Positions 1 to 32,000 of a stretch of 32,000 nucleotides of DNA are shown here, one piece after another (position 1 is the first letter of the stretch; every line of letters starts with the position of its first letter). The translations under genes and the position numbers were made by a program. The stretch lies in NCBI GenBank assembly GCA_964588325.1, contig CAZPOR010000002.1, positions 242,919 through 274,918 of the forward strand, written 5' to 3'. The notes beneath the pieces are model-generated. The model worked only from the letters and a program-made list of their open reading frames with translations, did not search any database and was not told the origin of the DNA. The stretch comes from an uncultured Desulfurivibrio sp. GTDB taxonomy: Bacteria > Desulfobacterota > Desulfobulbia > Desulfobulbales > Desulfurivibrionaceae.

Positions 1-935
1 TTATCTGTCAGCCTTTGGAGCGGGGTTTTGCCACGACTATTGGGAATTCCCTGCGGAGGATACTGTTGTCTTCCATCCAGGGGGCGGCTATTACATCGGT
101 GAAAATCGATGGCGCCCTTCATGAGTTGTCAACCATTCCAGGGGTTAAGGAAGACGTTACCCAGATCATTCTTAATCTGAAAGAAGTGCGCTTGAAACTC
201 AATACTCCCGGCTCCCAGGTCGTCCGGATTGAAAAAAACAAGTTGGGTACGGTTACGGCCGGGGATATTCTCTCCGGAGGCAAGGTGGAGGTTATGAATC
301 CCGATAAGGAGATTTGCACCATCACCGGCGAGGGCGTTTTCAAGGCTGAATTTGAGGTGAAATGGGGCAAAGGATATGTTCCTGCCGAGAAAAACAAGCC
401 CGAAGAGCAAGTGATCGGGGTAATTCCCATCGATGCTATTTTCACCCCCATTGTCAACGTGAAGTCCCTTGTCAGCCAGGCCCGTGTTGGCCAGCAGACC
501 GATTACGATAAGCTGACCTTGGAAATTACCACCGATGGCAGTGTGAGGCCCGAGGATGCCTTGGCCTATGCAGCAAAAATAATGAAGGAGCAGTTGCAGG
601 TCTTTATCGCTTTCGATGAAGAATCTGTTGAACCAGCCATTGATGATGCACGCGTTGACAATCGGTCGCCTGTTAATGAGAACCTCTATCGCAGCGTGGA
701 GGATCTTGAACTTTCCGTCCGTTCAGCAAATTGCCTCCGTAATGCAGATATCCGTTATATCGGTGAGCTGGTGCAGAAATCCGAGGCGGAGATGCTGAAG
801 ACCAAAAACTTTGGTCGTAAATCTCTTAATGAGATCAAACAGTTGCTGTCCGAGATGGAGCTTTCGCTGGGCATGAAATTAGAAGGCTGGGAGCCTCCTG
901 TCGTGTCAGACAAGGTGTCTGAAGAGCAGTCATAA
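1..935 (+). CDS. rpoA: DNA-directed RNA polymerase alpha subunit, 5'-truncated by the window edge
   Basis: The frame is open from nt 3. The translation ..[21 protein letters not shown].. matches the conserved RpoA N-terminal-domain motif. The C-terminal [23 protein letters not shown] is the alpha-CTD helix-hairpin-helix. rplQ follows, as in the canonical alpha operon. Confidence 0.95.
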
Positions 936-954
936 ATCTGGGAAGAGGGTAGTT

Positions 955-1341
955 ATGAGACATAGAAAAGCAGGCAAGAGACTTGGCAGGACCACATCCA
1001 ACCGTCAGGCCATGGTTCGCAATATGGTTACCTCTCTGATCGAGCATGAGAGAATTATAACCACCGCCCCAAAGGCGAAAGAAGTTCGTAAGGTGGCCGA
1101 CCAGATGATTACCTTGGCAAAGCGTGGCGATCTTCATGCCCGTCGTCAGGCCTTGTCGTTCATGCAGGACAAAAAAGTTGTCGCCAAGCTGTTTGATGTT
1201 CTCAAGGATGAGTACATGACCCGTGATGGTGGGTATACCAGAATTATCAGAACCGGAAATCGCCTTGGTGATGCAGCCGAAATGGCCATCCTTGAATTGG
1301 TGAATTATGGTGCAGTGAAAGAGGTAAAAGAGGATAATTAG
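955..1341 (+). CDS. rplQ: 50S ribosomal protein L17
   Basis: 128 aa beginning [37 protein letters not shown], the typical L17 N-terminus. A GAGGG-type RBS precedes it, and it lies directly after rpoA. Confidence 0.95.
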
Positions 1342-1367
1342 TATAGTCATCCTTATGTGAAACGCCA

Positions 1368-1406
1368 AGCTGGTTTGAACGGATTGTTCAGGCCAGCTTT
1401 TTTTTG
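1368..1406 (+). terminator. Rho-independent terminator of the rpoA-rplQ transcript
   Basis: Stem AGCTGG (1368-1373) pairs with CCAGCT (1393-1398) and is followed by a T-run (1398-1405), 27 nt after the rplQ stop. Confidence 0.7.
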
Positions 1407-1498
1407 TCCCGCATTTGTACGCCACTACAGGGTTGCGGTGTTGGGGGTTGGACTATATTGACTGGTGTGTTTTTTGGCAGACAAAAGAGGATGCGCAA

Positions 1499-1864
1499 AT
1501 GAAGAGTACGGGCATGATCGAGGCGGAGATCAGCGATGCGATCATCAGATTTGAAAAAGAATACATGGGGCGTGGACCCCTTGAAACCAAAACGTATATT
1601 GTAGATGACATGGTGCTTGTGCGCTTGAAAGGGGTATTGACTAAAGCGGAGTACCAGTTGGCAGGTGCTGCCGATGTTACCAACGGGCGGGAATTGATTA
1701 AACAAGTTCGTTGCACTTTGCTCGAAAAAGGACGGCCATTGCTGGAGGCCGTTATAGAAGGGATTATAGGTAAAAAAGTCAAAAGCTTGCATACGGACAT
1801 TAGTACAGTCACAGGTGAGAGAATAATTTTATTCACTCTTAATTCGGCCCCGGATCTGTTTTGA
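1499..1864 (+). CDS. DUF2294-family small protein (121 aa)
   Basis: MKSTGMIEAEISDAIIRFEKEYMGRGP...VLVRLKGVLTKAE... fits the DUF2294 pattern as I recall it. The start at ATG 1499 is preferred over the track start 1415 because AAGAGGA lies 6-7 nt upstream. Confidence 0.7.
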   Translation: MKSTGMIEAEISDAIIRFEKEYMGRGPLETKTYIVDDMVLVRLKGVLTKAEYQLAGAADVTNGRELIKQVRCTLLEKGRPLLEAVIEGIIGKKVKSLHTDISTVTGERIILFTLNSAPDLF

Positions 1865-1988
1865 CAGCTCTTTTTGTCTTCACATAATTGGACGTTTTTT
1901 TTTATTGACTTCCGGGGTATCGGAGGGTAAGTTTTTGTTTAAATAGGTTGAGACTTGGGGGGTGTTAAAAACATCTGCCAAGAAAGGA

Positions 1989-2032
1989 CCGTACGATATC
2001 TGACGTGTTTCTGATATTGTGCGGTTTTTTTT
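1989..2032 (+). terminator. Strong intrinsic terminator (12-bp stem plus T8) in the 1865-2324 gene-free region
   Basis: CCGTACGATATC (1989-2000) pairs with GATATTGTGCGG (2013-2024). Two of the pairs are G-U and form only in the + strand RNA. The loop is 12 nt and TTTTTTTT follows at 2025-2032. Confidence 0.65.
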
Positions 2033-2094
2033 GCCTGAAACATATCTGATATTTTGTCCAGCCGACTCAAGGGTTGAGTGCGGTTCTTGGAATG

Positions 2095-2139
2095 AAGGTC
2101 GATGCATCCTTTTTTAAGGATTCTTCGACCTTTTTTTTT
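2095..2139 (+). terminator. Second intrinsic terminator-like hairpin with T9 tail
   Basis: AAGGTCGA (2095-2102) pairs with TCGACCTT (2125-2132). An inner ATCC/GGAT helix sits at 2106-2109 and 2118-2121. The T-run is 2131-2139. Confidence 0.55.
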
Positions 2140-2324
2140 GTATTCACGCAGTTGCCCGGAGCGATTTCCCCGGCCGCCTTTGAACGACGGTTTTATCAAA
2201 TACAACGAGCTGCGTATTGATTTGGTGTCCACTATTGACGACCGACCCCATAATGCCGGGTTTCAGAGCTGAAAATGGTGGGTGCGCCAGTGCACCGAAA
2301 TACATCCGCACACAGGAGGGAACA

Positions 2325-2825
2325 ATGCAAAGCAAACCACTTGTAGGAATTCTGATGGGCAGCGACTCGGATCTTCCGGTTATGGAAAAGGCGGGAGCGG
2401 TGCTTGCGGAAATGGGCATCTCTTATGAAATGGATATCAGTTCCGCACATCGTCTGCCGGAGAAAACAGCGGAGTATGCGGGTACGGCCAGAGAGCGCGG
2501 CCTTGAGGTGATTATTGCCGGAGCTGGCATGGCGGCGCATTTGGCCGGGGTCATTGCTGCCCACACCACTTTGCCGGTTATCGGGGTGCCTCTGGCATCA
2601 GGAGCCCTGCACGGAGTTGACGCGTTGTACGCCACGGTGCAGATGCCTCCTGGGGTTCCGGTGGCGACCGTGGCGATTGATGGCGCAAAGAATGCAGCCT
2701 ATCTAGCCTGTGAAATTTTATCGATCAAATACCCTGAGGTCGCAGGAGAGCTGGAAAAGTTCAGGGCGGAAACCCGTGCAAGTCTGATGAGAAAGGCGGC
2801 AGAGCTAAAAAAAGACAAAGCCTAG
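2325..2825 (+). CDS. purE: N5-carboxyaminoimidazole ribonucleotide mutase (PurE)
   Basis: [20 protein letters not shown]...SAHRLPEKT...[14 protein letters not shown] carries the PurE signature motifs GSxSD and SAHR. The AGGAGGG RBS at 2314-2320 supports ATG 2325 rather than the track start 2217. Confidence 0.9.
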
Positions 2826-2838
2826 TCGTAACGGCACA

Positions 2839-5160
2839 GTGGGACAGAACAGGTCGTTTAATCGTGGAGACACAAGGGAGATTTTTCTTTTGCTGCTAAA
2901 ATTGGTTCCGTTTTTACCCTGGCTCAGGGAGTACGACAAGGAAAAATTCAAGGCGGATGCGTTGGCCGGCATTACCGTGGCACTGGTGCTGATTCCTCAG
3001 TCCATGGCCTATGCGCAGCTCGCGGGCCTGCCGGCGTATTACGGTTTGTATGCTGCTTTTCTTCCGCCGATGGTGGCGGCTTTTTTCGGGTCGAGCAGGC
3101 AGCTTGCCACGGGTCCTGTGGCGGTGGTTTCTCTGGTGACCGCAGCGTCTCTTGAGGCCATTGCCACTGCGGGCAGTGAGCAGTTTATCGCCTACGCCAT
3201 CATGCTGGCCCTTATTGTTGGCCTCTTTCAGTTCTGTCTTGGCATCTTCAGGCTCGGACTCGTGGTCAATTTTCTTTCCCATCCGGTGGTCAGCGGTTTT
3301 ACCAATGCTGCCGCCATTATTATAGCTACTTCGCAGTTGTCGAAAATACTCGGGGTCGAGGCAGATAAGGCGGAATATCATTACGAAACCATTTTTCTTG
3401 TGTTGCAGAGAGGCATGCAATACACCCACTGGCCGACATTCGGCATGGCTGTCCTGGCTATCGCCATCATGATGGGGGCGAAAAAATTTTTTCCGAAAGC
3501 ACCGGCAATTTTGGCCGCAGTTGTGGTCACCACCCTGATTTCCTGGCTTAGCGGTTTTGAGCGCCACCAGACCGTCTCGCTGGAGGATTTACGGTCGCAG
3601 GAAATTCAGGAGCTGGTGAAAGAGTTCAATCATGGCGTGGAGAAAATAAGGATTTATAGCGAACAGCGCTCGACGGTGGTCGGCGAAATCGATGCGGCAA
3701 AAAACAGGGATGGTTTTGACCCGTTGGCGCTTTTGCAAATGCAACACAACAAGGCCGTGCATAGCCTCATGCTTGATGAGGCCAAAGAAAAGATGCAGGC
3801 TGGCAGATCAGCCTTGCGAGCCATGCAACTCAGCGCTGTTCAAACGAAAGATGGGGTTGTTTTTTACCGGAAGGGGGAGACTCCACCGGAAATGAAAGAA
3901 GATGGCCGGACATGGCGGATCACGGCGGGCAATAATGCTTTGCCGGAAAACCGTTTGGTTCTCAGCGGCGGAGGCGCGGTGGTCGGCAATGTCCCCCAAG
4001 GTCTTCCTTCCCTGCGCTTTCCGGAATTCAACCTCCAGGTATTTTCGCAGCTTTTTTCCTATGCCGCGATTATTTCCCTGCTCGGTTTTATGGAGGCAAT
4101 TTCCATCGCCAGGGCCATCGCCGCGAAAACAGGACAAAAACTTGATGCCAATCAGGAATTGATAGGTCAGGGCCTGGCCAACATCATTGGCTCCATCAGC
4201 GGTTCCTATCCTGTGTCAGGCTCGTTCTCGAGATCAGCGGTGAATCTGCAGGCCGGGGGCAAAACAGGATTGTCGAATGTTTTCAGTGCAATTGCCGTTA
4301 CCGTGACGTTGCTGTTTCTGACGCCCCTTTTGTATCACCTGCCCCAGGCAGTTCTCGCCGCAGTCATTATGATGGCGGTTATCAGCCTTGTGCAGGTGAA
4401 AGGGTTTGTTCATGCCTGGAAGGCGCAGAAGGCGGATGGGATAATTGCCGTGACCAGTTTTTGCGCGACTCTCGTTTTTGCCCCGCATCTGGACAAGGGA
4501 ATACTGCTGGGCGTTTGTCTTTCCGTGGCGGTGTTTTTGTATCGAAGGATGCATCCCAATGTGTCAACCCTGGCAATGAGTAACGATGGCGTGTTGGGCT
4601 GCACCGTCGATCACAGCCTCCGGGTGTGCAGTCACATCGCGGTGATTCGTTTTGACGGCACGCTTTTCTTTGCCAATGCCAGTTATCTGGACGAACAGGT
4701 GTTCCGGATTCGAACCGCCAATCCTGCGCTGAAATTTATTCTTCTGGTCGCTGATGGCATCAATGACATCGATGCCTCCGGTGAAGACGCTTTGTCCCTG
4801 CTGGTGGACAGGGTGCGCCGGGCCGGGATTGGTTTTGCCATGTGCCGGGTCAAGGGGGAAGTGATGGCGGTCATTGAAAGAACCGGGCTTGCGGACAAGA
4901 TCGGCAGAGAGATGATCTATGCCGGCGAAGAGGGCGCCTTGCAGGAGATCATCGCCCTGACCCACGATATGACCAAACGTAAAGCATGTGGCGTGTGTCC
5001 GCTGATGACCCATATGCCGACGGTTAACGAGAAAAAAGTGTACGGCGGATGCGGGTCCGCCACGACAACCGGAGTTTTGAAAAAGATGGTTGAACAGCGG
5101 GGCTATTCATTGGGCAAATTGCCCAAGAAGATTGTCGCGGCATTGGCCGCCAGCGTTTGA
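2839..5160 (+). CDS. SulP-family anion transporter with C-terminal STAS domain, unusually long (773 aa)
   Basis: The N-terminal ADALAGITVALVLIPQSMAYAQLAGLPAYYGLYAAFLPPMVAAFFGSSRQLATGPVAVVSL is the SulP core signature. The motif VGNVPQGLPSLRFP and further TM segments follow. The STAS-like part is AVIRFDGTLFFANASYL...DASGEDAL. The start is uncertain: GTG 2839 has no RBS, while in-frame TTG 2890 follows AGGGAG. Confidence 0.85.
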   Translation: MGQNRSFNRGDTREIFLLLLKLVPFLPWLREYDKEKFKADALAGITVALVLIPQSMAYAQLAGLPAYYGLYAAFLPPMVAAFFGSSRQLATGPVAVVSLVTAASLEAIATAGSEQFIAYAIMLALIVGLFQFCLGIFRLGLVVNFLSHPVVSGFTNAAAIIIATSQLSKILGVEADKAEYHYETIFLVLQRGMQYTHWPTFGMAVLAIAIMMGAKKFFPKAPAILAAVVVTTLISWLSGFERHQTVSLEDLRSQEIQELVKEFNHGVEKIRIYSEQRSTVVGEIDAAKNRDGFDPLALLQMQHNKAVHSLMLDEAKEKMQAGRSALRAMQLSAVQTKDGVVFYRKGETPPEMKEDGRTWRITAGNNALPENRLVLSGGGAVVGNVPQGLPSLRFPEFNLQVFSQLFSYAAIISLLGFMEAISIARAIAAKTGQKLDANQELIGQGLANIIGSISGSYPVSGSFSRSAVNLQAGGKTGLSNVFSAIAVTVTLLFLTPLLYHLPQAVLAAVIMMAVISLVQVKGFVHAWKAQKADGIIAVTSFCATLVFAPHLDKGILLGVCLSVAVFLYRRMHPNVSTLAMSNDGVLGCTVDHSLRVCSHIAVIRFDGTLFFANASYLDEQVFRIRTANPALKFILLVADGINDIDASGEDALSLLVDRVRRAGIGFAMCRVKGEVMAVIERTGLADKIGREMIYAGEEGALQEIIALTHDMTKRKACGVCPLMTHMPTVNEKKVYGGCGSATTTGVLKKMVEQRGYSLGKLPKKIVAALAASV

Positions 5161-5231
5161 GTTGAAAGACAGGCAAAAACGATTTTTTTAGAAACCGAAT
5201 TGAAACAATAACAACAGGAGAAACAAAAAAC

Positions 5232-8200
5232 ATGTCCCGAAAAATGGTCACCATTGACGGCAACCAGGCGTGCACCCATGTGGCTTACGCCACCAGTGAG
5301 ATTATTACCATCTATCCCATCACCCCCTCCACTCCCATGGCGGCAGAGTCCGACACCAAGGCGAGTGCCGCCCGGAAAAATATCTGGGGTTCAGTGCCGG
5401 TCGTAACCCAGATGCAGTCCGAGGGCGGAGTGGCCGGATCCCTGCACGGCTCTCTTACCACCGGTGCGCTCTGCACCACCTTTTCCGCTTCCCAGGGACT
5501 CATGCTTTTGTTGCCCAACATGAACAAGATTGCCGGAGAGCTGACCTCCACGGTTTTTCATGTCACCGCCCGCTCCCTGGCTTATCAGGGATTGTCCATA
5601 TTCGGCGATCACAGCGATGTCATGGCTGCCCGCCAGACCGGCTGGGCCATGCTCTGCTCCCAGAATGTCCAGGAGGCCCAGGACATGGCGCTCATCGCCA
5701 CCCAGGCAACGCTCAAATCACGCATTCCCTTCATGCATTTTTTTGACGGTTTCCGCACTTCCCATGAGATTCAGAAGATAGAGCAGCTCAGCGAAGAGGA
5801 TATGCGGGAGATGATAGACGAGGAGTTGATTCTTGCGCACCGCAAGCGGGGTCTTTCTCCGGATCGCCCCATGATGCGCGGAACAGCCCAGAATCCAGAT
5901 GTCTATTTCACCGGACGGGAAACAGTAAACAAGTTTTATAATGCTGCGCCGGGAATTGTTCAGGAAACCATGGACAGATTCGGCAAGTTGACCGGCCGCA
6001 AGTACCATCTTTTTGATTATTTCGGCGCCCGTGATGCGGAGCAGGTGATTATTATCATGGGTTCTGGAAGCGAGACGGCGCGGGCCACGGTTGAGCACCT
6101 GATCGTCCAGGGCAGGAAGGTCGGACTGATTGTGGTTCGCCTTTTCCGGCCTTTTGATTCTGCCGCCTTGATTGGCGCTTTGCCGGACAGCGTGAAGCAG
6201 GTTACGGTGCTTGACCGGACCAAAGAGCCCGGCGCGGCCGGAGAACCGCTGTATCAGGATGTGCGCACGGTGATCGGAGAAGCGCTTGACGAGGGCGTTT
6301 TGTCTGCGGTTCCGGTTATTTTTTCCGGCCGTTATGGTTTGGGCTCTGCGGAGTTTACCCCGGCCATGGTCAAGGCGGTGTTTGACAACATGGGTGCGGC
6401 AAGGCCGAAAAACCATTTCTGCGTTGGGCCTGATGATGATGTGGCCTTTACCAGTCTCGCCTATGATCCTTCCTATGACATCGAGGGCAAAGATGTCTGC
6501 CGGGCGATGTTCTATGGCCTTGGAGCGGATGGCACCGTGGGCGCCAACAAGAACACCATCAAGATCATCGGTACGGAAACGGACAACAGCGCCCAGGGAT
6601 ATTTTGTCTACGATTCGAAAAAATCCGGATCCATCACCACCAGTCATCTCCGTTTTGGCAAGAACAAAATCATGGCGCCGTACCTGATCAATAAGGCCAA
6701 TTTTGTCGCCTGTCATAATTTCACCTTTCTCGATAAGTACGACATGCTGACCAACATCGAGGAGGGAGGCACCTTCCTGCTGACCACGACCTACAAAAAA
6801 GATGAGGTCTGGGGTCATATGCCGGGCAGGGTACAGCAGCAGATCATCGACAAAAAACTTAAATTTTATGTCATTGATGCTCTCAGTCTGGCCGCGGCCA
6901 TCGGTCTGGGCGCCAGGATCAACATGATCATGCAGACCGCTTTTTTCCTGATTTCCGATATCATCAGCCAAGATGAGGCGGTGGCCTCCATCAAGGGGGC
7001 GATTAAAAAGACGTACGGGGTCAAGGGAGACAAGGTGGTGAACATGAACTACGCCGCAGTGGATGCGGCCCTGGAAAATATTGCCCAGGTGACAGTGCCG
7101 AAAACCGCCGGCGGTCACGCCATTCCTCCCACCGTGCCGGAAAACGCCCCCACTTTTGTCAAGGAAGTCTCCGCCCGCATGATCGAGGGGAAAGGCGCCT
7201 CCATCAAGGTTTCCCAAATGCCTGCCGACGGCACCTGGCCCACGGCGACCACCCAGTATGAAAAACGCAACATTGCGGTGCAGGTGCCCGTGTGGGAGGC
7301 AGAAACCTGTATCCAGTGCGGACAGTGTTCCCTGGTGTGCCCGCATGCGGCTATTCGGATGAAAATCGTCGAAGGCGCGGCCCTGGTCAAGGCTCCGAAA
7401 ACCTTGCAGAGCGCTGCCGCAGTGGGGAAGCAGTTTGAGGGACGACGGTGCGTCATTTCCGTCGCCACCGAGGATTGCAACGGCTGCAGCCATTGTTTTC
7501 AGGTGTGCCCGGCCAGGCATAAGGATGTGGCTGGCAACAAAACCGAGCAGAAAGCCCTGGAAATGGTCGCCAATACCGAGGAAGTCCGGCAGCGCGAGTC
7601 CGGGAATTACGCGTTTTTTCTCTCCCTTCCGGAACTCGATTATGCGGAGGTCAATCCGGCGACCATCAAGGGAAGTCAGCTCATGCGCCCGTTGTTTGAA
7701 TATCCCGGCGCCTGTGTCGGTTGCGGGGAGACGCCGTACATCAAATTAGCCACCCAACTGTTCGGTGACCGGATGTACATTGCCAATGCCACAGGGTGTT
7801 CATCGATCTACGGCGGCAACCTGCCCACCACCCCTTACTGCAAAAGAAGCGACGGCCGGGGGCCGGTCTGGTCCAATTCTCTTTTTGAGGACAACGCGGA
7901 GTTCGGTCTTGGCATGCGTCAGACCATAAACAAGCTTGGTTCGCAGGCTGTTGAACTGTTGCATGAAGCAGTAGCGACCGGGGGTGTTGATAAAAGCGCC
8001 ATGGATGCATTGCTTGAAGCCCCCCAGAGTAGTCAGCTTGAAATCGAAGCCCAGCGGGAGAGGGTTGCCGAGCTCAAGGAAAAGCTGGCCGCAGGCGACT
8101 TTGCCAAGGCGGCGCAATTGCAGCATGTGGCTGATTATCTGGTGAAAAAATCGGTATGGATCTTTGGCGGCGACGGCTGGGCCTATGATATCGGCTACGG

Positions 8201-8804
8201 CGGCCTGGATCATGTTCTGGCCTCAGGCGAGAACGTCAATGTGCTTATCATGGACACCGAGGTCTATTCCAACACCGGAGGGCAAATGTCCAAGTCAACC
8301 CCCCGAGCGGCGACCGCCCAGTTCGCCGCAGGTGGCAAACGGATGCCCAAGAAGGATATCGGGATGATTTTTGCCACCTATGGGAATGTCTATGTTGCCA
8401 AGATATCCATGGGCGCGAATCCGGCTCAGGTGGTCAAGGCGTTCAACGAGGCGGAGGCGTATAACGGGCCATCGCTGATCATCGCCTACTCACACTGCAT
8501 AAACCACGGGATCAATATGGCCCTGGGGCTTGATCAGCAGAAAAAAGCGGTGGCATGCGGGCACTGGCCTCTCTACCGTTATAATCCGCAGCTTGAGGAA
8601 GCGGGGAAAAATCCGCTTGTGATCGATTCTCCAGCCCCGTCAATCCCTTTTGCTGACTATGCCATGAATGAAAACAGATACCGGGCATTGAAGCTCACTA
8701 ATCCAGGGATGTTTGATGAGTTAATGAGGCTGGCTCAGAAAGATGTGGATAAGGGCTGGAAATTTTTGCTGGGCAGGGCAATGAGCCTTGAGCCCGCTCA
8801 ATAA
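5232..8804 (+). CDS. nifJ: Pyruvate:ferredoxin (flavodoxin) oxidoreductase, single-polypeptide NifJ/POR type (1190 aa)
   Basis: The N-terminus [34 protein letters not shown] is typical. Two ferredoxin-type motifs are present ([12 protein letters not shown] and [12 protein letters not shown]). The TPP-binding region reads [17 protein letters not shown]. The length is typical of homodimeric PFOR, and an AGGAGA RBS precedes the start. Confidence 0.95.
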   Translation: [1190 protein letters not shown]

Positions 8805-8831
8805 TTGTTTTTGATAAAAAAACGTTGGCCT

Positions 8832-8875
8832 CCGGAGTTACTGCTTTATGAACAGGCGGTAACTTCGGTTTTTTT
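8832..8875 (+). terminator. Intrinsic terminator after the PFOR gene
   Basis: CCGGAGTTACTGC (8832-8844) pairs with GCGGTAACTTCGG (8856-8868) and is followed by T7 (8869-8875). Confidence 0.65.
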
Positions 8876-8919
8876 ATGCTGCAGGCGACCATGCCTGCGT
8901 GGAGGACGCATAGTCAATC

Positions 8920-9969
8920 ATGCCGGTCAGGGTCGCGATAAATGGTTTTGGGCGTATTGGCCGTCAGCTTGCCCGCCATATTTTTTCAAGATACAGCGAG
9001 ACGCTTGCCCTTGTCGCCATCAACACCTTGGGCAGCGCAGCTCAAAGCGCGCATTTGTTTCACCACGACAGCATAACCGGCAGGAGCGCCTTGCCGGTGG
9101 AAGCGGATGGCGAGAACGCGCTTGTTATTGCCGGCAGGCGGGTGTCCTACTTCGCGCAGGAAGACCCGGCCAAATTGTGCTGGGCTGAGCTGGGAATTGA
9201 TCTTGTCATTGAATGCACCGGGAAATATGCGGAAAGAGGCCGGGTTCATTTGGAGGCGGGCGCCGCCCGGGTAATTGTGGCCGGTTCGGCCAGGCAGGCC
9301 GACATTACCGTTTGTATGGGGGTGAATCACGAGGGGTTTGATCCTCACCGGCACCGGATCATTTGCGGGGGCAGTTGTACGGCCAACAGCCTCGCTCCAC
9401 TGGTGAAAATTCTGAATGAGACGTTGACAATCGAATGGGGAATGGTGACCTTTCTCCATTCCTACACCAAGGAGCAGAGTCTGTTGGATGATGCCCACCC
9501 CGACCTCCGCCGGAGACGATCAGCCACCCGGAGCATCATTCCGACTACCACCAGCGCCATTGAGCAACTCGGCGCGGTTTTCCCTTCCCTGTGCGGAAAG
9601 ATTGACGGGTTGGCCCTGCGAGTGCCGACACCGGTCGTGCACGCGGTTGATTTTGTGGCGAAGCTGCAATGCAAAGAGGACAAGGAGGGATTGCTGCACC
9701 TGCTGGAAGAAGCCGCACGGGGATCCATGAAAAATATTCTGGCTGTCAGTCGCGCGCCGTTGGTCAGCACGGATTTAAGGGGCTCCGGGCATTCCTGTGT
9801 TGTTGATGCGGAATTTTCCGGTTTTCATGGTGATCTGCTCAGGGTGTTAGCCTGGCATGACAATGAATGCGCCTACTGCGCAAGGATTTGTGAGCTTGCG
9901 GACTATATCGGTATCCAGGTCGGCAACAGCGGTGAGCCGGGCTTTATGGCCGACCCGGAGGTGGGGTGA
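8920..9969 (+). CDS. gap: Glyceraldehyde-3-phosphate dehydrogenase family protein (type I-like, divergent)
   Basis: The NAD-binding motif VAINGFGRIGR, the catalytic SCTAN (canonical SCTTN), HSYT, RRRRSA..IIPTTT, RVPTP and WHDNE are all in the canonical order. There is a C-terminal extension of about 20 aa. Confidence 0.8.
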   Translation: MPVRVAINGFGRIGRQLARHIFSRYSETLALVAINTLGSAAQSAHLFHHDSITGRSALPVEADGENALVIAGRRVSYFAQEDPAKLCWAELGIDLVIECTGKYAERGRVHLEAGAARVIVAGSARQADITVCMGVNHEGFDPHRHRIICGGSCTANSLAPLVKILNETLTIEWGMVTFLHSYTKEQSLLDDAHPDLRRRRSATRSIIPTTTSAIEQLGAVFPSLCGKIDGLALRVPTPVVHAVDFVAKLQCKEDKEGLLHLLEEAARGSMKNILAVSRAPLVSTDLRGSGHSCVVDAEFSGFHGDLLRVLAWHDNECAYCARICELADYIGIQVGNSGEPGFMADPEVG

Positions 9970-10049
9970 GATAAAAAAGTATACCATCGTTGGTGTCTGT
10001 CGGTTAGTATTACCCCTTTTGCAAGGGTTGATCATAAGGGCGTCAGACC

Positions 10050-10865
10050 ATGCTGCTGGTAAATGAAAAAGAGGTTTCCTTCCAGGCCGGAATGACCCTT
10101 GGCGACCTGGTGAGGGATCATGCTGCGGGTGGCGAGGCAGACATCCTGCTCGTCAACGGCTACCCGGCAACATTGCAGACCGTGTTATCCGACGGGGACC
10201 AATGCTGGCTGTGGAAGCGGGGAAAGGTTCCTTCTGCGGAAGAGATGCGGCGGCTTTTGTATGCCCGGCACAGCCCAGGCATACAGACTCGTCTGCAAAC
10301 AAAGATGGTCGGGATCATGGGTCTGGGAGGCCTCGGCTCCCTAGTGGCAATCGCTCTGGCGCGCATGGGCATCGGCGCCCTCCTTCTTGCCGACTATGAT
10401 GTGGTGGAACCCACCAATCTCAACCGGCAGCAGTATTTTGTGGATCAGATCGGACAGAAGAAAACCGCGGCGTTGCGGGATATTCTGCAGCGGGTGAATC
10501 CCCATGTCGCCGTGACCCTTATGGACAGACGGCTTGTTGAAGATGATATCGGCGTGTTGTTTCATGATGTCCATGCCCTGGTCGAGTGTTTCGATGATCC
10601 GGCCATGAAGGCTGCCGGCTTGCGGGCCGCTGTGCATAATCTTCCCGGAGTTTTTTATGTGGGGGCCTCGGGACTCGCCGGATATGGCGAAAACAATACG
10701 ATTCGGACCAGGCGGCTCTACCCCGGCATCTATCTTGTCGGCGATGAGGTAAGCGGGGCAGCCCCCGGGCAGGGGCTCATGGCGGCCAGGGTAGGTATTG
10801 CCGCCCATCACCAGGCGAATCAGGTGGTCCGGCTCCTGCTGGGTGCGGAAAATGAGGTCGAGTAG
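10050..10865 (+). CDS. thiF: ThiF-type sulfur-carrier adenylyltransferase with fused N-terminal ThiS-like beta-grasp domain
   Basis: Residues about 1-60 (LLVNEKEVSFQAGMTLGDLV...ILLVNGYPA...LSDGDQCWLWKRG) follow the ThiS pattern but lack the terminal GG. Residues about 85 onward (VGIMGLGGLGSLVAIALARMGIGALLLADYDVVEPTNLNRQ) form the E1-like/ThiF Rossmann motif. thiS follows directly. Confidence 0.85.
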   Translation: MLLVNEKEVSFQAGMTLGDLVRDHAAGGEADILLVNGYPATLQTVLSDGDQCWLWKRGKVPSAEEMRRLLYARHSPGIQTRLQTKMVGIMGLGGLGSLVAIALARMGIGALLLADYDVVEPTNLNRQQYFVDQIGQKKTAALRDILQRVNPHVAVTLMDRRLVEDDIGVLFHDVHALVECFDDPAMKAAGLRAAVHNLPGVFYVGASGLAGYGENNTIRTRRLYPGIYLVGDEVSGAAPGQGLMAARVGIAAHHQANQVVRLLLGAENEVE

Positions 10866-11066
10866 ATGAAGGTCATTTGCAACGGCGAAGCGCAGGAAGT
10901 CGCGCCCGGTACCCGGGTGGCTGATTATCTCAACCAGCTTGGCGTGGATGCCTCGTCCGTGGTGGTTGAGTGCGACGGGAAGATATTGACCCGGGAAGAA
11001 TACGCGAGCCATGCATTGCAGGATGGCTCGGTCCTTGAATTGATCCGGTTTGTGGGAGGTGGTTGA
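10866..11066 (+). CDS. thiS: Sulfur carrier protein ThiS (66 aa, C-terminal GG)
   Basis: [12 protein letters not shown]...[12 protein letters not shown]...[16 protein letters not shown] is the ThiS pattern and ends in Gly-Gly. Its ATG abuts the thiF stop. Confidence 0.9.
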
Positions 11067-11067
11067 G

Positions 11068-11835
11068 ATGTTGACCATTGCGGGGAGAAAATTTCGCTCA
11101 CGGCTTTTTGGCGGCACTGGGAAGTTCGCCTCTCCGGAAGTCATGAAAGAGGCGCTTGCCGCCTCGGGGTGTGAGATGGTCACCGTGGCCCTGCGCCGCA
11201 TCGATCTCAACAATCCTGCGGACGATATCATGAGCGTGCTGGATCGCGACCGCTACCTGTTTTTGCCCAATACTTCCGGGGCGCGGGATGCGGGCGAGGC
11301 GATCCGCCTTGCCCGTCTGGCCAGGGCTTCCGGTGGAGGGGAATGGCTCAAGCTCGAGGTGACTCCCGACCCGAGAACCCTGCTCCCGGATCCCATCGAG
11401 ACCCTGAAGGCCACCGAAGAGCTGGTCAAGGAAGGGTTCAAGGTGCTGCCTTATATGAATGCCGATCCGATTTTGGCCCTGCGTCTTCAGGACGCAGGCG
11501 CGGTTGCCGTCATGCCTCTTGGCTCGCCCATCGGCACCAATCAGGGAGTACTGACCCGGTTCCAGGTCGAGATCATCATTGCCCAGGCCCAGGTGCCGGT
11601 AATCGTTGATGCCGGGCTTGGTGCGCCTTCGCATGTGGCTGAGGCCATGGAGATGGGAGCCGATGCGGTGCTGGTCAATACGGCCATTGCCGTGGCCGGG
11701 GATCCGGTTCGCATGGCCCGGGCCTTCGCCATGGCGGTGGAGGCGGGCCGGATCGCTTATGAAGCCGGTCTTGGCGCGGTGCGCAAGGATGCCGCCGCCT
11801 CTTCGCCCGAGGACGGGCTTGGATTTTTGCGTTAA
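11068..11835 (+). CDS. thiG: Thiazole synthase ThiG
   Basis: [20 protein letters not shown]...VTVALRR...LPNTSGA...KLEV..D...LLPD...[13 protein letters not shown] are typical ThiG motifs. ATG 11068 lies 1 nt after the thiS stop. Confidence 0.92.
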
Positions 11836-11838
11836 CCC

Positions 11839-12960
11839 ATGCGCATCGTTCCCGAATTTTCCGCATTGCGGGATGCCATCAGCCGCGCCACAGAGGCAGA
11901 GGTTCTGCGCGCTCTCGGTTCCGATCGCCCCGGTCTGGAGGGTCTTGCCGCCCTGTTGTCGCCTGCAGCCGAGCCGCATCTTGGCGCCTTGGCCAAGCGT
12001 TCCGGCGCCATCACCCGCCAGCGTTTTGGTCGCACCATGCAGATGTATGCGCCGGTCTATCTTTCCAGTTTCTGCACCAATCGCTGCGCCTATTGCGGTT
12101 TTTCGGCGGACAACGTCATTGACCGGCGGGTTCTGACTTTTGCCGAGGCGGAAAGCGAGGCCATGATCCTGCACCAGCGGGGATTCAATCATATTCTTCT
12201 CGTTTCCGGCGAGGCGTCGGCCAAGCTCGGCGTGGAATATCTTGAAGAGCTGGCCCTGCGGCTGCGCGACCGGTTTGCCGCCTTGTCCATCGAAGTGCAG
12301 CCCTTGGCCACCGAGGAGTATGCGAGACTTTTCCGTGCCGGCATTACCGCCGTGGCCGTATATCAGGAAACCTATGACCGCGAAATATACAAGCAAGTGC
12401 ATCTGGCCGGGCGCAAGGCTGATTTTGATTACCGGCTGGAAACTCCGGCCCGGGCGGCGGCAGCGGGTATGCGGGAGGTCGGGATCGGCGCCCTGCTGGG
12501 CCTTGCGGACTGGCGGGCGGAAGGACTCGCCTTGGGCCTCCATCTGGCCTGGCTGCGGAAGCATTACTGGCGGACCGGACTCACCGTCTCTTTCCCGCGC
12601 ATGCGTCCGGCGCAAGGGGAATTCAAGCCGCTGGCTCCGGTGAGCGAAAGAAATCTCAGCCAGATGATCTTTGCCCTGCGGATGTTTGATCCGGATGTCG
12701 GGTTGTATCTCTCGACCCGCGAGGAGGCCCGGTACCGCGACGGCATGATCGGCCTGGGGCCCACCCGTTATTCGGCGGGTTCCTGCACCGCGCCGGGCGG
12801 ATACGGCCTGGAGGACGCAGGCGGTGAACAGTTCGAGGTCGGGGACAGCCGCAGCCTCGCCGAGGTGAGCGCCGCCATCCAGCAGAAAGGTTTTGATCCG
12901 GTCCGCAAGGATTGGGATGCGGTTTTTCAAACAAAGGAAGACGGGCAGCAGGCTGCCTGA
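11839..12960 (+). CDS. thiH: 2-iminoacetate synthase ThiH (radical SAM tyrosine lyase)
   Basis: The radical-SAM cluster motif CTNRCAYCGF is present. The length (373 aa) and the position after thiG fit ThiH of the anaerobic thiazole pathway. Confidence 0.9.
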   Translation: MRIVPEFSALRDAISRATEAEVLRALGSDRPGLEGLAALLSPAAEPHLGALAKRSGAITRQRFGRTMQMYAPVYLSSFCTNRCAYCGFSADNVIDRRVLTFAEAESEAMILHQRGFNHILLVSGEASAKLGVEYLEELALRLRDRFAALSIEVQPLATEEYARLFRAGITAVAVYQETYDREIYKQVHLAGRKADFDYRLETPARAAAAGMREVGIGALLGLADWRAEGLALGLHLAWLRKHYWRTGLTVSFPRMRPAQGEFKPLAPVSERNLSQMIFALRMFDPDVGLYLSTREEARYRDGMIGLGPTRYSAGSCTAPGGYGLEDAGGEQFEVGDSRSLAEVSAAIQQKGFDPVRKDWDAVFQTKEDGQQAA

Positions 12961-12998
12961 ACGATACGCGCAACCATAAGGAAGGAGAGGTGAATCCG

Positions 12999-14288
12999 AT
13001 GGCAGATCTGAAGAAAATGTACACCACCATTCTTGGTGACCACTTTCCCATGGAGATGAAAATCACCTTTGGCGACCAGGAGCTGGTCTACCGGAAGAAG
13101 ACCTGGAAGATCGTGGGTGAGGACGGCAGCGTTGATGAGCGGGGCGTGCGCTACGGCGAGAACCCGGATCAGGAGGCGGCCCTCTACGAGCTGACCAACG
13201 GCAATCTGGCGCTGGGCGACTGCCGGTTCATCGAACCGGGCAAGGGGCTGGTCAGCGGGATCAATGTCGAGGACATGCTCCAGGTGGGCAAGCATCCCGG
13301 CAAGATCAACCTCACCGACATCGACAACGGCCTGAACATCATTAAGTATCTCATGGACCGTCCGGCCGCGGTGATCCTCAAGCACAACAATCCCTGCGGC
13401 GCCGCCTGCAGCGAGACCCTGGCCCGCGCCTATGACCGGGCCAACCGGGCCGACCGCATCGCCGCCTTTGGCGGAGCCGTTATTCTCAACCGGCCCTGCG
13501 ACAAGGAAACCGCCGAGCTCTTGAGCAAGAACTATCTGGAGGTGGTCTGCGCCCCGGAATTCGAGGCGGGAACCCTGGAGATCCTCGCGGCTCGCAAGAA
13601 TCTGCGCGTCGTGCGGATCAGCCGCATCGACCGGCTTGCCGATTACGAGAAATACCGCTATGTGGATTTCAAGAGCCTGATCGATGGCGGGCTCATTGTC
13701 CAGCAGTCGGCGGTGAATTCCATCCGTTCAGTGGCCGACCTCAAACCCGCGGTCTGCACCGCGAAGGGGCAGGAATACACGGTGGAGCGCGAGCCCACCC
13801 AGCGGGAGATCGACGACATGCTTTTCGGCTGGGCCGTGGAGCACGGGGTGACCTCCAACTCGGTCATCTATGTGAAGGACGGCTGCACCGTGGGCATCGG
13901 CACCGGCGAGCAGGACCGGGTCGGGGTGGCCGACATCGCGGTGTACAAGGCCTACACCAAGTATGCCGACATGCTCTGCTTCGATACCTTCGGCATCCCC
14001 TATGCGGATATGGTGCTGGAGATCGAACAGGGCAAACGGACCAAGGCGGATCAGGAAAAAATCGACGCCCAGACCAAGGCGGACAAGGCCGGGCTCCCTG
14101 GTTCGGTGATGATCTCCGACGCCTTTTTCCCGTACCGCGACGGCGCCGATGTCGGCATCCGGCAGGGGGTCTCCGCCATTCTCCAGGCGGGGGGCTCCAT
14201 GCGCGATTTCGAAACCATCCAGGCCTGCAACGAGGCCAAGCCGCAGGTGGCCATGAAGTTTACGGGGCAAAGGTCTTTCAAGCACTAA
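12999..14288 (+). CDS. purH: AICAR transformylase (PurH C-terminal AICARFT domain only, no MGS-like IMP cyclohydrolase domain)
   Basis: The motifs VRYGENPDQEAALY and VILKHNNPCGAA belong to the AICARFT domain. The gene is 429 aa, against about 510-530 aa for bifunctional PurH. The AAGGAAGGAGAGG RBS supports ATG 12999 rather than the track start 12912. Confidence 0.85.
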   Translation: MADLKKMYTTILGDHFPMEMKITFGDQELVYRKKTWKIVGEDGSVDERGVRYGENPDQEAALYELTNGNLALGDCRFIEPGKGLVSGINVEDMLQVGKHPGKINLTDIDNGLNIIKYLMDRPAAVILKHNNPCGAACSETLARAYDRANRADRIAAFGGAVILNRPCDKETAELLSKNYLEVVCAPEFEAGTLEILAARKNLRVVRISRIDRLADYEKYRYVDFKSLIDGGLIVQQSAVNSIRSVADLKPAVCTAKGQEYTVEREPTQREIDDMLFGWAVEHGVTSNSVIYVKDGCTVGIGTGEQDRVGVADIAVYKAYTKYADMLCFDTFGIPYADMVLEIEQGKRTKADQEKIDAQTKADKAGLPGSVMISDAFFPYRDGADVGIRQGVSAILQAGGSMRDFETIQACNEAKPQVAMKFTGQRSFKH

Positions 14289-14303
14289 AAATACAGCAGG
14301 ATA

Positions 14304-14349
14304 TGCACAAAAAAAGCCCGGCCTGAAAAGGCCGGGCTTTTTTTGTGCA
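14304..14349. terminator. Bidirectional intrinsic terminator (perfect 20-bp-arm palindrome) between convergent purH and motB
   Basis: TGCACAAAAAAAGCCCGGCC-tgaaaa-GGCCGGGCTTTTTTTGTGCA. A GC-rich stem is flanked by A7 on one side and T7 on the other, so it gives a U-tail on either strand. Confidence 0.85.
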
Positions 14350-14425
14350 ATGGCGGCCCGCATCGAGTGGCCCTGCCGTTTTCTTGAAGGGATGCGAGCC
14401 GGAGAACAGAACAGGTGCGCGGGGT

Positions 14426-15307
14426 TTATTCCATCCGTGCTGGGTGAACCTGGGGTACGGCTTTGGGCGCAACCTGGGCCGGACCCTGCTGCGGCTGAGA
14501 CTGCGGCTGGGCCGGGGGTGGCGTCTTGCTCTGTTTTTCCGGATAGAGGCGCAGGCTTATCCTCCGGTTGCGAGGGTCAAAAGGGTTTTCCTTGATAATC
14601 GGTTCCGTGGCGGCATAGCCGGAGACCCGCCGGAGCCGGTTGGAAGGGATGCCGTTTTTTTCCACTTCGACCCGGGCGGCCGAGGCCCTGGCCGTGGAAA
14701 GCTCCCAGTTGCCGAATTCTCTGTTCGCGTAGCTCACAGCATCGGTGTGTCCCTCGATTTCAACGCGGCTTGAGGTGCTCTTGATGTTGTCGCAGAGTAC
14801 TTTGAGAATTTTTTGGCCGCTTTCGGTCAGGGTCGTGCTGCCGAGAGGGAACATGGGGTTTCCTTCCTTGTCCATGATGTCCACCTTGACCCCGCCTTCA
14901 ACAATCTCGATGCGTACCTGGTCCTTAAGGTCGGCAAGTCGCTGCTCGATTTCCTGTTGCAGTTTGTTTTTAAGCTGTTCCAAACCTGCCGGGCTGGCTT
15001 CGCCTTCTGTTTCTCCGGACGCCGGGGTTTGCGCGATGGTGATCTGGGCGGCGGGCTGCGCTTGTTCCGTGGAGATCATCTGGGTGGTTCCGCCTGCGCC
15101 GCCCTCGGCAAAGAGGCTGTATTCCTGAAAATATTTGGCGAGCTCTTCCTTTTGCGGCTTGGTGGTCATGTTGACCAGCCACATGAGGAGGAAAAAAGCC
15201 ATCATGCCGGTCATGAAATCGGCAAAGGCTACCTTCCAACTGCCGCCGTGGTGGCCGCCGCCCTGGACCTTCTTGACCTTTTTGATGATTATGCTTTTGT
15301 CTTCCAC
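14426..15307 (-). CDS. motB: Flagellar-type stator protein MotB (OmpA-like peptidoglycan-binding C-terminal domain)
   Basis: The N-terminus GGGHHGGSWKVAFADFMTGMMAFFLLMWLV matches the MotB plug/TM region with the conserved Asp. The OmpA-like part is IEGHTD...NWELSTARA. The tail is Pro/Gln-rich. The start overlaps the motA stop. Confidence 0.85.
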   Translation of the reverse strand: MEDKSIIIKKVKKVQGGGHHGGSWKVAFADFMTGMMAFFLLMWLVNMTTKPQKEELAKYFQEYSLFAEGGAGGTTQMISTEQAQPAAQITIAQTPASGETEGEASPAGLEQLKNKLQQEIEQRLADLKDQVRIEIVEGGVKVDIMDKEGNPMFPLGSTTLTESGQKILKVLCDNIKSTSSRVEIEGHTDAVSYANREFGNWELSTARASAARVEVEKNGIPSNRLRRVSGYAATEPIIKENPFDPRNRRISLRLYPEKQSKTPPPAQPQSQPQQGPAQVAPKAVPQVHPARME

Positions 15308-16155
15308 TTCTTGATGGCCTCCTCAACCTCGTTGAAGGAGGGGCGGTCGTCTCCGGGGATGGCCCGTCTGCCAGCCTCAACGGCGAATTGGACCATAAAG
15401 CTGGTTGAATACGCGGCGAGCAGCGAGGTTTTGATCACCCGCAGATAGGTCTCGCGTTCATGGGCATGATGCTCCAGCTTGGTTCCCATGGGCCCGACGA
15501 ATCCGTAACAGGCAAGCACGCCGAAGAAGGTGCCGACCAGGGCGGCGCCGATATGGTGGCCCAGAACCTCGGCGGATTCGTTGATATATCCCATGGTGAC
15601 GACAATGCCGAGAACCGCCGCGACGATACCCAGACCGGGCAGGGCATCGCCGATCCGGGTGATGCTGTGGGCGGGCAGCATCCGCTCATGCTGGTTGGCC
15701 TCCAAGTCGATCTCCATAAGATTGTCCAGTTCGTAGGCCGGGTAGTTGGCGCTGAGCATGGTGCGCACCGTGTCGCAGATGAAATCGGCTGCTTCGCGGT
15801 CCTTCATGATGTTGGCATACTTTTGAAAGAGCGGGCTTTTTTCGTGGTCTTCGATATCTGCCTCGATGGCGACCAGCCCCTCTTTTTTGATCTTGAAAAA
15901 AACGGCATTCATGAGCAGCAGCAGCTCCAGATAATGCGCCTTGTTCATGTGGGAATCGGAAAAGATGCCTCCGAGGTGTCCGAGAATAACCTTCAACGCT
16001 TTGGCCGGCGAGGAAATGATCAGGCTGCCGATGGCGGCGCCGAAGATGATGACTACTTCGGCGGGTTGGAAAAGGACGTGGAAATTGCCTTTTGCCATGG
16101 CGTATCCGGCGATGACCGACCCTAAAACAACTGCTATGCCGATGATTGTGAGCAT
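15289..16155 (-). CDS. motA: Flagellar-type stator protein MotA (MotA/TolQ/ExbB proton-channel family)
   Basis: 288 aa beginning MLTIIGIAVVLGSVIAGYAM..GNFHVLFQPAEVVIIFGAAIG. The C-terminal TM pair ALPGLGIVAAVLGIV...GAALVGTFFGVL is typical of MotA. It overlaps motB by 19 nt. Confidence 0.88.
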   Translation of the reverse strand: MLTIIGIAVVLGSVIAGYAMAKGNFHVLFQPAEVVIIFGAAIGSLIISSPAKALKVILGHLGGIFSDSHMNKAHYLELLLLMNAVFFKIKKEGLVAIEADIEDHEKSPLFQKYANIMKDREAADFICDTVRTMLSANYPAYELDNLMEIDLEANQHERMLPAHSITRIGDALPGLGIVAAVLGIVVTMGYINESAEVLGHHIGAALVGTFFGVLACYGFVGPMGTKLEHHAHERETYLRVIKTSLLAAYSTSFMVQFAVEAGRRAIPGDDRPSFNEVEEAIKKWKTKA

Positions 16156-16238
16156 ATTGGTCTTTGTTTCCCTATGGAATGTCTGTGTTCTTGATGGCGT
16201 GGGGGCGGATCAGGAATCCCTTCCGAAAACCGGAAAGT

Positions 16239-16904
16239 TCAAGGCTCCAGCCAGCGCTGATTCATGAGCTGTTCTTTTTGTTTTCTGAGCGCATAGGTGG
16301 CGATGGCGTCCTGGATAGCTCCGTTTGGTGCGGTAAATTGGATGGCCACCTGATTGCCTCCTTCCGGGAGCGGGCTTACCCGCGCAACCGAACCGCCGGT
16401 CACAACCCAGCAGGGTTGGTCCGTGGAGAGAAGCATGTGGACCTCCACGAGATCTCCGGCCGCAAGCGTCTCGTGGGAGGTGAGTTTAATGCCGCTCGCA
16501 CTGAGGCTGACCTCTCCAACCCGGGTTGTTTCCTGTGGCCTGGCGATAAGGTGAAAATCGAGGAGGCTGTCCAGTTTGCTGTTTACCTGGAGGAGTAATT
16601 GGGTCAAGGAGGGTTTGAGGTTTTTCTCCTCGTTGTACCGTGACAGTTTGTAAAATTTGAACAGCAAGTCCAGCTTGGTGTTTGCCTCAAGAAGCATCAG
16701 GGCAAAAGAAGGGTCGATGTCATGGGGAAAAGGCTTCAGGCCTGCCCCGAGAGTGCCGGAGCCGGAAAGGGCCACGGGAATGACTCTGGGCACGGGCAGG
16801 ACCCCGTTGTCGATTTTTTGCACCGAGGTTGCCAGCAGATCATCGATCCGGAAATTTTCTCGGCGGTTCTGGTCGCTGGTGTTGGCAGAGCTGTCAGTTG
16901 GCAT
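16239..16904 (-). CDS. PilZ-domain (c-di-GMP receptor-like) protein with long insertion between the two binding motifs
   Basis: RRENFR (the RxxxR motif) lies near the N-terminus. A D/NxSxxG-like motif, VSLSASG, comes about 120 aa later and is followed by a beta-rich C-terminus. The start at ATG 16904 is preferred (AGAGGA 8 nt upstream) over the track start 16937. Confidence 0.6.
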   Translation of the reverse strand: MPTDSSANTSDQNRRENFRIDDLLATSVQKIDNGVLPVPRVIPVALSGSGTLGAGLKPFPHDIDPSFALMLLEANTKLDLLFKFYKLSRYNEEKNLKPSLTQLLLQVNSKLDSLLDFHLIARPQETTRVGEVSLSASGIKLTSHETLAAGDLVEVHMLLSTDQPCWVVTGGSVARVSPLPEGGNQVAIQFTAPNGAIQDAIATYALRKQKEQLMNQRWLEP

Positions 16905-17027
16905 GCAGTGAATCCTCTGTGAAATACTGAACATCATAGCCCTGTTGCGGCAATTTTGGAATTATTTTTTGTGCTGGAAACGGGTTGTTTGGTGAGGGAT
17001 GCTGCGCCTCACGGGAAACCAGAAAAT

Positions 17028-18302
17028 TTAATGGACCGAACAGGAGATGCAGGGGTCGTACGCCCTGACCAGCATTTCCGCCAGCAGTTCGATTTCCCGG
17101 TCTTGCTTGCCGGTTTTGGCATACTGGCCAGCCAGCGCCTCGATGTCGTGCAGGATGTTGGCGTGATTCTGACTGGTGGGGATAACGCAATCCGCCTTGA
17201 CCACCTTGCCGTCCTTGTCGAATGTATAATAATGGTAGAGGATGCCCCGGGGAACCTCCACCGCGCCGACCCCCTCGCCTTTTTTTGCCTGCACCGGCTG
17301 GCGCGGTTCCTGCCAGGGATTGCCCAGCAGGGTGTCGATGAGCCGCACGGAATCAAGAACCACCTGCACGCATTCCACCAGTTGAGCCACATTGCACATG
17401 TACGGGTTATGGTTCACCGGGACAAGGCCGAGGAATTTGGAAATCTCCCGTGCGGTGGGGTGGAGCTTGGTAAAGTTGTTGTTCAGTCGGGCCAGGGCGC
17501 CCACGGCAAAGGAGGGCCGGGAGAGTTTGCTCAGCTTGGAGGTGAAGCCCTTTTGGCAGTATTCATTGGTCATGGCCCGGTACTGGTGCTCTTTTTTTAC
17601 GACCCCATCCGTTGAAACAAGCCCGCCGCCGATAAAGGGATAGTTGCTCTCGCCCTTGAGGGAGACGAATTCCGTCTCCCGGCTGAAGTCGGGGATGGCA
17701 AAGGTTTTAAACAGTTCCGCCGAGGCCAGCAGATCAGGGACCGAGGCCATCAATCGCTGGCGTATTTTTTCCAGCTCGCTCTTTTCCGGCAGCATGGTGA
17801 AGCCGCCCACCACGGTGCGGGTGGGATGCAACCGTCTGCCGCCGATAATGTCGCAGGCATCGTTGGCCAGCAGCTTGAGGCGCAGGGCCCGCTGCACCAC
17901 CTCCGGATGGGTCTTGGCCAGGGGCAGCACGCTGCCCGCGCCGAGGAAATCCGGGGCGGCCAGGAAATAGAGATGCAGGATATGGCTCTGCAGGGTTTCC
18001 ATGTGCTTGAGCAGGAGCCTCAGGCTCGCGGTCTGGGGCGAGGGGGTGATGCCGAAGGCGTTTTCCACGGCCCGGATGCTGGCCAGGGTGTGGCCGATGG
18101 AACAGATCCCGCAGATCCGACCGCAGATGTAGGGTGCGTTTTCCCAGTGCTTGCCCACCAGCATGGCCTCGAAAAAACGAGGGGTTTCCACCACCTCCCA
18201 TTGCGCCTTTTTGACCACCCCGTTCTTGATGCTGATCGTGATGTTGCCGTGGCCCTCCACCCGGGTCAGGTGGTGGACATTGACCTCGCAGGAGAGCTTC
18301 AT
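17028..18302 (-). CDS. [NiFe]-hydrogenase large (alpha) subunit, group 3 cytoplasmic type
   Basis: The N-terminal LTRVEGHG and RICGICSIGH (first CxxC Ni ligands) are present, with C-terminal DPCISCSVH (second CxxC plus His). All ligands are Cys; there is no TGA. The start at ATG 18302 (AGGGGG RBS) overlaps the stop of the small subunit (ATGA). Confidence 0.9.
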   Translation of the reverse strand: MKLSCEVNVHHLTRVEGHGNITISIKNGVVKKAQWEVVETPRFFEAMLVGKHWENAPYICGRICGICSIGHTLASIRAVENAFGITPSPQTASLRLLLKHMETLQSHILHLYFLAAPDFLGAGSVLPLAKTHPEVVQRALRLKLLANDACDIIGGRRLHPTRTVVGGFTMLPEKSELEKIRQRLMASVPDLLASAELFKTFAIPDFSRETEFVSLKGESNYPFIGGGLVSTDGVVKKEHQYRAMTNEYCQKGFTSKLSKLSRPSFAVGALARLNNNFTKLHPTAREISKFLGLVPVNHNPYMCNVAQLVECVQVVLDSVRLIDTLLGNPWQEPRQPVQAKKGEGVGAVEVPRGILYHYYTFDKDGKVVKADCVIPTSQNHANILHDIEALAGQYAKTGKQDREIELLAEMLVRAYDPCISCSVH

Positions 18303-19171
18303 GATTTTTTCCCCCTGGCCGCGGCTTTTTTGCACCCAGAGGGTATACGTTTCGTTTGCGCAGGCAAGCTGCTCAACTCAGCTATATTTTTGGGGCGGAA
18401 GGTGTCGGCGAAAGAAGCAAAGCCGCCGAAACATTCCAAGCGGTCGAGGATGGTTTCGCGGTCAAAGCCATGGGTGTGCATGATCTCTTCCAGTCGTTTG
18501 AGATTTGCTCCTTCCGCCGGGCCGCGGCATCCCCAGCACCCCCTGCGGTTGCTGGTGCACCAGGCGTCGCAGCCCGCCCGGGTGACCGGGCCCAGGCAGG
18601 GTTCGCCGAGCTCGAACAGGCAGATGTTTTCGTTGGCCTTGCACTCCATGCACACCGGGTATTCGGGATGGCGCACCGTCTTGCCCACCACCAGATCGGT
18701 GACGATGCGCTCCACCTCTTCCTTCTTGATCGGGCAGCCGAAGATCGAAAGGTCCACCTGGACAAAATCCGCCAGGGGATGCACCTCCATGGTCTCGATG
18801 GGGAAGTCGCCGTACACCTCTTTTTTGACCCAATCCAGATCGCGGAAGCGGTTTTTGAGTTGGTTGACCCCGCCGAAGCAGGCGCAGGAGCCTAGGGCGA
18901 CCAGGATTTTGGCATTCTTGCGGATTCCGGTGAGCCGGGCGATCTCGTCCTTGCGGGTGACGCTGCCCTCGACAAAGGCGATGTCGCAGGTGTCGCTGCG
19001 TTCAGTCATGCCTTCGCGGAAGTTGACGATCTCCACCAGATTGAGAAAATCCAGCAGGGTCGCCTCGTTGTTCAGAAGCTGCAACTGGCACCCCTCGCAG
19101 GAGGATAGCTCGAAGAAGCCGACCTTTGGCCGGGCAAGGGGGACGCCAAGGTAGGAGAGTGGTTCGCTCAT
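18299..19171 (-). CDS. [NiFe]-hydrogenase small (delta) subunit, group 3 type
   Basis: VGFFELSSCEGCQLQLL, LGSCACFGG, and CMECK...C...GPVTRAGCDAWC are Fe-S cluster ligand patterns of short cytoplasmic small subunits. The start is ambiguous. ATG 19171 (MSEPLSY..) is listed here. The track start 19336 would add a 55-aa, very basic extension with low GC3 that contains a 16-bp inverted repeat. Confidence 0.8.
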   Translation of the reverse strand: MSEPLSYLGVPLARPKVGFFELSSCEGCQLQLLNNEATLLDFLNLVEIVNFREGMTERSDTCDIAFVEGSVTRKDEIARLTGIRKNAKILVALGSCACFGGVNQLKNRFRDLDWVKKEVYGDFPIETMEVHPLADFVQVDLSIFGCPIKKEEVERIVTDLVVGKTVRHPEYPVCMECKANENICLFELGEPCLGPVTRAGCDAWCTSNRRGCWGCRGPAEGANLKRLEEIMHTHGFDRETILDRLECFGGFASFADTFRPKNIAELSSLPAQTKRIPSGCKKAAARGKKS

Positions 19172-19176
19172 CTCAG

Positions 19177-19284
19177 GTAAGCGGTCACAAGGCACGGCAT
19201 CTGCTTTGTTATCGGCCTGAGTGCATAGCGATGTATGGCCCACAGGCCTTTGTCGCGCATCTGCCGCACCCTGTGACCGCTTAC
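19177..19284 (-). other. Long-range 16-bp inverted repeat (predicted mRNA hairpin) in the hydrogenase gamma-delta spacer
   Basis: The + strand GTAAGCGGTCACAAGG (19177-19192) and CCCTGTGACCGCTTAC (19269-19284) are complementary. In the minus-strand transcript all 16 positions pair, one as G-U. On the + strand the same position would be an A-C mismatch. The 3' arm ends 5 nt before ATG 19171. Confidence 0.55.
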
Positions 19285-19337
19285 GGCTTGGGCGGGTGCG
19301 CTTGACTTTGTCGTGCCCCTTGAGATCCTTTCCCATC

Positions 19338-20240
19338 TCAGATCGCCTCCTTGAGGTTCATCACCGACCAGTAGTCAAAGACCGGGCCGTCCAGGCAGGT
19401 GTAGGTGGAGCCGATGTTGCAGCGGCAGCATTTGCCCCGGCCGCAGTGCATGCGGCGCTCCAGGGAGACGAACATTTTCTGCATGGGCAGCCCGGCCTCG
19501 GTCAGCATCTTGCAGACGAAATGGAACATGACCGGCGGCCCGCAGACGATGGCGTAGGTGTTTTCGCGCAGGCTAGAGGCTTGGGCGATTCGTTCCCGCA
19601 GGAGTTCGGTGATCAGGCCGGTGTGCCCCTTCCAGCTCTTGTCCGCTGTGTCCACCGTGATGCCGAGGGTGATGTCGAAGCGTTTCCATTCCTCGTACTG
19701 GTAGGTGAAGAGCAGCTCCGCCGGGGTTTTGGCGCCGTACATGATGTCCACCCGCCCGTATCGGCTCCGGTTTTCCAGCACGGCCAGCAAGGGAGAGCGC
19801 AGGGGCACGATGCCCAACCCCCCGCCGATGAGCAGGATGTCGTTGCCCTGCATTTTTTCCAAGGGGAAAGAGGTGCCGAACGGCCCGCTGATCCCTATCC
19901 TCGTGCCCCGTTCCACCCGGTTTAAAAAATTGGTGAAATTGCCCACCGCCCGGATGCACAGCTCAAGGTCGCCGTGCCGCACCGGGGAAGAGGAGATGGA
20001 AAACGGCGCCTCGCCGATGCCCGGCAGTTCCAGCATGACAAACTGGCCCGGCTTGAAGGAAAAACGGTTCCGTTGCTCGGGGTCGATGATCTGGATCTGG
20101 TAGAGCTTTTCGCTGGCGGTGAGCGGGTAGATGCTGGTGATCTCGGCGGGCAGGGTGTACTCGAAGCTGCCCGGGTCCTGCTTGCGGTGATCGCTCATGT
20201 CGTGGCTGAGTATGTCGATGAAGTGGAGTTTGTTCTGCAT
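19338..20240 (-). CDS. Hydrogenase gamma subunit: FAD/NAD(P)-binding oxidoreductase with C-terminal [2Fe-2S] (PyrK/AsrB-like)
   Basis: The flavin-reductase fold motifs are GQFVMLELPGIGEAPFSISS and ILLIGGGLGIVPL (GGGxG). The C-terminal CGRGKCCRCN...TCLDGPVF cluster motif is present. The gene lies between the beta and delta subunits, as in Pyrococcus-type sulfhydrogenase operons. Confidence 0.85.
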   Translation of the reverse strand: MQNKLHFIDILSHDMSDHRKQDPGSFEYTLPAEITSIYPLTASEKLYQIQIIDPEQRNRFSFKPGQFVMLELPGIGEAPFSISSSPVRHGDLELCIRAVGNFTNFLNRVERGTRIGISGPFGTSFPLEKMQGNDILLIGGGLGIVPLRSPLLAVLENRSRYGRVDIMYGAKTPAELLFTYQYEEWKRFDITLGITVDTADKSWKGHTGLITELLRERIAQASSLRENTYAIVCGPPVMFHFVCKMLTEAGLPMQKMFVSLERRMHCGRGKCCRCNIGSTYTCLDGPVFDYWSVMNLKEAI

Positions 20241-20243
20241 GGT

Positions 20244-21281
20244 TTATTCCTTGCCCCGGACGCTGGCGATGACCTCGGGGGGGGTGATGTCGGCAAGGCA
20301 GGCTGTCCCGCAACGGCCGCAGCCCACGCAGAGGGATTCTTCAAAGGCCTCCACGAAACCCCGGTGCTTGTGGTAGTAGCGGTATTTCAACCGGCTGGCG
20401 CTGGTGGGCCGGAAGTTATGGCCGCCAGCCACCTTGGCAAAGTCGATGAGGTTGCAGGAGTGGAGCGATTTTATCTTGCTGGCGTGCCTCAGGTCGAGAT
20501 CCACATGCTCTTCGACTCCATAGCAATAGCAGGTGGGGCAGACATTGGCGCAGGTGCCGCAGGAAAGGCATTTCTCGCCCCAGTAATCCCAGGCTTTTGC
20601 TTCAAATTCAAGATCGAGAATCTTGGTGAGATCCGAGGTGTCCACCGCGGCGGTGTAGCGTTTGCTTTTCTCCTTGGCGGTGTGCTTGTAAAGAGCGAGT
20701 TCTTTGGCGCTCGGGTCCGTGCATTTGATTTGGCTCAGCAGGTCGAAGGCTGTGGCAGAGAGAATCTCTGCAAAATACCTGCCGCCCAGATCGGTGAGAA
20801 ACAGGTCAAAGCCGTGGATGGCTGAATCGGTTCCCATGGAGCGGCAGAAACATTGGGGTTCCGGGTTGCAGCCGATCCCGATGATGAAGAGGTTCTTCCG
20901 CTTGCCCATGTAGTACGGGTTCGGGTAGGTGCTTTGCGCCAGGACCAGGTCCAGCTTGTTCAGGGCATTGATGTCGCAGGCGTGCATGCCGAAGAAGACC
21001 AGGGACCGGTAGACATTGAGGTCAACATGCTTCTCCCAGCCGTCGCGGCTCACGGCAAAGGTGGACAAGATTTCCTGGTAGGGCAGGACAAAGCGCTTGG
21101 GCGAATGCACCGTCTGGGTGTAGTCAAGGGCAAGCTCGGCGAAATCGTAGACCACATTGAAGTCGTACAGGGGCTTGCCGTTGCGGTCGTTGCCCCTGGA
21201 TACCGGGCCGACAATGACGTTGACGGCCAGCAGCTCATGAAGGCGGGCGAGCTCCTGTTTTTTGAAGACCTTGAAGATCAT
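20244..21281 (-). CDS. Hydrogenase beta subunit: 4Fe-4S dicluster protein (AsrA/HydB-like)
   Basis: Two ferredoxin-type motifs are present, CLSCGTCANVCPTCYC and CVGCGRCGTACL. The start at ATG 21281 (GAGGAGG 6 nt upstream) is preferred over the track start 21299. Confidence 0.8.
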   Translation of the reverse strand: MIFKVFKKQELARLHELLAVNVIVGPVSRGNDRNGKPLYDFNVVYDFAELALDYTQTVHSPKRFVLPYQEILSTFAVSRDGWEKHVDLNVYRSLVFFGMHACDINALNKLDLVLAQSTYPNPYYMGKRKNLFIIGIGCNPEPQCFCRSMGTDSAIHGFDLFLTDLGGRYFAEILSATAFDLLSQIKCTDPSAKELALYKHTAKEKSKRYTAAVDTSDLTKILDLEFEAKAWDYWGEKCLSCGTCANVCPTCYCYGVEEHVDLDLRHASKIKSLHSCNLIDFAKVAGGHNFRPTSASRLKYRYYHKHRGFVEAFEESLCVGCGRCGTACLADITPPEVIASVRGKE

Positions 21282-21344
21282 GACAGCCCTCCTCGGCAAA
21301 GTAGGAACGGCATAATCGCTACAGAGAGCGTCCCTTGGTTATGG

Positions 21345-21372
21345 GATATAACGATCGGCCTCCGGCTGTCAA
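21345..21372 (-). promoter_or_regulatory. Sigma70-like promoter candidate for the hydrogenase operon
   Basis: On the minus strand: TTGACA (21372-21367), a 16-nt spacer, then TATATC (21350-21345). It lies about 65 nt upstream of the beta-subunit ATG, in the only intergenic gap between rlpA and the operon. Confidence 0.35.
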
Positions 21373-21392
21373 GCAATTGTCCGCTGGCAGAA

Positions 21393-22205
21393 TTATCTTG
21401 CGACGACGAAAGATTCGGGAAAGCCCGTGCCCGCCAAGGTTTGTTCCATCTGTTTTGCTGCGGTCAGGGTTGAGCCAGCTTTGACCTGAACGCGGTAGAA
21501 TATCTGATCGCCCCGTTCATGGCGAACGGTCTCGGTCTCCCTTCCCCCTTTGTTCATCCTGTCCTTCAGGCGATCGGCATTTTCCTGGACGGTGAAGGCG
21601 CCGATCTGGACATAAAAATCGCCCTTCTGGAAATCCTCGTGGGGCAGAAAACGGGCTGCGATCTTGTTGTCGGCAAGTTGGATGGTTTCCGCCTCGCCCA
21701 AGGCGGTGATCCGGACCCGGCCGGTTCCGTCCTTGATGATGCCGAGATCCCGGGCCACATTGTAGGAGAGATCGATGATTCTGTTCCCCACGAAAGGGCC
21801 GCGGTCATTGATCCGCACCGTTGTGGAGCGGCCGTTGTCCAGGTTTTCCACCAGAAGCCTGGTGTTCATGGGCAGGGTCTTGTGGGCCGCGGTCCAGCCG
21901 TACATATTGTAGGTCTCGCCGTTTGAGGTCTTGCGGCCGTGGAATGGATTGCCGTACCAGGAGGCAGTGCCGGTTTCGACGAATCCTTCTGCCGAGGGCA
22001 GCGGATAGTAGGTCTTGCCCTCTATCTGATAGGGCCTTTGGGTGGCAGGAATGCGGCCTGCCTTGGCTGCGGGTTTGGGCCGGGGCGGTGTCGCCTGTGG
22101 GGGCGGGGTGCTGGTGAGCACGGTGGTGCAGCCGGAAAATGCGGCCCCGCACAGAAACAAAAGGGCAAGGAGGAAGATTGTCCGGATATGTTTTTGGCAG
22201 ATCAT
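21393..22205 (-). CDS. rlpA: Septal ring lytic transglycosylase RlpA-family lipoprotein with C-terminal SPOR domain
   Basis: The signal and lipobox-like segment is LLALLFLCGAAFSGC. The DPBB core reads GTASWYGNPFHGRKTSNGETYNM...AAHKTLPMNTRLLVENL.NGRSTTVRINDRGPF. The SPOR-like tail is FYVQIGAF...A..L. Confidence 0.88.
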   Translation of the reverse strand: MICQKHIRTIFLLALLFLCGAAFSGCTTVLTSTPPPQATPPRPKPAAKAGRIPATQRPYQIEGKTYYPLPSAEGFVETGTASWYGNPFHGRKTSNGETYNMYGWTAAHKTLPMNTRLLVENLDNGRSTTVRINDRGPFVGNRIIDLSYNVARDLGIIKDGTGRVRITALGEAETIQLADNKIAARFLPHEDFQKGDFYVQIGAFTVQENADRLKDRMNKGGRETETVRHERGDQIFYRVQVKAGSTLTAAKQMEQTLAGTGFPESFVVAR

Positions 22206-23740
22206 GGTTGTGTCTCTGTGGGCAGATTGGACTTGAGCCGTTCGCTGAAGAAAGCCCCGGCCTTGCCAACGGTGTGGGGGGTGTAGGGGAGATAGCGGTG
22301 TTGCTTGGGCTCCACGCCCACATTGTCGAAAAGCACCTTTTTGTTTGCGTCCAGCATGGAGAGGTGCAGGTCCAGGATGGGGCGGAAGATGTGGAGCCTG
22401 CCATCCGGTCCAACCCCGACCAAGGGGCTTTCCCAGCGGCGCAGCTCATATCCCTTGAGCCACAGGCTTGGGATTGGCGTGCCGGTGATCTTGTCCTTCA
22501 GGGAAGAGGCTTGACCGGTGGGATTGTCCAACTGTGCCTCCACCTCGCGGCTGCCCTGCACACTGAGCCGGGACCAGGCGGGATGGCTGGGGTTCTCGGT
22601 GCGGAGCAGGTGGGTCCCCTGGTCGTTAAAGGACCACTGGCTGTGGCACACGGTGCAATGCGCCTTTTTTTCGTACTGTTTGTGGGCAGGATGGACAAGC
22701 CGGGGCACCACGAGTTTTTTGCCGTTCAGCCGGGTGGTGAGGATGAGCTGGTCGTCTTCGACTTGCAGGTTGTCCAGGGGAATGGGCAACCCTGTGCGCC
22801 AGCCGTGGCAACTGAGGCAGGTCGCCGCCTTTTCTTTTTTTCCGGCGCCACCGTGTCCGCCCATGAGTTCCGCCCCGGTGTGGCAATCGATGCAGGCCAT
22901 GCCTTTCTGCTGGTGGATGTCCGGAGCCAGTTGATGGAACTCCACTCCGTAGGGCCGGGTTTCGCTGCCATCGGTGCGGTAGGGGGTGCGGTATTCCAGG
23001 TTGAAGTCGTGCTCAAAGCGGCCGTAATAGTCGGCCCCCACGAAGTTGCCGTAATGGCAGTGCAGGCACTGGCTGTCTGCCGGCGATTTGACAAAGGCGT
23101 GGCCATTCATTTTGCCGTTGGTGTAGGCGAGGTGGCAGGCGGCGCAGCCCGTGCCGCGCACTGTTTCCGGGTAGACGTCGCCGGAGTTGTATACATGACA
23201 GCGCAAGCAGCGGCGGCGCAGCAGGTCGTCGGCCAGGTCGAGGGGGGAGGAGATTGTTTGAGGAATCGGGATCTCCGCCAGAGTGGCAAGGGGGGCTTGG
23301 GCGCCGAAGGCCGACCGGACAAGATTCACCTCGTTTTGCGCGGTGAAATGCACCGAAAAGGCGGTCTCGGCCACCTGCCGGGCATGGCAGGTGCCGCAGG
23401 CTTTCTGCATCCGGTCCGGATGGGCAGGCTGGCTGATGAGCCCGGCATGGGCCTGCTCCTGCGTTGCTCCCTTCGGGTTTCCGCCATGGCAGCCGGTGCA
23501 GGCCGAGGCGTGGCGGGAGTCGAGCTGGATTGTCGGATGGCATCCCAGGCAGCCTGGCTGGCGCACGGGCTGGGGCACAGCTTTTTGCGCGGCGGGTTTT
23601 TCCGGGGGTCTGCTTTCCCTGCACCCTGGAAAAGCAAGGGCCAGCAGGCAGAGAGGCACCAGGATGGCGCGGAATTTCGGGCAGAGACAAAAAGGCATGG
23701 CGGAACGTGTGACCTCGGGATTAAAGAATGTTTCCGCCAT
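22202..23740 (-). CDS. Secreted multiheme cytochrome c with nine CxxCH motifs and a heme-free C-terminal domain
   Basis: Nine motifs: CLGCH, CTGCH, CGTCH, CLRCH, CAACH, CLHCH, CIDCH, CLSCH, CTVCH. The N-terminal hydrophobic signal ends ..LALAFPGC. The last ~145 aa have no heme motif. The start is either ATG 23740 (AAGG upstream) or ATG 23698. The gene overlaps the rlpA start by 4 nt. Confidence 0.85.
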
Positions 23741-24083
23741 ACTACCTTATTTAGCGCAAGGGCAACAAGCCGCAATTGCATCGGAAAAGGAAGAACGTAA
23801 CCGCGCTCGCGTTGTCCCTGGCCCTTCGGCAATTTCTCTTGCCGGAATGGGCATTTTCCCTTGGACAAAGGAGGGCTCAATACTGTATTTTAATGGGAAT
23901 GTAATGCGGCCCGATTGTATCGGGCTGTCGTTTTTGTTCCCCTGCTTGTTTGTCGATTGCTTGGTGGAATCCCGGCGCAGGCCCCGCTTCCCCTGGCGTG
24001 CGTTGCGGCGATGGGTTGTGTTGCGCAGATTGAAAGCCATCCACCGTGTTTTTTTTCTTATTTTACGAGACCGGCGCCATTTT

Positions 24084-25739
24084 ATGAAAACTACCAATCA
24101 GACCCATCGAACCAAGTTCATCTTCATCACCGGCGGCGTTCTTTCGTCCCTGGGCAAAGGGCTGGCAGCCGCGTCCATCGGCGCCCTGCTGGAGAGCCGC
24201 GGGCTGTCCATCACCTTCCAGAAGCTGGACCCGTACATCAACGTGGACCCCGGCACCATGAACCCCTTTCAGCACGGCGAGGTGTATGTCACCGACGACG
24301 GGGCGGAGACGGACCTTGATCTCGGCCATTACGAGCGGTACACCTCCGTGGCCCTGGGCCAGCGCAACAACTACACCTCGGGCCGCATCTACCATTCGGT
24401 GATCAGCAAGGAGCGGCGCGGCGAGTACCTGGGCGGCACCGTGCAGGTGATCCCGCATGTCACCGACGAGATCAAGCGCGCCATCCTCCAGTTTGAAGGC
24501 GAGGTGGACGTGGCCATCATCGAGATCGGCGGCACCATCGGCGATATCGAGAGCTTGCCCTTTCTGGAGGCAATTCGTCAGTTCCGCACCGATGTGGGGA
24601 GGGAAAACTCCCTGTACATCCATGTCACCTGGGTTCCCTATATCAAGACCGCAGGCGAGGTCAAAACCAAGCCCACCCAGCACAGCGTCAAGGAGCTGCG
24701 CGCCATCGGCATCCAGCCCGACATCCTGCTCTGCCGCACGGAAAGCCTGCTGAGTAATGAGCTGAAGGCCAAGATTTCCCTGTTCTGCAACGTGGAGAAG
24801 GAGGCGGTGATCACGGCCCGCGACGTGGACAACATCTACGAGGTGCCGCTCTGCTTCCACGCCGAGGGGCTCGATGACATCATCCTCAATAAGCTCAATA
24901 TCTGGACCGGATCGCCGCGTCTGGACGCCTGGCAGGATCTGGTCGAGAAGGTTAAGCACCCCAAACGCGAGGTGGAGATCGGCATCATCGGCAAATACGT
25001 CGATCTGACCGAATCGTACAAGAGCCTGCACGAAGCCCTGGTGCATGGGGGCGTGGCCAACGAGGCCAAGGTGCGGCTCCGCTATGTGAGCGCCGAGGAG
25101 ATTGAAGAGAAGGGCGCCGACGGCCTGTTGGCCGGGTGCCATGGGGTATTGGTGCCGGGCGGTTTTGGCAGCCGCGGGGTGGCGGGCAAGATTCAGGCCG
25201 TGACCTTTGCCAGGGAGAAAAAGATCCCCTATTTCGGCATCTGCCTCGGCATGCAGTTGGCGGTGATCGAGTTCGCCAGAAACGTCGCCGGCATGAAAGA
25301 CGCGGACAGCACCGAGTTCAGCCTGTTGACCAAGCATCCGGTTATCTATTTCATCAAGGAATGGTACGATTACCGCACCGGAAAAACCCAGATCCGCGAC
25401 GAAGCCACCGACCTGGGCGGCACCCTGCGGCTGGGGGCCTATCCCTGCAAGATGGTGGAGAATACCTTTGCCCACGCGGCGTACGGCACGGGCGAGATCC
25501 AAGAGCGGCACCGGCATCGCTATGAATTCAACAATGCCTTCAAGGAGGAGCTGGTGAAACATGGGCTCATCATCAGCGGCACCTCCCCGGACGAAAAGCT
25601 GGTGGAGATTGTCGAATTGCCCGACCATCCGTGGTTTCTCGGCTGCCAGTTCCATCCGGAATTCAAGTCCGGCCCCATGAAGCCGCATCCCCTGTTCACG
25701 AATTTTATCAAGGCAGCTTTGGAGAATGCCGGTCTGTAG
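24084..25739 (+). CDS. pyrG: CTP synthase
   Basis: [71 protein letters not shown] is the classic PyrG N-terminus. The glutaminase domain motifs GICLGMQ and HRHRYE are present. The true start is ATG 24084 (MKTTNQ). The 267 codons upstream in the track ORF are an open-frame artefact. Confidence 0.95.
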
Positions 25740-25795
25740 GTAGTTTCTGGTTCTTTCCGGCCAAATAAGATGGGCTCGCAAAAAAGCAAAGACCG

Positions 25796-25882
25796 CGTCA
25801 TCCCGTCATTCCGGCGAAGGCCGGAATCCAGTGTTGGTGGGTAGTTGTGGAAATCCTGGACCCCGGTTTTCACCGGGGTGAC
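25796..25882. repeat. Compound palindromic (MITE/REP-like) intergenic element
   Basis: The terminal inverted repeats are CGTCATCCCGT (25796-25806) and ACCGGGGTGACG (25871-25882). Internal hairpin 1 is ATTCCGGC-gaag-GCCGGAAT (25808-25827). Internal hairpin 2 is CCCCGGT-tttc-ACCGGGG (25861-25878). Translating either strand gives the spurious-peptide signatures (..SFRRRPES.. and ..LDSGLRRNDGMT..) that I associate with a widespread bacterial intergenic repeat family. Only one copy is visible in this window. Confidence 0.5.
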
Positions 25883-25937
25883 GATCTTTTTGAAATCTGC
25901 GCTTATCTGCGAAACCATCATTGTAAGGAGAGCGAAA

Positions 25938-26780
25938 GTGGAGTCAGTTCGTATCCCTGATTTTTTCGAGGTCGGTCCCAACCGGCCTTTTTTATTGATC
26001 GGCGGCCCGTGCGTCATCGAATCGGCCGAGTTGTGCCGTGAAGTGGCTGCGGGGCTTCAAGAGATCTGCGGCCGGCTGGGCATCTCCTATATGTTCAAGG
26101 CCTCCTTTGACAAGGCCAACCGGACCTCGCTCGCTGCCTTCCGTGGCCCCGGCCTGGACGAGGGCTTGCGCATCCTGGCCGATATCCGCCGGGATTTCGG
26201 GGTGCCGGTGGTTTCCGATGTGCATGAGGTGGCCCAGGTGGGGCCGGCCGCCGAGGTCTTGGATGTCTTGCAGATTCCGGCCTTTCTCTGTCGTCAGACC
26301 GATCTGCTGGTGGCCGCCGCGCAAACCGGCAAGGTGGTGAGTCTCAAGAAAGGCCAGTTTGTCTCGCCCTGGGACATGCAGCATGCGGTGAGCAAGATCA
26401 ACGCGGTGGCTAAACACAAGCTGATGCTCATGGAACGGGGCGCCACCTTCGGCTACAACAATCTGGTCGTGGACATGCGCTCCCTGCCGGTGATGCGTTC
26501 CTTCGGCTGCCCGGTTATCTACGACGCCACCCACAGCGTCCAATTACCCGGCGGGGCAGGGTCCAGTTCCGGCGGCCAGCGCGAGTTCATCCCTCCCCTT
26601 GCCCGGGCCGCGGTGGCGGCGGGGATTGACGGCTTGTTCATGGAGATCCATCCCGATCCGGCCAAGGCCCTGTGCGACGGGCCAAATTCCATGCCGCTTA
26701 AGGGAGTGGAGCCGCTGCTCGCCCATCTCCTGGAGATTCATACCCTTGTTCAGCGCCAGGCCGCGGAGGGTGGTCCATGA
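25938..26780 (+). CDS. kdsA: 2-dehydro-3-deoxyphosphooctonate (KDO-8-P) aldolase
   Basis: FLLIGGPCVIES...SYMFKASFDKANRTS..FRGPGL..GL.IL......GVPVVSDVHE...LQIPAFLCRQTDL are KdsA motifs. The start at GTG 25938 is preceded by TAAGGAGA, giving 280 aa. Confidence 0.92.
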   Translation: MESVRIPDFFEVGPNRPFLLIGGPCVIESAELCREVAAGLQEICGRLGISYMFKASFDKANRTSLAAFRGPGLDEGLRILADIRRDFGVPVVSDVHEVAQVGPAAEVLDVLQIPAFLCRQTDLLVAAAQTGKVVSLKKGQFVSPWDMQHAVSKINAVAKHKLMLMERGATFGYNNLVVDMRSLPVMRSFGCPVIYDATHSVQLPGGAGSSSGGQREFIPPLARAAVAAGIDGLFMEIHPDPAKALCDGPNSMPLKGVEPLLAHLLEIHTLVQRQAAEGGP

Positions 26781-27421
26781 CCGGCAATGGCTCCTGCGGC
26801 ATCCCGGGCGGGCTGTATCCATCCGATTGCGAGGTCACCGAAGGGCTGCGCCAGCGGGCCATGTCGCGGAGCGGCCAGGACGAGCGCGGTTATGCCTGGC
26901 GCGCCTGCCTGCCGCGCGCCAAGGAGATCCGGCTCCTGCTCCTTGACGTGGACGGGGTGCTCACCGACGGCTCCATCACATACGGGAATTCCGGCGCGGA
27001 GCTGAAATCCTTCAACATCAAGGACGGCTTCGGCATCCGCCTTCTGCGGGAATCGGGCGTGGAGGTGGGCATTATCACCGCCCGCCGCTCCGAAGCGGTG
27101 GAGCGCAGGGCCCAGGACTTGAAGCTGGCCCATCTCTACCAGGGAGTGGGCAACAAGCTCGAGGCCTTTGCCGAGATCCTCGCCGCCCAGAAGCTCACTC
27201 CCCAGCAGGTTGCTTACATGGGCGATGACTGGCTCGATCTGCCCCTGCTCAGCCGGGTGGGGTTGGCTGTAACGGCGGCCGATGGGGTGGCCGAGGTCAA
27301 ATCGGTTGCCCATTATGTGACCAGGCAGGACGGAGGGAGGGGTGCGGTGCGCGAGCTGTGCGAGCTGATTGTCGAGGCCAAGGGAATGCGGGAAGAGCTG
27401 CTGGCGAGGTATTTGCGATGA
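26777..27421 (+). CDS. kdsC: KDO-8-phosphate phosphatase (HAD superfamily, KdsC)
   Basis: IRLLLLDVDGVLTDGSITY...ELKSFNIKDGFGIRLL...GIITAR....V..RA..L......G..NK......MGDDWLDLP is the KdsC/HAD pattern. ATG 26777 overlaps the kdsA stop (ATGA). The N-terminus is about 30 aa longer than usual, so ATG 26861 is an alternative start. Confidence 0.88.
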   Translation: MTGNGSCGIPGGLYPSDCEVTEGLRQRAMSRSGQDERGYAWRACLPRAKEIRLLLLDVDGVLTDGSITYGNSGAELKSFNIKDGFGIRLLRESGVEVGIITARRSEAVERRAQDLKLAHLYQGVGNKLEAFAEILAAQKLTPQQVAYMGDDWLDLPLLSRVGLAVTAADGVAEVKSVAHYVTRQDGGRGAVRELCELIVEAKGMREELLARYLR

Positions 27422-27993
27422 TGACCGGCTACCGCAACATTCTCTGGCTGCTGCCCGTGGCCCTCTTTCTCTCCTGGCCGGTTTGGGGCGGGCCGTTTAC
27501 CCGGATTCTCTCTCCCCGCGGCGGCATGAATTCCGGCGCTATCCTTGCTGCGCCCAAGGCCGCGACCGCAGGCGCCGGTTTCAGCATGGAGGGGGTCCTG
27601 TTTTCCCAGTTGAAAAACGGGGGGCGGGACTGGGATATCCTGGCCAAGCGGCTCTATTCCGGAGAAGACCAGGACAAAATGCAGCTCGTCGCGGTGGAGG
27701 CGCAGGTTTTCAAGAACGCTGAACGCAGGTTTGTGATTACCGGTCAGGAAGGCGAATACAACAGCAAGAAAAAAATTCTCACCATGCGCAAAGAAGTCAA
27801 GGTGCAGGCCGAGAAAGGCATGCTGATTCAGTCCGACAGCCTCAGCTATGACGATCAGGCCCGAAAGATCACGACCCTGGCCCCGGTGCAGATCACCGAC
27901 AAAAACCTGGATATCCGCGGCAAGGGGATGGCGTATGACATGGAAAAGGATGCCTACGATGTCAGCGGCCGGGTTAAGGTGGACATTCAGTGA
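27418..27993 (+). CDS. lptC: LPS export system protein LptC
   Basis: A single N-terminal TM (ILWLLPVALFLSWPVWG) is followed by a beta-jellyroll-like region with the typical L..V.......R..I....G.Y.......L...V pattern. It lies after kdsC as in kdsC-lptC operons. ATG 27418 overlaps the kdsC stop. Confidence 0.75.
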   Translation: MMTGYRNILWLLPVALFLSWPVWGGPFTRILSPRGGMNSGAILAAPKAATAGAGFSMEGVLFSQLKNGGRDWDILAKRLYSGEDQDKMQLVAVEAQVFKNAERRFVITGQEGEYNSKKKILTMRKEVKVQAEKGMLIQSDSLSYDDQARKITTLAPVQITDKNLDIRGKGMAYDMEKDAYDVSGRVKVDIQ

Positions 27994-28019
27994 GAGTGGC
28001 ATAAGGAAAAAGGCAACGC

Positions 28020-28727
28020 GTGAAAGACATTCCCTTGAAAGAACGGATCATCCTGGCCCTTGATGTGGAAACCCCGGAACAGGCCAGGGAGCTGGTGAAA
28101 AAAACCGAGTCCCACCTGAGTTTTTACAAGGTCGGACTACAGCTTTTCATGGCCGACTGGTTCCAGACCGTTGACTGGCTGGTTGCTCGGGGCCACAAGG
28201 TGATGCTGGATCTCAAATTTTTCGATATCCCGGAGACGGTCAAGCTGGCCGTGGCCCAACTGAGAAGCCACGGAGTGAGCCTGGCCACGGTCCACGGCAA
28301 TGACCCGATCATCCGGGCGGCCCTAGAGGAAAAAGGCGAGATCAAGCTCTTGGCCGTGACCGTGCTTACCAGTTTCGGTGAAGAAGACCTGCGGGCCATG
28401 GGCATGACCCAGTCCATCGAGGATCTCGTTTATTTCCGGGCCAAACGGGCGCTAGAACTGGGCTGCGACGGGGTGGTTTCCTCCGGCCTTGAGGCCGCCC
28501 GCTTGCGTGGCGGGCTTGGCGAGAAGCTGTTGCTGGTCACGCCGGGGATCAGGCCTGGGGCCAACGTGCTGGACACGGCCGACGATCAGACCCGGATCAT
28601 GACCGCAGGCCGCGCCATCATAAGCGGCGCCGACCAGGTGGTCGTGGGCCGTCCCATCTCCAAGGCCGCTGATCCCATCGCGGTTATCGAAGCCATGCAG
28701 CAGGAGATTGCCCAGGCTCTTCGATAA
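28020..28727 (+). CDS. pyrF: Orotidine 5'-phosphate decarboxylase
   Basis: IILALDV...A..LV........YKVG..LF........L...G.KVMLDLKFFDIPETV...VHG...........LLAVTVLTS...PGIRP....DDQ.R are PyrF catalytic motifs (DxKxxD). The start is GTG. Confidence 0.9.
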   Translation: MKDIPLKERIILALDVETPEQARELVKKTESHLSFYKVGLQLFMADWFQTVDWLVARGHKVMLDLKFFDIPETVKLAVAQLRSHGVSLATVHGNDPIIRAALEEKGEIKLLAVTVLTSFGEEDLRAMGMTQSIEDLVYFRAKRALELGCDGVVSSGLEAARLRGGLGEKLLLVTPGIRPGANVLDTADDQTRIMTAGRAIISGADQVVVGRPISKAADPIAVIEAMQQEIAQALR

Positions 28728-28880
28728 GACAAGAGCCTGGCGGGTACCTGGGCGTCAGAATTTCCTTCCCCTTCCGTTTGTGTGCGCGGAAAACAGCGGC
28801 TCATTTTTTATGGGCGAACACGCTCCGCTGTCTTCAAAGGCCGACAGGACAAGCATCCTGGGCAACTTTTTCTCCTCCTC

Positions 28881-28909
28881 TTTACATCCGGTTTTTCAGG
28901 GCATATAGT
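28881..28909 (+). promoter_or_regulatory. Sigma70-type promoter candidate for the small-protein/redox cluster
   Basis: TTTACA (28881-28886), a 17-nt spacer, then TATAGT (28904-28909). It lies 45 nt upstream of ATG 28954. Confidence 0.45.
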
Positions 28910-28953
28910 ACAAGATATGAAGTCTGAACAGCAGAACAACAGGAGGATGCGCC

Positions 28954-29202
28954 ATGCACACCAAAGAAGAGCTGTGTGAGAAGATCAAGGCTGTTTTTCC
29001 GGAGATCGGCGCCTGCGGCATCGATCTCAAAGTTGATTACGACAAGAACAACAAGGCCTGGGTCGTTGATCTCAAGAAAGACAAACATGAGCTCAAGACC
29101 TTCCTGGAAGACTCCGAAGCGCAACAGTGCATGGACGGCAAGCAATGTGTGTCTCTGGGCCTGCAGATCGGCCAGCTCAGGAAGAATATTGAGCAACTGT
29201 AG
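28954..29202 (+). CDS. Hypothetical small protein A (82 aa, four Cys)
   Basis: A strong AGGAGG RBS lies 6 nt before the ATG. GC3-rich codon usage matches neighbouring genes. I cannot assign a family. The 138-aa antisense ORF 28882-29298 has no comparable RBS. Confidence 0.6.
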   Translation: MHTKEELCEKIKAVFPEIGACGIDLKVDYDKNNKAWVVDLKKDKHELKTFLEDSEAQQCMDGKQCVSLGLQIGQLRKNIEQL

Positions 29203-29346
29203 CGGTCCATTTTTGGTGCATAAATAGACAAAGCGGATCGTTTCTCTTTGTAGAGGACAAAAAGGAGGTGAGTCCAGAAAACACACTGCATATTTCATGA
29301 TACGGGCCAGTCATAATCCGACAACTTCAAACAGAGGGGTGGAGCC

Positions 29347-29649
29347 ATGGACGTTAAAGATTATTGCAGGAATGTGGATACGGAACTCACGGCGTGGAAA
29401 GCAAAACTGTACAACGTCATCCGCCAGATGGATAAACTGCCGACAGGCGACAAGCAGCGGGTGTATGAAAAGATCAACGGCCTGAACATCGTCATGACAG
29501 AGCTTGATGATCGACTTGACCAGTTGCGGACTGCATGTCCAACGGAATGGAGCCCGGCGCGGAAAGAAATCAGTAGTAAGATGGCGGATCTGGGGAGCAA
29601 GTATGAAGAGACAGCGCGCGAGTTTTTCGACTATGAGATCGGCGGCTGA
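29347..29649 (+). CDS. Hypothetical small helical protein B (100 aa, C-P-T-E-W motif, ends in GG)
   Basis: A GAGGGGTGGAG RBS region precedes the ATG. The residue pattern is heptad-like and charged, and the codon usage looks coding. No family recognised. Confidence 0.6.
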   Translation: MDVKDYCRNVDTELTAWKAKLYNVIRQMDKLPTGDKQRVYEKINGLNIVMTELDDRLDQLRTACPTEWSPARKEISSKMADLGSKYEETAREFFDYEIGG

Positions 29650-29829
29650 CCTCCTGTTTTTTTGTGGGATGCAGGTTGAGTAACAGCATAATTTTAGCGG
29701 CAAACTTCACAGGGAGAATCTCCATGATAACCAGAGGGTCCCGGATTGCAGGGATGACTGCCCGCATCCGGGGCCTGTGCCGACTGTGAGAATTTTTATC
29801 ATTCGCTAGCCACACAAGGAGGGACAACC

Positions 29830-30399
29830 ATGACGGAAAAAATCCAATGGCGTACGGAAATGGACGATGCCCTGTGTCTGGGGCAGAAGGCGGGGAAACC
29901 GATCCTGCTCGATTTTTTCAACCCCAACTGAATTGGCTGCCAACAGATGGATACAGTTACGTATCCCGAAAGCAAGGTTGTCCGGTTCATCGAGGAAAAT
30001 TTTATCCCGCTGCGGCTTTTGTCCGACAGCAAGCCCCATTCGGAGAAATACAACGTCAAGTGGACGCCCACCCTGATAACCTTGAGCCCGGAAGCCCAGG
30101 AACATCACCGGACCGTGGGTTTTTTGGGGCCGGAGGAGTTGATTCCCTCGCTCCTGCTGGGGCTGGGCAAATACCATTTTGAAAATGACCGTTTTGACGA
30201 GGCCCTGTCCCGCCTTGAGCAACTGGTTGACGGGTATGGCCAAAGCGGCAGCGTCCCGGAGGCCATTTTTTTGTGCGGCGTCTGCCGTTACAAGCGCTCG
30301 CATGATCCAAAGCCGCTGAAGGCCGCCTACGAAAAATTGAGCGCGGCTTTTCCAGACAGCGAATGGACCAAGCGCGCCTATCCCTATCGGCTCCTGTGA
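29830..30399 (+). CDS. Thioredoxin-fold (Thioredoxin_7-like) protein with TPR-like C-terminus; in-frame TGA at 29929-29931 read as selenocysteine (U34-I-G-C37)
   Basis: ATG 29830 is preceded by AAGGAGGG at a 6-nt spacing. Codons 1-33 give MTEKIQWRTEMDDALCLGQKAGKPILLDFFNPN, then TGA, then IGCQQMDTVTYPESKVVRFIEENFIPLRL, in the same frame as track ORF 29947-30399. The segment GKPILLDFxxxxCxxCxxMD...V..FI...F is the classic thioredoxin-like active-site neighbourhood, and the TGA sits at the first Cys position. The hairpin GGATAC-agttac-GTATCC (29949-29966) lies 17 nt after the TGA. Confidence 0.75.
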
Positions 30400-30409
30400 G
30401 CCCCTGTTC

Positions 30410-30449
30410 GCGGAAAAGTCTGGGCCGGCTCGGCTTTAGGCTTTTCCGC
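30410..30449 (+). terminator. Hairpin after the selenoprotein gene (weak terminator or processing site)
   Basis: GCGGAAAAG (30410-30418) pairs perfectly with CTTTTCCGC (30441-30449) around a 22-nt loop. Only a short, displaced T4 run follows (30457-30460). Confidence 0.3.
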
Positions 30450-30502
30450 CGCCCCGTTTTGTAAACGATTTCCTGCCGCCGGGGGGAGGATCAGGAAAGC
30501 CC

Positions 30503-31393
30503 ATGCAAGAAAACCGTTACGATTGCATCATCATCGGGGCAGGGCCTGGGGGGTTGCAGGCTGCCATCCATCTTGCCCGCTATAACCGGAAGGTCATCCT
30601 CCTCGATCACGGCGGCGGCAGGACACGCCATGCCCTGCATATCGAGAACTATCTCGGTCTTGAACGCACCTCCGGGAAAGAACTTGTTGATACCGGCATC
30701 AGGCAGATCACATCCTTCGGCGCCGAGTTCAGACGCGAGGATGTTGCCTCGGTTCGGGTCGAGAACGGGTTTGTTGTGACTACGGAAAAGGGGCGTTACC
30801 AAGCGCCCTATGCCATTGTTTCCGCCGGCGTTGTCGAGCATCCGCCGAAAATCAAGGGGATGAACAGATTTTTCAGCCGGACGGTTTTTACCTGCGTTGA
30901 CTGCGACGGCTACCGCACCACCGGCAAGAAGCTTGTCATTCTCGGCGATTCCCTCGAAGCCCTGCGCCTCGCCTTTGCCATGCGCCAGATGTTCACCCCG
31001 GATATCATGCTCATCCTGCCGGCTGGTGTTCTGCCGGACGATCATGCCGATTTGCTGGCCGAGGACGGCATTGGTTTCCTGGCCGGGGCTCCTCAGGAAT
31101 TTCTTGGCCAAACAACGTTGCGCGGCGTGAAGCTGGCAGACGGGCGGGAGATTGCCTGCCAGGTGGTCATGCTCAGTTATGAGTACACCGTGAACGATTC
31201 CTGTCTGGCAGGGCTTGCACTTGCGCGGGAAGGCAGCGGCCGCGAGCTTGCAACCGACTCTGCCTGCGAAACCTCTGTTAAAAACCTCTTTGCCTTGGGT
31301 GCCCTCAAGGCGGGCAAGGCCCAGGCTATTATTGCCGCCGGTCAGGGCGCCATGGTGGGCATCGAGATCAACCGCCGGCTGCTGAATCTGTGA
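30503..31393 (+). CDS. Thioredoxin-reductase-like flavoprotein (FAD motif and CxxC present, NADPH-binding motifs absent)
   Basis: The N-terminal YDCIIIGAGPGGLQAAIHLAR is the FAD GxGxxG motif. The redox-active FTCVDCDG corresponds to TrxB CATCDG. Where TrxB has GGGNSA...HRRD, this protein reads VILGDSLEA...MLILPAG. Confidence 0.85.
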   Translation: MQENRYDCIIIGAGPGGLQAAIHLARYNRKVILLDHGGGRTRHALHIENYLGLERTSGKELVDTGIRQITSFGAEFRREDVASVRVENGFVVTTEKGRYQAPYAIVSAGVVEHPPKIKGMNRFFSRTVFTCVDCDGYRTTGKKLVILGDSLEALRLAFAMRQMFTPDIMLILPAGVLPDDHADLLAEDGIGFLAGAPQEFLGQTTLRGVKLADGREIACQVVMLSYEYTVNDSCLAGLALAREGSGRELATDSACETSVKNLFALGALKAGKAQAIIAAGQGAMVGIEINRRLLNL

Positions 31394-31434
31394 GCAGCGC
31401 GGCATAAACCCTCATCCCGCACAGGAGGAACATC

Positions 31435-31731
31435 ATGAAACGTCAGGTCGAAATGGAAGAAACCATGCTGCGTGCGCATCGGGAGTTCCTGGAGCATCTT
31501 GAGAAATCCCTCGGCTTGCTGGCGAAGGATATTGATGAAGCCAAGGAGATGACGCATATCTGCACCGATGAGTGGTGTCGGGCCACCGAGGGTGTGCTTG
31601 ACGAGTTGGCCAAGGTCATTTTTGCGGTCAGCGAACCGCGCTGGCTCTCCACGGAAGACTCGAAAAAGATCAGCGGGTTGCGCCATCGCATGCACGATCT
31701 GTACGCCCGCTACAAAGCAGTCAAAAAATAA
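31435..31731 (+). CDS. Hypothetical small helical protein E (98 aa, C-T-D-E-W-C motif)
   Basis: An AGGAGGA RBS lies 6 nt before the ATG, and the codon usage looks coding. It sits 15 nt upstream of the oxidoreductase gene. No family recognised. Confidence 0.6.
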   Translation: MKRQVEMEETMLRAHREFLEHLEKSLGLLAKDIDEAKEMTHICTDEWCRATEGVLDELAKVIFAVSEPRWLSTEDSKKISGLRHRMHDLYARYKAVKK

Positions 31732-31746
31732 CCCCGGGAGCCACTC

Positions 31747-32000
31747 ATGTCACTGGACATCCATTTGCTTATTGGCGGCGAGGCCGGCCAGGGGTTGGTG
31801 ACCATAGGCCAGTTGCTCAGCAAGGCCCTGGTCCGGGCTGGGTATGAGGTTTTTGTCAGCCAGAGCTATCATTCGAGAATTCGCGGCGGACACAACACCT
31901 TTGCCATCCGGCTGGGCGCGGGGCCATTTTTTGCGCCCCGCGTGTCCATTGATATACTGGTGGCGCTCAACGCCGAAACCGTGGCGCTGCATCGGGGGCA
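31747..32000 (+). CDS. 2-oxoacid:ferredoxin oxidoreductase, gamma-type domain (3'-truncated by the window edge)
   Basis: My own translation from ATG 31747 is MSLDIHLLIGGEAGQGLVTIGQLLSKALVRAGYEVFVSQSYHSRIRGGHNTFAIRL... This matches the G-G-x-G-G-Q-G...Y.S..RGG pattern of POR/KOR/VOR gamma subunits. It is absent from the ORF track because no stop lies within the window. Confidence 0.8.
   Translation, partial: MSLDIHLLIGGEAGQGLVTIGQLLSKALVRAGYEVFVSQSYHSRIRGGHNTFAIRLGAGPFFAPRVSIDILVALNAETVALHRG

What the first reader, a model, noticed from the sequence alone, without database searches (positions are those of the whole stretch)
28881..32000. Candidate previously undescribed redox module: small Cys proteins, UxxC seleno-thioredoxin-fold protein, NADPH-motif-less TrxR-like reductase, small CxxEWC protein and 2-oxoacid:ferredoxin oxidoreductase
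Six consecutive same-strand genes follow a good sigma70-type promoter (TTTACA-17-TATAGT). Taken together they suggest an electron path: 2-oxoacid oxidation, then ferredoxin, then the flavin/dithiol reductase (30503-31393), then the selenol/thiol thioredoxin-fold protein (29830-30399), then unknown targets. The three unassigned small proteins (A, B, E) are possible targets or adaptors. I know of no characterised system with this composition. Caveats:
- The intergenic gaps are 100-230 bp.
- A 9-bp hairpin (30410-30449) may separate transcription units.
- The oxidoreductase is truncated by the window edge.

Co-transcription and functional linkage are therefore hypotheses, not observations.
Basis: inference. 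Interest (0 to 1): 0.65.

Follow-up and report, generated by a model that had tools for sequence, protein, structure and literature searches.

The report
Redox-stress gene cluster next to KorAB
The six genes are real and include a genuine selenocysteine thioredoxin-like protein and an NADPH-independent thioredoxin-reductase-like enzyme beside a 2-oxoacid:ferredoxin oxidoreductase, but they form a loose, family-specific gene neighbourhood that resembles known ferredoxin-dependent thioredoxin systems rather than a new kind of redox module.

Summary

- **Selenoprotein C.** The TGA in C (29929-31) is kept in all 18 orthologues found. It is also kept in 26 of the 28 distinct sequences, down to 56% identity. 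The other two are Cys forms. A synonymous-site-invariant hairpin follows 17 nt downstream.
- **Reductase D.** D lacks both NADPH motifs. Its nearest solved relatives are the NAD(P)H-independent enzymes GvFFTR/DTR, DDOR and HlmI.
- **Linkage to korAB.** D lies within 6 kb of korA, on the same strand, in 25 of 26 species where D is at least 60% identical. This holds in only 3 of 54 more distant loci. The usual arrangement is D-E-korAB with small gaps.
- **The other genes are not fixed partners.**
  - C is next to D in 17 of 26 species. Elsewhere C occurs widely without D.
  - B is present in 7 of 26.
  - D itself is replaced by DsrC-like and rubrerythrin-like genes in two metagenome relatives.
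  - Distant homologues of A and E sit next to korAB, rubrerythrin or Usp genes without D.

The best reading is a Desulfurivibrionaceae-specific redox and oxidative-stress neighbourhood. Its core is a probable ferredoxin-type (FFTR-like) disulfide reductase co-located with KorAB. C is a plausible acceptor but this is unproven. This is a variant of a known kind, of modest interest.

The parts
28881..28909 (+). Sigma-70-type promoter TTTACA-17-TATAGT upstream of A
   Evidence: 10 of 12 matches; 4 sites found against 1.3 +/- 1.5 in shuffles; the -35 positions (T52, T53, A55, C56) and -10 positions (T75, A76, T80) are invariant in 11 orthologous loci, and a conserved AGGAGG lies before the ATG.
28954..29202 (+). 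Gene A: 82-aa protein of an uncharacterised family; C59 and C65 invariant, C8 and C21 usually kept
   Evidence: No Pfam or NCBIfam family. 263 representative clusters. The AF2 model has pLDDT 87 with an alpha-beta3-alpha2 topology and no significant PDB match.
29347..29649 (+). Gene B: 100-aa helical protein, sub-threshold match to the sll1863 stress-protein family; variable insertion
   Evidence: NF052504, 28.7 bits against a cut-off of 35; present in only 7 of 26 related species and absent from the closest isolate (L004).
29830..30399 (+). Gene C: cytoplasmic thioredoxin-fold + TPR selenoprotein, active site U-I-G-C (Sec codon TGA at 29929-29931)
   Evidence: Thioredoxin_2, 42.6 bits. TGA conserved, with 78-99% identity across it in orthologues; kept down to 56% in L138, 62% in L090 (Desulfomonilaceae) and 65% in L091 (Thermodesulfobacteriota MAG). 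The Cys forms L094 (TGC) and L095 (TGT) align at the same position. No N-terminal hydrophobic stretch (sequence).
29949..29966 (+). SECIS-like hairpin GGAUAC-AGUUAC-GUAUCC, starting 17 nt after the UGA
   Evidence: part of the MFE structure; the synonymous sites of GAT-ACA/GCA/GCG-GTT-ACG-TAT are invariant in all Sec forms, while flanking codons vary. The A-to-G variant keeps a G-U pair. The stem is degraded in the Cys forms.
30410..30449 (+). Conserved hairpin H1 between C and D (terminator, attenuator or stability element)
   Evidence: about 18-bp stem. AU-to-UA in 5 sequences, AU-to-CG in 3 and GC-to-AU in 2. The U tract after it is weak and not conserved.
30469..30498 (+). Conserved hairpin H2 (UUUCCUG...CAGGAAA) whose 3' arm overlaps the likely ribosome-binding site of D
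   Evidence: 11 pairs, nearly invariant in 10 loci, with only G-U-compatible changes. No Rfam match.
30503..31393 (+). Gene D: low-Mr thioredoxin-reductase-like flavoprotein with GAGPGG FAD motif and CVDCDG redox centre, and no NADPH motifs
   Evidence: best PDB relatives are 5n0j (GvDTR/FFTR, 121 bits), 4ntd (HlmI, 115), 5jri (DDOR, 114), 5nii (DvTRi, 85) and 6gnc/6gna (clostridial FFTR, 82/66). LGDSLEAL stands in place of GGGxxAxE, and there is no HRR (sequence).
31435..31731 (+). Gene E: 98-aa three-helix-bundle protein with invariant CTxEWC, SxPRW and H15/H87; family seen only in Desulfobulbales
   Evidence: 157 hits, all named 'hypothetical'; invariant residues; pLDDT 92; only generic three-helix bundles, with E at least 0.14.
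31747..32000 (+). 5' end of korA (2-oxoacid:ferredoxin oxidoreductase alpha, gamma+alpha fusion); korB follows beyond the window
   Evidence: POR, 63 bits; OAFO_sf, 78 bits on 84 aa; full genes of 568 aa and at least 277 aa in L001.

Best explanation
The region is a Desulfurivibrionaceae-specific neighbourhood of thiol/selenol-redox and stress genes placed in front of the central-metabolic korAB. It is not a fixed six-gene machine.

Its firmest unit is D-E-korA-korB, which is probably one transcript. D is an NAD(P)H-independent member of the low-Mr thioredoxin-reductase family. [quoted passage not shown] In that scheme, ferredoxin reduced by KorAB feeds one-electron steps to D's FAD. The full-length PFOR at 5232-8804 in the same window could supply reduced ferredoxin as well. 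The FAD then reduces the CVDC disulfide, which reduces a disulfide or selenosulfide in a thioredoxin-fold partner.

The nearest candidate partner is C, a cytoplasmic Trx-fold/TPR selenoprotein with a UIGC active site. C sits 103 bp upstream, in front of a conserved structured leader.

A, B and E are small proteins of unknown biochemistry. In other genomes their homologues keep company with korAB, rubrerythrin-like, DsrC-like and Usp genes, which points to an oxidative-stress or redox-homeostasis role.

**Shown here**
- Gene structures and motifs.
- Sec decoding signals in C.
- The synteny statistics.

**Inferred**
- The electron donor of D.
- The acceptor of D.
- Co-transcription.
- Any role for A, B and E.
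For: - **D belongs to the NAD(P)H-independent TR branch.** Its top PDB relatives are GvDTR/FFTR, HlmI and DDOR. The redox centre is of the CxxCDG type, as in TRs. The GGGxxAxE and HRRD motifs, as defined in PMC5627308, are absent (sequence).
- **The FFTR paradigm is established.** Reduced ferredoxin passes electrons to FAD, then to the S-S, then to Trx (PMC8154056). There are trxA-FFTR operons with PFOR as the suggested ferredoxin renewer (PMC10880999).
- **D and korAB stay together.** korA is within 6 kb on the same strand in 25 of 26 species with D at least 60% identical. This survives rearrangements: D-E-korAB, D-korAB, D-E-[DsrC-like/Rbr/NDH-2]-E'-korAB, and korAB...D. The D-E and E-korA gaps are 41 and 15 bp.
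- **C is a real selenoprotein.** It directly precedes D in 17 of 26 species.
- **No separate promoter for D was found.** There is no promoter-like match between C and D, but there is a conserved leader with two hairpins.
- **Neighbours of distant homologues share a stress theme.** Distant A homologues lie next to korAB (6 loci), C (3), E (2), Usp (7) or rubrerythrin-like genes (5). Distant E lies next to rubrerythrin, with korAB-DsrC 3 kb upstream. Nitrospirota D homologues lie next to a DUF255 Trx-like gene (11 loci), DJ-1/PfpI (8) and Hsp20 (5).
Against: - **All linkage is within one family,** so shared ancestry alone could explain it. Below 60% identity, D has unrelated neighbours. korA is near in only 3 of 54 such loci, and in two of the three on the opposite strand.
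- **In L025 co-transcription is impossible.** An opposite-strand gene and a cNMP-binding gene separate korB from D.
- **C family members elsewhere have no D neighbour**. In one MAG, C and D are on different contigs (L091 against L025).
- **D is dispensable at this locus.** It is absent while A, C, E and korAB stay in L113 and L117.
- **D lacks the C-terminal aromatic tail.** The closest solved relative, GvFFTR, needs this tail to bind ferredoxin (PMC8154056).
- **D scores about equally against DDOR** (function unknown) and against the dithiol oxidase HlmI.
- **No partner genes are consistently near D.** No classical thioredoxin lies within 10 kb of D in any of the 80 genome loci. Ferredoxin-like hits lie within 10 kb of D in six loci, within 1.2 kb only in L018 and L048, so there is no recurrent ferredoxin partner.
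- **The conserved FAD-motif Asp is replaced.** GxFAAGD reads LFALGALKAG in D.
Confidence: 0.5

Rival explanations
1. The neighbourhood is inherited synteny only. A, B and C are independent stress or redox genes. D is a general-purpose disulfide reductase that serves distant partners. korAB is plain central metabolism. The neighbourhood does not encode any electron path between these proteins.
For: - Linkage is confined to one family and decays at about 60% identity of D.
- B, C, D and E are each missing from some related loci.
- Homologues of C, E and A occur alone or in other contexts.
- Gaps of 103-226 bp and a conserved hairpin separate A, B, C and D.
- The flanking genes are housekeeping genes: kdsA, kdsC, lptC and pyrF upstream, recQ downstream.
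Against: - D stays beside korAB through at least four different gene orders.
- The pairs A-korAB, A-C, A-E, E-rubrerythrin and korAB-DsrC-like recur in more distant Desulfobulbales, where the gene order has otherwise changed. That is more than simple order conservation would predict.
- The D-E and E-korA gaps are 41 and 15 bp.
Confidence: 0.3
2. The thiol/selenol proteins serve KorAB rather than drawing on it. D, with C and perhaps A or E, reductively reactivates or protects the oxygen-sensitive 2-oxoacid:ferredoxin oxidoreductase after oxidative stress. This would resemble thioredoxin-dependent activation of PFOR in Desulfovibrio.
For: - korAB is the constant element around which A, C, D, E, DsrC-like and rubrerythrin-like genes gather across Desulfobulbales.
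- Rubrerythrin, Usp, DJ-1/PfpI and Hsp20 neighbours of the homologues indicate an oxidative-stress theme.
- Thioredoxin 1 targeting PFOR in D. vulgaris is prior knowledge (Pieulle et al. 2011). That paper is cited in PMC5627308 for the DvTR/DvTrx systems. The PFOR-target finding itself is recalled from memory and was not read here.
Against: - No regulatory disulfide is known in two-subunit KorAB enzymes, and none was examined here.
- D still needs an electron donor, which this model does not supply.
- Most D and C family members are not near any OFOR.
Confidence: 0.12
3. D is not a thioredoxin reductase at all. It is either a DDOR-like flavoprotein of another function or a dithiol oxidase like HlmI, DepH or GliT, acting on a small molecule or on the Cys pairs of A or E.
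For: - D scores almost equally against DDOR (114 bits) and HlmI (115 bits) as against GvFFTR (121 bits).
- No classical Trx gene lies near D in any of the 80 genome loci.
- D lacks the FFTR C-terminal tail and the FAD-motif Asp (PMC8154056).
Against: - D has the TR-type CxxCDG (CVDCDG), not the CPYCHG seen in the aligned HlmI.
- Oxidases that use O2 are implausible in these anaerobes.
- No biosynthetic genes are nearby.
- DDOR also carries a C-terminal tail (recalled from memory, not checked here), which D lacks.
Confidence: 0.08

Closest known systems
Ferredoxin-dependent flavin thioredoxin reductase systems (FFTR): clostridial CpFFTR/CaFFTR, the C. difficile trxA1-trxB1 operon, and cyanobacterial GvFFTR (formerly DTR)
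   Same: - Low-Mr TrxR fold with a FAD GxGxxG motif and a CxxCDG redox disulfide.
- No GGGxxAxE or HRRD NADPH motifs.
- A Trx-fold gene directly upstream of the reductase gene.
- A 2-oxoacid:ferredoxin oxidoreductase as a plausible ferredoxin regenerator.
- GvFFTR is the best PDB match (121 bits).
   Different: - D lacks the C-terminal aromatic tail that is essential for ferredoxin binding in GvFFTR.
- D is only distantly related to clostridial FFTRs (66-82 bits).
- The upstream Trx-fold protein is not a WCGPC thioredoxin. It is a 189-aa Thioredoxin_2/_7 + TPR selenoprotein with UIGC.
- The reductase is operonic with korAB rather than with trxA.
- The electron donor has not been tested.
DvTRi, the NAD(P)H-independent thioredoxin reductase of Desulfovibrio vulgaris (PDB 5NII; PMC5627308)
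   Same: - A TR homologue from an anaerobic deltaproteobacterium that cannot bind NADPH.
- Linked to oxidative and disulfide stress.
- Electron donor unknown.
   Different: - TRi is defined by TQ/NGK replacing HRRD and by GEGxxAxN. D has neither.
- D scores lower against 5nii (85 bits) than against GvDTR, DDOR or HlmI.
DDOR (Slr0600) and the dithiol oxidases HlmI, DepH and GliT
   Same: Same NADPH-independent clade by sequence score (114, 115 and 97 bits).
   Different: - HlmI, as aligned, has CPYCHG rather than CxxCDG; the same motif in DepH is recalled from memory, not aligned here. These oxidases work with O2 in natural-product clusters.
- DDOR has a C-terminal tail (recalled from memory) and no known substrate.
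Predicted Trx-fold selenoproteins, e.g. [quoted passage not shown]
   Same: - PF13098 domain.
- UxxC active site.
- Common in Deltaproteobacteria.
- Cys-containing homologues exist.
   Different: - I could not verify that C is the same family as the listed example.
- C has a C-terminal TPR domain and no signal peptide.
- No NCBIfam selenoprotein model reaches its cut-off on C.
- Databases hold C as truncated 150-aa 'hypothetical' or 'TPR' proteins.
Two-subunit 2-oxoacid:ferredoxin oxidoreductase KorAB (TIGR03710 OAFO_sf)
   Same: KorA is a gamma+alpha fusion with POR and POR_N domains. KorB carries TPP_enzyme_C.
   Different: Nothing unusual was seen in the enzyme itself. Only its neighbours are unusual.

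Membership tests
FFTR (ferredoxin-dependent flavin thioredoxin reductase) | Low-Mr TrxR two-domain fold with an N-terminal FAD GxGxxG motif | tested here: met
   GAGPGG at residues 11-16. Pyr_redox_2, 81 bits over residues 6-282. TIGR01292 TRX_reduct, 119 bits, below its equivalog cut-off of 343.
FFTR (ferredoxin-dependent flavin thioredoxin reductase) | Redox-active CxxC in the second domain (CxxCDG) | tested here: met
   C131-V-D-C134-D-G is invariant in 20 homologues. It aligns with CLICDG of GvDTR and CMICDG of DDOR.
FFTR (ferredoxin-dependent flavin thioredoxin reductase) | Absence of the NADPH motifs GGGxxAxE and VxxxHRRDxxR | tested here: met
   LGDSLEAL stands at the first site. No HRR occurs anywhere in the second domain (sequence). 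Motifs are as defined in PMC5627308.
FFTR (ferredoxin-dependent flavin thioredoxin reductase) | Reduced by ferredoxin and reduces a thioredoxin | not testable with these tools
   This is biochemical. The only indirect support is the korAB adjacency in 25 of 26 related species.
FFTR, cyanobacterial class (GvFFTR/DTR) | [quoted passage not shown] | tested here: not met
   D ends at residue 296 (…EINRRLLNL). The alignment to 5n0j stops at residue 311 of 351. All 20 homologues end at the same point. The requirement is described in PMC8154056.
FFTR system (trxA-FFTR operon) | Dedicated thioredoxin encoded next to the reductase | tested here: inconclusive
   No classical TrxA lies within 10 kb of D in any of the 80 genome loci. 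The Trx-fold selenoprotein C lies directly upstream in 17 of 26 close species, but never outside that family.
DvTRi-type NAD(P)H-independent TR | TQ/NGK motif in place of HRRD, and GEGxxAxN | tested here: not met
   Neither motif is present in D (sequence). 5nii scores 85 bits, below GvDTR, HlmI and DDOR. Motifs are from PMC5627308.
HlmI/DepH/GliT dithiol oxidases | CPYCHG-type active site, in a natural-product gene cluster | tested here: not met
   D has CVDCDG, whereas HlmI aligned shows CPYCHG. No biosynthetic genes are in the neighbourhood.
Bacterial selenoprotein | In-frame UGA conserved in orthologues, with coding conservation on both sides | tested here: met
   TGA in 18 of 18 orthologues at 78-99% identity. 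Also kept in homologues down to 56% identity: L138 (56%), L137 (62%), L090 (Desulfomonilaceae, 62%) and L091 (Thermodesulfobacteriota MAG, 65%).
Bacterial selenoprotein | SECIS stem-loop shortly downstream of the UGA | tested here: met
   A 6-bp stem with a 6-nt loop at 29949-29966, starting 17 nt after the UGA. Its synonymous sites are invariant in all Sec forms and relaxed in the Cys forms. No Rfam model matched, so the call rests on structure and conservation.
Bacterial selenoprotein | Cys-containing homologues aligned at the Sec position | tested here: met
   L094 (Geobacteraceae) has TGC and L095 has TGT at the same column. Many 189-aa full-length homologues exist.
Bacterial selenoprotein | The genome encodes selA, selB, selC and selD | not tested
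   Not in the 32-kb window. No tRNA was found in it.
Thioredoxin-like fold (Pfam Thioredoxin_2, PF13098) | Score above the Pfam gathering threshold | tested here: met
   42.6 bits against 27. Thioredoxin_7 scores 32.8 and DUF255 30.4, both against 27.
KorAB-type 2-oxoacid:ferredoxin oxidoreductase | Gamma+alpha fused subunit followed by a TPP-binding beta subunit | tested here: met
   The window fragment scores POR 63 bits and TIGR03710 78 bits on 84 aa. The full 568-aa gene with POR and POR_N is in L001. The orthologous beta subunit carries TPP_enzyme_C and PFO_beta_C.
sll1863 stress-response family (gene B) | NCBIfam NF052504 above its cut-off | tested here: not met
   28.7 bits against a cut-off of 35, with full-length alignment 4-93 to 3-92 of 93. 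B is a likely distant relative but not a confirmed member.
   The set is found only where D is at least 60% identical (Desulfurivibrionaceae). In the 54 more distant D loci, the counts are korA 3, C 0, E 0, A 1 and B 2.

The most novel reading that the evidence does not exclude
D founds a third, tail-less class of ferredoxin-linked (or KorAB-coupled) flavin disulfide reductases in Desulfobulbales and Nitrospirota. Its dedicated acceptor in Desulfurivibrionaceae would be the Sec-containing Trx/TPR protein C. That would give a 2-oxoacid-driven, NADPH-independent selenol/thiol relay, with the small Cys proteins A and E as adaptors or targets. A conserved RBS-sequestering leader in front of D would control the system.
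Probability: 0.15. Interest if true: 0.6.

Novelty: new variant of a known kind. Interest (0 to 1): 0.35.

Why it matters
- **A testable link between carbon metabolism and thiol redox control.** How strict anaerobes without glutathione power thiol repair is only partly understood. If D takes electrons from KorAB-reduced ferredoxin, sulfur-cycling Desulfobulbales would couple 2-oxoacid oxidation directly to disulfide or selenosulfide reduction, bypassing NADPH. Hydrosulfovibrio ferrireducens CB1MN is a cultured relative that carries the locus, so the idea can be tested.
- **A database correction.** The C family is a widespread selenoprotein. Public databases mostly store it as a truncated 150-aa 'hypothetical' or 'TPR' protein.
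- **Small proteins worth a family description.** A and E are strongly conserved and uncharacterised. They recur near korAB and rubrerythrin genes.

Tried and rejected
- **B and E as paralogues.** They share a C(P/T)xEW motif, but hhalign gave probability 0.4% and E 0.16. Rejected.
- **Fold searches.** E is a confident three-helix bundle that matches only generic bundles such as BAG domains and mite allergens, with E at least 0.14. A's model has no significant PDB match; the best has E 0.038 and TM 0.31. Neither gives a functional lead.
- **Rfam scan of 28700-32000.** It found only a spurious IRES hit. There is no known SECIS or riboswitch model here.
- **Classical TrxA or clostridial-type ferredoxin near D.** I searched all 80 genome loci. 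No Trx was found, and ferredoxin-like hits appeared in six loci (within 1.2 kb of D only in L018 and L048), so there is no consistent ferredoxin partner.
- **Context of distant C homologues** (Desulfomonilaceae, a Thermodesulfobacteriota MAG, Geobacteraceae and one metagenome contig). No D was adjacent.
- **Context of distant E homologues.** They lie in sugar-metabolism or rubrerythrin neighbourhoods, with no D.
- **Weak 'C-like' hits beside Nitrospirota D genes.** These turned out to be roughly 650-aa DUF255 (YyaL-type) proteins, not C orthologues.
- **Naive ORF clustering.** In these GC-rich loci it produced several clusters of antisense shadow ORFs, which I ignored.
- **Literature.** A search for Desulfurivibrio with thioredoxin reductase and oxoglutarate returned nothing.

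Full report
**1. Observation check**

- A, 28954-29202.
- B, 29347-29649.
- C, 29830-30399, with an in-frame TGA at 29929-31.
- D, 30503-31393.
- E, 31435-31731.
- F, from 31747 to the window edge.

An identical 8.5-kb public contig (L001) continues past the window. It shows that F is a 568-aa KorA-type gamma+alpha fusion followed by KorB. It also shows that kdsA, kdsC, lptC and pyrF lie upstream.

C matches Thioredoxin_2, Thioredoxin_7 and DUF255, plus TPR repeats. D matches Pyr_redox_2 and is TrxR-like. F matches POR and OAFO_sf. A and E match nothing. B gives a sub-threshold, full-length match to the sll1863 stress-protein family.

The promoter TTTACA-17-TATAGT (28881-28909) is the best + strand promoter-like site in the region. 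Its hexamers are conserved in 11 orthologous loci.

The gaps before A, B, C and D are 226, 144, 180 and 103 bp. The D-E and E-F gaps are only 41 and 15 bp.

**2. C is a genuine selenoprotein**

The TGA is kept in 18 of 18 orthologues, with 78-99% amino-acid identity on both sides. It is also kept in homologues down to 56% identity: L138 (56%), L137 (62%), L090 from Desulfomonilaceae (62%) and L091 from a Thermodesulfobacteriota MAG (65%). A Geobacteraceae homologue and one other have TGC or TGT at the same column.

Starting 17 nt downstream of the UGA is the hairpin GGAUAC-AGUUAC-GUAUCC (29949-29966). Its synonymous codon positions are invariant in every Sec form, while neighbouring codons vary. 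The single A-to-G change keeps a G-U pair. The stem decays in the Cys forms.

C has no signal peptide, so it is cytoplasmic.

The family is large, with 1355 hits. Databases mostly hold it as 150-aa fragments that start after the TGA, named 'hypothetical' or 'TPR protein'. A PF13098 UxxC 'thiol:disulfide interchange protein' is already on the list of predicted prokaryotic selenoproteins (PMC13188914). I could not verify that it is the same family as C.

**3. D belongs to the NAD(P)H-independent branch of low-Mr thioredoxin reductases**

D has the FAD motif GAGPGG and the TR-type redox centre CVDCDG. It reads LGDSLEAL where NADPH-dependent enzymes have GGGxxAxE, and it has no HRRD (motifs as defined in PMC5627308).

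Its best solved relatives are listed below.

| PDB entry | Protein | Bits |
|---|---|---|
| 5n0j | GvDTR, now called FFTR | 121 |
| 4ntd | HlmI | 115 |
| 5jri | DDOR | 114 |
| 5nii | DvTRi | 85 |
| 6gnc / 6gna | clostridial FFTR | 82 / 66 |

D differs from the named classes in three ways:
- It lacks the C-terminal aromatic tail that GvFFTR needs to bind ferredoxin (PMC8154056).
- It lacks the TQ/NGK signature of DvTRi.
- It lacks the CPYCHG site seen in the aligned dithiol oxidase HlmI.

So D works most like an FFTR but is not a demonstrable member of any characterised class.

**4. Synteny around D**

I scanned one genome per species and mapped all six proteins onto the 80 loci found. The table gives the number of loci with each gene near D.

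| Gene near D | D at least 60% identical (26 species) | D 44-56% identical (54 loci) |
|---|---|---|
| korA | 25 | 3 |
| E | 20 | 0 |
| A | 17 | 1 |
| C | 17 | 0 |
| B | 7 | 2 |

The 26 close species are Desulfurivibrionaceae and near relatives. For them the criterion was within 6 kb of D; every hit was on the same strand except A in L024. The 54 more distant loci are other Desulfobulbales, Nitrospirota and others. For them the criterion was within 10 kb.

The recurrent neighbours in Nitrospirota are a DUF255 Trx-like protein (11 loci), endonuclease III (11), DJ-1/PfpI (8) and Hsp20 (5).

Within the family the gene order varies:
- D-E-korAB is the commonest order.
- D-korAB occurs in L018, L020 and L074.
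- A abuts D, with C absent, in L017-L019.
- korAB precedes D in L021, L022 and L025. In L025 an opposite-strand gene and a cNMP-binding gene intervene.
- DsrC-like, rubrerythrin-like and NDH-2 genes are inserted between D/E and korAB in L012, L014 and L015.
- Those same genes replace D in L113 and L117.
- They follow korB in L017, L024, L074 and L120.

No classical thioredoxin lies within 10 kb of D in any locus. Ferredoxin-like hits lie within 10 kb in six loci, but within 1.2 kb only in L018 and L048.

**5. The small proteins and C outside the family**

- **C.** Homologues in four other lineages have no D neighbour.
- **E.** The family has 157 hits, all unnamed and all apparently from Desulfobulbales. 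It carries invariant CTxEWC, SxPRW and two His residues. In distant genomes E stands alone, or lies beside a rubrerythrin with korAB-DsrC about 3 kb upstream. E is a confident three-helix bundle without an informative structural match.
- **A.** The family has 263 representative clusters, with C59 and C65 invariant. A metagenome scan found distant A genes in several contexts:
  - directly after korAB in 6 loci;
  - next to C in 3 loci;
  - convergent with E in 2 loci;
  - near Usp genes in 7 loci;
  - near rubrerythrin-like genes in 5 loci.
  None of these has D. A's predicted fold has no significant PDB match.
- **B and E are not homologous**.

**6. The leader in front of D**

A second conserved hairpin (30469-30498) pairs UUUCCUG with CAGGAAA, and its 3' arm overlaps D's probable ribosome-binding site. 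No promoter-like site lies between C and D.

Two readings remain open. C and D may be read through with attenuation, or D may be under translational control. Neither is shown.

**7. Interpretation**

The firmest unit is D-E-korAB. D's membership of the NAD(P)H-independent TR branch and its persistent proximity to KorAB fit the established FFTR logic: reduced ferredoxin, then FAD, then CxxC, then a Trx-fold protein (PMC8154056). Known examples include trxA-FFTR operons with PFOR as the ferredoxin renewer (PMC10880999).

C is the obvious candidate acceptor in this clade. However, comparative data do not tie C to D beyond one family. D can be absent from the locus, and D lacks the ferredoxin-binding tail of its closest solved relative.

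The broader pattern is that korAB in Desulfobulbales attracts a changing set of redox and oxidative-stress genes: A, C, D, E, DsrC-like, rubrerythrin-like and NDH-2.

My confidence in each reading is:
- An FFTR-like, ferredoxin-linked reading within a loose stress neighbourhood: about 0.5.
- Mere inherited synteny: about 0.3.
- Protection or reactivation of KorAB: about 0.12.
- A non-TR function for D: about 0.08.

**8. Novelty and score**

The pieces are new members of known kinds. As a system it would be a variant of FFTR-type thioredoxin systems, with a Sec-Trx/TPR acceptor and korAB operon linkage. The claim of a previously undescribed module is therefore only partly supported.

Interest is 0.35. 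Points in its favour:
- a mis-annotated selenoprotein family;
- an uncharacterised tail-less TR clade;
- two conserved orphan small-protein families;
- a conserved leader;
- a cultured relative available for testing.

Points against:
- all functional links are inferred;
- the linkage is lineage-restricted.

Noticed in passing
window 30469-30498 (and 30410-30449): A conserved two-hairpin leader lies in front of D. The second hairpin (UUUCCUG...CAGGAAA) overlaps the likely ribosome-binding site of D and is nearly invariant in 10 orthologous loci. This may be translational control or attenuation. No Rfam family matches.
   Followed up: partly
L012, L014, L015, L107, L110, L112, L113, L117, L017, L024, L074, L120 (region between C/D and korAB, or after korB): The korAB flank is a hotspot. 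DsrC-like (PF04358), rubrerythrin-like (PF02915) and NDH-2-like genes are inserted here. They replace D in L113 and L117, or follow korB in other loci. E is duplicated in L014, with a fragment in L012 and L107.
   Followed up: partly
window 29830-30399; P0241-P0360: Public databases hold the C family mostly as 150-aa proteins that start after the TGA, named 'hypothetical' or 'tetratricopeptide repeat protein'. This is a systematically truncated selenoprotein annotation. No NCBIfam model reaches its cut-off on the full-length protein.
   Followed up: partly
window 30503-31393 (residues ~262-271): The D family replaces the conserved Asp of the TR FAD motif GxFAAGD. D reads LFALGALKAG, and homologues read GAL, GAM, GTL or GPL. 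GvDTR and DDOR keep the GD.
   Followed up: no
L039, L042, L045, L053, L055, L067, L070, L075, L081 and others (Nitrospirota): D homologues of 44-48% identity are often divergently arranged with a roughly 650-aa DUF255/YyaL-type thioredoxin-domain protein (11 loci). Endonuclease III (11), DJ-1/PfpI (8) and Hsp20 (5) are also common neighbours.
   Followed up: partly
window 5232-8804: A full-length single-chain pyruvate:ferredoxin oxidoreductase (TIGR02176, 1754 bits) lies 23 kb upstream of korA. It is a second possible source of reduced ferredoxin. The window also holds SulP, GAPDH, ThiH, PurH, PyrG, KdsA, KdsC, LptC and PyrF.
   Followed up: no
P0448 (1212 aa), P0453 (1099 aa): Two very long proteins in the representative library contain 12 and 9 tandem matches to the 82-aa A domain.
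   Followed up: no
L018 9354-9524: In one Desulfobulbaceae MAG a 2x[4Fe-4S] ferredoxin-like ORF lies directly upstream of A-D-korAB. It is the closest ferredoxin hit to D in any locus; L048 has the only other within 1.2 kb.
   Followed up: no
L071 3320-4081: In a Nitrospirota contig, an A homologue (44% identical, keeping only C59 and C65) lies beside a rubrerythrin-family gene, 1.4 kb from a D homologue on the opposite strand.
   Followed up: partly

Follow-up and report, generated by a model that had tools for sequence, protein, structure and literature searches.

Does the TGA that interrupts an otherwise continuous reading frame at 29830-30399 terminate translation, or is it read as selenocysteine (Sec)? 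The gene concerned lies on the plus strand of the window, by which the whole 32-kb stretch of DNA analysed here is meant. A Shine-Dalgarno sequence, AAGGAGGG (29816-29823, plus strand), can be read directly ahead of ATG 29830, from which it is separated by a 6-nt spacer, and the 33 codons from this ATG encode MTEKIQWRTEMDDALCLGQKAGKPILLDFFNPN. The next codon is TGA (29929-29931), beyond which the frame runs on unbroken as IGCQQMDTVTYPE (IGCQQMD...) to a TGA stop at 30397-30399. Both the start and the in-frame TGA with its continuing frame had been pointed out in a preliminary description of the locus and were confirmed in the sequence; moreover, the start Met is aligned across homologues, with ATG in 62 of 64 genes. 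The mechanical ORF list cuts the gene into a 33-aa ORF and a 150-aa ORF beginning at ATG 29947 (M40), 5 codons past the in-frame TGA. As set out below, 29830-30399 very probably represents one selenoprotein gene of 189 codons including Sec34, plus the stop, in which the UGA is predicted on comparative grounds to encode U34 of a U-I-G-C redox motif in a thioredoxin fold, with a SECIS hairpin downstream of the UGA. This reading of a UxxC selenoprotein split at its Sec codon had already been proposed, and conservation of the TGA, Cys-containing homologues and covariation in the hairpin all argue for it.

A protein search of a large collection returned 1355 relatives, which fall into two length classes. 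Close relatives are mostly 150 aa long with 79% query cover, corresponding to the same truncation at M40, and the others are full-length proteins of about 189 aa. Some of the full-length homologues have Cys opposite the TGA, in the form of CPGC, CIGC or CFGC, which answers the check for Cys at U34 proposed in the preliminary description; in these Cys-type homologues a chain of 185-189 aa is encoded with no interruption. Many other full-length database proteins show Trp at this residue, all of them on contigs shorter than 1.5 kb. For two of these 'W' forms the DNA was inspected and the codon was found to be TGA, and translation of the loci with table 11 does not give the database protein. The 'W' forms are therefore regarded as a gene-caller artefact (code 4 applied to short contigs) and represent further Sec-type genes.

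The codon itself was followed in the window and in 145 further related loci, which two scans of sequence collections and two look-ups supplied. According to the scan of one genome per species, relatives are encoded in at least 554 species-level genomes. The best 80 of these 554 were kept and belong, judged by record title, to Desulfurivibrionaceae and other Thermodesulfobacteriota (most of them), with some Nitrospirota and Brocadia. In 78 of them the locus was found by motif search, and the Sec codon is TGA in all 78; together with three look-up loci the count is 81 of 81, and the window likewise has TGA. A scan of metagenomes, seeded by design with Cys-type sequences, gave TGA in 64 of 73 genes, TGC or TGT in eight and TCA in one, so that the eight TGC/TGT genes add to the homologues aligning Cys with U34. 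Every Sec-type gene among the 145 loci carries TGA at exactly the same codon. The closest relatives are Desulfurivibrionaceae-type MAGs with a protein identity of 94-97%, the nearest one found being LacPavin_0419_WC90_MAG_56_10 (JAPLJG01). Among cultured carriers, Hydrosulfovibrio ferrireducens CB1MN is 88% identical, and Thiovibrio frasassiensis is another. Frame and length were intact in 79 related genes.

If the TGA were a genuine stop, the gene would consist of the 150-aa ORF that starts at ATG 29947, with the 33 codons ahead of the TGA forming a separate leader peptide or remaining untranslated. Gene callers and RefSeq do give the 150-aa form for dozens of homologues, and an ATG is at hand just past the TGA. 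Nevertheless, this ATG has no Shine-Dalgarno sequence before it on inspection, and M40 lies within the SECIS stem. The 150-aa product would also be left with neither strand beta1 nor the redox motif, as judged from Pfam matches and a structure model that cross the TGA, which bears out the earlier statement that a start at 29947 removes the catalytic motif, and the Cys-type homologues are not interrupted at this place. Further evidence comes from the codons upstream of the TGA, which were compared in 64 distinct 189-codon genes. Across codons 26-32 (LLDFFNP) the amino acids are kept whereas synonymous codons are freely exchanged: F29 is encoded by TTT in 42 genes and TTC in 22, N31 by AAC in 48 and AAT in 16, and P32 by all four codons. 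The protein sequence of this segment remains conserved, while synonymous positions change freely, in homologues as distant as about 60% identity. Conservation upstream of M40, anticipated in the preliminary description, is thus present as purifying selection on the protein, and protein-level selection on these codons cannot be reconciled with a gene of its own that begins at M40. Termination at the TGA is accordingly considered highly improbable.

The second line of evidence is an RNA hairpin within the coding sequence. The bacterial SECIS hairpin GGAUAC-AGUUAC-GUAUCC (29949-29966, plus strand) forms a 6-bp stem (29949-29954 with 29961-29966) closed by the apical loop AGUUAC (29955-29960), which has G-U at loop positions 2-3. 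Its stem begins 17 nt after the UGA, inside the CDS, and includes part of M40. A SECIS-like stem-loop at this place, with GU in its loop, had been suggested from the window alone, and the suggestion is now supported both by the published bSECIS criteria and by covariation. These criteria belong to the consensus model of Zhang and Gladyshev as summarised in PMC13188914 (Fig. 2A). For an apical loop of 3-9 nt the hairpin has 6 nt, and for an upper stem of 4-16 bp it has 6 bp. The loop G, placed by the model in the first two positions and usually followed by G or U, is at position 2 and followed by U. The distance between UGA and loop is 23 nt (29932-29954) in a permitted range of 16-37 nt. With an upper limit of -7.5 kcal/mol for the minimum free energy (MFE), values of -16.4 kcal/mol (60 nt) and -8.2 kcal/mol (45 nt from the UGA) were obtained; the bare hairpin reaches only -6.4 kcal/mol.

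In the MFE fold of the window sequence a long lower stem is added by pairing of UGAAUUGGC with GUCCGGUUCA. This lower stem was rejected as a conserved element: it is absent from the consensus fold of 60 sequences and is for that reason treated as lineage-specific. Another pairing named in the preliminary description (29926-29930 with 29954-29958) was rejected because it is poorly conserved, with all five pairs in only 67 of 106 sequences and mismatches in the others, and because it competes with the supported hairpin. Rfam gave no match in the whole window at gathering thresholds, nor in 29880-30040 at E-values up to 10. To our knowledge, Rfam has no useful models of bacterial SECIS elements.

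Selection on the hairpin can be recognised in the use of synonymous codons in the same 64 genes. Codons that contribute to the stem are frozen (D41 is GAT in 64 of 64, T44 ACG in 59 of 59 and Y45 TAT in 64 of 64), whereas the flanking residues P46, V50, F53 and P60 show near maximal synonymous diversity. The frozen synonymous bases coincide exactly with 29949-29954 and 29961-29966 and occur nowhere else. All six pairs are formed in each of 122 unique 60-mers, and only 10% of random synonymous re-encodings of the same peptides form them. For the loop the consensus reads N-G-U-N-(A/U)-C, and 121 of the 122 unique sequences have its G-U. A dedicated covariation tool applied to 112 distinct Sec-type sequences found 672 of 672 cells paired, which none of 500 shuffles matched; registers slid along the sequence were paired in 20-65%. 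Changes on both sides of a pair were found in 31 cells against 7.4 +/- 2.1 expected (0 of 500 shuffles).

These compensatory changes fall on identifiable pairs. In the 112 sequences, pair 23-36 occurs as AU in 80, GC in 24 and GU in 8, and pair 24-35 as UA in 105 and AU in 7. For instance, divergent metagenomic Sec-type genes replace GAT...TAT (A-U) by GGT...TAC (G-C), and the intermediate GGT...TAT (G-U) was also found; GGA...TTC turns U-A into A-U at the next pair, coupling a synonymous change at Gly to the replacement of Tyr by Phe. Three of the six pairs are invariant and, as they never vary, are uninformative for covariation. The eight Cys-type genes encode a near-same peptide, CIGCKQMDAVTFP, with GAC and ACC or ACT codons and retain only 3-4 of the six pairs. 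Loss of the hairpin in these genes despite the near-same peptide indicates that the constraint is tied to the UGA and not to the protein.

The same observations bear on the proposal that Trp, Cys or Gly is inserted at the UGA, whether through a suppressor or near-cognate tRNA or through an alternative code, with the hairpin doing no more than stimulate read-through. The 'W' proteins in public databases would seem to speak for it, and Sec in this family is itself a prediction. However, the 'W' versions are artefacts of TGA codons, as the table 11 mismatch reveals. Within the window TGA is the commonest true stop, ending 12 of 23 well-supported genes, this gene included, and hence does not serve as a general sense codon there. 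In addition, the site corresponds to the catalytic Cys of a CxxC motif and is exchanged only with Cys in functional-looking homologues, and the hairpin has the spacing and the loop G-U of a SelB-type bSECIS model. Read-through with an amino acid other than Sec is thus given very little credence. One in-frame stop in a single sequence may resemble a fresh nonsense mutation, but that the gene is a pseudogene, or its TGA an error of sequencing or assembly, is effectively refuted and of negligible probability. The same TGA recurs in about 145 loci that were assembled independently, drawn from metagenomes and from the genomes of many species, and frames are intact and lengths equal in all of these genes.

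Reading the TGA as Cys for a Pfam search, the N-terminal part of the product was assigned to a thioredoxin-fold domain (about residues 1-107; 29830-30150, plus strand), which is also recovered by AlphaFold and Foldseek. The best match is Thioredoxin_2 (PF13098) over residues 20-105 (E 8.4e-11; score 42.6 bits, cutoff 27). Like it, the Thioredoxin_7 model (residues 7-69) and a DsbH-type model (residues 3-76) cross the TGA, so the Thioredoxin_7-type domain named in the preliminary description holds as regards a match across the TGA and gives way to Thioredoxin_2 as the best model. The C-terminal domain (about residues 100-189; 30127-30396, plus strand) is all-helical in the predicted structure and TPR-like; its earlier description as TPR-like stands for the helical fold, while TPR models match residues 106-161 only below their cutoffs. 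AlphaFold, run on a naturally occurring Cys-type homologue (P0066) with an alignment of 12 sequences, gave a soluble two-domain model with a pLDDT of 88.7 and a pTM of 0.86, in which the C/U-x-x-C motif is located at the junction after strand beta1 of the thioredoxin fold and helices occupy residues 100-187. No signal peptide, hydrophobic N-terminus or membrane segment was found in the 189-residue product of about 21 kDa, which is therefore probably cytoplasmic.

Among NCBIfam models, DsbD and TsoB give weak matches to the thioredoxin region. Of the curated selenoprotein models, TsoB scores 40.3 bits against a cutoff of 805, the VPGUxxT models 25.7 against 275 (type 1) and 25.0 against 350 (type 2), and Trx7/PDZ 17.3 against 300. 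For this product every NCBIfam model stays below its cutoff, and the family is uncovered in that collection.

The proposed mechanism would begin with recoding of the UGA at 29929-29931 to selenocysteine, the hairpin at 29949-29966 acting as a bacterial SECIS element. The G-U of the apical loop would be presented to the complex of SelB, GTP and Sec-tRNA(Sec) as the ribosome arrives at the UGA. The product may then function as a thiol/selenol-disulfide oxidoreductase that cycles via a U34-C37 selenylsulfide, and the helical domain probably selects or recruits partner proteins. Selenium insertion, SelB binding, redox chemistry and substrates are all inferred here from sequence and models.

Genes for the Sec machinery were sought around the locus. 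No selA, selB, selC, selD or tRNA-Sec gene is present in the 32-kb window, a sample that is uninformative on the whole genome, and sel genes and tRNA-Sec were likewise absent from the flanks of 163 related loci. The contig of a near-identical relative, read for 10 kb to either side, contains no sel genes and no tRNA-Sec, and neither this contig nor the flanks of the 163 loci yielded a second selenoprotein. Indirect support for the Sec machinery comes from the literature, where 12 selenoproteins, SelD among them, are predicted for the related Desulfotalea psychrophila (PMC1794560). Inspection of 80 'ORF-TGA-ORF' candidates in the window gave no convincing second selenoprotein. The large subunit of a NiFe(Se)-family hydrogenase (17028-18335, minus strand) ends in DPCISCSVH* and is of the Cys type. 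In a multihaem cytochrome gene (22202-23740, minus strand) the terminal TGA is followed by 59 open codons. A Sec-type MccSep has been reported for Desulfurivibrio alkaliphilus, a member of the same family as the closest relatives of the window, which is likewise indirect support for Sec decoding; the cytochrome was rejected as an MccSep, as it has nine CxxCH motifs against five in MccSep, no DGUP-like site and a low-complexity extension.

Directly downstream of the selenoprotein gene lies a divergent thioredoxin-reductase-like flavoprotein gene (30503-31393, plus strand) with a CVDC motif, which matches Pfam Pyr_redox_2 and, below the cutoff, TIGR01292 (E 1.4e-34). This arrangement was found in 19-23 loci, nearly all of them from close Desulfurivibrionaceae-type relatives. 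The flavoprotein may be the reductant of the selenoprotein; with the adjacency found mainly in close relatives, such a functional link can be proposed only as a hypothesis. No universally conserved operon partner was found across the family in the flanks of 163 loci, and the neighbourhoods are lineage-specific. A conserved small Cys-containing gene, orf82, is present at 28954-29202.

A more speculative proposal, to which only a low probability is attached, is that the protein is a cytoplasmic Se-dependent counterpart of the CnoX-type Trx-TPR chaperedoxins, recycled in Desulfurivibrionaceae by the flavoprotein and with the orf82 product as a possible client or partner. On this proposal, the TPR-like domain would hold clients and the highly reactive UxxC centre would resolve their oxidised thiols. 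In Desulfurivibrionaceae, the selenoprotein and the flavoprotein at 30503-31393 would constitute a dedicated Sec-based disulfide-reductase pair.

As to novelty, the preliminary description implied an undescribed protein, and this does not hold, since this family, NPGUIGC motif included, has already been published (PMC1794560; PMC13188914). [quoted passage not shown] The family name has evidently been taken from similarity to DsbD-gamma. Carriers reported by Zhang et al. (2006) are Geobacter metallireducens, G. uraniireducens and Syntrophus aciditrophicus (PMC1794560). With the family predicted in 2004-2006, the gene is a routine, still mis-annotated member and not a discovery. No counterpart of the SECIS covariation analysis or of the count of 554 genomes was found in the publications consulted.

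The main value of the result concerns annotation. That the gene would be missed by standard annotation proved correct: truncations of 149-150 aa occur widely, including that of Thiovibrio frasassiensis in RefSeq, and RefSeq and GenBank entries for Sec-type members are 149-150-aa 'hypothetical' or 'TPR' proteins. On the contig of the near-identical relative, the caller again gives a 33-aa and a 150-aa ORF. Databases thus hold two wrong forms, the motif-less fragment of 149-150 aa and the false Trp protein. The SECIS covariation provides clean comparative support for a predicted family and offers a starting alignment from which a covariance model or a rule for annotation could be built. In biological terms this is an ordinary selenoprotein of the UxxC thioredoxin-fold kind, in a lineage rich in selenoproteins, and as such should not surprise a specialist; its practical interest lies in the persistent annotation gap and the unusually clean SECIS covariation.

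Comparison with known systems places both the RNA element and the protein. The hairpin resembles the bSECIS model in being a stem-loop within the CDS just 3' of the UGA, with loop, stem, G-U and spacing all in agreement, and differs from it in that its conserved part is short and has no conserved lower stem; its binding by SelB is putative. Among whole-chain Foldseek matches to the PDB, the top ones are YbbN/CnoX of Escherichia coli (3qou, 3qdn), which likewise begin with a thioredoxin fold and continue into a helical, TPR-like domain. These matches are weak (E about 5e-6, query TM 0.36-0.40), with 12-15% identity, an rmsd of 11-13 A, a different domain orientation and a length of 282-285 aa against 189 here. 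CnoX carries SxxC and is not known to have a redox-active dithiol, whereas UxxC is complete in the window protein. For the thioredoxin domain, the closest solved structures according to Foldseek are those of the C-terminal (gamma) domain of DsbD, annotated 'thiol:disulfide interchange protein DsbD' (2fwe, 1vrs, 1uc7), with 27-31% identity and a target TM of about 0.7. DsbD-gamma is a periplasmic domain of a large membrane protein, whereas the window product is free-standing, has 189 aa and carries an extra helical domain. Identity with DsbD itself was rejected, as a product of 189 residues with no membrane segment does not have its membrane-embedded architecture.

The closest counterpart is the published predicted family. 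Additional file 4 of PMC1794560 gives its sequences, with the pattern ...LLDFFNPGUIGCKQMDAVTYP...VKWTPT...EHHRTVGF...PSLLLGMGK...YPDSEW.KRA.PY.LL. The window product aligns over its full length and with no gaps, across about 185 residues, with the selenoproteins of G. uraniireducens (56% identity, E 4e-85) and G. metallireducens (43% identity, E 2e-62), which identifies it as an orthologue of this family. Members agree in length (186-190 aa), architecture, the residue occupied by Sec and the best Pfam domain (PF13098). Besides N33 in place of G33 and an A-U in place of a G-U at one stem pair in the window copy, lineage alone differs, Desulfurivibrionaceae-type here and Geobacter and Syntrophus there. 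The motif NP(G/N)-U-I-G-C-(Q/K)-Q-M-D is common to both, and NPN-U-IGC-QQMD of the window and NPG-U-IGC-KQMD of the published family are aligned residue for residue.

Some full-length versions of the selenoprotein in public collections carry Trp at the Sec position, including the homologues P0029, P0037 and other 'GWIGC' entries. In the DNA behind these 'W' forms the actual codon is TGA (L001:289-291 and L002:342-344), and the Trp arises where contigs of less than about 1.5 kb were gene-called with a code that reads TGA as Trp. Hidden selenoproteins could be flagged cheaply by such a 'W-for-U' on short contigs. In addition, some homologues have an altered redox site. In P0039 (L118:2448-3002), TGA and ATT are replaced by TCA (Ser) and ACT, giving the motif GSTGC. 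The SECIS hairpin of this gene still forms 6/6 pairs despite TCA at the Sec codon, and this retention suggests that Sec was lost recently. The first redox residue, or both, are gone in P0059 (ARVGC) and P0117 (GLTDS).

Upstream of the selenoprotein gene, an 82-aa ORF with four Cys (orf82; 28954-29202, forward strand) matched nothing in Pfam or NCBIfam. At about 25 related loci, 8 of which belong to distant lineages with 60-70% identity, it lies on the same strand, 0.4-1.9 kb upstream of the selenoprotein gene; its product may be a functional partner of the selenoprotein. Between the two genes, a forward-strand 100-aa ORF (29347-29649) weakly matched the stress-response domain of the sll1863 family (28.7 bits; cutoff 35), and it is unrelated to the 98-aa ORF at 31435-31731. 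Directly 3' of the selenoprotein gene, in 19-23 loci, nearly all from close Desulfurivibrionaceae-type relatives, is a gene for a divergent flavoprotein that resembles thioredoxin-disulfide reductases and carries a CVDC motif (30503-31393, forward strand in the window). Its match to TIGR01292 is full-length (E 1.4e-34), with 119 bits, below the cutoff of 343.

Two further genes of the window, both on the reverse strand, were considered as Sec candidates and rejected. The NiFe hydrogenase cluster (17028-20240) encodes large and small subunits together with an iron-sulfur subunit that binds FAD/NAD, and resembles soluble, sulfhydrogenase-type hydrogenases. The large subunit ends in DPCISCSVH and is therefore the Cys form, not [NiFeSe].

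The second candidate is a 512-aa cytochrome (22022-23740). Its gene and that of CTP synthase are just ~370 nt apart in the window (about 23740-24114), whereas in L164, a relative whose 150-aa fragment (the product called from the internal ATG) is 98% identical to that of the window, they are separated by ~2.1 kb with GmrSD_N and HEPN (RiboL-PSP) genes (L164:1775-3518), which resemble defence genes. The difference is thus an insertion or deletion at strain level. The cytochrome reading frame stops at TGA and is followed by 59 further open codons. Sec at this terminal TGA was rejected, since the extension is of low complexity and the site is unlike that of MccSep, and the codon was judged to be an ordinary stop. 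MccSep, a recently described selenocytochrome, has five haems and a DGUP site, whereas the window cytochrome has nine CxxCH motifs and a dissimilar site.
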